A DNA stretch of 64,000 nucleotides. Origin: Hydrolagus colliei. Its lineage: Eukaryota. The notes under the pieces are model-generated. The model did not search any database. It had not been told where the DNA came from and worked only from the letters and a program-made list of their open reading frames with translations. Position numbers and translations under genes: made by a program. The stretch covers positions 5,704,001 through 5,768,000 of the forward strand of contig CM068763.1 in NCBI GenBank assembly GCA_035084275.1. The letters are read 5' to 3'. Positions 1-64,000 of this stretch are shown here, piece after piece (within the stretch, counting starts at the first letter, position 1; each line of letters starts with the position of its first letter).

Positions 1-140
1 TATCCAGAGCATTAATACTGAGCTTGTCACTACTACTGAGTGGTGGTCTGATGTCGGGTGTGTGCTCTTGTCCCCGTTCTTAGGTGTGTTTTCTAGCCCC
101 TGGCATTTTGTCTGTTCTGATCTTTGAGCTACAGATACCC

Positions 141-1055
141 TAATCCACACATTCATCATATCCAGGTTTGACTATGCAACCTGTCTGTTCGCCAGACCAC
201 CTTCCTTTATTTTGCCTGTACCCTATCCAGAACTCAGCTTGTGTCCTTTCCTGTACCATAAGCTTAGTATTCTCCACACCCCTTCCCACCTCACCGTGCT
301 AACCTGGATCCCCATTTTCCCAGCGGATTGAGTTCAAGATTGTTGTCCTCAACATTAAATTCCTCCATGGTCTTACCCCATCCAATATCTGTGACCTCAA
401 ACCTTACAAAATTTCCTTCTCCCTCTGCTCAGTTGGCACCATCTTACTTGATGTCCCCCAACTCTACCCTCTTCTACTATCGGTGGCCAGGCTTTCAGCC
501 TATTTGTTCCCCACTCCGGAACTCCATCCTGGAGTCCCTTCAACTAACCCCCCTTTCCTCTCTTCCTTCAGGTAAAGTCCTGTAGCTTAGAGGTTAGACT
601 GCTTACCTCGCAAGGTAGAGAAGCAGTGATCAATTTTTGGGCAGAGAGAAAGTAAGGTAAGTTTTTTTTACTCCACATATCTTACTTAGTAGTCAATAGG
701 AACCCGGTTGTTAGTCAATTGACATTTTTCCGGGGGTAGTATTCCCATCAAGAGACATATATATATTTAAAAAAAACAATCTAATCCATACCAGCTTGTG
801 GGACACTGGTGTATGCAATTGAATGTTGTGTCTCACCCCCAAAATACCCCAAATAGTCTATTCACTTTCCTGTATATTCTATGAAGCACTTTGAGAAGTT
901 TCAAAGACTGCACCTTCAATCACCTTTCCCCCCTCCATCCCCCCACCCTCGGCTCCCCCAGCTCGGGTGCTAATCTTGTACTGTCAGGACTTTGGGATAT
1001 GCTTCCAGACATGAAAGATGCTATCTAAATGTAAAGGTTTGTTGCTATTGTTGTG
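141..1055 (+). mobile_element. Degenerate L2-clade LINE 3' fragment, interrupted by a SINE at ~577-905
   Basis: Remnants of the L2 ORF2 C-terminus (IHTFIISRFDY; cagcggattgagttcaagatt = QRIEFKI), then a C-rich 3' UTR and tail 'ctttgggatatgcttccagacatgaaagatgctatctaaatgtaa...ttgttg'. Confidence 0.8.
577..905 (+). mobile_element. tRNA-headed Deu-type SINE, older long-middle subfamily
   Basis: Head 'gtcctgtagcttagaggttagac...cctcgcaag', 'ttactccaca', middle 'taggaacccggttgttagtcaattg', core 'ttgtgggacactggtgtatgcaattg'. Confidence 0.8.
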
Positions 1056-1404
1056 TCATTGATGGGTGCATGACCATGTCCCTATTGTTTAGTGTGCCCT
1101 CATCCTTGATGTTGAATGTGTGCCTTCTCTAGTCCCTGGTTTAATGCGTGCCCTAATCACTAACACTGGGTGGGGAACAGACAGTGCCTTGAAGCAGATC
1201 GTGATGGAGTAGTTTCCTAAACTCACCATGACATAATTCTGCTTGCCGGAAGCAGGCACATTAATAACTTGAGACTCCTTATTAAGAATTCCCATTAGAA
1301 ATAATCACATTTCATACCACAGTAGTGAAAGTTAAACAAGTGACTCTTTCAACAATGAGGTTAAATTCCAGCAGGATTTAACAGGATGTGGAATATTTTG
1401 AATT

Positions 1405-1680
1405 TGCCCCAATAATTACAATAAAACTTACATTGGATACACCACTTTTCATGCCAGGAGGACATCTCAAAACATAACTTTACTGTAAAGTGTAGTGATG
1501 GTATATTTTGCTGACTAACACAGTCACTAATAATAGCCATAAAGTGAATGTTTTATTCAGGTTGAATGTTGGTCAGGATGGGGGAGATATCCGCTTCTCT
1601 TTACAAGCAGTACCATTGGATTTTTAAAACCCACTTCAATAGGCAGACTTGGTTTAATGTCTCATCTGAAGGATGGTTAC
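1405..1680 (-). mobile_element. Old DeuSINE (SacSINE1/AmnSINE1-like) fragment
   Basis: Reverse-complement Deu segments such as 'ggtttaatgtctcatctgaaggatgg' and 'gttggtcaggat', plus the shared 3' tail. Confidence 0.7.
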
Positions 1681-1706
1681 AAGCTAAATGATTTCCAGCC
1701 TATCAA

Positions 1707-1842
1707 TGATAATAATAATAATCTTTGCATTTGATATAGCGCCTTATCACATTATTTAGACGTCTCAAAACGCTTCACAGGAAATATACTGTAAAGTGAA
1801 TTGCCTGTGTTTTGTGGGTGAAATGTGAATTGCACACTGCTG
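1707..1842 (-). mobile_element. 5'-truncated young SINE (tail plus part of core)
   Basis: (AAT)n followed by 'ctttgcatttgatatagcgccttatcac...acgtctcaaaacgcttcacag'. Confidence 0.85.
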
Positions 1843-2289
1843 TTATCTAAGGAAAGATAAGTGTTCTAAGTGCTCAGTGTTATACTGCCACACACAGGAT
1901 CAATCTGACAGTATTCTTCAAGTAATTTCTACACTCAATTGATAAACCAGAATGCTTTTATGTTTTAACTCATCGTTATTTTATTGCTGTTCTGCAGTTG
2001 GCATTGATCAGTGATCTACCGTTCGGAAACAAAGCAAAGACTTCATGCACTGAACTGGAGTGATCTTTCTCTATCCTTCTGCTAGATTCTATCATTCATC
2101 TGGTGTATTAAGTTGTCTGCACTGTCAAAGCAGCAATCTCAGCCATCAAATAGACGCACCTTTTCCTATCACTTTTACCAAGTAAATCCAGTCACTACTG
2201 ACTGAACCAGTGCTCTCTTTATCCTATTCCTCCTAACTTTTTGGGTCTAATGTTCACTGATTGTGAACAACTATAATCTGCTTGATAAC

Positions 2290-3990
2290 ATTTGTAGAAT
2301 AGGTCTGGTTAGGTGGTTTCGATATTGCATCCAGTTTTGGTTACACTGTTATAGTCATCTGATTTCACAAGACCACGAGATTGGTTGGGATGAAGAAGGT
2401 TGTTTGGCCCATCTGATCTTAACCTTCCACAGTACTCACCCCATCACAGCATCCAGCTGCTTTCTAAATGAGTACTTTGTCCTCTTCAAAGGCACGGTCT
2501 TCGACCGTGCCTTTGGCTGCCCCATTAACTCTTCCCCCTCTCCTTCTCCTTCCCTCTACTTTGACTCTCCTCCCCCCCAACCCCCCCTCCCCCACCCCCG
2601 CCACTTGGGTCCCGACCAGACTGTTCAGCACTTTGGGATGTCCTCCCGACGTGAAAGGCGCTATATAAGTGCAATTTTGTTGTTGTTGTTGTTGGCCTGT
2701 AGCACATTTGCTGGCAACCTGTTCTAATATGTGACCACCATCCTGGTGTCTGTCTTGAAATTGGCTTTTTGCAACTCTAAACCTCTTGTTCTTCTGTCTT
2801 GCTGTGTCTAAAATATCAATCTGCATTTACCTTTCCAATCCCATTTAATATTTTATACCTTTTGATTAAGTCTCTTTTGGATTGTCTTCTCTCAAGATTA
2901 AAACCTATAGCTTGTCTAATCATTGCTCATAATTCATCACTCTAACAACAGGGACATCTCCTCTATAGCCTGTAGGGTCCATGACATTATTCAACTTATC
3001 CTTCTGATAAGTCACTATGAAAGCTCTATGTGGAACAGTGCCACATGCACAATTGCCTATTGTGTTTGCCAACAAATAAGTAGAACCTATATTTCACACT
3101 AAAAATGTGAAGGGCTTTGAGGTGTCTTTATGAGGTGATAGGCATTATATTAAATTCAAGCTTTTAAAAATTATTATATTAAAGGCATCATAGCCATAGA
3201 TAGGGTACCAGGGAGATCCACTAGGATGATAGCAGATATGAAATAATATAATTTTATTTCACAAGACCACAAAATTGGTTTGGATGAAGTGACACTTTGG
3301 AAATATTTGATAAATTTGGACTGTTTTCCTTGGAATAGAGAAAGTTAAGGGAAATCCAATGGAGGTTTCCAAATTATGAATAATTTGCCCAGATAACTGA
3401 AGACTCAAAATATACAGTCTTACATATACAATATATACTGTGAAGCCCTTTGAGACATCGAAGATACAATAAGGTGCTATATCAAATGCAAGGATTATTA
3501 TTAAAACTCAAATGATCGGTGCATCAGTAATAAGAGAAGACAAATTGAGGATTATCACAACAGGAAAAAGGATGAGGTTGGAAGAAGTTGTTTTCCTGTA
3601 GGATTAACAAAATGTGAAATGTTTCACCACAGACAGCTTTTTTGTGAATAATCAAGTAACTTATCAGAAGGATATGTCAAATAATGTCACGGGCCCTAGA
3701 GGCAACAAGATATGAGCAATGATTAGACAAGCTAGACTATCCGAGTATCTTCAATCTTGAGAGAAAGCAACGCACAAGGGACTTCGTGCAAATATGTAAC
3801 ATTTCAAATGGGATTGACAAGTGGGTCCACAACAACATGCAATAAATAATCTAAGAAAAATAACCTTATAGTAAAACTATCAACAATAGTGGTGGGCTAG
3901 GATTCAGGTTGATGGTACCAATGGGAGAGTTTACTCCAGCACTGACACAATGAGCTGAATGTGCTCCTGCTGTGCTGTACATATTGTTTT
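2290..3990. mobile_element. Cluster of old CR1 LINE fragments on both strands with nested L2 and SINE tails
   Basis: Plus-strand CR1 RT remnants (ctggttagg...tattgcatccagttttgg; agatccactaggatgat; ggactgttttccttgga). Minus-strand CR1 3' end at ~2362-3000. CR1-like tail at ~3945-3985. Confidence 0.65.
2473..2695 (+). mobile_element. L2 LINE 3' end (type-A tail)
   Basis: 'tcttcgaccgtgcctttggc', C-rich tract, then 'gactgttcagcactttgggatgtcctcccgacgtgaaaggcgctatataagtgcaattttgttgttgttg'. Confidence 0.9.
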
Positions 3991-4264
3991 TCAGTTGCTC
4001 AGTCGATGTCTGATACATGAGGCAACCCATCTCTCTGCTTTAAAATAGACAAACCAGCCTGACAGTTCTACGTAATGCCACCCACACATGAAAATCTCCC
4101 CGTGTCTGGGATAGAATCCGCACGTCTACTTGAGGGGACAACAACCGCTTGCCTAATTGTGGAGGGTATTCAGTTGGCAAGACCCGGCCAGTATTCTAAT
4201 GGGCGGAAATTTTGGTTTGTGTGATCTGCTTTGTACTACTTCTGGTTTGATCTGTGTCACAGAA

Positions 4265-4328
4265 CAACACCAACATCGACAAAATTACATTTATGGAGTG
4301 CCTTTCACATAAGGAGAACGTCCCAAGG
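4265..4328 (-). mobile_element. Hairpin-only L2 tail micro-insertion with 7-bp TSD, in a CR1 3' end
   Basis: Flanked by 'cacagaa' at 4258-4264 and 4329-4335. The host continues as the minus-strand CR1 tail 'gaaggaggccatttggccc' to ~4470. Confidence 0.85.
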
Positions 4329-4914
4329 CACAGAAGGAGGCCATTTGGCCCATTCGTGCCTGTGCCAGGCTCTTGTAAGATCCAAATTATCCATACTAAT
4401 TCCACTTCCCCTGCTCTCTCCGCATAGCCGTGTAAATGTGTCCTCCCCAAATATGTTCCACTTCTCTATGTTATGTGGAATGGCTTTGGTGACACCAGGT
4501 GTCAATGTGATTTATTTATAATTGCAATTGGCCAAAGTCACTATGTAATGCTTACATGAATTTCAACCCAAAGGGAGGTAATTCATAGATTCAATATGAT
4601 TGTTACATCATGTGTCTTATGAAGTGGAAGAATTTCAGATGATAATATTTTGGTCTGAGCGTCGCCAGACTTCTGATTACAGAGAGAAGCAGATTTGAGC
4701 ATCAAACAAGTAGAAATTGGCCTCATGCAGCTGACATTCTGATGCAGTTGCTGCGCTGATTCATAGAATCTTGTGTCACGCTCCCTCGCTCACTCACTCG
4801 CTCAACCTGCAACAATGATGGCAGTCAAACCATTTTCAAAAGCTCCAGCAGAGTAAACCATGGTGCCAAAGTGTCTGAAACCAGTAGATAATTATCCATT
4901 GGAAGACTGCTTAT

Positions 4915-5145
4915 TCTAATCAAAGAGAATTTAGGAGCAACGACTTCACGCAGAGGGTATTTAAATTGTGGAACTCGCTGCCTGAAACGTTGGTTGAATC
5001 AGATCGTGTAGATGCAGTCAAGAAAAAGCTAGACTTCCACATGGGGGTGAGGGGAATAGAGGGCATGGGGAGGCAGAATGGAAAATAAACACCAACACAG
5101 ACTGGTTGGGCTAAGTGATCTGTTTCCATGCTGTACATTCTTTGT
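4915..5145 (+). mobile_element. CR1 LINE 3' fragment
   Basis: 'ttcacgcagagggtatttaaattgtggaactcgctgcctgaa' (FTQRV..LWNSLP) and tail 'gggctaagtgatctgtttccatgctgtacattct'. Confidence 0.85.
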
Positions 5146-6699
5146 GAATCTTTGGAAATGCTGTCACTTCAATTTGTAATAACTCATATGAAGCCTTTTG
5201 AGACAACAGCAACAAATTCCTTTTGTATGACTCATTTCACGTCTGTAGGAGTTGCAAGGCACTTAAGGATATGTTAGTGACACTTAAGGATGGGATGAAG
5301 CAGTAGATTAAATGCAAAGATATTACTATTATTACATATTGCAAATATTGTCTGACCCATCCAGAGATTGGGCCGTCCTCTTGATAGTGGAGCACCAGTC
5401 TGACCACAATACTCCTTGCATTAATATAAAGTCAAAGTGTCACGGTGTTTCAAAGTGCTTCTCAGGTGATTGTTGTCAAGTCTGGTGGCTGTGTGTTTGG
5501 CAGCTGTTTTGCCCACAATTTATTATGAAGGTTGTTGTCCAGGATACCAGGAGAAACTTGCTTCTCTTTTTGAAGTTGTCTTATCATCTTTAGCGTCCGC
5601 CTGAACAAGCAGATGGGTCTTCGGTTTAACATCGTATCTAAAGGATACCACAGGCTTCACTGCTTTTGTGTATCAGCCGAAACTATGAGCTCAAAAGTCC
5701 TGACAATGTAAACTCATCTCAGGAACTGAAGTTCTGAAAACTAGCTGACCATCTCAAAGATGTATTTCAGACCGAGCATGAATTATTAAGCTATGGAAAA
5801 TACAAGTACTCAGTTGTCTTCCTCCTATGTTTCCTCTGTAGGCTTTATGTTGTACGCTGGTGAAAGTTCACAAAGTGACTCGTTGCCATTCATAAATTAT
5901 GCAAAATTTCAACTGATAGTTAGTATGAATGCATTTGATTCAATTAACCTCATCATTGTTGGAAAGAAAGCTCCTCCTAATACAGAGTCGGAGATTCATT
6001 CAAGTCTTTCAAAGACCCAACGCAAACACAATGAGACCAATCGCCTTCTTCTTTGTTGAAAATTTGTATTATTTTAGGTTAACACAATAAAGAATGAGAG
6101 AACATTGGACTGATGGAAGCTTCGCATTTGTATTTGAATTTCTCAATTCATATTGTGAAGCCAGAATTTTCAATAAGACTTTCTTCTTTGTGTCTTTTGA
6201 GTTAAAATGTAAAACCTGTCAGAACATCTCTTGATGTGTCAAAGAGGTATCTTGTAGGAAGCAGTCAAAGATTCAATTACTGAATTTTTCCAATGAAAGA
6301 ATGTATGTTTTGTTACACCAGCTTTGGGTAAGAGCAGACACCTGTGTCACACTATTGCTTTAAGTCGTGCATGTAGTGTCCTCAAAGAATTTCCTTTGCT
6401 TTGATCCTTCTGTGCGGTTGATTATGTTATATAAAGCTTTTATTTTAATCTCTCTTTTACCTGCACAGTGTAGGGGTCTGAAAGCTGTTTTATGAAACTT
6501 CTATAAAATAGTTACCCTTGCTCTGTGAGCGATTCTTCGGAAGTAAAACACTGCACATTGTGACACACTGTACGTACTTTCATAAATCAAATAAACCATA
6601 TAAAAAAAGTATTGTAAAACTGAAGGTGTCTCAACTGATAAATCCCACCTTCTCATCACACAAATCCCATGTGATTTTATCACACATCAAGCTGACTCA

Positions 6700-7065
6700 T
6701 TGCTAGCACTCTTCCCTCCAAACCAGGTTGGGAGTTCAAGCCTCTCATAAGGATTTGAGCTCATAGTCTTTCTAGAGTCTAGACTATGAAAAATTAGTCT
6801 AGTCTAGACTAATACTCCAGTGAAATACTGGGGGAGAGCTGCTTTTTCAGAAGTTCTGGCCACAGGATTTCATGACATGCTTAATTTTCCTCGTGTCCCA
6901 GCCAACAATCCTTTCTATCATTTACCTCATATTATGTTTGTGGGATTTTGCAGCGTGAGAATTTGCTGGTGTGTTTGTCCGCAAAAATAAAATTATTCCA
7001 AGTTACAGTATTTACTGCAAGTGCTTTGAGACCCGATAGGCATTGTAAAAAGGAAAGTTTTTTAT
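6700..7065 (+). mobile_element. Old DeuSINE, degenerate
   Basis: 'tagcactctt...gggagttcaagcc', 'actccagtgaaatactggggg', 'gtgtcccagccaacaat', core 'tttgtgggattttgcagcgtgagaatttgctg'. Confidence 0.7.
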
Positions 7066-7099
7066 TTTCTCCAGAAGTTGTGTTTATATGTTACCCTTC

Positions 7100-7550
7100 A
7101 TGGAGAATAATGTCTCGGAGCATTTTGCAGTAATGGAGTTGGACAATAAGCAAAGAAGGAGAGGTGAGGGAGATGACTGTAGACATGGTCGATGATGTGG
7201 TTCTTCAGATGGGATTTTAAGACAGATATGGAGGACATGATTCGGAGGAATAGAGAAAGGGAATTTCAGAGGGTAGAGGAGTGATTGCAGAAGGCTCAGT
7301 CCTAAATGATAGCACAGAAAGGGCTGCAGGAGGTGCAGCAATGCCCAAATATGTCAAGCATTGGGGAAAAAAGAAGAGCAACAACAAATTGCAGTTATAT
7401 ATATTACACCTCATGCAGTGTAATATCATTGAGTGAAGAGTGTTCCAGAGTTTCAAGGCATAGTGGCTGAAAGAAGTATAGTGTAGGACTGGGGGGATAG
7501 ATATCTAGAGTGACAATGTGAGTGGTTGAGTTTATATCAGATATTCAATC
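7100..7550 (-). mobile_element. Degenerate L2 3' fragments
   Basis: Purine-rich reverse-complement L2 segments (gtgttccagagtttcaaggcatagtggctgaa) with an embedded (AAC) tail. Confidence 0.55.
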
Positions 7551-7984
7551 ACCTTCCAATCTGTCAGGTCTGTTTGTTGATTAAATGTCCCATCCCATAG
7601 GTTTTACACCGTGAATTTAATGCTGATGAAGTTACTTGCTTGCAGCTTGTAAGCATCCACAACTGAAAAGGTGAGGGAGAGAGAGGAAAATATCAATCAC
7701 ATTCCTGAACAATATCTTGTAGAATGACAGGTTGGATGAGCTTCTGCTGGCTGACAGTTTTGTAGTTTTGTATTTCATAGCACAATAAGTCCATCCATCT
7801 CAAGCATTTGGAACTATCCAGACAAGATAGTGTTTTGTGTGTTTGCTTTAGCATTCAGGAGCTTCAATGCATTGAGTTCCTATTCAATTGCATGTCACTG
7901 GCACATGAAGTGGGAGTTGACAGCATTGATGAATAACAGTCTTGCTTTGTTCTGCTTTTTAAAAAATCAACAGGAGTGTTGATA

Positions 7985-8186
7985 TCCATCAAAAAAAAAA
8001 AACACAACAACAATATTGGTCATTTCAATCCACGACTGTTTGTGGGACACTGCTGTGCGCACTTGGCTGCCGCGATTCGCCCACAAATATACAGTCAATT
8101 CACTTTACAGTATATTCTGTGAAGTACTTTGGGACATCGATAAGATGTGAAAAGCACTATATCAAATGCAAGGATTATTATTATTA
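7985..8186 (+). mobile_element. Young SINE, 5'-truncated
   Basis: 'ttggtcatttcaatccacgactgtttgtgggacactgctgtgcgcacttggctgccgcg...atcaaatgcaaggattattatt'. Confidence 0.95.
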
Positions 8187-8659
8187 ATGTTAAGTGATTC
8201 TTAGGCATTCTCTGGGTAAAAACTTTGTAAAGATCAATGGAAGCAGAGCATTCGACTGTGAATCATCACCAGTCTGCAGAGAGCAATACTGTACTGCCCA
8301 GGGAAGTTAGACTGGAATGTGGATCATTGCTCTTCGATAGGTTGTACTCCTGACTATCTGGTGGCACAGCCCTATCTTTTCTGTTAATGCCACAACACCA
8401 CACTATCTTATCCATTTAATACGAGTACAAAGTGACCAACGTTAACTTTTGAACCATGAGTAATTCCCATGTTCTATTGCCATGCCCCTTGACTCGGTCC
8501 AATCAAGTACCTTCATTCCAACAGCACTGTACCAGTGATCTTTTGGTATTTCATAATCACATTTACAATTTACTGCTGCAGTTTTTACTTTGGAGACCAT
8601 CAGACACCAGGAACGCCATTTATACTTTTCAAATTCATTTGAAGTACACACTAGTGCTG

Positions 8660-9560
8660 CCCATAGAAAAGAACACAGCCCTGGTCAAAGTCTCTAAAGC
8701 CATTTTAAACATCTGCCTCCTTGTGCTCCTTGACCTCTCTGCTGCCTTCGACATTGTCGATCACTCCATCCTCCTACACTGCCTCTCCTCCCAGCTCAAT
8801 CTTCACGGACCTGCCCTCACCAGGTTCGACTCTTATCTTTCTCACCGTCTACACTGTGTTGCCACCAACAGCTTCTCTTCCAGTACCCACATTGTCACCT
8901 GTGGTTTCCCTCAGGGCTCTGTCCTTGGCCCCATAGTTTTTAATATTGACATACTCCCCCTTGGCAGCATCATTCGAAGACATGGGATCAACTTCCATAT
9001 GCATGCAGATGGCACCCAACTGTATCTTTCTGCCTCTGCCCTCCACTCCAGGACCACTGCTGTCCTGACAGACTGCCTGTCAGACATCAAGTTCTGGATG
9101 TTAGCTAATGTTCTACAGTTGAATGTCAAGAAGACCAAGGCCCTCCGGATTGGTTCATGCCAGCACCTTCCCACATCAGGCCCTGGCAGCATCAACCTCC
9201 ATGGTTGCACACTCAACCTCACCAAGCCAGTCAGCAACCTAGGTGCCTTGTTCAATCTTAAACTGTTTTACCTCCCCCACATCCAAGCCAATTTGCTCTG
9301 CCTTCCCTCACCTCACAACTCTGCCCCCAACCTCTGGTATTCCATCCCACAGTCCCTCTGCCTTGCTCCCTCCCTAGCCTCCTGCAAGTCTTGCCTCAAG
9401 ACCCTCCTCTTTGACAGTCCCATTGGTCATCCCAAATCCCTTCCTTTCCCTCTACCCTCCCGATCCAGACCCCAGCTCAGGTCTGAAACATTGACTGTCC
9501 AGGGACTTTGGACATCCTGACATGAAAGGCGCTTTACATGTGTAATTTTATTGTTGTTCT
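8660..9560 (+). pseudogene. L2-clade LINE reverse transcriptase remnant with 3' UTR, 5'-truncated and internally deleted
   Basis: ORF 8456-9520 contains LLDLSAAFDIVDHSILL, GFPQGSVLGP, HMHADGTQLY (YADD decayed) and LQLNVKKTK. It jumps to the 3' UTR at ~9290 and ends in a type-A tail. Confidence 0.95.
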
Positions 9561-9859
9561 ATCCTAACCATGGGGCACTTGAGCTTCCTGTTTTTGGATC
9601 ACATGTTGTATACCTTGGTATAATCTACAAATGTAACTGGGTCTGAACAGCGATAGCTGTCAATTGTTAGATTATTTTCACACAGGTAACCTTCCATTTC
9701 CTGTTTGATTATTGTCCTTTTTTCCAATGGTTGATGTCAGGCTGGTGGGTCTATGGTTGCCTGGTTTAGTTTTGTGGCTTTTCTTGAATATGGGAACAAG
9801 ATCTGAATGCTTCTAACCCATTAACAGCAGTAGCTAAGCTAATAATAATCGTTTCTAAA

Positions 9860-10045
9860 AATTTGTTTTATTGGTCTCTCAATCCACACATGTTTATGGG
9901 ACGGCTCTGCTCAATGGACTGCAGTGTTTTGCCCACAAAATGTAGTAAATTCACTTTAGAGTATATTCCGTGAAGTGCTTTGAAGCATTTTGATGATATG
10001 ATAAGACTCCATATCATATGCAAGGGTTATGATTATTATTAATGT
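9860..10045 (+). mobile_element. SINE, truncated and diverged
   Basis: Core 'tgtttatgggacggctctgctcaatggactgc' and tail 'atatcatatgcaagggttatgattatt'. Confidence 0.8.
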
Positions 10046-11424
10046 TATTGGAATCTCCTCAATCCTGAATGAATCCCTCATAATCTGTCAGTGCTGCACA
10101 AATCTCCTGCATTGTCTCGCTAAAGCATCTGGGCACAGTTCATCCAACCCAGGGGATGTGTTTGGTTTTAAGTTGAGCCGTAATCTCATCCTCACTTATA
10201 TTAAAATTCTCTAGCTCAAACAGTGTTTGCTGGCCCCTGGGGGAATGTTTGTAAGTGTTCTCCCTGGTAAAAACGTCCATGCATTAGTGATTTAATATGT
10301 TTACTATGTCATTTCCCTTCTCTTTCTCAAGCCAATCTTCGCTATCTTCCTGTCACACTTGAAGACTTCCCAGTCAACTGTTTCTACAGTCACCTCCCCT
10401 CTTGCCCCAGCTTGCCGTCCTGCTCTGACACTGTCAAGCACTCTGGGATGTTACCATGCTTAAAAAGCTTTATACAAATGCAAATTGTTGTTGTTTGAAT
10501 CCATTAGGATTTTAACATCTTCCCTGACTACTCTCTGCTTGAAAGACATTTCGGGGGTGGGGGTGAGGGGATGGTTTGTGTTCAAGGTAATTGGTAAGAA
10601 ACAGCAACAATAACTACTTGCATTTATATACAGCCCATCATGCCAAATAGGAAGAACAGGAGTAAAAAATATATAGTTTGAAGTAAAGAGAGTGCTTTGT
10701 CTCATTCTGAATGTCATCCTTAATGCAAGCTGAGTGCTCTATGTTTGAAAGAGGTTTTGATTCCTGCCTAGTAGACAATGACCACCGAGGCCAACCTCAG
10801 CTTTAGTAACTCGGTACTTTCCATTAACATCTCTCAATTCAGGTCACAACCAATTTTGAAAAGAACGAAAGCCGCAGTTCCAGGCAATTGGTTCCTGAAC
10901 AAAGACGGATTGTGAAGGGATAATTTCACCTCTTCCCTGACGAACAACACAATTGATCAAATGGAAACTGCAACCGATCGGAAAACAGTCTTGTTTCACC
11001 AGCGTTGTTTCTGATTGCTTGCCGTCTTCGCACTTTGCTTAGCACTGAAATCTATTTTGGTTTGATTTGCACAGCAGGTCTCAGTCTTTAACATTGCAAT
11101 ATTTTCTTGCTTGATGCCTGAAAGGCACTTTTATTTTGGTTACGAATAGTAGAGCTCACCCAGGGGAGTCTTAACATTTTTGGTTGGTTTAATCTCAACT
11201 CATCAAAACAAGCAGCTGTCTTCGATACAGCATTGCTGACATCGACTTATCTCTGGCTTCTTTCAGCTGTAAAATGTGTCCTTTGTAAGAGAAAATTATA
11301 GTTTTTATTTTGTTCTATGTCTTGCATCTTAAGGCAAACATTATCAGTTGAAAATATACATAGAGTTTTTCTTCATCACATTCTTCACCATCTCTCTCAA
11401 TTGATCCTCGGGGAAAAAAATTAA

Positions 11425-11780
11425 ACTAGTAGCATAGCGGCTGAAGCACTTGCCTCGCAAAGTTAGAGGACTTGGGTTTGATTCCTAGGTAAGGAAAAAA
11501 ATAGGCAATTTCCTTACTCCACACCCTCCTATTTACCTAAAAATGGGTAGGAATCCTGTTGTTAATCGATTGGCAGATCGCTTTCCAGAGGTAATAATCC
11601 CTCATTAAAAAAATCATTCAATCTACGACTGTTTGCGGGACACTGTTGTGCACAATTGGCTGCCATGTTTCACCGACAAAATAGACAATCAATCTACTTT
11701 ACAGTTTATTCTGTGTAGCACTTTGAGACATCTCAATGATGTGATCAGGTGCTTTATCAAATACATGGATTATTTTTGTA
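11425..11780 (+). mobile_element. tRNA-headed SINE, older long-middle subfamily
   Basis: Head 'agcacttgcctcgcaaag...gggtttgattcc', middle 'taggaatcctgttgttaatcgattggcagatcgctttcc', then core and tail. Confidence 0.85.
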
Positions 11781-11834
11781 ACTTTGACCAAGTATTTAGA
11801 TTTTATACTGTATATCTAGAAAATCAGGATTGTT

Positions 11835-12030
11835 TTAGGGCAGCCGTGCTAGTGTCATGGATAAAGCTATGACTTAAGGACCAGGAGCTCTCTTGAATCT
11901 TGGACCATACTGAGTTTCCTTGTCTCAACCATGGCTGCATGGAAAGGTAATATTCACAGGTCAGGGAGAGAAAAAACATCCAAGGTTCTCGCTCTTGGTC
12001 CGTCCACAGCACTCTTTCTTGGATGGATGG
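11835..12030 (+). mobile_element. Ancient tRNA-related SINE of a different family (UCON3-like)
   Basis: 'ctgagtttccttgtctcaaccatggc' and 'ggtcagggagagaaaaaacatccaaggttctcgctcttggtc' resemble my recollection of the UCON3-type consensus; highly diverged. Confidence 0.45.
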
Positions 12031-13349
12031 CATCCAGTGTCTGCGGTTACTTGCTGGGAGTAGTGCTGCATTGTCGGAGGTGCTATTCTTTGAATACAGT
12101 GGCAGTATTAAAAAAAAACAGAAAGGAATCTCTCTCCCAGTCTCCTCGCCCACCATCCCCCAGACAAATTGATGTGGGCAAATTGGTTGCTTCATTTGCC
12201 TACAAATGAAGCAATACTTTACATTAAATCCTGTGAAGAGTTATGAGATGTCTCAACAACATGATAATGCACTATATTATTTTGATATGTGCAAACTAAT
12301 TGCTGGTTTTGCCTGTAAAAATATTTTGACACCAGATACTGTTGAAATTCCATCTGCCTGTATTAGCCAGTAAGCCTATTTTGTTGTTTTTGTCTATTTA
12401 AGAGAAGGCAGATGGAGGAAAATTGTCATTTCAGGCATGATTTGAAAAATGATTCTATATAAAAACTGTAGAAACCCGACTTACAAAAATAAAACTGTAT
12501 TTAAGTTTTCCGCAAATGTGCAGTACCTTAAATTTTGAAACAAAATGGCCTGTCAGACAAAGACTAGGTGGAATTTCATCATTCATGTTCTTCCCTTCCA
12601 TCCTCCATCAATTACCAGGGTTAAATTGGTGTGGTTTGTGGTCTTGCTACAGCTGCACGCCATTCTCTGCCATATGGTGCACAAAAGGTAATGAAAAAAA
12701 CTCATCTTGTGTACACTGTAGGTGTGGAGCTCATGAATGGAGTGCGAGAGGAGGATACAGAGTTACAGCTGCTTCTGGAATGAGTCTAGCATTACTCACT
12801 CTGCCAAAAAATCAACACCCTGGAGCTATCTTACTGGTAGTTGGAATAGGATTCCCAGCACTCCAGTGGGTACCAGTGTCAATACTACAATACTAGTGTT
12901 AGTTGGAGCCTTTGGGTACCAGCAATTAATAAACCTGAAACAACACCCGAGGTTTCTCAAGCATGCTTTGTTTGACATTCCTGAAATCCCCCAAATACCA
13001 TTAGCTAATTCACTTAGGCGACGATCTTTCCACGTGTCACTGAACCATCGTACAAACCCAGAGACATCAATTTTTTATTGTTCAGATTGAATTCCTTCAC
13101 GCAAATAATTCTCTACATTGAAATCTGCTCTGTAAATCACCTAGCAGCACAGCACCATCAATACAAATGATTCTATTAATTCACAGACAAGCTCAGTGAT
13201 GTAACACATTGACCACAGGAGGGAAATCACTGTCAGTAGAAGAGTCATACTCAACTTTTTGGATGCTGGGATTTGGCTGAGAAAATTGTCAGTCTACATG
13301 GTACAGACCAGCCTTAACGACCAGCATCAAACTTCAGCCTGGAATGCTT

Positions 13350-13520
13350 AACAGCAAATTATATTTGTATAGCGCCTTCAAATCAGGAGAACATCCTGCT
13401 GGGACAGTCAGGGATTTGGACCCGAGCAGGGGGTTGGGATCAGGACAGGGGGGGAAGGGGTATGGAAGGCAGAGAAGATAGGAGGAGGAGGGTGACCAAA
13501 CAGTAACATGCCTGCTGAGG
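13350..13520 (-). mobile_element. L2 3' end
   Basis: 'aacagcaaattatatttgtatagcgccttc...gacagtcaggg...gacccgagc' with a G-rich tract. Confidence 0.8.
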
Positions 13521-13731
13521 GAGAAGACATGAGTTGCAGAGTTCTGACTGGTCTGCAGTTTGGATAATAATCCATCTGCCTGGATAACAACAAAGTATAT
13601 TTACCTAGTGGCTTGAATTAATGTTTTAGGTCTTTAGAGAGAGCAGAGGGTTAGAGAACACGATAGTCCATAGACACAGTCAAAGATTTACTTAGATGGT
13701 GCAGGTCATTCAGCCCAACTAGTCTGCGCCA

Positions 13732-14038
13732 GTGGAGTTCTGTAGCTCAGTGGTTGGAGCACTTGCCTTGCAAGCGAGAGATCAGGATTCGATTCCCGAC
13801 AGTGCAAAACCTTGGGCAAGTTTCCTCGCTCCACACACCTGATAATAATCCCTAAAAGAAAATTGGTCATTTCAATCCATGACTGTTTGTGGGGCATTGC
13901 TATGCACAATCGGCTGCTGCATTTCACCCACAAATATATGGTCAATTCACTTTACAATATATTCTGTGAAGGGCTTTGAGATGTCTAGAAGATGTGATAA
14001 GGCTCTATATCAAATGCAAGGATTAATATTATTATTAT
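13732..14038 (+). mobile_element. Full-length tRNA-headed Deu-type SINE (~307 bp), inserted in a CR1 3' end
   Basis: Pol III A box (tagctcagtgg), B-box-like 'gattcgattcc', anticodon arm cttgc-cttgcaa-gcgag, core, L2-type hairpin and (ATT)n tail. Confidence 0.95.
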
Positions 14039-14580
14039 GCCCCACAAGATTCTCCATACAGTTACTCCCTCCAACTTACCCTTCTATTCCCATTTCTCTC
14101 ATGTGCATATCTAGCTTCAGTTGAAATCCATCTATACTATTCACCACTTGAAGCAGTGAGTTTCCTATTCTTACTACTCTTTGCATGAAGAAGCTCCTCC
14201 TAAATTCTCTTTAAGACCTCTGAGTTTCTATCTTGTACTTGTTGTGGATTCAAAAATTGAGAACAGCCTATTTATGCTAACCTTATTGAACCCTTTTATA
14301 AATATAAACACCTCTATCAGATCCCCGATTGAGCATCTCTTCTCTAATGAAAGAAAGGTGTAACCTATCCAGTATATCCTGATAGAAATAACCTGTTAGC
14401 CCTCACATCATCCTAGCAAACTTACTCTGTACTGGGTCGATCACTGTTATATGCTTCTTGTAGTGAGGTGACCAAAACCTGGACACAGTACTCCAAGTAT
14501 GGTCTGACCATGATTATGAAGGATGAAGTTGAACTTTGCCTCCTCACGTTGATACTCTAAAAGATTTCTAGGTAGCCTTT
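14039..14580 (-). mobile_element. CR1 LINE 3' portion; its tail lies at ~13650-13731
   Basis: Reverse-complement CR1 motifs 'ggacacagtactccaagtatggtctgacca' and 'ataaacacctctatcagatcccc'. Confidence 0.85.
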
Positions 14581-14932
14581 AATGATAGGTAGAGAGGGCA
14601 TGAGCCAGAGGAATTGAAAGCCTGGCCACATATGGGGTAGGATTGGGGTAGGACACAAATGGCTGAGTTTGACAAATAATAGATGGTAAGAAGAACTATT
14701 AGGTCTGAGAAGATCACAGAGTCAGAGAGAGGTGTGAAGACATAACAAAAGGTCCACAAAATATACAGTTAATTCACTTTATGGTATATTATGTGGAGCA
14801 CTTGGAGACATCTCGAAGAAGTGATAAAATGTTGCATCAAATGCAAAGGTTATTATTATTCTAATTATAACCACACTACTGAACTGAAAGCTATATGTTT
14901 GCTCGCTAACTGGATAACCTGAGCAGGCAGTT

Positions 14933-15348
14933 TATAATAATGATAATCCTTGCATTTGAAATAGCGCCTTATCACATCTTCTGGACGTCTCAAAGCACTT
15001 CACAGAGTGAATTGACCATATATTTGTGGGCAAATACGGCAGCCAAACAGTCGTGGTTTGAATCGACCAATTTTTTTTTAAAGGGGTTATTATTGGGCGT
15101 GTGGAGTAAGGAAATTTACCTAAGGTTTCGCCCTGCCTGGAATTGAACCCAGGTTTCTCAGTTGCAAAGCGAGTTCCCAGCTGAAGACCTTTCTCTTCGA
15201 CTGTGCCTTTGGTCACCTTTCTGCCCCTGCCTCTGGCTCAGTCCGCTATTGTGAAGCGCTCTGAGACGCCATCCGGTGTGGAGGGCGCTATATAAATCAT
15301 TGTTGTTGTTGTTGTTGCTCTAGCCACTGAGCTACAGGACTCCACTTC
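14933..15348 (-). mobile_element. Full-length SINE interrupted in its tRNA head by an L2 3' fragment
   Basis: Tail, core and 'ggaattgaacccagg' run to 'gcgagt' (~15174). The head resumes 'gctctagccactgagctacaggactccac' at ~15317. Confidence 0.9.
15176..15316 (+). mobile_element. L2 3' end (type-B tail)
   Basis: 'ctcttcgactgtgcctttgg...ctattgtgaagcgctctgagacgccatccggtgtggagggcgctatataaat' plus (GTT)n. Confidence 0.9.
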
Positions 15349-17714
15349 ATCACCAGAGACCAGGTCTCAACTCTGTATTTGCTCCCATAACAGATAAAGC
15401 CTCTCATTTTAAATTTAGTTTGAATGCGTCCTCATCGCGAGGCTTCCATCCATCTGTGTCTCACCCTGAAAGAGTTTGGGATCATGTGTGCAGATTAAAG
15501 AGCTGTCTTAGAAAGGCATGTGAGTGTGGTGAATGCTGAGTGGTATTGATCAGATAAGGGTCATTGGTTATTTCTAACATTGATAAAATAGCAGGTTTAG
15601 CATTGCAGTAAAATAATCATCAAACTGAGGCAACAGCTGTTGTTGTATCATAAAAGTAGCACCAATGTGAGGGTGCCGGCTTACGCGGGCTGGGTCAATC
15701 TTCTGGATCAAGTTTGGAGATGCACCTTGAAGGAGGCAAGGGAGAGAGCGAGGCAAAACAACAAAATTACACTTCTATAGCGCCTTTCAATAACAACAAC
15801 TTCAATTTATATAAGCGCCCTCCACACCGTACTGAATCTCAGAGCGCTTTCACTTTAGAAGGGCCATCAGGAACAGTTTATTGGCTCAATTTATTGTACA
15901 CTATCATTAATCTTTGCATTTAATATTGTGCCTTATCATGATGTCACAAAGCCCTTCACATGATTCACTGTAAAGTTTTGTGGGTGAAGCGCAGCAGCCA
16001 ATTGCACACAGCAGTGTCCCACAGACAGAAATGGCGTGAGTATCCAAATTGGGGGATTGTAGACCAGTACACCATGAAATCATGGAGTGATTGGAATACT
16101 CGTGAATTGGCAACATTTCCCTCTGACTGTCACTGAGATAGTCGATAATAGGAGCTAAATGGTTCTCCAGAGAGAGGTAGAAAACATTAAGGCGATGGAG
16201 CATGGCTGACCATTCACACAAACCACCCCACAGCAGCAGCAATGCAATGCCGCATGGAGCAGATTGTCTTCCCATCTTGTTGGCTGCAAAACTGCTGATA
16301 GAGTGAGGAAAGTGACCTTCTTGCCCTTACCCTCACCAGCCTCCACCCCTCCTGATCCCAACCCCCTGCTTGGGTTCAAATCACTGATTGTCTAGTGCCT
16401 TGGGACCTGAAAAGTGCTGTGTAAATGTAATTTGTTGTTGTTGTTTTTCTTGTTGAGGATCCAAAGAAGAAGATTCTGAAATCGGAGACAAGATAATCCC
16501 ATTAAAACCATGGCGAAAAGCAGTAATTTATAACTTTAAGCAGAACAGAGCAGACACAGATAAATAACCCAGGCTGTGAGAATGACAGGTTGCTTGGTAA
16601 TCTGTCACCATTAATGGCAAATCTAGTCGCCATAGGAACACATGACAATTTTTTTTGTGCATGTGTTATTAATTTTAAGATCTGTCTACCTTATGATTTA
16701 GGTAGATGTAAAGTGGCCACCATGTCACTGTTATTTCAAGGAAACTTGGGACTCTTTCTCCTCTATTTTCCTAGCTGATTTTCCCATCTTCATCCCAATT
16801 TACCACCAAATCTAATTAAATCGGATTTGCGCTTCATTGTTGTTCATGAAACCTAACTGGCACAGATTAGCAGCAGTGTTTGCTTAGATTACAAGTGTCA
16901 CTTCATTTCCAATCAATCTTCTTTTGTAAAGCTTTTCTAGACCTTGTGATGTGATGGCTGCAAGTTATTGTATTATTAATAACATTTATGTTAAAAATAG
17001 AACTTTGCTGATGTTACAGAGACTTCAGTGTAAGACTGAACAAAGTCACAAAACAAGCAGCTGTGGACTGCCTTGTGAGCAAGGTCTACTCATCTTCTCC
17101 TAAATCAAAATCTATGTCAAGAACCTTTTATCATAAATAAAAACTTCGGGCAAGAAGGATGTTTTGCAGAGAAAACGTTGATCAACAAAATGCATCCATT
17201 TCAGAGGCAGCTCTGAGCTGCCAGCTGTTCTCAGCAGAACTCATTTTGAAGCTTATTATATGGTCAGATAATGTGTAGAGTGTCTCTGACCTTTAGTGAG
17301 CTCATTCGTTTCCAGTATTCCTTCTCCAAGCCCTAGACACATAATTTCTGAGGTAAATTGAAGTCAGATTGTGAGTTTGAGTGTCAACACAGTCAAAGTT
17401 TCTGTGATGAGAAAAGGATATTCTCCGATACTGGGTCACAGAACGGTCCTCCTGCTTCTCCCAGTTTCGCAATCATCTAGACAGGGTTCACCTGCAATAA
17501 TGTTGACATTAATCTATTCCTTGACCAAATCATTGGAGAGCGAGTGCCTTTTTTCAAAGGAGATTTATCTGAGATATACAGATCGCAAAGCTTTTTCTTC
17601 CATTGCTAGGTTACCACAACACATTTGTGTTTTCCTCTTTCAATGTCAAATAATTTCCCCTCTTGGTTCCTATTAACTCTCTGTAAAGCCAAAGCTTGTT
17701 CAAATCCTGAACAC

Positions 17715-18110
17715 TGCCAATTTGACTCAGTAGGAAGCACTCTGCCCCTGTGTCAGAAGGTGGTGAGTTCAAATTGCATTTATCAGAATACAAATTCATA
17801 GTCTAGACTGGTGTTCCTGGGAGAGATGCAATGCCATTATTTTGGATAAGAGTTAACCCAATGGCCTATCTACTTATTTAGGATGTTATCAATAATCCCG
17901 TTACATTATTTGAGATGAGAGAGCAGATCTAGACAATGTTTTGGCCAACAAACCTCCAGATTAATTGACCATTTACCCAAACAATAAGTGCTGTTTATGG
18001 CACTTTGCTGGTACAATGGCTGCCATGTTTACTACACAGAGTCACTGCAATTTCCATCAATTAATTGCAAAGCACTTAGAGATATTTTGACATAAAACAT
18101 TATAACTGCA
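17715..18110 (+). mobile_element. Old full-length DeuSINE (SacSINE1-like)
   Basis: Head 'gactcagtaggaagcactctgcccctgtgtcagaaggtggtgagttcaaat', Deu 5' half 'ggataagagttaacc...ttggccaaca', core and tail. Confidence 0.75.
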
Positions 18111-18151
18111 ACGTTGCTGGTGAGTGCAATCTCGCAAGATACAATACAACC

Positions 18152-18690
18152 TGGAGTCCTGGAGTTCAATGGTTAGAGCACTCACCTTGCAAATGGGAGA
18201 CCTGGGTTCAATTCCAGGGAGGGCGAACTTTGGGTAGGTTTCCTCACTCCACATGCTTGATCATAATTGCTCAAGAAGAAAAAAAATAAATTGGTCGCTT
18301 CAATCCATAACTGTTTGTTTCTAGAGTTGAACGTCAACAAGACTGAGGCCCTCCAGATTGTCTCACGCTAGTGCCTTCAACCTCAGGCACTGGCAGCATC
18401 AACCCATTGAGGCCCCCTCCTATCCTTTCCCTCCACCCTCCCTGATCCCGAACCCCAGCTCACTTCTGAAACACTGACTGTCGAGCGCCTTGGGATGTCC
18501 CCCCGACATGACAGGCATGATACAAATGTAATTTTGTTGTTGTTTTGGGGACAGTGCTGTGTGCCATTGGCTGCCACATTGCACCCACAAATATACAGTC
18601 AATTCACTTTACAGTATACTCTGCGAAGCACTTTGAGATATCCAGCAAATATAAAAAGCGCTATATCAAATGCAAGGATTATTATTCTTT
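18152..18690 (+). mobile_element. Full-length SINE with a nested, internally deleted L2 piece (18320-18545)
   Basis: Head 'tggagtcctggagttcaatggttagagcactcaccttgcaa...gggttcaattcc'. The core is split at 'actgtttgt|gggac' by the L2 piece. Confidence 0.9.
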
Positions 18691-18759
18691 TAGATGTACT
18701 TCATCCACTTTGCCTGTTCAGGTGAACATTAAAGACCCTATGGAAACAACAACTTACAT

Positions 18760-19200
18760 TTATGTAATACCTATCAAGCAGGGTAGCAGACACTTGACTG
18801 CAGTGGAGTCTGACAATTAATTAGGTTGAGAGAGAGTGAGGAGGTGACCGTAAGCATGATCAAAAAGGAAGGTCTCTAGATGGGAATTGGAGATGGTGAG
18901 TGAGGAGGCAAGGCAGACGTATTGAGTGACAGCTCTATCGTTTTTGGGCGTAGTAGCTGAAGGCATCACCACCTATGCTGGAGAGGAAGGAGGGAACGAG
19001 AGACAAACAGGAGGCCGGAGCCAGCCAAGTGAAGTCACCTTGTGGTGGATTGGTGGGTAAGCTGGTCAGAGAGGTAGCAGGTAAGTGCGAGGGCATAAAC
19101 CGATTTGAAAATGAGTGAGACAATCTTGAAATCAATCCATTTGGTAACTGGGAGCCAATGTTGTCTGGCATGGACTGGTGTGGTGGGGGTATGGTATTTT
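18760..19200 (-). pseudogene. L2 ORF2 C-terminal remnant and 3' end
   Basis: ORF 19035-19250 has TPVHARQHWLPVTKWIDFKIVSLIFK, matching the L2 motif HITPxLxxLHWLPVxxRIxFK. Confidence 0.85.
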
Positions 19201-19309
19201 GAGTGGTACTCGAAAAGAGAGGAATGAGTTTCTTGTTGGATGCTGATCACAATCTCCTAGATAAAATTGGTTGTTCACTTTATGACTGTTTGTCAGACAT
19301 TGCTGCTAT

Positions 19310-19535
19310 CAGCAGTGCTTTCAGCCGCTACACTCCGAAACTCTCTCCGTCAATCCCTTCGTCTCACACCCTTCTTTTCCATCTTCAGGTTGCGCCTAAA
19401 GAACTTTCTGTTTGACCATACAGTCACCTCCCTCCCTCCCCTTAGCTCAGCCCCAGGCTCCACTATTGTGAAGCACTCTGAGACACTATCTAGGGTGGAG
19501 GGCGCTATATAAATGCACAATATTGTTGTTGTTGC
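19310..19535 (+). mobile_element. L2 3' end (type-B tail) nested in a DeuSINE core
   Basis: 'ctattgtgaagcactctgagacactatctagggtggagggcgctatataaatgc' plus (GTT)n. The host core 'cattgctg...ctgtgcacaaaacggctgccgc' is split around it. Confidence 0.85.
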
Positions 19536-21959
19536 TGTGCACAAAACGGCTGCCGCATTTGCCAACAAATCAGTCACTACATATTACGTTAAAGCCTGTG
19601 AAGCTCTTTGAGACATTCTGCTGACATGAAACGGGCTGTATCGAGTGCAAGGATTATGTTTTTTTTCACATTATTTTACATGCTGCTGAATTCTTACAAA
19701 CACACAATCAGTTAGTCAAGGAATGTTACGCTTGAATCAGGATTTCTATAAACTGAAAGTAAAAATAGCCAATTTTAAATCTGAGTCCCACAGCCCATTA
19801 ATCATTCATCCAGCAATTTTGTGGACGTAATGTCTCCCAGAAAACACTGAGCAAAACACATTTCTTCATCATAATGATTACGCTTCTAAAGCGAACAGCT
19901 TTTTCTATATTGTGCGTCTTGGAAGCTTATTGTATTGAGTGGGTTTCAAAGTTCTTTTGAGGCATACATGCTTGGATGAGTAAATATTTTGCAGTGGGAG
20001 AAAAATAGGAAAGGTTTTGATCCAGTGCAATATTCTGTTCAATAGGAGGAAATTGGAAGATGTTGGTGCACCAGAAAGTTAATAGTCCTACATTTGATAC
20101 AGCTCTTCATTGCGTTATTGAAACACCTCAAACTGCTTCACGTAGGCGTTTGAGGTGTTTCAATAACGGCAGACAATTCATGCAATGTCCCACAAACAGC
20201 CATAAAGAAAAAGTACATTTTCTGTTTTTTGGGGGCATTGTTGGCCATTACACCAGTGGAACTCCCTTCTCTTGTTAAATAGTGCCACGGGATCCTTAAC
20301 ATCTTTCTGAGCAGGTGAACAGAACTTCAATTTAATATCAGAAGGTGGCACATCCAACCATAAAATCACATAATCAAAACAACACTCCCCAGCACACCAT
20401 TAGAGCTGTAGTAGAAGCTTTATTGGCCTCCAGCCTTCCAAAGGTTAGAGAGGACAAAAAACAGCCAGGATATTTTCTCCTGGTGGACTGTCTAGTTACT
20501 GTGCACCTATATTGCACAGGGAGAAATCACGCTCTCTACAGTCGAGTAACCTGCTGACACTACTGAACAACATCATGTATTTCTATAAAATAAAATATGA
20601 GTCTGGGGAAAAGGTGAGGAGACAGCATATGGACAGAATAGGTGTAGAGGGATCAGCACACTTCCAGGTGAAAGATGGAGGGAGATTTCACTGAACGATA
20701 AAATAGAATGATGGACTCATATTTGTTGCAAACTGCTCAGTTGCTAAGTCACACCAGACAGGTCCAGTTAACACAGTCCCTTGCAAGAAAGCAAAGTGCA
20801 TTGTTCAACCCGCTCTGAACATTGTAGGACAAAATGTCCTTCCTATTGTTCAACAGGCTCTTTCTCAAAGAGAGAACTTCCCTCTGCGCACAGCTCATTG
20901 TCCAATCAGCATGGCACACAAATGTCCCTTTTGCAGACATCCTGAATTATTCACATTAATCACGATAATGGAACAACTGTTCTATGTAACGTCCCTGTTC
21001 CCAGCTGCTGATCCATCTACGAATGCTTTTTTTGATGCTTGAATAAAATGTATTACGCTCCTAATTTCCTGTTCTTTCTGTTACTTTACTTTTTCTTCTG
21101 TTAGCTACAGAACACTGAAAAACAATTTGCATTTATATCGTGCCCCTTATGCAGAATAAGGTCCCAAACTGCTTGACACAGGTGGAACGGGACGCCAACC
21201 TGGGGAAAGGGAGTGACCATAGGCACTGTCAAATAAGATTGTCTTCAGGCACGACTTGAAGCTGGGGAAGGAAGGGACAAGGCAGAGGGATACAGCAAGA
21301 GTGTTCCAGTGAACTGTTCTATTCAGGAGTCCAAAAACCTAATGCAGTCACTGAAGTCCTGAGAAAGGAGAGTCAATCTCAAAACATGAGGCTCCACACA
21401 AAGGTGCTTAAACGTTGGATAGCCATTTGGATGAGACCATCAGTCATGGTACTCTCCTTCAGAGTTTATTTAATCTTGTTTTTCTGCCCTCTTCACACCT
21501 GTACTGGGGGCAGAGATTCTTCCCACTCAGCTCCCGTTAGCCGTGAAAGCCTGAAGCCCTGACAGATACCCCTAACTAGACAAGCAGTGTGAGGCTTACC
21601 AGACAACAATAACTTGCCTTTATATAACACCATACATTTGCAGCACTTAACAGTGGCACAACATGATGAAAGCACTTTCAATGGAAGCTGTGTGGTTGTA
21701 GCTGGTTAAACTCCAACTTGTGTTTAATACTCTCTGGAAATACGTTCCTCCAGGAAGACAGAGCACATTGCATTTCAAACACATTTCGAACAGAAATTTC
21801 CATGTGTAGGCGGCATACATGGAACTCTCACTTTGCTTTGGATACTCTTAAGCATTGTGTGTTTCCACGTGCGAGAGGTATCCAACCATCCCCCCACCAA
21901 CACCTCACCTCCCAGCAATGTGGAGAGATTTAAAAGCCGAAAACAGAGGTGTTACAAAT

Positions 21960-22335
21960 AGCTTTTGATCTTACCTCTGGGTCAGAAGATTATTGGTTTA
22001 AGGCCCTACATCGGACTTCGTCTCACAGCCCAGGCTGACACACTGGTACAGTACTGGGGGAGTGCTGGGCTGCATTATCAGAGACTTCATCGTTGGACAA
22101 TGCATCGAAATGACGTGCTTCAAGTGGATGTTAAGCATCCCATATGTTATTCAAAAGGAGAAGCAGTTTCTCCCAATGTCCTGGACAACCATCTCATAGA
22201 TACAAAATGGTCATCCGTATCATAGTTTGTTGACTGCCTACAAAGTGCAAAGTCACTTCACAGTAAATCCTTGAAATGCCCAGGGACGTCCTCCTGATGT
22301 GAAAGGCACTCTACGTATGTAATTTTGAGTTGTTG
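21960..22335 (+). mobile_element. Old DeuSINE
   Basis: 'cctctgggtcagaagatt...ggctgacacactggtacagtactgggggagtgctg...aagtggatgttaagcatcccat...gtcctggacaac'. Confidence 0.8.
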
Positions 22336-22371
22336 AAACATTCTTCTAAAGTGAAAGTCACTATATCATAT

Positions 22372-22760
22372 TCAACAACAATGGACACTTATATAGTGCC
22401 CTCCACATCTGGTAGCATCTCAGAGCACTGAACAGTGGCGGAGCCTGACTCCAAGCCTTGGGGTTGGGGGTGTTTGGGGGCATGGGGAGGCGGGCCGAGG
22501 GGAGGTGGGCTGAGGGGAGGTCGCCATAAGCATAGCGCAAGAGGAAGGTGCAAGAGGAAGGAATTTGAAAAGGGGGAGGGAGGGAGCAAGGCAGAGGGAT
22601 TGAGAGAGAATGTTCCAGAGTTTGGGGGCATAGTGGCTGAAAGGACAATAGTGGGGTGTAGGGTGTGAGGGATGAGAAGGAGGTTGATGCTAAATGAGTG
22701 GATGTGGTGGATTGGAGAGTGAGGATTTGGAGAGGTAGGGACATGCCAGAGAGTGAGTGG
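22372..22760 (-). mobile_element. L2 3' end (type-B tail)
   Basis: 'tatatagtgccctccacatctggtagcatctcagagcact', G-rich UTR, 'gagagaatgttccagagtttgggggcatagtggctgaa'. Confidence 0.85.
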
Positions 22761-23264
22761 ATATTGTTATTATTATTATTGTTATTATTTGGAAGAAATA
22801 CATGAATCCCACCTCCTGGGAACAACTAGAACCCAACCAGAGACAACTCAGCCTAGGTTAAAGGCCAGAGGGTGATGTAAAAGGCAGAGAGAAGGTTTAG
22901 TAAGATGTCTTAACCTTGTATGGCCTTTAAGATGTGCTGAAACGTCCACCCAGAGGCCAAATTCTGGGATCCAACACCAAGGTTCAGTTATTGTGATGGC
23001 AGAATGGAAGTGCACTGCACTCCAGAACAGAGTTTTAATTTAATCCAGTGTGAGAGATGAAAGCCACTTCTCTCTGATTGCTGTCAGTGCAGGAACATGC
23101 GGCATAGGTCAAGTCATGATATGGCTGGCACAGACTACAGTTGTGAGGATGGAGCAGCGAGAATATAGGGGGTTATGAAGGAAAATATAGGGGGTTAAGG
23201 TAATGTCAACTGCAGCTACAATGAAAGACAGACTGCAATCCTCCATTTTAATGACTTTCAGATT

Positions 23265-23480
23265 ACAATAATAATGATAATCCTTACATTTGACATAGCG
23301 TTTTATTACGTGGTTGAGATACCTCAAAGCGCTTCACAAAATATCTTATAAAGTGGATTGACAGTGTACGTTGTGCGTGAACTGTCGCAGCCAATTGCAG
23401 AGAGCAGTGTCCCACAAACTGTCGTGGATTGAATGACCAGATATGTTTTATTATCCCTGAGAAAACGATCTGCCAAAAAA
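23265..23480 (-). mobile_element. SINE, 5'-truncated
   Basis: (AAT)n, tail, and core 'cagccaattgcagagagcagtgtcccacaaactgtcgtggattg'. Confidence 0.9.
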
Positions 23481-24984
23481 GGGATTGATTGGTATATAAG
23501 GATATGAGAGATATAAAGTCTCAGAAGAACAAATAAAATACTTTGAGAAGTGCAGGATTTAGTAAGTGCATACTGTTACCTGTTAGAGCCCCTTTGCTAT
23601 TTGATTTCTGCCCTCAACTCTGTCCCACTTTACACTCCAATGGCCCCAGCCGTAAAACACAACCTGAATGATCAGAGATATACAAAGCTTAATGGAATTG
23701 CTGTATGATTTAATGAGGAACGTGTATTCACATTTAAGGCTCAAGAGATAACTCCACATGCCACATATTCTGTGTGATCTCTAGCTCTAAGATACTAAGG
23801 TTAAACAGGATGCAATGTAATAGCTCAGGAAGACATGCTTGTGCCATATGGTACCATTTAGTATCATGGGATCCAGGCTCAATGGGATCCCTATCTTTGG
23901 GTAACATGGATTCCCAGTAACATCTGGACTCTGTTTCAACAGAGTATCTGCTCATCACACCTGTACTGATAACCTTGATGTATTCTGATCATGATTATTG
24001 AAAAACCAATGTAAAAATATCCAATGTTTGATGAAAGTCAGGGGTCAGTTTAAATCTGACAAAGAAGACCATATTTTGAATGCCCCATTGAGATAATGTT
24101 TGCTAACATTGCAATGTGAGTGGGTTCAGAGTGCCAAGAGTGCTCGCCTTATCTTTTGCTGTATGTCACAGAAAATCTTGGAGACTTTTCAGCCATGATG
24201 TTGGTCGCTGTGAAGCATTTTGGGACATCTCAAAGATATGGTAAGCCCCTATATGAGGGAGATAGTTGTGCAGCTTCAAGACATAGTGGCTGGAAGTACA
24301 GCCGATTGTGGAGCAGAGGGTCTTGGCAAAGTGAAGGCAGAGCAAGTCGAGAGGAGGCAGCGAGTAGTAATGTATAACATAGTAGTGTACAATGTTACAA
24401 ATACTAGTGTAGTGCAGGTCTGGGCAGGAACAGACATCTACCCACAAGGGAGTAGTGGGGTTCACATTTCAAGGCAATGTCCCCAAACTACTTACCTGAT
24501 ATCCACCATGAGATCATTGTCTGCAAAAGAGATTGGGGAAAACTAAATCCTACAAGATTTCATTTCAATCAAAGAGTGCTCTTAAATAATTCTCATTTTA
24601 ATTCAGTTTGGAATTTCCTTATTTCGAAATGGACATTTTTTTTATCCCCCTTAGCCCTCACCTGAAACGCCACTCACATAACACCAATTCCTCACTCCCT
24701 AGAATGTCCAGGCCCCTCCAGTAATTTATTTTTCCCCCTATCAATGTCATAAAATCAGCAGTATTAATGACAGTGAGTATGTATCTGCAATCTAATCAAA
24801 AAACTTATTACAATGGGATTTCATAAAGCTGTTATAAGCTATAAATATACAAGCAACAGTCAGACTTTCTGAGGTTAAATTGAAAAGTCTAAAGCACTTT
24901 ATATCCAGGTGCCAATCTTTTCATTTCTCTAAACCTGCCTGAGACAAAGGATGGATAGAACAGCACTTGACGACTTTGAATCAA

Positions 24985-25322
24985 CAATAATAATAATAAT
25001 CATTGCATTTGATATACTACCTGATTACATCATTGAGACATTGCAAACCACTTAACGCTGTAAAGTGAATTGACTGTATTTTGCGGGTGAACCTCGGCAG
25101 TCAATTACGCCCAGCAAGTGTCCCACAAACAGTTGTGGACTGAGAGTCCAAATTTTTTTTGATTCAAAGGAATCATTATCCTTAGAAAGTGATTCACCAA
25201 ATGACTAAAAAATGGTTTCCTACTTAGTGCGAGGTAAACTTAGTGCTAGGTAGCCTGGGAATTGAACCGGGTCCTCTCATTTGTGAGGTGAACACACTAA
25301 TCACTGTACTACAGGACTCTGC
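24985..25322 (-). mobile_element. SINE, long-middle subfamily, near full length
   Basis: Tail, core, middle, and head 'gggaattgaaccgggtcctctcatttgtgagg...actacaggactc'. Confidence 0.85.
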
Positions 25323-25449
25323 AAGACTCCACAAATTCTTAATTTTGAAACTCAATTTCTGCAAGTTTCTTTCAATAACTATAGAAAACCCCAGTGTGAA
25401 GATTTTTTTTCTAATCTTTCCTTTAATTTTTTTTTAGTGATTATCAACA

Positions 25450-25770
25450 TAAGACCTGTGTTTGAATCCAGGCAAATTAACAACAAATTACATTTATAGA
25501 GCGCCTTTCACGTCGGGAGGACGTCCCAAGGTGCGAAACCTTGGGCAAGTTTCCTTACTCCACATGCCTGATAATAATCTCTCAAAAAAAACACAATAAT
25601 AAATTGATCATTTCAATCCATGACTGTTTGTGGTACACTTCTGTGAACAATTGGCTACTGCGTTTTGCCCACAAATATACAGTCAATTCACTTTACAGTA
25701 TAATCTGTGAAGCGCTTTGAGACATCTAGAATACGTGGAAAGCGCTATCAAATGCAAGAATTATTATTAT
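25450..25770 (+). mobile_element. SINE with an antisense hairpin-only L2 insertion (~25475-25534)
   Basis: 'gacctgtgtttgaatccaggca', then 'aacaacaaattacatttatagagcgcctttcacgtcgggaggacgtcccaaggtgc', then 'gaaaccttgggcaag' through core and tail. Confidence 0.9.
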
Positions 25771-26222
25771 CGTAAGTGTGTCTATTCCTGTCGCTGATTC
25801 TCTAACCCAAAAAATATAATCTGTTATTATTTACCCATAAAATATACTCTCAAGGATCTTGAAGGCCTCAATCAGGTTCACCCTTGTAAGCCCATAACCT
25901 TGTCAACTCTGTCAGAAACATCTGACATGAACGGACTAGTAGGTCATTTGCTATAGTAATTCTGTCTGTCGCTGCAGCAATTCTACTTTACTTCTGACCC
26001 TCTGAATGGTGAAAAGAAATGAGAAAATGTGCTGAGAAAGTACCAGAAAAGAGAAATGAATTTCTCCCTGTGTCCTGGCCAACAATCCCCTAAATAAAAG
26101 TAGTCATTAACTTCAGAGCTGCTTGTGGGACGTTTCTCTGTCCAAGCTGGCTGCCATTGCCCACAAAACACACAGTCACTGCACTTTGTAGCAAATCCCG
26201 TGAAGTACTTAAGGACATCCTC

Positions 26223-26286
26223 AACAACAACAACAAATTACACTTATAAAGCACCTTTCACGTCGGGAGGACGTCCCAAGGCGCAA
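26223..26286 (-). mobile_element. Hairpin-only L2 tail micro-insertion with 6-bp TSD, inside a DeuSINE tail
   Basis: 'atcctc' at 26217-26222 and 26287-26292. Confidence 0.85.
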
Positions 26287-26369
26287 ATCCTCCCCAAGTG
26301 AAAGGCACTATAGCAAATATTAGGATTATTATTTTATTCTTAGAGCAATCCTTTCAGCTTTAAGCTTTG

Positions 26370-26832
26370 TAACCCCATCTCCCCCATCCTCGCCCGACTC
26401 CATTGGCTCCCCATCACCCAGAGGATCCAATTCAAGATCCTGGTCCTCCCATTGAAAGCTATCCACAGCCTCCCCCAATCCTACACCTGTGACCTCCTAA
26501 CCCCTACCAACCTGCCTGCTCCCTCCATTCTGCAGGCTTCAGCCTGCTCCATGCCCCCGATCCACCCGCCCACCATTGGCGGGCGAACCTTCTGTCCCCA
26601 ACCTCTGGAACTCCATTATAGTCCCTCCACCTCACCCCCTCCCTGGCCTCTTTCAAATCCTGCCTCAAGACCCTCCTTTTTCACGGTCCCATTGGTCACC
26701 CCAAATCTCCCTCCACCCTCCCCGTCCCTGACTCCAACCCTGACACTTGGGTCTGAAACAATGATTGTCCAGCGCCTTGGGACATACTCCTGATGTGGAA
26801 GATGCTATACAAGTGTAATTTTGTTGTTGTTT
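26370..26832 (+). mobile_element. L2 3' fragment (ORF2 C-terminus, UTR, type-A tail)
   Basis: Encodes PISPILARLHWLPITQRIQFKIL; tail 'cagcgccttgggacatactcctgatgtggaagatgctatac...ttgttgttg'. Confidence 0.92.
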
Positions 26833-27961
26833 CAAACACTGCAAAGAACTGTGCACATGGTTAGGATCTCAACAAACAAGGCGATAGCGGACACCCGACA
26901 TACTTCTTCAGGCTTGACGGGAATCGACAACTGAAACAGGTTACCAGGAAGCCAGGCAGAGGTACTGCTCTGAAAGAGGGGATCAACAGGGTTTCATCCA
27001 TGGCTTTGTTTGATTCTGCGATGGCTGGAAGCAGGAAAGTCTGGATACGTAGAGCAAAGCACTCAGAACCTGAGAGAGAATGATGTGACTGAGATTTCTG
27101 AGATGATCTTTGTGTGAAGCAGAGCTATGATGACTGTGAGCAGTCCACACTGTAACTAGCAACCTCTACTATGGTCTCTGGCGATGAACCAACCGGAGCT
27201 TTCATCAAGATATTCATCCAGCACGACACAATTTACCCTGCCAGCTTTAGACCCGGCTTATTGAATTCTGTGTTCTAATAAACGAAGAGTGTCAGAGACA
27301 CAGGCCTAACTAATATAAATCTCCTAACTACGGATCCGATAAGGGATTAAGCACTGATCTTTCCTCAGAGACTTATAATCGTCTTGCGCAATCAAAGGCT
27401 CAATAAAACCCATTTTCCAGCAGTCAGCACCCTTACTTCATGTTGCCAGACTGTAGCTTTTACTCTGCACTGCACGCCCTGATGAACGGAATCTTTTGAA
27501 TCAATTGAAAATCCCAGAGCATTTTTTTTTCTCCCCCCACACACAGTGTACTCACCCTTGTGATTCAATTACTGTGGCTACAAGTTTATGCTTGCAGCAG
27601 GCACAGGAAAAGACAATATGTTGAAATGCTGTGATCAGCGATAGATCGGATGCTTTGTGTTGATTTTCTCTTAGAGTTATATTTATGTTGCCTTTTGATT
27701 TTCTCTCTTCCACCTCTTCCATCACGGATACTCATTGGGACTTTTGCCAAAGTGTTCTTTCTTCTGTTGTGAGACTGGAAACCGAGTTCTGGCAATGTTA
27801 ATCCATGCAGCTTGACCACCTATCAGGCTCCCATTGCAGGCTGCATCCCTACAACACTAACAACGATAACAACAACAACAAAATTATATTTGTAAAGTAC
27901 CTTTGATATCAGGAGGACGTCCCCAGGTGCTTCAACATATCCAGGCTTAATTACTCTAGTG

Positions 27962-28109
27962 AACAAAACACAAAATACTGCACATGCTGGAAATCTGGAA
28001 CAAAAACAGAGAGACGAAGGGTTGACTCACGAAACGTTGACTCACTTTCCTTTCTCCATAGATGCTGCCTGACTTCCTAGGTTTTCCCAGCTCTCTCTGT
28101 TTTTGTTTC
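27962..28109. mobile_element. Penelope-like (PLE) inverted terminal fragment with 13-bp TSD
   Basis: TSD 'aattactctagtg' at 27949-27961 and 28110-28122. Inverted arms 'aacaaaaacagagaga' / 'tctctctgtttttgtt'. Motifs 'aaatactgcacatgctggaaatct' and 'gacgaagggttgactcacgaaacgtt'. Confidence 0.75.
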
Positions 28110-28309
28110 AATTACTCTAGTGTCCTGCTCACCAGACTCGTCCATTCACAAGCTGTGGACCATCCAGAAATTTGCAGCCATGAAAGGCACTATATAAATG
28201 TAAATTATAATCTTAAATTTTAATGTCAATTAATAAACAGAGGGGAGGGCCTTCTATTTCAGCCTTCACAGAATATACTCTATTCTTCTTCTTCTTATTA
28301 TTGTTGTTG

Positions 28310-28865
28310 TTATTATTATTAAAGTGAATTGAATGCAAATCTTGTGGACAAAACACCACAATCCCTTCGCCTTGCTTCCTCCCTTGCCTCCTTGAAGGTG
28401 AGAGTCAAGATCCTCTTTTTTGACTGTGCTTTCAGCCACCCTCATACCTCTCTGCCTTCCCTCATCCCGACCCTGCCCCCACCCCACCACCCCCCTGCAT
28501 GCACGGGTCTAGACCTCTGACTGGTCAGTGCCTTGGGATGTCCTCCCTACATGAAAGACACTCTACAAATGTAATTTTGCTGTTGTTATTGTTGAAACCC
28601 AATAGGCAATTGCTCGTAGTAGTGTCCTACAACTAGAACATTGATTGAGTGACCAAATTATTACTATAATGTTTTTTGAAGTGGATTATGGTGAAACAGT
28701 CTAACTGATCAACTAATAACTGGGTTTCTACTTATTGTTAGATAAGATATGTGGAGGTGTATGGAGTAAGGAAACTTGCCTGAGTTTTCACCCTGCCTGG
28801 GAATTGAACCAGAGTCCTCTCACTTGCGAGACTAGTGCTCTAACTAATATGCTACAGGACTCCAC
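28310..28865 (-). mobile_element. Long-middle SINE interrupted by a plus-strand L2 3' end (~28355-28595)
   Basis: Head 'gggaattgaaccagagtcctctcacttgcgagactagtgctctaac...ctacaggactccac'; L2 type-A tail inside. Confidence 0.85.
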
Positions 28866-29174
28866 AGCCTTGGTATATCATTATTTGTCACTTCTCCGAA
28901 ATGCTGCTTAGTACTGGCACTGAGCTCTCAGAGGAAGGGATGGGGAGGAATAATTTGTCAAGGTCTAAAGGGTAAGTTTTTCAAGTTAGCCCATGAATTG
29001 AAAACATCCTTACGGTAAAACATTCCCTGTTGAAGCCAGAAGAAAAATCATTTCCTGCATTTGCTTCAGGACATCGATTATACATGGTAGGAAATTGTAC
29101 ATTGGCAGTAAAACTTCACTACCATTAAATGTCTCTACATAAGCAACTTATAGAGATATTGTTGATGATGTACA

Positions 29175-29575
29175 GGTGTCAGCCTGGTTCAGACAGGAGT
29201 CACAAGTTGTGGGCCCAAATCCAACATTAGGACTTTGAACTCACAGTCTCGTCTGAAACTCCAATACAGCCTTGGGGGTTTGCTGTATTATTGTAGATGC
29301 TGTCTTATCCTTTGGATAAACGGAGGCTCTGTCTGCCTGTTCAGGTGGATGTTAAAGATCTGATGGTACCTTTCAAAAAAAGAGAGAAAGGAACTTATCT
29401 TGGTTTCTGGCTAATAATATCGCAGACAAAATTGGCCGTTTAAATTGTGGCTGTTTGTGTGTAAATTGGCTCCTGTGTTTGCCCCCAAAACACACTCATC
29501 AGAAAACCTGCATTGTGACATTGTCCCAATTTGAAAGGCACTAGAATCAAATGCAAGGATTATTATTATGATTAT
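29175..29575 (+). mobile_element. Old DeuSINE, near full length
   Basis: 'gtgtcagcctggttcag...tctgtctgcctgttcaggtggatgttaaagatc...ctggctaataat', then core and tail. Confidence 0.8.
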
Positions 29576-30432
29576 TACTATGAATATAATATTGAAAATA
29601 AACTACTTGGAAGCATTAGATGTTTGTGAGTTTCTGTTTGCTTTTTCCCTTAAAGGCATGTGAGATATTGCAAGCCTTGGTTAAAGCTGTATCTCATTCA
29701 CACAGTGAGAGGATTGGAGTTCTGCTCAGTAACTGATTGCCTGTTTTTACTGAAAATAGACTTCAGCTTCATAAACCGTATGGGATCTGAAATTCCACCT
29801 AGCCTTAGCCTGTGAATCACATTTGCCTTAAAAATGTTAGCCCCTGCAAAATTGTGGAAGGTCGAGACACCATCTGAAAACTGTTGGGTTTTTTTCCGCA
29901 GCACTTAAAAGGCTTCAAATCTAAGACTCAATTGCAGAATCTTCCACAATTCTTTGCAAATCTTATATTTGCTCCAAAAAGATAAGGACCATGTAGAAAC
30001 TCTGGCGAATGCAGGCGAGACAGTGCGTCCTTCATTCGATTTGCTTCACACAGGCTTCTTGTCAGGAAAAGCTTTGTACAGTTTGAATGAAATGGATTGA
30101 CTTAAATAGCAGTTCTGTAACCATGGTAGCTCGGCTCTGAGTGATTTTGCCCTCAGTGAATGCCTCTTGCCTTCAGCTCACACAGCAAGCAGTTCTCAGG
30201 CACAGTATAGCTAACAGCAGCTTCAAGTTTTTGCTGCTAAATCAAGAGAGATCATTGCGGTATTTTCTCTCTTTGCCCTGTTCACAATCAGCACACACCC
30301 AGGGAATGGGAATTATGACAACAAGGTGCTTTGATATTGAGCCCTTCAGGCCTGGTAGCGTCCCAGAGCGCTTGATAGTGGTAGAGTCTAACCCCGAGTC
30401 AGGAAGACAAAGCACCATCAAAAAGGGCTTCA

Positions 30433-30678
30433 NNNNNNNNNNNNNNNNNNNNNNNNNNNNNNNNNNNNNNNNNNNNNNNNNNNNNNNNNNNNNNNNNNNN
30501 NNNNNNNNNNNNNNNNNNNNNNNNNNNNNNNNNNNNNNNNNNNNNNNNNNNNNNNNNNNNNNNNNNNNNNNNNNNNNNNNNNNNNNNNNNNNNNNNNNNN
30601 NNNNNNNNNNNNNNNNNNNNNNNNNNNNNNNNNNNNNNNNNNNNNNNNNNNNNNNNNNNNNNNNNNNNNNNNNNNNNN
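30433..30678. other. Assembly gap (246 N)
   Basis: Run of N. Confidence 1.
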
Positions 30679-30754
30679 TGTTTGTCTCGTGTCTGGTCAG
30701 CTCCCGTATGTACACGACAATTAAAAGCTAGTCATTCTCATCTTGTACCACAAT

Positions 30755-30970
30755 AATACCATAATAATCCATACGATCTAGTGCCTTATCGTAGTGTTGA
30801 GACGTCTCAAACTCAAAACCTTTCACAAAATTTAGTGGAAAGTGAATTGACTGGGTACTTTGTGGGGCAAAATGTGTCAGCCAATTGCGCACAGAATGTC
30901 TCACAAACAGTCAGGGATTGAGTGACTGCATTTTTGGAAAAATTTATTAATTAAGATTATTACACACGGA
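30755..30970 (-). mobile_element. SINE, truncated
   Basis: Tail 'gtgccttatcgtagtgttgagacgtctcaaa' and core 'cagccaattgcgcacagaatgtctcacaaacag'. Confidence 0.85.
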
Positions 30971-31109
30971 AAGCGTCCTGCGTCCTAACATATTGTACAA
31001 CTCAGAGGAAGCTCTTATAACAATAATAATACAATACTTGCATTTGAAAGAGTGGGCTGGGGGTGGGGGAGTGGGGGAAAGTTTCCAAGAACTTCACAGG
31101 AATTACCAT

Positions 31110-31450
31110 CAATAATAATAATAATAAAAAACCTTGCATTCGATATAGCGCCTTATCACGTCTTCTAGATGCCTGAAAGCGCTTCACAGAATATACTGTA
31201 AAGTGAATTGACTATATGTTTGTGGGTGAAATGCAGCAGCCAATTGCACACAGTAGTCTTCCACAAACAGCCATTGATTGAAATGACCTATTTATTAGTG
31301 TTTTGTTTTCTTGAGGGATTATTATCAGACGCTTGGAGTAAGGAAACTTGCCCAAGGTTTCGCCCTGCCTGGAATCAAACCCAGGCCTCTTGCTTACAAG
31401 GCGAGTGGTCTAAACACTGAGATGGAGCAAGTGCTCTAACCACTGAGATT
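31110..31450 (-). mobile_element. Full-length SINE with a duplicated head end
   Basis: Complete tail, core and head; 'gagtggtctaaacactgagat' recurs as 'aagtgctctaaccactgagat'. Confidence 0.92.
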
Positions 31451-32099
31451 AAAGTATATGGGGATAGATATGGGGAAATACAATCAAGTGTATTGACTGT
31501 ATAATTTGCGGTTGTCCGTCACAGTGTCTATGAAATCATCAGAGACCTGAGACACGAACACTTCAAAACTAACATGAAGCCTTGACGGTCATCATAATAG
31601 TATTTGTAAGAATTACTCTGCCTGCATTTGCTCAGAAAGGTCAGAGTTAATTTATTTGAAACTTGTTAAAAGTGAATGCTTTGTTTGGGATTCGTGTAAA
31701 CAGCAATGCGTAATCATACCCATGTATGATTAAACCTAATCGCCGTATTCAAGTATAGCAGCTCAGAAGCTTTCTCTCGGGACAATCATTAATATTTATC
31801 CAGTTTTACACTTCATTAATTAAACCCTTTCCACGACTACAGAGCTTGGAGAGAAGATTACAGGGGATTACTCTGCCCAACAGTTGTACAAGTTTGAGCT
31901 CAGCAAGGAATCAAATCGCGTTCTCATTTCGCTTCTTTACAAACACTGATTTTGTTTCAAGGTCTTGTCGGAAATGAAAGGCGTAGAGGCATAATTATGT
32001 GGTGCACACGGCAACTTCCTGATTAATAACCAACTCATGATGGCTTGAACATGATACAGGTCACGAAGCCTTTTAGTTCTCGGATGTCTGCTGGATGGG

Positions 32100-32360
32100 A
32101 AACAATGTTAAAGGGTATGTGGAAAGAGCAAAGAAGCGAGGTTACAATACATAGCGTTGATGAAGTGAGCGAGGATAAGCACAACCATGGCAGGAAAAGA
32201 GCATGTGAATGGGATTAGAATATGCCGGTGTTGGGGGTTAGTTCTACACCAGTAATGAAGAAAGAGCAGGAGAAAGGGATTAGAATAGTGAGTGAGCAAA
32301 GCACTCACTCAATGGAGTGAATGGACTCCTTTGAACTGTAAACTTTCTAGGATTCTATGG
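32100..32360 (+). mobile_element. Old CR1 3' tails
   Basis: 'aagggtatgtggaaagagc' and 'gagtgaatggactcctttgaactgtaaactttctaggattctatg'. Confidence 0.55.
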
Positions 32361-32554
32361 AAGCCTCAATACGTAGACAATAATTCTCTCCTTGTTAGTA
32401 GTAACAAGACATGTCCTGCTGCTCTTAACTGTTAGATATTTTCCATCTGATTCCTATCCTGGAACTTTGAGTGATGCAAAAAGTACATGCTTTGTGGCCT
32501 CTTGACCTTGTTTTCTCATTCTATGGGAAGGGGCGTGAGGTTAGAGGTCTCCTA

Positions 32555-32878
32555 TAATAATAATAATCCTTGTATTGATATAGTGCTTTTCACATCTTAC
32601 CGACGTCTCAAAGCGCTTCACAGAATATACTGTAAAGTGAATTGACTATATATTTGTGGGCAAACGCAGCAGCCAATTGCGCATAGCAGTGTCCCACAAA
32701 CAGTCGTGGATTGAAAATGACCATTATTTATTATTGTGTTTGTTTTTTTGGATGGATTATTATTAGGCGTGCGGAGAAAGGAAACTTGCCCAAGATTTCA
32801 CCCTGACCTGTCTGGATTCGAACACGGGTCTCACAAATTGTAAGGCGAGTGCTCTAACCACTGAGCTACAGCAGCTCC
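32555..32878 (-). mobile_element. Full-length young SINE (TAC-anticodon subfamily)
   Basis: Reverse complement reads 'tagctcagtggttagagcactcgccttacaa...gttcgaatccagacaggtcagggtgaaa'; CpGs retained. Confidence 0.95.
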
Positions 32879-33359
32879 CCTCTTTGGAGTGGCTCCAAAC
32901 TGGCTCCAAAGTGACGTGTTTGATAATGAACATATGGAATGGAGTCGATCCTCTTGTTGGTAGCCTGGTTCCTAGTCTAGGTGGATCCACAGTACATTGT
33001 TGATGACAAACTAGCCAGCCTGGCTCATCAGCAGGACATGAAAAGGCGGATTAATCATTGGTGCAAGATGCCTCCCCACTGGTTCCTGTTAACCCTGAAA
33101 GCAAAAACCCAAGGGTGGTCCTAGCTGGACAAGCAAAGAAAAGCCTGCTAGACTCAATGCAAGCTATACAAGTTCAAGCTGGCTAAAATCCAACGCACAT
33201 CCTGGAGTCTTCGAGCCTTGGCTCTCACCAACCTGCAAATAATGTTCTCTGGGTTTGGATGTCAGGGTAGGATCTCTGATCTGAACCTCTGAAATCTGAC
33301 TGAAAAAACAAACGTTTCCTTTGTCATTTGCTGTAAAGGTTCAATATTAGTGTGTGTCG

Positions 33360-33835
33360 AACAATGTGATAAAAATATCTCAAAGCTCTTCACAGGATTC
33401 ACTGTGTAAGTGTAATGACTATTTATAAGCAAATGTGGACAAAGGGATTAAGGGATATGGGGATAAGGCGATCTATTCTAACGTGGAGTTAGAATAGATC
33501 AGCCACAATCTTATTGAATGGCAGGGCGGGCTCGAGGGGCCGAATGGCCTACTCCTGCTCCTAATTCTTATGTTCACAGCAATCTCCCACAAACAGCCAT
33601 GAGCTGAATGACCAATTTTATCTGGGTGATAGTTGCCAGGACATCGAGAGGAACTCCATTCACTTGGATTATTGTCTCGCATGAAAGATGGCACATCCGA
33701 CAATGCAGTACGCTCTACAGTACTATATTGGTGTGACAAACTAGACTGGGTACTGAAATTCCCCATGTGGGACTTGAACCCACAACTTTCTAACTCAGAG
33801 GCGAGAGTGATACCTGCTGAGCCAGGTTGACACTG
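33360..33835 (-). mobile_element. Old DeuSINE with a nested plus-strand CR1 3' tail (33440-33574)
   Basis: Head 'gggacttgaacccacaactttctaactcagaggcgagagtg...ctgagccaggttgacac'. The CR1 tail 'gggccgaatggcctactcctgctcctaattcttatgttc' is identical to the one near 41250. Confidence 0.88.
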
Positions 33836-34559
33836 TATGATTCTGTGTTTCTCTGGTAGCTGGGATCCTGTGTACGTGGGTTAGTCTAAATAGAGAGCAA
33901 GCAGATGTGGTTCTCCTCCACATGCATCTCCAGCAAGCTCCAGATCTAATGTAAATCGGCATCAGTTGGTCTCAGAGGGCATCCTTTATACGTGCAGGGA
34001 AATTTGACTGGAAGTCGTTTAGCTTTTTTTGCTGGCTGTTCAGAACAAGTTGGGGATAGCTTTGGGAGCATCAGAAGCCGCTGAATTATGCAAGTGGAGG
34101 GTCCCGTGTGTGAGCAAAGCACATTAAAACCGTGAGATATCTGAGGTGATTATCTCGTACTCTGGGACCAGAACACAAGGGCGCGGATTGTTGGCGTGTG
34201 CTGAGGAAATGACGGAGGTAATTACATGGGACTACACACACTAGGTAGCTGAATCCTGGGCATTAGTTATGCCCAGCTCTAGATCAATGAAAAAAGCCTA
34301 TTGGCTCCATCAGTGCCGAGTGACTAGAATAAAATGCTAATCATAAGCAAACTGATCCCTACTCTGTCAAAACACATTTATTTATGGAAATGATTTATAC
34401 CAGGTGTGACAAAAAGACTGTTTGTACTGCTTTAGTACATGTAGCTAATAAACCGATCAGAGAAACAGGAACTGAGACTGAGATAGCACAATGGGGACTC
34501 TACTCTGTCTCTCTCTGATATTGGCGATAATATTATTACTATTAATATTATTGTGTATC

Positions 34560-34808
34560 ACTTTCTGGGGATAGTAATCCCTTCAATTTTAAAAAAATAA
34601 TTGGGACACTCAATCCACTGTTTGTGAGATACTGCTGTGTGCAATTAGCTACTGTTTTTACTATTTTGCTAGCTACTACTGTTAGCTACTATTTTGCCCA
34701 CAAAATACGCAGTCACTACAATTTACAGTGTATGCTGTGAAGCACTTTAAGATGTCTCGAAGACGTGTTAAGGCACTATATCAAGTGCAAGGGTGATTAT
34801 TATTATTG
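34560..34808 (+). mobile_element. SINE, truncated, with internal micro-duplications
   Basis: Core and tail present; 'agctact' and 'actattttgc' are repeated inside the core. Confidence 0.85.
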
Positions 34809-34895
34809 AGGATAATGTTCTCTTTCATTTTCACTCTCTCTTTGCCTCTCTCTGATATTTGGGACAGTGTTTTTGTTCTCTCTTCTCACCGATGG

Positions 34896-35222
34896 ATAAT
34901 AATAATAATCCTTGCATTTGACGTAGCGCTTTTCACATTTTAGCAGCGTCTCAAAGTGCTTCACAGAATAAACTATAAAGTGAATGGACTGTATATTTGT
35001 GGGCGAATCGCGGCAGCCAATTGCCCACAGCAGTGTCCCATAAACAGTCGTGGATTGAAATGACCAATTTTATTTGGGGACGGATTAGTATTAGGCGTGT
35101 GGAGTAAGGAAACTTGCTCAAGATTTTGCCCTGTTCTGCCTGGATTCAAACACAGGTCTCCCCAGCTTGGTCTCTCCAGTTTGCAAGACAAGTAATCTAA
35201 CCACTAAGCTACAAGAGCTCCA
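34896..35222 (-). mobile_element. Full-length young SINE
   Basis: (AAT)n tail, CpG-rich core 'gggcgaatcgcggcagccaattg', head 'ggattcaaacacagg...ctaaccactaagctaca'. Confidence 0.95.
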
Positions 35223-35659
35223 GGATATAGCGTACAGGCAAAGGGCACATCATAGAGCTAATCCTATTGGCACATCTGAACCTTTCCAATGGCAGCTGAG
35301 TTTCTCCAAACTTGTGCCGTTAGCCAATCTACTCAGCACAAAGCACAGGGTATTTAAATTATCAACAACCCCTTGGCTGAGGAGCTGATGCAGAGGTCAT
35401 TAATAACTAAGGCATTAAAAGCCTTAAAGTAAGTAATTGGTCACAGTTATTTAAACACTGTTCCAATCCTCACAGCAGCGTCTATTCTTTGATGTTCATG
35501 GGTTAAAAGGCAGGTTAGAGGAATAGTGGTGAGGCCAGGTCAGAGAATGGCAATAGCTTCCTCACTCAGTCAGCTGGGAACTGCTCTCAGACTATTTCAA
35601 GACAGCAGTTCTGACAAAGTGCTGAAAGCAAATGCATATTGGCTCGAGCCTCCTGCTTG

Positions 35660-35927
35660 TGTTTTGTGCTCTCCGTTCCACAATCGGTGGCCATCACTTT
35701 AGCCACTGTGCCTGAAATTCTGGAACGCACTCCCTCAATCCCTCCACCATGCCTGCTTCTTGCCCATCTTGAAGTCGCACCTGAAGATCTGTCTCTTCAA
35801 CAATGCTTGCAGCCACTGCTCCCCTCCCCTCTCTCACCATATCAGCGCAGTGCCTCCGATGCTGTCAAGGTCTCTGGGATGCTACGTTGCATGAGGGGCG
35901 ATATATAAATGCCAGTTTTTGTTGTGT
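35660..35927 (+). mobile_element. L2 3' end (type-C tail)
   Basis: 'aattctggaacgcactccctc...gctgtcaaggtctctgggatgctacgttgcatgaggggcgatatataaatgcc'. Confidence 0.8.
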
Positions 35928-35969
35928 AGCGGTTCTAAAACAAGGCAGTAAAGGAAGTACATTCAGGTG

Positions 35970-36240
35970 AACGTGCGTTTGTTTACAGCACCTTATCACA
36001 ATAACAAAGTGCTTTAGGATTTACTGTGAGGTGAAGTGACCGTGTATTTATTGGCAGTCAATGCGGCAGTCAATACCAAGGTCTGAAGCGAATGAGGGGA
36101 ATTGTTGGCCAGGACACAGGAAAAAACGTACGGGGAGTTTTACTATTCACTTGGGGAAAAATGCCATGGGATCTTCAACATCACTTTGAAGAGACAGACA
36201 TGACTTCAATTTAATATTTCATTAGAATGGATGGAATCTC
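35970..36240 (-). mobile_element. Old DeuSINE fragment
   Basis: 'ttgttggccaggacacagg...tgccatgggatcttcaacatcac'. Confidence 0.75.
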
Positions 36241-36354
36241 CTCGGGACGACAGATGAGGCCGGGTGTGAGTCTCAATAATGAGAATACCAATAGCTTCCT
36301 CTCCGAGTGAGCTGAGCGCTGTTCACACATATTATCTGTGCCTGTCACCACACT

Positions 36355-37135
36355 GGGCCCTCTTTCCCACCGTTTTGAAGATGGTCCAGGCGGGCGGCGG
36401 GGAGAAGGAGCGGCTGCTGGACTATTGTTAGTCGTTGATTGGTATTGTTTTTATTGTTAATATTGTTGCTTTTGTTATTTACTGTTGTTGATTTTGTTGT
36501 TTATTGTTGTTGTTTGATTCCCCCCACCCGCCCCTGGCCTTTCTCCCCCCCCCTTCTTCTTCCCGCATTCCCTTTCCCCACTTTCTCTCACCCCTTTTCC
36601 CCTTCTCTCCCTCTTCCCTCTTGCCCCCTTTCTCCCTGTTTTTGCCCCCCACCCACCTTTTCCTCCCTCTCTCCGTTGCCCCCCCCATTTCTCCCCCCTC
36701 TTCCTTCCTGACCTTGCTCTACACCACCTTTCCCTCCCTCTCCCTCCCTCTCCCCCCTTGCCCTCTTTTCCCCCTTTCTCTCCTGACCCCATTTCTGTGA
36801 CTGTTTGTGGGACATGGCTGTGCGCAATTCGGCTGCCGCGTTTTGCCCACAAATATACAGTCGGCTCTCCTGCTCTCCTTCCCCTTGCCCTCCCCTTGAC
36901 ATCTTTTCCCCCCCATTTACCTTAATCCCACTTCCATGACTGTTTGTGGGACACTGCTGTGCGCAATTTGGCTGCTACGTTTTGCCCACAAATGTACAGT
37001 CAACTTTCCTACTCTTCTTCGTCCTGCCCCCGACCCCTCCCCACCTTCTCTTGTCCCTACCTAACCATACAGCGCCTTGGGACGTCTTCTCTATGTGAAA
37101 GGCGCTATATAAATGTAAGGATTGGTTGATTGGTT
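36355..37135 (+). mobile_element. Candidate composite retroposon: GC-rich head, (GTT)-rich tract, polypyrimidine tract, two SINE cores, L2 tail
   Basis: Cores at ~36795-36862 and ~36933-37003 separated by C/T tracts; ends 'cagcgccttgggacgtcttctctatgtgaaaggcgctatataaatgtaaggattggttgattggtt'. Confidence 0.55.
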
Positions 37136-37187
37136 CGTTATAGCTCACTGCCCAGCACTGCAGTCGAGGATCAGCAAACTCAATATC

Positions 37188-37468
37188 CTGGAGTAGGGCT
37201 TAGCCCTGTGTTTCGAATCCAGACAGGTCAGGGTGAAACCTTGGACAAGTTTCCTTACTCCACACGCCTAATAATATCCGTCCAAAAAAAATCCTGAAAT
37301 AAATTGGTCATTTCAATCCACGACTGTTTGTGGGGACACTGCTGTGTACAATTGGCTGCTGTGTTTCGCCCACAAATATATAGTCAATCCACTTCACAGT
37401 ATATTCTGTGAAACGCTTTGAGACATCTAGAATCATATGCAAGGATTATTAATGTTATTATTATGATT
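37188..37468 (+). mobile_element. Young SINE with partly deleted head and tail
   Basis: 'gtttcgaatccagacaggtcagggtgaaaccttgg', core, (ATT)n. Confidence 0.92.
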
Positions 37469-37489
37469 AAACTCACAATCTTCAGGCAT

Positions 37490-37815
37490 AAATTTTTGTT
37501 AGGTAAGGGTATCAAGGGAATCATAGAATCATAGGATTATAAAGCACAGAAGGAGGCCACTCAGCCCATATTGTTTGTACCGGCTGTTTGAAAGGAACTA
37601 TCCAAATCAATCCCACTCTGCTGCTCTTTCCCCAAAAATCAATCTGCTTCTCTCTTAAAAGTTGTTATCGAATCGGCTTCGGCATTCTTTCAGGCAATGG
37701 ATTCCAGATCCGAACAACTCGTGAAGCATTTCTCTTCACCTTCCCTCTGTTTCTCAGATAAGTTGCGCATTTGGAGTTCAGGTACAGATCTAACAAAATG
37801 GTGAAACAGCCTACT
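37490..37815. mobile_element. Nested CR1 3' ends (minus copy inside a plus copy)
   Basis: Plus 'aggtaagggtatcaaggga', then minus 'atcatagaatcatagg...gaaggaggccactcagccc', then plus 'ggagttcaggtacagatc'. Confidence 0.7.
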
Positions 37816-39410
37816 TCGGTTTGTAAATCCCTATTAAGAACTCTGAGATGCTACCGCGGGTGAAAGGCGCTATTTAAATGCATGTTGTTGCTGTTTTATG
37901 ACACAATGGTTGAGATTGTTACCGACTGAGCCAGGCTGGCACCTAAACATACATCCCCTGTAACAGAAAGTAGCTGCCAAACTCTGAGAGATAGATCAGT
38001 GGGACCAGGTTATAACAGTCAGTTTTGACACTTCAAATGATCAATTACTATCCAAACAGTTTAGTCTTTCGAACTCTTCCATGGAGATCAAAAGGTGCAA
38101 ATTCCAATTGGTTCAGCTAATAGGCATAGGTATTTCCACCTTCGAGAATAAAATCCAAGTCTATAAACACTGTATTCTCCCTAGAAGAGAGTAGGTGTTG
38201 AGGGCAAGAGCTAAGCAGCATTCCAATGTGTTAACTGGTCTGTTGACATATCAATGTGTCTTGAAGGCATCAACATATCCTCGACCCCATTAGCCTTAGA
38301 TGAGTACAGTGATCTGATCTAGATGAGCTGTGTGTTGTGCATTCACATAATGTATTGAACGATTAATTTCTTGACACAGTTGATAAAATAAATGAAGATT
38401 AATGCAGATTGTTGCAATGGTCTTATCCCAGGCGCTGTCATCTGCAAAGAAACACAAAGTTTAATATAAAAAAACAAAGTAATTAATACCACAAACGGGA
38501 AATAGAGTAATCTATCAGGAAAATTACTTGGGAATTTGAGATTCCAATGTGAACTGCCGGATTTAGGAGGCACAGAACACAAAGAATATGATTTTCTAAG
38601 TGTTTTGCAGAACCAATAAAACGTCTTCAGAATACAGATGTCTCTTCTCTCTGATTAATTTATTCAGAGTTTCATTCCTGGCAGAAGGAGAAAAGTTTCT
38701 TGGGTAAAGTTTGCAGTATTTTGTTAACACGTTCTTTGTGTTAACACAGGCAATCCTCAGAAAGCATTGTAAACTTTACGCTTTGTTCTGACTGTCATCA
38801 AACACAATCCTTCTGATCATGTGTGACTCGGCTGCGGAGTCCAGCATCAACACAATACTTTCCTGAAACACACTCGCTCATTCACTAACTGTAAAAACTG
38901 ACTTAGTGGCTCATCTGATCAGAACAGTACAGAAGGTCTGAGGATATTTGTACGATGGGTTTCCATTCCCCCTTCTGATTATTAATTCCTTCCCCCCAAA
39001 ATTGGTCACTGCAATAAAATCTCTACAATTGTGAACACCATATGGATGTTAAGTGAATCTGCCCGGACCACGATGTTCCAAAGCTTGATTGGAAAGAATA
39101 GAAGCCCCTTATTATAGTGCTTTATAAAAAGGTCTCAAAGCACTTCAGAAACCTTACTGAATGTAGTCTGTGATCTCAAAGTCCAGATAAACAGCTTGAA
39201 CCCATATAATCAGGCAGTGCCAGAGGTGAGATGCTGACAAACTAAGTCAGGCTGATCAGAGATTGATGACCTAATGCTTGAAGTTACAGATATCTATAAT
39301 AATAATAATCCTTGCATTTGATATAGTACTTTTCACGTCTTCTAGACGTCTCAAAGCACTTCACAGAATATACTGTAAAGTGAATTGACTGTATATTTGT
39401 GGGCAAAAAA

Positions 39411-41290
39411 CTAGCAAACAACAAAAAAAAACAGACTCCAAGAGTTTTTACAAATATATAAAGAGGAAAAGGCTATATAGGGTGAATGTGGGTCCATTAC
39501 AGACAGAGACTGGAAGAATTATAATAGGGGACAAAGACATGGCATTAAACAAGTCATTAAACAAGTATTTTTCTAGTCTTCACGGTAGAAGACATTGGAA
39601 ACATACCAAAAATAGAGGGGAATCAAGAAGACAATGCTAGCAAGCAACTTAGGGAGATTAATATTAGTACAGAGATGATAATAGGTAAATTGTCGGGTCT
39701 TAAAACTGATAAATCCCCTGGACCGGATGGCCTGCATCCTAGAGTTTTAAAGGAGGTGGCTACTGAGATAGTGGATGGCTTGTCTATAATCTTCCAAAAT
39801 TCTGTGGATACTGGAAAAGTCCCCATTGATTGGAAGATTGCAAACGTAACTCCACTATTTAAGAAGGGTGGGAGAGAAAATATGGGAAACTATAGACCAG
39901 TTAGTCTGACGTCAGTTGTAGGGAAAATTCTTGAGTCCTTAATAAAAGAAGTAGTTATGGGATACCTTGAAGACCATAAAAAGATTAGGCAGAGACAACA
40001 TGGCTTTACAAAAGGGAAGTCATGCTTGACTAATCTTTTAGAATTTTTTGTGGATGTATCCAGCAGGTTGGATAAGGGGGAACCAGTAGATGTGGTATAT
40101 TTGGATTTTAGGAAGGCATTTGACAAGGTGCCACACAAAAGGCTGTTACTCAAGATTAAGGTCCATGGGATTAATGGGAAAATATTAACATGGATAGAAG
40201 AGTGGCTATCGGGTAGAAAGCAGAGAGTAGTGATAAACGGGTCATTCACGATTTGGCAGGATGTAACTAGTGGAGTGCCACAAGGATCAGTGCTTGGGCC
40301 TCAGCTATTTACTATTTACATCAATGATCTAGATGAGAACATTGAATGTAACGTATCTAAATTCGTGGATGACACTAAACTAGGTAGCAGAGTGAGCTTT
40401 GAGGATGATGCAAAAAGATTGCAACAAGATGTAGATAGGTTAGGGGAGCGGGCAAGTAGGTGCCAGATGGAATTCAATGTTAGCAAGTGTGAAATTATTC
40501 ACCTAGGTAGCAAGAATAAAAGAATAGATTATTTTCTAGAGGGGGAAAAGTTAGATAGTGTTAGTATTCAAAGGGATTTGGGTGTCCTTGTACACCAGTC
40601 CCAAAAAGTTAGTTTGCAGGTGCAGCAAGCAACTAAGAAGGCGAACGGCATGCTAGCGTTCATTTCAAAAGGTTTAGAGTATAAGAGTAGGGAAGTCTTG
40701 CTGCAACTGTATAGGGCCCTGGTGAGACCGCACCTAGAGTATTGTGTGCAGTTTGGGGCTCCTTATTTAAAAAAGGACATACTTGCCTTAGAGAGGGTGC
40801 AGCGTAGATTCACTAGGTTGGTTCCTGGGATGAGGGGACTGACCTATGAGGATAGGGTTGAATAAACTAGGGCTGTGCTCTCCAGAATACAGAAGAATTA
40901 GGGGGGATCTTATTGAAACATATAAGATTCTTAAAGGGCTGGATAAAGTAGACACTGAGGGACTGTTTCCCCTGGTAGGAGAATCTATAACCAGGGGTCA
41001 CAGTCTTAAAATTAAGGGTCAGCCTTTTAGAACAGAGTTGAGGAAACATTTCTTCACTCAGAGGGTAGTGAATTTATGGAATTCACGACCCCAGAAGGCT
41101 GTAGATGCTCAGTCCTTGAACATTTTCAAGGCTGAGAATGATAGATTTTTGAAAAATAGAGGGATTAGGGGATATGGGGATAGGGCAGGTAATCAGAGTT
41201 AGGTGAGAAGATCAGCCATGATTTTATTGAATGGCGGAGCAGGCTCGAAGGGCCGAATGGCCTACTCCTGCTCCTAATTCTTATGTTCTT
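39411..41290 (+). mobile_element. CR1-clade LINE, 5'-truncated, ~1.9 kb, relatively young
   Basis: Continuous ORF2 homology from the 5' junction, a short 3' UTR with hairpin 'gggccgaatggcc', and tail 'tcttatgttctt'. Confidence 0.97.
39675..41202 (+). pseudogene. CR1 ORF2 reverse transcriptase domain, frameshifted near 40855, no endonuclease domain
   Basis: KSPGPDGLHPRVLKE, NYRPVSLTS, QHGFTKGKSCLTNL, YLDFRKAFDKVPH, GVPQGSVLGP, KFVDD (normally FADD). Continues in ORF 40846-41202 (TRGHSLK...FFTQRVVNLWNS). Confidence 0.95.
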
Positions 41291-43249
41291 AAAAATGCGG
41301 CAGCCAATTACGCACAGCAATGTCCCTCAAACAGTTGTGGTTTGAAAATGACCAATTTATTTTAGGTTTTTATGGAGGGACAGATAATTATTAGGCACGT
41401 GGAGTAAGGAAAGTTGCCCAAGGGTTTGCCCTGAACTGTCTGGATTCAAAACACAGGTCTCACGCTTGTAAGGCGAGTGCTCTAACCACTGAGCTACAGG
41501 ACTCCACTATGAAACCTGAATTACAGAAATGTGACAACATCCTGCCTCTTTCTCCTACAGTTTTAATAGTGGTCTCCATTAACCTGTAATATAATAATGA
41601 TAACAATAATAATAATACAAAATCAAAACAGGTTTCCACTGATTCAGTTACAAACCCTCTATAGAGTGTAGAAACAACTCGAATCTACATTGGGCTAACA
41701 CTTAAACCCACTCTCCAGGGAGCAGTGTATCAACTGTAAAAGCAGAACAACACAGAGGCAACAATAACGACTTGCATTTATATAGCAGCCTCCACCCTGG
41801 GCAGTGTCTCAAAGTGCTTGCAAGCGGGACATAGATTTAGGATTGCAAGGGGCAGTTTCAGGACACTCACCAGAAAGTATTTGTTTATATCTAGGTGACT
41901 GGACCTGGTTGTCAGTAAGGATGGTTGAGGTCAATATAACTTGAGAAGAGGGGAGAGGGGTGATCTTGAACAATGAGATCAAATGGGTCAAAGAACCTAT
42001 GAACTAATCTAATAATAACACTTGCATTTTGATATAGTGTCTTTGAGATATTTCAAAGCCCTTCACAGGATATACTGTAAAGTGGATTGACTTTTTTTTA
42101 TTGATTGTGATCTTGTGAATGTCCTGCCCCTCTGTCACTGAAACTCTCTCTGATCCACCATCCATCTGATCTCCCTCAACCCTCCAACCTCCCTCACCCC
42201 ACCCCACTCACCCGTCATCTTGGGCTGTTAAAGTCCTCCAGCAAAGATCGAATGGATATCAAGACTTAGATCCATCCTTATTTTGTGGAGACAATAACAA
42301 ATTGGACAAATTCATTCATTGGCTGTTATTTCACAGTAATTACAGTGCTTGAGAAAAATAAAACAAACATATAAAACTCAATCACTATTTGTTTACTCGT
42401 TATTTACTCTGAAACATTTCCTGTTTATCCACCAGGGCAGGTTATACCCTGGGGATAAGAGATAGCAGCAGGTCTGTGAGTGAGGAGGCACTGAATGAGC
42501 TGATTGGGAAGGTGAATATTCAGCAGCTCTTTTGCCTGAGGCTGTGTAAAGTCCAATGCGCTGGGATATTAAAATCTGATGAAGTCTTTCACTTAGGATT
42601 GACAGAACAAGACAAGCGGATACTGTAGCATAGCATTGTGATGTGAATGGAATTATAGTGTGGTAAACATCAGCCTGTTTGTTCAACTCGAAACATCCAG
42701 AGGCAAAACAAATATCCCCTAAAATGCCGGTGTTCTGAGGGCTGCCTCATAATCAAGGACGGGATAAACTGGGCTCTTCAGCCTTGTTCTGTAACATCTT
42801 AGAGGAGGCTCTTCAGAACACATAAAATCCATCCGTGCCTGAAAACCAGAGTTGGTACTTTTATACAACCACTGAAACTCCCAGCATCGTATGATTCTCT
42901 ATACACACTTGTGGACATTATGTGGGGATATCGGTGCACTAAATTATTGAATCGAATGCCTTAGTTCCTTGGTTTAGCTGCTCACCCCTCAGTTCTACTC
43001 TGGAGCATTAACCTAACCTGTGAGTAAAAAGTACCAATACTGGCCTCGATCCCAGAACCATCTGTTTCTGAGGCAGATTGGTGAATGTGCTGTCATTGAT
43101 TAGCTGCCACCTCAATATTCTCACACACACATACAAGCAGAACATGGTACGCTCATTCACACTCTTCTCCATAAATTGGTTGTCAGAATATAGACAGTGG
43201 TCATCTTTGTTTTTAATGTTGATTGAGGTGTTTGTCTGGCTCAATTGTT

Positions 43250-43600
43250 TGTGGATCAAGCCCAAGATCGGTACTTTGAGCTCACAATCTAGGCTGAGGC
43301 TCGAGTTCTGGTGAAGCGCTGAACTGTCAGAGGTACTATCTTTCAGTTATACTGAGATCCTCTCTGTCAGGTGGATGTTAAAAATTCCACTGGCATTATT
43401 CGAAAAGAGAGAAAATGTTCTTCTGTGTCCTGGCCAACAATTCCCCCAGATAAAATTGATCACTCACTTGATGGCTGTTTGTGTGACATTGCTGTGCTTA
43501 CATTAGCAACTGTGTTGGCCTATAAAATACACAGCCATTACAATTTACAGGAAACTCTGTGAAACAGATGTCGATAGTATAAGTGCTACATCAAACTCGA
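43250..43600 (+). mobile_element. Old DeuSINE
   Basis: 'ttgagctcacaatctaggctga...actgtcagaggt...caggtggatgttaaaaattcca...tgtcctggccaacaatt' plus core. Confidence 0.85.
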
Positions 43601-44461
43601 ATATGAATCTCACAATAAGAGTTGTGATGGAATTGTGAATCAAGCTATTTTAAGTAACTCACCTGAAAATAATGGCACACTTTACCATTAGCATTGACAC
43701 CATTTCAGACTAGGAAACTGCAGCAGAATTACTGAGGTGAAAGAACTAAGCGCAGTTTTACTGGGGTATGAATGTAATAGGTACAGTCAGACTCTAGTCC
43801 ACACCAAAGACTGAGCTGTGCGTCCATGGGTTGCTTTGTTGGGTATGCACTCATCAGTGTGGGTGTCACACATTCCTAAATCAACGACGTTCAACAGTGT
43901 TTCTGTCAAAAGAACAAAAAGGAAAAGGTCAAATCTCTGATTTCAGCAGCTGTTAAACCAAATCATGACAATTTTAATTGCATGTTCAAGTGAACGTTTC
44001 GATGCCAGGCTAACAATCCTCCAGCTTATTCAGTCAAGTACTTTATCGCTGTTTGTAGGTCTCTGCTGATGAAAGTGGCCCTGCATTTTGCCTGCAAACG
44101 CAATCTGCCCTCGGCAGAAATTACTGTAAAATGAGTTGATTCATTTTGATGCGTTAAAGAGTTCTCCATTAAACTTTAGCTGCCACTGATCCGCCCTTTG
44201 TTCAAATCTATTTCAATTCTAAATAGATTATCTTATTTTTGTACAGTTGATATACGATTTGTTACTTCATAAACTATAAGGCAAGTGCAACGTCAGGTGA
44301 TAGAGGAATGGGATCTTGAGGCAAACAAACAAAACATACACAGTGAATGTGGCCATATTGCAACTTTATTAGAAACAAATTTGCCCACAAAAATACCATC
44401 ACTGGACTTCACACTCAATCCTGGGAAGCACTTGGAGATGTCCTCCTGACATGATAGTCAC

Positions 44462-45108
44462 TAGGGTCCGTCGATATGGAAATTTTCTGATTTCGATATA
44501 TCGATGGGCTCATATCGAGATATACCAAAATATCGATATTTTCGGAGTTTTCGTACTGTGCATGCGCACGCGGCATGCGCATTTGGGATGCGCGCGCAAT
44601 CGGGGTGCGCGCGCCTATCTCCTCAGGAGGTAAATATATTTCTCTCTCTGTGTCTCTCATACTCACTCCCTCCATCTCTGTGTTTTTCTGTCTGTGTCTC
44701 TGTCCTCTCTCACATCTCCCCCATTTCTATCTATCTGTATATTATCACATCCACCCGTCTCTCCCCCCCCCCCCCCCCGCTGCCGTCACTCTCTCCTCCC
44801 ACCCACCCCCGCCGCCGTCCCTCTCTCTGACCCCCCCCCGCCGTCTCTCTCCGCACCCCACCCCTTGCATACCTGTATATTGTATTCGAGGACTATGAAT
44901 GCAATATGGCGGCTTTGCACCTCAGTCTGCGCATTGTGTATAGAGATGAGCATTCTGGGTCTTGTAGTTCAGTGTACGCGCATTCCGATTTTTTCCCTCG
45001 ATATATTGATTTTTCGATATATCGATATTTTTAAAATGCCTATATCGGCGTATCGATATGAAAATTATATCGGGTTTTAGCGATATATCGATATATTGCC
45101 GGACCCTA
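44462..45108. mobile_element. Non-autonomous hAT-type DNA transposon (MITE), 647 bp
   Basis: TIRs 'tagggtccgtcgatat' and 'atattgccggacccta'. 8-bp TSD atagtcac (44454-44461) / ataggcac (45109-45116), one mismatch. Subterminal ATCGAT/TCGATA arrays; no transposase ORF. Confidence 0.9.
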
Positions 45109-45224
45109 ATAGGCACTATAACAAATGTAAAGATTATTAAAATTATCTGTGTAAAGAATTAGGTTCTGACAAGTTCTGACAGTGAAAACACCATTTTGAA
45201 AACAAACCGAATAAAATATCGTAA

Positions 45225-45522
45225 AAATAATAATCCTTGTATTTGATATATGCTTGATCACATTATTAAGACATCTCAATTTGCTTCTCAGGATATACTG
45301 TAAAGTGGTTTGACTGTGTATTTTGTAGACGAAATGTGGCAGCCACCTGTGCACAAGAATATCCCACAAACAGCCATGGAGTGGTGACTCATTTTACCAA
45401 TGGAATTGTTAGCCAGGACACTGGGAGAGAGAAATTCCTTTGTTTCAAATCGTGCCATGCGATCCTCACCCCCTGCCTGGACAGGCAATTCGCAACCTTG
45501 GTTTATCGTCTCATCCGAAGGG
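45225..45522 (-). mobile_element. DeuSINE of intermediate type (young-style tail with Deu 5' half)
   Basis: Tail 'aataatccttgtatttgatat', core, then 'gttagccaggacactggg...gtgccatgcgatcc...ggtttatcgtctcatccgaa'. Confidence 0.8.
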
Positions 45523-45789
45523 TAAGAAAAATAGTTTGCCACAAATTATGGATCACAATTAGTTACAAATAAGTGTTGGTCAACGGATCGAAGAATTTAT
45601 CCCACTAACAAACGTTGCAAAGTTAGTTCCAGGATTTTAATCATCAACCTCTTGGATTCTTGCTTACCCTCAAGCGTTCTGGTACACTACCCCACGTGAA
45701 CGGCGCTATATAAATGTAAGCTGTTGTTGTTTTTCTATCCTCTTATTGGTTCTTGAGTATCGGAATATTAATGATAATAACCTTTCCAT

Positions 45790-46160
45790 GTGATCCAGTG
45801 ATTTTGTATTTCAGAGATGTCTCAAAGCATCAAGGTGTTCCCCAATCAATCAATAAACTGTGCCAATTTTGCACAGCTGTGTCCCACAAGCACCCATGGA
45901 TCGAAGGATCAATTTTATTTGAGTGGCCAGAATACCAGTAAAAACTACCTTCTGTATTTCAATATTCCCATGGGATTTTCAACTTCCACCTGAACAAACA
46001 GACAGGACCTCATTTTAACATCCTACCAGAGAGTGGCACAACTAATACTACAGTGGAGCCTCAAACCAGATAATGTGAGCATGAAACCCCAAAGTGGGGC
46101 TGGAACCCATGACCTTCTGATAAAGAGGCAGGAGAGCTAACAACTGAGCTAGGCTGACAC
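45790..46160 (-). mobile_element. Old DeuSINE
   Basis: 'ccatgggattttcaacttccacctgaacaaacagac' and head 'gaacccatgaccttctgataaagaggcaggagagctaacaactgagctaggctgacac'. Confidence 0.8.
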
Positions 46161-47893
46161 CTATGACTTCAATACTGATTTGATGAAGCCAATCTGTCCC
46201 CAAAACACAGAGATACAGTAGGAGCCACAGCAAGTTGGGAGATGGAGGTAAAGCAGGAGGTACACAGAGCTACAGGACTCCATATTTAGTACATCAAGAA
46301 TGTTTAGTACATGGAACCTGTTACACCAGTAAATTAATAGGCTTTTGAGGTCTCAGCTCACATGATTAAGCCAAGCCTTAGGGCTGCACTCATCCTGTTT
46401 TAGGGCTCACAGGCTCGAACGCAGCCACTGATCAGAATGGCAGATAGCTTCTTCAATCATCCGTAATATTAATTAAAAATGATACTCACTCTAAAGGTCA
46501 AATGAGTTAGACTTTTCAAGAGTCATCATATCAAATGCAAAGATTATCATTATAAATTAAAACAGCTTTGTATTTCCCTTAAGAATTAGAGACACTGCTC
46601 TGAGGTGGAATGTTACATGATATATGCAAAAAAAAGTCAGTTGATTACTTGGTTTGGTTCAGTCTCTCCAAAATCATTTAACATTCCTTTAGCAACTCAG
46701 CCAACATGGGAAGAGTACTCAATAACTTTGCCGTGAGGTATTTCAGCGAAGAATTAAAAAGGAAAAAAGACAAATGGATTCCTCATAAAAATGTTTTAAA
46801 ATATTGATATTAATATATTAACATTCAGATATTATGCAAAGAAATTCAAGCTTGTCACTTATTCTTCTCTATCAAAGACCCACAGGTTAGGCCAGGTGCC
46901 TTAAGGAGATTAATTTGTTGCAAATTGTGAATTGAACGATAATTAATTTTAACTCGGAAACATGATGTACAAATTAATTCAAATTCAAGGAAAAACATTC
47001 TTCGAATTGCAGGGAAATTTGTCTCTAGGATAGGAATTAAAGCCGTCGTGAGAGCAGGAACGTGGCAGATCAACACTGTACCTCAACATGAAAGGCAGGT
47101 TATGGCGATTATGATAATGGTACCTCATGTATTTCGATAATTAAAAATAATCCTTACATTTGGATCAGAGCCCTTCAAATTGGGAGGACATCTCAAAGCT
47201 CTCACAGGATTGACTGCAAAGTAGATTTTTAAGCCAACACGGCAGCCAGTTTGCACACAGCAATGTCTCACAAACAGCATGACGTGAATGAACAAGTAAT
47301 CGCCAGTATCAATCTAAACCCAGGAGTGATGGCAAATCCCATTTCTCTGCGATATTCCTCAATTAGAGGAGTTCTAACACATCAAACGTTTTGAAAGATG
47401 AGTTCAAAAACAGTTTTTAGCAATTTATTGATGTGATTATACATTTCTTATAGAGATATATATATATCATGGCATGGTGCTGGCTTTCAACCAACTTTGG
47501 ATACAACACTGGGAAGACTAGGATGTCCATTTGAATTGAGTTTATATGAACTTTCAAAAGGCATCTGACAACGTGCCATATAAGAGACTTGTAAGGAAAA
47601 TATTAAAGGGCCAGTGGCAGCATGGATCCAGAAATGTGGCTAGGAGACAGAAAGCAGAGATTTGTGGCGAACAGTTGTTTTTCTGACTGGAGAGAAGTGT
47701 TCAGTGGCATCCCCCAGGGATCTGTATTGGGACCACTGCTCTTTTTAATATATATATATGATCTGGACTTGGCTATAGGGAGTACAATTTCCAAGTTTGC
47801 AGATGATACAACGTTAGGAAAAGTAGTAAATGGTGAGGAGGATAGTAGCAAACTGCAAGAGGACATCGACAGAATGGTAAAATGGGCAGACAA

Positions 47894-47950
47894 CAACAAC
47901 AAAATTAGATTTATAGAGCACTTTTCACGTCGGGAGTATGTCCCAAGGCA
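47894..47950 (-). mobile_element. Hairpin-only L2 tail micro-insertion with 7-bp TSD, inside the CR1 RT
   Basis: 'cagacaa' at 47887-47893 and 47951-47957. Removing the insert and one TSD copy restores KWADKWQMKFN. Confidence 0.92.
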
Positions 47951-48655
47951 CAGACAAGTGGCAGATGAAGTTTAATGTGGAGAAATGTGAGGTGATGGAT
48001 TTGGAGAGGAAGAATGAGGAGAGGCAATGTTGGCTGGATAATACAATCTTAAGGGTGGATGGATGAAGAAACAGAGAAACCTGGGGGTTCATGTAAATAA
48101 ATTGTTGAAGGTGGCAGGACAGGTAGATAAGGCTGTTAAAAAAGCATACAGGATACTAGGCTTTATAAATAAGGGCATAGAGTACAAGTCAGAAAGTTAT
48201 GATTAACCTGTATAAAAGGCTGGTTAGGCCTCAGCTAGAGTACTGTGTTCAGTTCTGGGCACCACACTTCAGAAAGGATGTTAAGGTATTGGAAAGTGTG
48301 CAGAGGAGATTTAAGAGGATGCAGGAATGAGAGACTTTGGTTATGAGGAAAGGCTAGAGAGGCTACGATTATTCTCATTGGAGCAGAGAAGGTTATGTGG
48401 AGACCTAATAGAGGTTTTCAAAATCATGAATGGATTCGATAGGGAAAACAGGGAAAAACTGTTTCCACTGGTGGGTGTGTCAGTGACCTGAGGTCACAGA
48501 TTTAAAATAGTTTCTAAAAGAAACAGAGGGGAGCTGAGGAGAATTGTTTTCACGCAGTGAGTTGTTCAACTCTGGAATTCATTGCCTGAAAGGGTGGTGG
48601 AGGCCGATTCGATAGCAACTTTTAAAAGAGACGTGGATAGTTATTTGGAGAGGAT

Positions 48656-48722
48656 AATACTAACAATGATCCTTGCATTTGATATAGCACTTTTCACATT
48701 TTCTAGACATCTCAAAGCGCTT
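48656..48722 (-). mobile_element. Hairpin-only SINE tail micro-insertion inside CR1
   Basis: 'ggat' at 48652-48655 and 48723-48726; the insert ends at 'ctcaaagcgctt'. Confidence 0.85.
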
Positions 48723-49954
48723 GGATGGGTTTGCGGTGTTATGGGGAGAGAAGCAGGGAATAGGATTGACTTCAAATAGCTTTTTTCAAAGAGCCGACAT
48801 AGACACGATGGGCCGAATAGCCTCCTTTTGTGCTGCAAAATTCTATGATTATATGATTTCAATTAAGGATGCCCTGAACGGGGGAGAGATTGAAAGAGAA
48901 GTTAAGAGGCCGACGCTGCTTTCCTATAAAGCTTGGAAAATTGCCCATTGGAAATGTGACCTGGGGAAGGCTTTGTGAGATAAATGGAAAGGACAGGGTA
49001 TTGGCAGTCCAATAAGACTACTTAAGGTGTCCAATGAATCATGATAGAAAGTACCTGGCATAAGAAATCAGCTGAGGATAATTGGAGAGAGTGAAAGACT
49101 TGGAAAAAGAAATCAGTGTGGATGATGAGGATCTTTTGCATTGAAGTCAATGGTTGAACAAGATCCAGAGGTTTGGTGAAAGGACATACAGTGTAATTCA
49201 CAGGCAAATAATTATGTGAACATTGTGTCTACTGCACACACTATATAAGGATTGCAACTGCAAAGTGCTAAGAAATTCCCACGGCTGAGCCTGTATGAAA
49301 AGGTCACATTAGCAATCAAGGGTGCAGGGGAAGAGTGACTAACCTGTGGTTGTCAGAGAAAAGCTGATGGGGATTTGAAGGCTACGACAAGAGCACAGGC
49401 CAGGCATGGGAGGTGGCTGAAAGAATGATTAGCGCGATGTTAAATAAGTGCAGGGGCTATTGATTGGGAGGACAGACCTGGTGTCCATGTAATTAGGGAG
49501 GAAGCATTGGGGGTGTGGGGATCAGGTAGAGATACTGCTGCCTAGTGGCCATTTGTTTGTATTACAATACATTGCAAATTTATATTTTTAGGTAGCAACT
49601 TTCACATCAGGAGAACACCCTAAGGCACTTTACACAGTCTTTAGAGTAGAATGTTAGACCATATTACATAGTCTTTTATGAAGAATGTTAAGTTCATTCT
49701 GAACACTACATATTGCAGCAATAATTTACTGCCAGAGTTAATTTACTCCAGAGTCAAATTATGGTACATTACAAATTTTACTGCAGTATCTTCCTGGATC
49801 TTATCATTTAATACCGTTTAGGACTGCATTATTCCTCACTTCCTTATTGGTCTGTTCCACACAGGACTATTCTGTACCATTCAATATTAGTCTACTTCAT
49901 ATAACACCATTGGAAAAAAATTACAATCTGTGCCATGTTAATTAGTTAGCTAGT

Positions 49955-50930
49955 TAATTCCACATGTATGCAGATGACAGACAACTCTGTCTCTCCGCTT
50001 CCACCCTCAACCCACGTCTACCAGCATCCTGACTGCCTGTCTGTCTGATATCAAGTCCTGGACAAGGGACATCTTTCCTCAGCTGAACATCAGCAAGACT
50101 CAAACCCTCCTGATTGACTCATTTCCACACCTCATACGCTGGCAGCATCAGTATCCACAGCTGCACACTCCATCTCATGAAGCCAGTCAGCAACCTGGAT
50201 GAATTGTTTGACCCTGAAAAGTCCTTTCTCCCCCACGTCCGCGCCATGACCTTCCACCACCTCCCATAACATTGCCAGGCTCTGCCACTGCCTCTCCCCT
50301 CAGGCTGTTGAAACCCTCACCCATGCATTCGTCACATCAAGGCTTGACTTCGGAAACTCCCTTCTCATCGGCCTTCCCAGCTCTTCACTTCTCAAACTGC
50401 AGATTATCCAGAACTCTGCAGCTCGTGTCCTCCAGCTCACCAGGCTCCGTGAACCCATCACTCCCACCATTACCAGGCACCATTGACTCCCCATCCCCCA
50501 GAGGATCAAATTCAAGATCCTCATCCTCAGTTTCAAGACCATCCATGGTCTTGTCCCCTCCTATCTCTCTAACCAGCTGACTCTACCAAACTGCCTGCCC
50601 CCTGCATTCAGTGGGCTCCGTCTGCTCCATGTCTCCCATCCTACCATCGGCGGCTGGGTTTTCAGGCTCTCTACCCCCACACTCTAGAACTCCATCCCAC
50701 AGCGCCTTCAACTCACTTCCTCCCTTGTCTCCTTCAAGGCCAATCTCAAGATCCTCCTTTTCGATCATGCCTTCAGCTGCCCTCCAACCTCTCTCCCTCT
50801 CCTTCCCCTTCCCCGCCCCCCCCTCCCCCCCCCCCCCCCCATGCTCAGGTTTCGACCCCTGACTGTTCAGCAGCTTGGGATGTCCTCCTGGTGTGAAAGA
50901 CGCTCTATAAATGTAATTTTGTTGTTAATT
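49955..50930 (+). pseudogene. L2 LINE, 5'-truncated (HMYADD motif to the 3' tail)
   Basis: 'cacatgtatgcagatgac' (HMYADD), LNISKT, THAFVTSRLD, KLQIIQNSAAR, QRIKFKIL, then a type-A tail. Confidence 0.95.
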
Positions 50931-51139
50931 AGATTGGCTGCTCCATTCAACCTATAAAGAATATTACACTTTAAGATGACCTCCTGATGCATCTGAGCTG
51001 TATTAAATCTAAGCATTATTATTAACACATGAGTGAAAATTCACCCCCATCAACAACAAGACTGGTGGAAATATGCAAGCTTTCATAGCACATCAAATCT
51101 GTGGGGTAACATTGAGCATATTGGTGTAAAACAAAACAA

Positions 51140-51310
51140 CACAGTAGGTCAGGCAGCATCTATGGAGAGAAAAGTGAGTTAATGTTTCAGGTTGATGATG
51201 TTAACTCATTTTCCTTTTTCCATAGATACTGCCAGACCAACTGAGTATTCCCACCGATTTCTGTTTTTTTTTCAGACTTCCAGCATCCGCAGTATTTTGC
51301 CTTTTGTTTA
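51140..51310. mobile_element. Penelope-like inverted terminal fragment
   Basis: Inverted arms 'ggtcaggcagcatctatggagagaaaagtgagttaa' / 'ttaactcattttcctttttccatagatactgccagacc'; ends 'ccagcatccgcagtattttgc'. Homologous to 27962-28109. Confidence 0.75.
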
Positions 51311-52145
51311 TTGAATATATTGATTTCTTTATTTGATTCCGACATTCAAAAGAGATATTGCAATGCCATGTTCTGGTAATTGCGCAATCGCTGGTACACC
51401 CTAAGCAATCTAAAGCGGCTCCATAAAGCCTAGTCCCTCGGATGACTTGCTACAATCTCCTGAGAGTGCAATAAAAGATTTATTTATTAAACGCTTTCAC
51501 TGAACATATTTATATTGGGCTCCTTTAATGTTACTTTTGCAGTGACGGAAGTTACTGACAGTGATGGACAGCCACCAGAAGGAACAAGAAAACAAACTTT
51601 CCCACCCAAATGACAGAAAGATATATACATAATATATATACTGTATATGGAGAGAGATGGAAAGCGATATGAGGCTTTATTCCTTGGAACTGGTTCCATG
51701 ATGAGTGAAATTTCAATAGAAATCTGCTGTTGGTAGAACTTGGGGAGGTTAAAATAACAAACTTCATTACATCTAAACTGGTCACACTGTAAAATAAAAC
51801 TGCAAATAAAAACAAGCGAAGAGCTGCTTGTCAGCATTTAACAGCTTATAAAACAACATTATGCAAAAATACCCTGCACTGAATCCCAATAGAGATGATT
51901 TGGTGTGTAAGGATTTGAATGATAATACACTTTAGTACCAACCTCATGCCTTCGGGCTGCTAACTGATCGTAAATGAAGGCTTCACAAAGTGGAACGTGG
52001 TAAGATCGCTTAATATGGTTAAAAAAAACACAAATTGATTTCTGCTTTCTTAAGGAGACTTGATGTGGAAAATAGGATAGATTTTTTCAAAACAAAACTA
52101 ACATTCACTTTAGTGCAAACTGGACACCGTTAGAGCAATAAGAAT

Positions 52146-52631
52146 TTGGTCACTCAATCCATGACAGTTTGTGGGACCCTGCTATACACAATTGGTTGTT
52201 GTGTTTCGCCCACAAAATATAATAATAATAATAATCCTTGCATTTGATGTAGCGCTTTTCACTTCTTATTGATGTGTCAAAGAGCTTCACAGAATATACT
52301 GCAAAGTGAATTGACTGTATATTTGTGGGTGAAATACTGCAGCCAATTGCTCACAGCAGTGTTTCTGAAGGCTGAGGTCAAATGGGCTGTGGGCCTTCTT
52401 CATCTTGTCGATAATAATAATAATCCTTGCATTTGATATAGCGCTTTTCACATCTTCAGATGTCTCAAAACGCTTCACAGAATATAGTCAATTCACTTTA
52501 TAGTGAATATAGTCAATTCACTTTATAGTGAATATAGTCAATTCACTTTATAGTATATTCTGTGAAGCACTTTGAGATGTCTCAATGACATGATAAGGCG
52601 CTAGATGAAATGCAAGGATTATTATTATTAA
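52146..52631. mobile_element. Rearranged SINE cluster (plus copy with two minus tails) and a 25-bp tandem repeat
   Basis: Minus tails at ~52221-52365 and ~52411-52485; 'aatatagtcaattcactttatagtg' about three times; the plus tail ends at 52631. Confidence 0.85.
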
Positions 52632-52634
52632 TAG

Positions 52635-52830
52635 AGATTTTCTCTCTGGAGATGTGTTGGTTGAGAAGGGACTTGATAGAGATGTTTATAATTATGAAAG
52701 GGCTCAATAAACTGGACATAAAAAGGTTGTTTCCACTTATTGTTGAGTCTTCAACAAAGTGGCCATAAATATAACATATCCACTCGTAGATTTTAAAAGA
52801 AAATTTAAGAGGAATTACATTGGGAAGTGG
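52635..52830 (+). mobile_element. Old CR1 fragment
   Basis: 'ttttctctctggag...ttgagaagggacttgatagagatgtttataattatgaaaggg'. Confidence 0.75.
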
Positions 52831-52982
52831 GTTTGAGAATAATCAGAATAATAATATTGTGTTTGTTATAGCGCCTTTCACATCAGAATAAAATTCCAAA
52901 GTGCTTCACATGAAATAGATGGAAAAACAGATGAGGGGTGACAGTAGTATGCGGGTTTCTGGAGGCTTCTTCATCTTCTCAG

Positions 52983-53291
52983 TAATAATAATCCTTGCAT
53001 TTGATATAGCAGTTTTCACGTCTTCTAGACATCTCAAAGCACTTCACAGAATATTCTGTAAAATGAATTGATTGTATATTTGTGGGCGAAACGCGACACC
53101 CAATTGCGCATAGTAGTGTCCCACAAACAGTCATGATTGAAATAACCAATTTATTATTGTTTTTTTTGAAGAATTATTATTAGGCGTGTGGAGTAAGGAA
53201 ACTTGCCCAAGGTTCCTCCCTGCCTGGAATTGAACCCAGGTCTCTCACTTGTAAGGCCAAGTGCTCCAACTACTAAACTAAAGGAGTCCAC
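52983..53291 (-). mobile_element. Full-length young SINE
   Basis: Tail, core, and head 'ggaattgaacccaggtctctcacttgtaaggccaagtgctccaac'. Confidence 0.95.
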
Positions 53292-54021
53292 AGGTGTCCC
53301 ACTGCTCTTTAAATCTACCTCAATTCATGAAGATTAATGGCTTCAAGTGGTAGCCAAAGAATAACTGGTGAAGAATTGGATCAAAGGTGCTCAAGGTAAG
53401 TGTAGAGGTATTAACCGGACCAGGGCCTATGGGTTTGATCTGGTTAGCAGTGTGCCAATTCATGCAGTACAGCCAGTCAGAGCTGTATAACTTTGGCAGT
53501 CACTGCTAGATTGACATCCTGAAAGCTCTCAATTATTTTGAGGCTTCAGAGAGAAACGTAAGAAAGCATTGTTGCCTGAGCCACATTCCCTGGAGATATT
53601 CACCTTTTATCAGACATTGAAATACTTTGGTGAGAGTTTGGGTGTAACATGTTCTGATTGTTAAAACAAGTGATCTATACCATTGATTTCTTTAATATTC
53701 ACCTACAATATCAGTCCACATTATACTTGGTCTATGGAAGGAGAGGACCTGATCAGATGACTAGCACTTTTCTATTCAACGCTTTCTTGCAGTCCAATCG
53801 TAAACCTCATCTTCAGTAATTAGGAGTCTATCATCAGAAAGGAAGTAGAAGATTATTTGTAGAAAAATAGTCTAGCAAATGGCAGCCAACATGGGTCTTG
53901 TCTCAGAGGCAAGATTGGGTGGGGGACAAGATGAAGATTTCCCAATATGAAGAAGCGATTAAGTGAATCGCAATAGGATTCAGTTTTTGAGGCACTCAGA
54001 AGTAGATTGCAGTAGTGACTT

Positions 54022-54044
54022 ATCAATCAATCAATCAATCAATC
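54022..54044. repeat. (ATCA)n microsatellite
   Basis: atcaatcaatcaatcaatcaatc. Confidence 0.9.
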
Positions 54045-54739
54045 CAGAAATGCTGACTGACAGCCACATTATTTGTACACACACCCCTTTTTACATTACT
54101 ATTTTTAAAACCAGTTCCAAAAGGGTTAACCACGATTCTTGCAAGCTGTGAGTGGGACTGTAGCGAACAAGGTTTCCAGTGCACCAAATTATAATAAACA
54201 GATAAAAGCCACAGCAATGGTCTTAAGCTTTATTTATTACCAAGCAAACTGCTGTTGACAGGGTCACATTTAGACGAGCAACTACATCTCCATGAGGCAG
54301 TTTAGTATCCTCCGACCTTATCAAAAAGATTCCGTACTGTATTTTTTAAGAAGATTTAATCTTCGAAATTAATTATACATGACTGTTTGCTGCAATGAAT
54401 TGTAATTCGATAACATCACTGTCTTCTGCAATATAAAACAATGCGGTCAATTTGTCACCACAACAAGCAGCTGTGTCATCAGCATTTTCAGGACTGTAGC
54501 TGCAAATCAGCTCAAATGTTCCTTGATGCATTGAATTTACCACAATTATTATTTTTGACACAATATAATGACTAGTATAACCCGCTGGCCAGCATTTCTC
54601 CACAGACTAGACTTGCGGTTGTTCACCGTGTGTGGTTTCAACATTGAATCTGGCATCTGAAGGAGAATTCGAGTAGAGGTGTAATGGTGGTGTGATTTTT
54701 ACAAACCAGGTTTGCCCTTCTTCGATGATTCCTTGGGCA

Positions 54740-54965
54740 AGTGTTTGTGTTAGTATTTGTACGCATGACCGTGTGAATATGTGTGGGAGGAGCTTTGGGA
54801 TGGCCTCCCAATGTGAAAGGCACTATATAAATGTAAATTTATACATTCCATTGAGCATGTGTATTTGGCTGTGTGGTGCTTGTGTGCACAATAGTGCTTG
54901 TACTTGCAAACATGTGGGTATGCACAATCACGTAAGAGCGTGTATATCAATGTGTGTGTGCAAAA
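54740..54965. repeat. Degenerate (GT)-rich tract containing a hairpin-only L2 tail (~54790-54840, plus strand)
   Basis: GT/GC-rich alternation around 'gagctttgggatggcctcccaatgtgaaaggcactatataaatgtaa'. Confidence 0.7.
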
Positions 54966-55300
54966 TGGTGTTTTTTTCAATCTTTCTGGTTCAGTGTTTG
55001 TGTTTTCACACCGTGGTGTTTTATACAGCTTGCTGAAGTGTGGTACTTCCCTCCCACCACCCACACCTGCCTCCACACTCTACACCTATCTGACCAGTGT
55101 GATGAGTAGCTACTGTGTCAACCAGGAGAGGAGGATGGGTGTGAAGCAGGATAATTGACCAAAATATCTTGAACTTGGAAAGGTAAAGATCAAGAATGTC
55201 TTCTACTCCTCATCACTGTCCCAAGACCCAGTTAGAAGGTAAGGATCAGCATCAAGCTAGCTAGGATACCTACTGAGTTTTTGTCTGGGTGGTTGTAGAC

Positions 55301-55480
55301 ATAATAATAATCCTTGCATTTGATATAGTGCTTTTCATGTCTTCTAGACATCTCAAAGCGCTTCACAGAATATACTGTAAAGTGAATTAACTACATATTT
55401 ATGGGCGAAACACGGCAGCCATTTGTTCACAGCAGTGTCCCACAAACAATCATGAACTGAGTTACCAAATTATTATTATT
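55301..55480 (-). mobile_element. SINE, 5'-truncated
   Basis: Tail and core present. Confidence 0.92.
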
Positions 55481-56329
55481 GCACTCGAGATGTGTGCGAG
55501 TGGATTAATGTGATGCCAACTGTAGTTCAACAAGCTCCTGAAAAAGCCCCCTCTCCAACCACATAACAACACCAACTTGCACTTACAATAAGTTCTTCAC
55601 GTAGGGGTAACATCTCAGTTACACACTCACACATATATACCATTTGGAAGAAAATCAACTGAAATTCTTCAGGAGAGAAAGGGAGAAAAGTTGACAGCAA
55701 ACGTTTGAATTGTATGATAATATTGAAGCTTTCCCCTTTTAATCTGCATACAGGAGAGACAAAGAACAGGGGTCACGTACAACAGAACCAGTTAGATACA
55801 CAGTAAAGCCCTAACAAGTTGGACCCATTTTCTAATTGAGGTCACTGCCCACAGTCTGGCAACGCCGTTCCCCACATCAAGTGTCTCTCTCTAAGGGAAG
55901 CTGCCACATTATGGGCAATTACCGTTGAATTATTATCAGTTTCATGCTGTCGTCACTAGGAATCCGTTTCCAATAAAAGAGACAAGATAAATTTAATTAG
56001 GAATTCTGTCAAACTGTTGGTCCATAGCTGCTGATACAGTGCAATGAGTAATTTCATACAGCAGCTCAACTGAGGTGGAAATGTGACTTTGATAAGAAAA
56101 TATAGTTTTCACTAAAATCGTTCCTGCCGTGAACTGAGTGTGTGTGGGAGGGAGAGGGGGGGGTGGGCAGAGGAATGCTAATTATTTATTTCACACAAGT
56201 ACAAGTACAAGTACAGAAAGCAGAGTTCCACACATTTGTTTTCATTAAGGGTAGAGATTCTTCCCACTCAGCTACTGCTAATCCTACAAACTGATAGGTA
56301 GGGTGGTCCTGTCTGGATGAACAGCAAAA

Positions 56330-56520
56330 ACGACAATAGCAAATAACATTAGTATAGTGCCTTTCACATTAGGAGGATGTCCCAAGGCGCTGAAGAATCA
56401 GGGATCCACATCTGAGCTGGTGGTTGGGATCTGGAGGGGTGGAGGGAGTGGAGGGTAGGGGTAGGAAGGTGACCTAAGGCATGGTCAAGAGGAGGGTATT
56501 GAAAAAGCAGGAAGCTTGAT
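56330..56520 (-). mobile_element. L2 3' end (type-A tail)
   Basis: 'tatagtgcctttcacattaggaggatgtcccaaggcgctgaa' and a G-rich UTR. Confidence 0.85.
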
Positions 56521-59404
56521 AGATTGTGTTCACAATGGCAAGTTATTTGGGTTTCGCTGGTCTCCAAATAGTACCCCAATGCACGCTCTGAGCACCCCAA
56601 ACCTTGACGCTTTCAAAATTCACTGAATACTTTTAAATACTAAATACTGTAGTTTTTAAAATATCTGTCGAAGTGTTAAGTGCAAATCGGAAAGAGCCAA
56701 GATTTAGGGTTGCTCTTTCTAAATTGCTCTTAATAATTCCAATTTGCATAAATGTATAGTCCACTTTCTGCCAGGTATCTGGGAACATTTAGCTGACTGA
56801 TAGCTCACCCACTGATGGTGAAGGGGAATGAAGTGGGGATATGAATTTGGCCAGCATTGGCAAAAGATAGAAGGGTTTCAGTACGTCAAAGAAGTAAGGA
56901 GGAGCAAGGCCGAGAAGCGATTTGAATGTGAGGACACGCATATCGAATTTGAGATTGATTTTGAGGTAACTTTACTTGGAGAATAATATTATCCATAATA
57001 TTTGTGTTTCCCCAGAAGCTGAACATTGAGAGAATTCAGCAAACATTCAGATAATAACTGTGTGTGCAGACAGTGCGAAAAAATTAATTGAGGTTCGATT
57101 AAGTGCGAGCTGCATACCTGTCTTGGGACTCAGATCTGATTGAATCGGCCATTAGTCTATAACAATGTAATAATAGCACAAAAAAGCAGAGGGCAAAATC
57201 TGCTGGTCTGTAAATGTACGACCCTCAGTGGGCAGGTGAATATGAGAAAATCCCATTTTAATTCAGTGCAGGCTAGAGTTCAGTGGTGGGAACTTCCTAG
57301 AGGCATATGGCAGTCAAGTTGCTGTCCCCTCTACAGTAGATAACTATTCTGTCAAAACTCATGATTATAAAAGAAGCTTTAATCAAAATGGCAGTAGAGG
57401 TTGTCTTTCCTGGCTAATTTATCTTTCCTTTGCCCTGGAGCAGGTGCCAAACCCTCTGAGCTACCTACTGCTGCTGTACACCGTTTGAGAATAATTCAAG
57501 GGATTTTTCTGACTCCCCAGAATGACAGATCTGTGCTCTCAGAGTCTCCAGTTGTCCTGGGCATCTGCTGCTCATTTTCTAGTCTCTCTGTTGGCACAGC
57601 CTGTTCACAGATTAATCTTCCAGGGGACAGTCACACTTTAACTGAGCTGTGAATGATAGTAAAATAAGTGCAAAGATCATGCTCTGTCTCCAAATTGAAC
57701 CTCCTTGGAGGTCAGCGGCCATATTGCCAATCAAGTAATTGAGTGGTTTTTTTAAGCTTAACCACCCCAAACTGCATAGTTTGCCATTGCGGATACTACC
57801 CAGCAAGCTTGTTCAGCAAGGACCACTGCAGCTGTTAGGGTTTGAGCTTGCAGAGTTAACAGGAGCGTATTAAGAAGGATCCCTGCCTCTTGTCTCTCTC
57901 TAAGTACTCCCAATGAGCCAATATTTGGTCTGTCAATAGCAGTGCCTTGGAGTAGAGCAGAGCCACCAGGCTCAGGAACCAGACCCACAAGCCTGATAAG
58001 AGGGAAAGGGCAGAGAATGCGTTTAAAACAACTGTGTCCAGTAAGAGAAGCTAGCACCAGCCCAGTCACAATGGGAGAAAAGCAGGGTAATGGATTTGGA
58101 GAAGTTAAATAATAAACCTTAAATATAGCATAGCTTGTTTCATGTCAGATAAACAACACATAACACTTCGTAAGATATATTATGAATAATAATAAGAAGA
58201 ATAAGGCATTATATCCATTGAATATAACTCCTTATCATGTCAATGAGATGTCTCAATGTGTTTCACAGTGTGTACTGTAAAGTGGAGTGACTGACTATAT
58301 ATTTAATGTGTGAATGTTACCTCCAGCGGGACATCTAGCACTAGGACAAACACAAAGAGTGAAAAGTAAGGGAATAGGATTGAAGAAGATTACCTGCAGC
58401 GTGGAGAGCTACAGACATAACCAGCAATATTGTATCTTTCAGTGCCACAGTATAAGCATTTAAGGATATTATTCAAAGTTGGAACCTGAACCATGTATGC
58501 AATTTCGAAGGAAGTAGATAAGTTCAAGCACGAAGATCTAAAAGGTTTGGAGAAATGGGATCAATGGTGGTGTTTGGAGTGGGGGCCTGAGCAAGGCTTA
58601 GTGAGCTGATTGACCACCTTGTGTACTGTGAGCTAATCTGATTGAAAATTCCATATTCTGATCTTGCACTCACATGACGAAACAGCGAATTAATTTCAGC
58701 CTGACCGTGCAATGGGACTGTGAGTAGATGGGTGTGGGGCGGGTGGGGGGGGGAGAAGGGCGGGAAGAGAGGGTGAAGTGCTTTGGAAATGACAAGTGTG
58801 TCAAATACAAGTGAAACCATGTATGTGAAGGTTGCAGATGAAGGGCTGGGAATCACTGCTGAAATTGAATGACCTTGTGATTGTGCTTGATCGATCTCGT
58901 CTGTAACGGCTTCCCTGGTGACTCCTGTCATTGAGTATTTTGTGCAGTATTTATCAGCTCAATGCACAGAACACTCACGCCTGAGGAAGACAGTAAGGGT
59001 CAGTTTTATATCAGCTTTGCAGCGAAAACAAAAAAATCAATCTTCGCCCAAGCGACGGGGGCATAGGCAGAGGCGGGAATCACTATTTTGTGTGTCGCAT
59101 GCTGGAACACAAGGGTTCAGACACCGTGTGTGATTCTCATGGTGTCTTGGCAATGGCAGGGCACAGCACTGGCATGTACTGCGAGAGAACAAGATTGATG
59201 TAAAAATAAAAGTAACCACCAAGTGGTTCAGTCTTCTCCGAGACACAATCACTGAGAACTTCTCTGACCCCTTACCTCACCTGACAAATCGCCAAGGCTT
59301 TTGTGAGGAATCCGACTTTCTAATTTCACAGTGGGAAGCCATGTGACAAAGCCATTTCAAACGCCTTGTGAAGAGTTCTTCACAAATTGTTATCAGTGAA
59401 TATT

Positions 59405-59737
59405 AAGCTACTGCAGCTCAGTGGTTAGAGCACTCGCCTTACAAGCATGAGATCTTGCGTTAGAATCTAGGCAGATCAGGGGCAAAACTTTGTGCAAGTT
59501 TCCTTACTCCACATGCCTAAAAATAATCCCTCCAAAAACAAACATAATAATAAAAAAAATTATTCATTTCAATCCACGACTGTTTGTGGGACGCTGCTGT
59601 GTGCATCCCACAAACAGGTGCCGTGTTTCGCCCACAAATATACAGTCAATTCACTTTACAGTATATTCTGTGAAGCGCTTTGAGACATCAATAAGATGGG
59701 AAAAGCGCAATATCAAATGCAAGGATTATTATTATTA
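59405..59737 (+). mobile_element. Full-length young SINE (TAC-anticodon subfamily)
   Basis: 'cagctcagtggttagagcactcgccttacaagcatgagatc', core, tail and (ATT)n. Confidence 0.95.
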
Positions 59738-60724
59738 AAGTTGTGGATGTGTGTAATAACCAAATAAAGAAAGGGTTTCATGAGGGAAACAAGGGTGAAA
59801 AGGGGGTTTGTGCTGGATGCCTCAGGGGACCAACTTGGGATGGGATGCCTGCTGTACATAATTAGCTTGTATTTGCAGACTCGGTGCCAGATAGAATACG
59901 AACAGAGAAGTGAGTTTCTCCTGGTGTACAGGCCAACAATCCCCCAAATAAAATTCAACAAAATTCAACCACTCTGAGACACTGCTCTGCATGAAGGGCT
60001 CTCTATCAATAGAACATGTTCTTGTTGATCTTTCACATGGTGGTTGTTTGTGGCGCATTGTTGTGCCCAAATTGTGTGCCGTGTTCACCTGTTAAATTCA
60101 AAGTCAGTTTTGTGAAGTGTTTTGAGACGTTCTCCTGAAATGCAAGGATTATTATTATTATCAAGTGGTGCAATTTGTGGGTAACCCCGAATCCATGCGC
60201 AATATCTGCCGGATCTTGTAGGATCTTTTTGCAACAAGCTGTAACCTTCACTGTCCAGGTGATGGGAACAATGTAGAAAGTCTAACTCCAGCTCTCATAA
60301 ATTATACACAGCTTCTTCCGATCAGTTGAACCAAGCCAGAACCGATTTGCCCACTGTATCACTGCAACTAATGTCACAATAAATCATTTTCTACTGAGGA
60401 GACAGTCAGTTGAAGAGCAAGAGGAATGGCTGATATTCCTGAACATGGACAGATTGTACTTGGTAACACCTTCACATTTTGCTATCCCTCTCAGCCCCCA
60501 TTCCCAGCTCGGTTTCTCTCTGCTCAACTGATGACGGGTCAAGGAGCTGCAGGCTGCTTTCTCACCTGTGTCGTGAGTTGAGGCAACTTTGTGCTGGGTG
60601 CTAAGAGACTTCACTTAATAATATAGATATGCTGCTGTCTGAGAAAGTGGTATTAATACAAGCTAATAATCTCAGCCTGGCTTGTCCATATAACCGAATT
60701 TATTGGGGGAAATAGATGCTTGAT

Positions 60725-61100
60725 CCACTGGTATTGCTCAGTGCAGCATGTTTTGTTCCCAAAGTTTGTGAGTTCAAACCCCACATCGGAACTCGTGCTT
60801 ACACTCCATTATTACAGTGGGAGGGAGCACCACTTTGTCAGAGTACATTCGAAGAGATGTTAAAGTGGAGGCTGTTTGTCTATCCTCAGGTAGACTTTAA
60901 AAATCACTGTTCAAAAAAGTAAGTGAATTTCACCCAGTATCCTGTCTACCAAATCTCCAGGTAAATTAATCATTCACTTCATGGCTACTGAAGGGATTAT
61001 CAAAACAACTGTTGCATTTGCCCATAATAAACAGTCACCACACTTGACCATGATTACCTGTGAAGGGCTTTTCAATGCAATACCATGCTATGAAAATCCA
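60725..61100 (+). mobile_element. Old DeuSINE
   Basis: 'gctcagtgcagca...gtgagttcaaacccca...gaagagatgttaaagtggaggc...ctcaggtagactttaaaaatc'. Confidence 0.7.
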
Positions 61101-62779
61101 ATTTTCTTCTATCTTTGGCCGCAGGTAGTGAGATTGAGTTCTTTGAAGACAGTGGCTCAAGGTAGCTTGTACTCTGGGCTGTTTCCATTTGAAACGACCA
61201 GCAACCAAGATAACATGGTGATGCTATGATTGCACCTTAATAAGGTCACACTAGCGTAAGAAATCAAATTCTCCGCTGGTCTATAAACTTACAGATGATC
61301 GGAGAATTTGGCCATGGACTCTCCTACCTGTGACATCAAGCAAATCACTGCAGCTCAGGAGAGATCATCAAAAGCACATCTAACCCTTAACTAACCTCAG
61401 TTTATTGTCTCATTCAGAGGGCAGCACCTCCAACAATGCAATGTGTCTAGATTATGATTGAGCTCCGAGTATGGCTTGACCTTTCTGATCAGTGATGAGA
61501 GTGCTGCAAGATAAGCCAAGCCCGACACTCAGTCTATGATGTTTGCAGTGAAGACTTTTCAAGATGATACATGAACGGCATTAAGCGCGTCCGTTCTCAG
61601 CTTTAGAAATTTACAACTGAATGGGTCCTCAGGGGACGCAATAATAATACGTTGTGTGAGAGAGCGCTCAAGGCAGTTTGAGTTCGATGATTACCCACCG
61701 AGCTAATTTCCAGTCACAGCCAACCCACCAAGGAAACCATTAGCCTGGCTCTTCATTTGGGAAGGAAGAAGAAAGTCAACTTTGTTTTTTTCACTTGCGA
61801 GGAGACCAAAGTATGTTAAAGCCATTGTCAGTTTGAAGATGTGTGTGTTGGTGTTCTCAAGACTGACTTGCTCATTTCGTCCTCTCTTCCCGGTGCATCT
61901 GATCCTGTCATCGGTGTCTTGGGCGAAAAGTAGGGTCAGATTTGTCCTAGTCAGACCAAACATGACTGCACTTTTGCAATGATCAGAAGCCATCCCAGGT
62001 GACTTCCCCCAGCAAGTCCTATGTTCTGTGCTCATCTCGTTTACTTTCAGGTATTGAATCAACGAGCCTCGTTATCTGCAAACATGTGAAATCCCCGTGG
62101 TATTCAATGGGAGTTCAAACCATCCCTTGTCTCTCTTTCTCCCATTGTTGAGGACTGTAACCCGTTTATCCAGGGATTCTTGTGTGCCAAACTAACTGAA
62201 AGGTATTTCTGGTGCAGAACTGCGCAATCTATAGTGCTAAACTGGTTTGCAGCAACCCATTATGTATGGTCACCAGAACAATCCTTTGGAGAATCCTCCT
62301 GATGTAGAAGATGCTGTTTCAGATGCAAGCATTATTATTACATTAATAATTTGATTGCTATTCTGGTCTGAATGGATGGACACCTGTCTTCGTCAACTAG
62401 ATGGTACAAAGCAGCCAATGTACTGTGACATAAAGCATTAATAGGAATTATCATGTAATATTTTTTAAATTAGTTACATTTCTCAATTAGTAACAGGGTA
62501 AAATTGCTGGGGTTTTTTTTAAAAAGTGTGTAAAATAATAGGGCTGCATCACTTAAAGACCTCGATCTGATCAGAGAATATTTTTTCTGAGCCAGGGAGT
62601 GTGTGTGTTTCACTGCTCCTCAACAGACTTAGACCAGAAAACAACATTTAAACAAAATGATATCAAACAGCCTCACACGTGCCTATCATTTCTAATTAAA
62701 AAAAAGGATAGCAACAGAACTCCCAAATCAAAATGGCCACCAGTAGGCAGCATACTGGCCGCTGATTGTATATTAATGC

Positions 62780-63180
62780 TATTATTAATAATAATATTAA
62801 TAGTATTATTATTAATAATAGGGACAATGACGATGACAATAATCCTTGCATTTGATATAACATCATATCACGTCTTCGATATTATTATCATCAAAATAAT
62901 ATATTGTTATATTATTAATAATATTAATAGTATTATTATTAATAATAAGGACGATGACAATGACAATAATCCTTGCATTTGATATAACATCTTATCATGT
63001 CTCAAAGCGCTTCACAGAATATATTGAAAATATTTGTGGGTGAAAAGAAACAGAGAATTGCATACACCAATGTCCTACAAACGGTCATAGATTCACTGGC
63101 CAATAATTGTTTTTTAAGGAATTACTACACACCAGAAAAGCGATCCGCCAATTGACAACAACCGGGTTCCTATTATACTG
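62780..63180 (-). mobile_element. Long-middle SINE with a tandemly duplicated tail in AT-rich sequence
   Basis: Tail block at ~62789-62874 and ~62916-63002; middle 'gaaaagcgatccgccaattgacaacaaccgggttcctatt'. Confidence 0.85.
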
Positions 63181-64000
63181 ATCTTCGGATTAAATTCACA
63201 CTAAAGTACCGGTACTGTATTTGGTTTCATATTAAACATCGCATTGAGTGACAATAATTGAAGGATACCCTACATTCCAAACAAAATATTTCTGTATTGA
63301 TTAACAGAATTTCTATTTAAAATATGGTAAATTCTCCAATTTAGATATAAACTGGAAGTCACTTTTCTTTAGTTGTTATAAAGAAATTAAGAGTTTAAGA
63401 ATTTCCCCCGAAGGTCTGCATGAACTTTCATTTTACGACGGAATCGTGTGACAGGCTAAGTCTAGGCGGAATTCAGGCATTTGCTTCTTCAAAAAAAGAC
63501 TCTGAACAAACAACTTCTGAATGAATATGAACGCTGTGAATTGTCCACAGTTCTGCCAGGTTATAAATTTCAAGATAAAATTAACCCGTAGGCTAAGACT
63601 ACATGGAGTTTCTGATGTCCCAGGATGAGTTTCAGTTAGCTGAGTGGGGAGTTGTGTGTCCCCTCGATCCGGTCAAAGCTCAAAGCAGTAAATAGATGTA
63701 AGATCCATTTCAAGAGCACTTAGCAACTTAGTTACAGTTGAAATGAAGCATCAAATTCCAATGTCATGAAATATGCAGGAGACAAGGCCACTCTAATCAC
63801 TCAATCCCGGCTCTCCTCACTAGCTACCAGCACTCACGCTAAAGCTCAAAATGACAAACTCAATCACTGAGCACATCTCGGCCCATTGCAGACATCGTTT
63901 TCAGAGAGTTAGAGTCAAAAGAACAATCGATTTATTCCTTATAGCTGTCCTTAAGTAGATGATAAAGATCCTATGCTTCTTTTGGAAAAGAGACTGGAGT

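Follow-up and report, generated by a model that had tools for sequence, protein, structure and literature searches.

The stretch analysed here, a 64-kb window that the sequence-only reading had picked for its hairpin pattern and to which all counts refer, is vertebrate DNA rich in repeats, among them CR1 fragments, SINEs with tRNA heads and elements that resemble L2. It contains a set of short copies that consist of a 3' hairpin and, usually, a simple-repeat tail (stubs; Table 1). The 3' ends of the stubs match the tails of long copies that encode a reverse transcriptase (RT) and the ORF2 C terminus upstream. Three hairpin types occur: type B, L2-like with a GTT tail; type C, L2-like with a GTT tail and another stem; and type A, that of a SINE, with an ATT tail. 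Upstream of the long type-B and type-C tails lies a C-rich 3' UTR, preceded by the end of the RT-bearing ORF. The best protein matches of the source RT upstream of one tail were Callorhinchus milii RTs (65% and 60% identity), as would be expected of a cartilaginous fish; the matches of the source RT, from C. milii and teleosts, carry no clade labels, and its identity to the CR1 of the window is 38% over 101 aa. We provisionally take the source families to be L2 from their tail architecture and motifs. A tail on the minus strand at 21600-21700 has the same type of end with a longer, differing upstream part, and may represent a partial duplication or else a fourth family. At 13737-13806 ARAGORN called a tRNA-Ala, which is no tRNA gene but the head of the full-length SINE.

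Table 1. Stubs, their CR1 host and copies of the source and comparison families in the window
Feature	Position	Strand	Remarks
57-bp L2 type-B stub	47894..47950	-	starts at stem foot; hairpin of two helices, then AT-rich spacer and (GTT)n tail
Left 7-bp TSD copy, CAGACAA	47887..47893	+	4 bases overlap the tail repeat
Right 7-bp TSD copy, CAGACAA	47951..47957	+	
Decayed CR1 host	47607..48850	+	RT fragment to 3' end, ends approximate; holds stubs 47894 and 48656; Pfam RVT_1 on 47607-47972
SINE-type stub	48656..48722	-	ATT-like tail, 2 bases upstream of stem; 4-bp TSD at 48652/48723; spanned by host paralogue at 37.5-37.75 kb
Type-B stub	26223..26286	-	2 extra 5' bases; in hairpin loop of older SINE; 6-bp TSD at 26217/26287
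Type-C stub within type-B tail	15790..15846	-	6-bp TSD at 15784/15847; 3-base microhomology at 5' junction
Type-B stub in SINE head	25475..25534	-	no TSD; 2-base microhomology; about 2 target bases lost
Type-B stub fused to CR1 3' end	4265..4328	-	joined by 3-4-base microhomology; origin of its exact 7-bp flanking repeat uncertain
Type-B stub, unnamed by the sequence-only reading	22277..22332	+	in older SINE hairpin of same orientation; 6-bp flanking repeat may be host-intrinsic
Type-B stub, unnamed by the sequence-only reading	27856..27931	-	no TSD; tail end approximate
Type-C stub	45672..45731	+	2-4 bases upstream of stem; at most a decayed 4-bp repeat
Type-C stub, unnamed by the sequence-only reading	59965..60026	+	in body of older SINE; no TSD
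Type-B-like stub without tail	54790..54840	+	no TSD at ends
Type-C short copy	41762..41819	-	doubtful 5' end, 2-3 or as many as 14 bases upstream; flanked by 4-bp repeat (41758/41820)
Type-C short copy	37836..37895	+	5' end 2-8 bases upstream (doubtful)
Decayed short copy	49586..49629	-	family and 5' end doubtful
Long type-B source-family copy	8672..9558	+	hairpin and tail as in stubs, preceded by RT fragment, ORF2 end and C-rich 3' UTR
Long type-B source-family copy	49853..50927	+	
Long type-C source-family copy	35673..35925	+	from ORF2 end to tail
Full-length tRNA-Ala-headed SINE (type A)	13736..14030	+	related hairpin, (ATT)n tail; comparison family

The stub at 47894-47950 is a true insertion with a 7-bp target-site duplication (TSD). 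It had been read as a 57-bp antisense insert in a CR1 element, and the exact repeat together with empty CR1 paralogues confirms this. Alignment of the CR1 copy at 40.3 kb to the site leaves a 64-column gap at the insert. Contigs in all four of four runs (8, 3, 4 and 2 contigs) skip exactly 47887-47950, with seven ambiguous letters, and the depth of these insert-skipping contigs indicates that they are paralogous CR1 copies and thus empty sites. As had been proposed, removal of the insert restores the CR1 reading, with KWAD on the left and DKWQMKFN on the right. At 39561-41200 lies a younger copy of CR1, in which 434 aa of the RT are open.

We searched the window with a profile built on the ten sites named in the sequence-only reading. 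It gave 85 hits, against 4 in the reversed window, none of which scored above 5.8 bits. At a cut-off of 7 bits 71 hits were retained, and 14, mostly damaged SINE tails, were discarded. The retained hits comprised 11 long type-B copies, 8 long type-C copies, 13 L2-type copies with a start near the foot of the stem, 29 SINEs, 7 fragments left unassigned and 3 halves of hosts split by stubs. Family models added one type-C copy (7078-7168, ending at about +45) and about 20 SINEs, nearly all long. The 5' ends were called by profile HMMs. An ungapped matrix served solely to flag doubtful ends, since a 1-base gap had made it score the long copy at 987 as short. Junctions at several sites were taken from blast pairs and the raw sequence. 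The hairpin unit was found at all ten named sites and a (GTT)n or (ATT)n tail at nine of them, the exception being 54790, which has no GTT tail. The sites had been described as one recurring unit; they fall instead into the three hairpin types. The 5' ends had been placed within a few nucleotides of the stem base throughout; the copies at 41760 and 37837, however, may retain 7-14 more upstream bases.

The stubs carry the marks of insertion. A flanking repeat of at least 6 bp was found at 6 of 16 short copies, compared with 11% of 240 controls with swapped flanks (p 0.006), although of these six repeats those at 4265 and 22278 may be host-intrinsic and that at 54790 does not abut the stub ends. 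Clean TSDs followed by resumed host sequence were found at 47887 (7 bp), 26223 (6), 15790 (6) and 48656 (4). The TSDs at 26217/26287 and 48652/48723 had been noted before; they are exact, and the host element continues beyond the stub. At 15790, said to have no clear TSD, we found one of 6 bp (15784/15847). For 4265-4328 the 7-bp repeat at 4258/4329 is exact as reported, but may not be a true TSD, because the host CR1 tail is not resumed beyond it and CR1 ends hold a similar internal repeat. Five of the best junctions show microhomology of 1-5 bases; at 4265 and 22277 the stub is joined through 3-5 such bases. According to the consulted part of PMC4245944, de novo ZfL2-1 inserts have TSDs of 1-8 bp with a peak near 5, and microhomology or extra bases at the joins. 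The mixture of TSDs, target loss, microhomology and extra bases seen here matches them. Loss of sequence from longer copies, which had been named as one outcome that would overturn the reading, is excluded for the best cases by the TSDs and by CR1 and other host paralogues that lack the insert. The contig pieces listed include no orthologous empty site and bridge only the 41760 unit. That site is filled in organisms A and B, the unit being of no greater length there, and its presence in a contig of organism B means that the insertion predates that split.

Several neighbouring structures were noted. The stubs at 26223, 22277 and 15790 lie within the tail hairpin of another element, a borderline excess (p 0.05). 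On the minus strand at 4265-4440 a CR1 3' fragment leads into the hairpin and tail of an L2, with 3-4 bases of microhomology at the join and no CR1 terminal repeat; this is possibly a tail-swapped chimera. An unrelated insert between copies of a 13-bp direct repeat lies at about 27950-28110, just upstream of the 27871 stub. On opposite strands at 52416-52625, two SINE 3' ends stand back to back. Three perfect 25-bp repeats from the region that precedes the SINE hairpin connect them, and by its looks the structure is a product of slippage or twin priming.

The hairpin is conserved. It has 7 pairs in the lower stem and 5 in the upper, with an internal loop between the two, and over 26 aligned sequences 88% of cells are paired, as against 30-68% in slid controls. 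Two-sided changes occur in 6 of the 12 pairs. None of 500 shuffles reached the paired share or the covariation score, a test that related sequences can beat by their relatedness. Taken singly, decayed copies mostly fold no more stably than shuffles, with z below -2 for one copy in 12. Rfam holds no family that matched the hairpin; its three matches in the window are all tRNA. In the consulted part of PMC4176376 the 3' ends of ZfL2-1 and ZfL2-2 are described as an upper and a lower stem followed by repeats, and ORF2p binds the stem-loop. By analogy, ORF2p probably binds the L2 hairpin of the window.

We then compared the positions of 5' ends, taking the first G of the lower stem as position 0 and -3 to +4 as the strict bin. 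Ten copies start in this bin (4272, 22278, 25478, 26226, 27871, 47892, 54790, 15789, 45672 and 59971); a loose set of 13 adds 49586, 37837 and 41760, which possibly start up to +14. For 47892 the matrix favours +8, but the extra bases belong to the host, because the empty sites carry them. Thus, among 40 L2-type tails 10 (strict) to 13 end at the stem foot and 19 reach more than 50 bases upstream, the others being doubtful. The 19 long copies end at +51 or further (30318 is censored by an N gap and 37071 is doubtful) and give a background of 0.0046 ends per base, from which 1.5 of the 40 tails would be expected in the strict bin. The ten observed are 6-7 times this background (p 3e-6). Few L2 ends fall inside the hairpin (2-4), which the stubs copy whole, and few at +9 to +50 (0-3). 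The end is family-specific, at about -1 to +1 for type B and about +2 to +4 for type C.

The sequence-only reading had claimed an excess of 5' ends at the stem base, and had offered detection bias as an alternative. The excess is real in the window. We planted pieces of the 19 long copies in reversed sequence. Down to 20 bases into the hairpin, 40-nt stubs included, 57 of 57 were recovered, so the peak is not a product of detection; recovery fell deeper into the hairpin (52/57 at 25 bases, 39/57 at 30 and 16/57 at 35). A smooth genome-wide distribution, with this window an outlier picked for its pattern, would be a rival explanation. The window is one among very many scanned, the bin was chosen post hoc and five ends are doubtful. 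Moreover, 9 of the 13 copies of the loose set are those on which the earlier reading was based, and the 4 new ones alone give p 0.007-0.06. Against this, when all 10 doubtful ends are counted against the peak, p is still 1e-5; correction for 69 bin placements raises it to 8e-4, and removal of two strict copies as well to 0.017; two families show the peak independently, and detection is flat. We therefore consider a chance or selection effect quite improbable, and the peak at the stem foot very probably real throughout the genome. We found no description of hairpin-only L2 inserts or of a sharp stem-foot mode in the literature searched, which was largely open-access; the consulted parts of PMC5135761, PMC5499810, PMC2653535, PMC2666801 and bioRxiv 10.64898/2026.01.13.699120 do not mention such a mode. 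L2 tails, their recognition and 5' truncation are already known, and the sharp mode itself may have been noticed before.

The SINE of the window, presumably SacSINE1-like, has a related hairpin, paired to the same degree, and provides a comparison. Only 2 of 19 truncated SINE copies end in the -3 to +8 bin, where 1.5 are expected (p 0.45). Set against L2, this gave Fisher p 0.003-0.008 (loose set) or, in the worst case, 0.015-0.06, and the contrast between LINE and SINE is thus suggestive, modest and not firm. The SINE may use another L2 partner, and there is one clean SINE stub, at 48656. A second predicted hairpin stands directly upstream of the recognition hairpin at 55303-55392 (minus strand) and in other SINEs, and is absent in both L2 families. 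In metagenome contigs the exact type-B pattern gave no matching stretch. A looser tail pattern gave none in genome and viral contigs, and in metagenome contigs found only an unrelated animal SINE whose tail is of this type, at 18 loci, about 12 of them distinct. None begins at the stem foot, and they serve here solely as a SINE comparison. The ends of this unrelated SINE have the same lower stem and spacer but a pyrimidine-rich repeat tail, and the tail type is thus found well beyond fishes.

It had further been suggested that the stubs could form a minimal, promoter-less class of retroposon. The excess at the stem foot stands, and either mechanism offered with it, namely termination at the RT-bound hairpin or use of a short processed hairpin RNA, may be at work; the step to a retroposon class is not supported. 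TSDs of their own and a uniform size would fit a self-propagating family. However, the stubs are of three hairpin types, each fitting a longer family, and they share no diagnostic changes. No Pol III promoter head was found in them, the three tRNA-like matches in the window falling elsewhere. Short and long copies appear to be of the same age, with divergences of 0.128 and 0.134 for type B and 0.193 and 0.224 for type C. The net short-long divergence was -0.002 (B) and 0.012 (C), with permutation p of 0.58 and 0.13 in a small sample, and one stub and one long copy have a loop-side variant in common. The stubs derive from two L2 families and in one case from the partner SINE, are as old as the long copies and form no separate lineage. 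They thus represent a mode of L2 truncation, parallel products of one process and not a self-propagating class. We give a separate family of micro-retroposons hardly any credence.

We see in the stubs ordinary L2 insertions that depend on the endonuclease and that begin at the foot of the recognition hairpin far more often than expected by chance. Since the ends lie at the 5' foot and the whole hairpin is copied, two stoppers are natural: an RNA exonuclease halted at the protein-bound stem, or a DNA nuclease halted at folded cDNA. Our tentative preference is for the first, and we put the proposal that trimming of RNA to the ORF2p-bound hairpin before reverse transcription causes the peak at a little short of an even chance. 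A 5'-to-3' exonuclease would, we infer, degrade the L2 mRNA within its own ribonucleoprotein and halt 0-3 bases before the ORF2p-bound stem. ORF2p would keep the 55-60-nt remnant, nick the target and, target-primed reverse transcription beginning on the tail repeats, copy the remnant to its end. Host repair would then join the stub cDNA, each stub being a dead-end footprint of an ORF2p-RNA complex. The family-specific offset of the ends is as that of a footprint would be. Pol III SINE RNAs are poor substrates for 5' exonucleases, and with these properties RNA trimming would explain why a peak appears in Pol II LINE RNA and no clear one in Pol III SINE RNA. That the 55-60-nt remnant is a routine template of retrotransposition and the source of a quarter to a third of L2 insertions in the lineage is conceivable, but on balance we lean somewhat against it. 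Pausing of RT before the hairpin was rejected as the cause of the peak, as it predicts ends at the 3' foot; a second peak at the 3' foot is possible, given that 25-nt inserts there are recoverable in just 16 of 57 cases.

The peak and the hallmarks would be the same if RT, working on full-length L2 RNA, copied the hairpin that anchors it and the complex then fell apart, leaving repair to join the cDNA. The microhomology and extra bases at the junctions resemble those of truncated ZfL2-1 inserts in the consulted part of PMC4245944, which describes microhomology as the usual mark of joining during interrupted synthesis. Microhomology is found at five of the best junctions, and truncation at the DNA level therefore fits equally well in this respect. 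Likewise, in the excerpt of bioRxiv 10.1101/014977 consulted, Alu truncations cluster near stem-loops and protein-binding sites, but they lie 3' of the obstacle, whereas the stubs end 5' of the hairpin. Loss of the anchor in mid-stem should also smear the ends, yet few lie inside the hairpin, where they are detectable, and the SINE has no clear peak. Release at the hairpin is thus unlikely, if a serious contender; a pre-trimmed hairpin RNA seems to fit slightly better, since an RT that pauses at the bound hairpin and terminates there should halt at the 3' foot or in mid-stem. A DNA nuclease could act on cDNA of greater length, whose synthesis may have stalled in the C-rich 3' UTR and which, having lost its RNA, is resected 3'-to-5' as far as the folded hairpin. 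Such resection predicts the 5'-foot position; a C-rich tract lies 15-70 bases upstream in both L2 families and not in the SINE, L2 ends at +9 to +50 are few, and the consulted part of PMC2666801 reports that NHEJ factors shorten ZfL2-2 inserts. The predicted cDNA hairpins are weak, however (-1 to -9 kcal/mol, as against -6 to -20 for RNA, in 9 copies), and that of the SINE is no weaker than that of L2 although the SINE is without a clear peak, which makes cDNA trimming distinctly unlikely. Finally, the G/C-rich stem foot could simply be the first place where nascent cDNA anneals to the target end. The junctions at 4265, 25475, 22277 and 15790 use 2-5 stem-foot bases, and three stubs lie within related tails (p 0.05). 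But there is no microhomology at 26223, which has extra bases, or at 48656, which is joined directly; other G/C-rich spots just upstream have no ends, and the SINE has the same stem foot. We regard a microhomology hot spot as very unlikely.

The cause of LINE 5' truncation is still termed unclear in the consulted part of PMC2666801. With a sharp, family-specific end beside the hairpin that RT binds, the question narrows to three alternatives that can be tested against each other, namely RNA decay, release of the enzyme and trimming of the cDNA. The peak would define the smallest cis-element that L2 can insert, and would suggest that a good many L2 events escape both repeat annotation and neo-cassette assays. 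As three stubs lie within other tails and one is fused to a CR1 end, stubs also offer a route by which mobilization tails may spread into other repeats, which bears on the gain of new tails by SINEs. If trimmed RNA is indeed the template, LINE 5' truncation would in part be decided on the RNA, ahead of any reverse transcription, and the minimal L2 substrate would be on record in the genome thousands of times.

The known systems nearest to the stubs are the 5'-truncated insertions of ZfL2-1, ZfL2-2 and UnaL2. In the consulted parts of PMC4245944, PMC4176376 and PMC2666801 these have a two-part 3' stem-loop with a short repeat tail, TSDs of about 3-8 bp or a small loss of target, microhomology or extra bases at the 5' junction, and microhomology of the tail with the target. 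Unlike for the stubs, those parts do not report that insert lengths peak sharply at the stem foot. The ZfL2 assay construct carries a neo cassette in the 3' UTR (PMC2666801, part consulted), and stub-length inserts would therefore be unrecoverable in such assays. In cartilaginous fishes SacSINE1 and the CmiSINEs, with their partner L2-2_CM, are tRNA-Ala SINEs that share an L2 tail, as in the window (PMC5499810, part consulted); the stubs, in contrast, have neither tRNA head nor body. AluYa5 and AluYb8 resemble the stubs in having non-random truncation points tied to RNA structure and bound protein (bioRxiv 10.1101/014977, part consulted). Their ends, however, lie 3' of the SRP9/14 sites, as expected of a pause before an obstacle, and are broad and make up 16% of copies, whereas the stubs copy the recognition hairpin whole, end within about 8 bases and account for a quarter to a third of L2-type tails.
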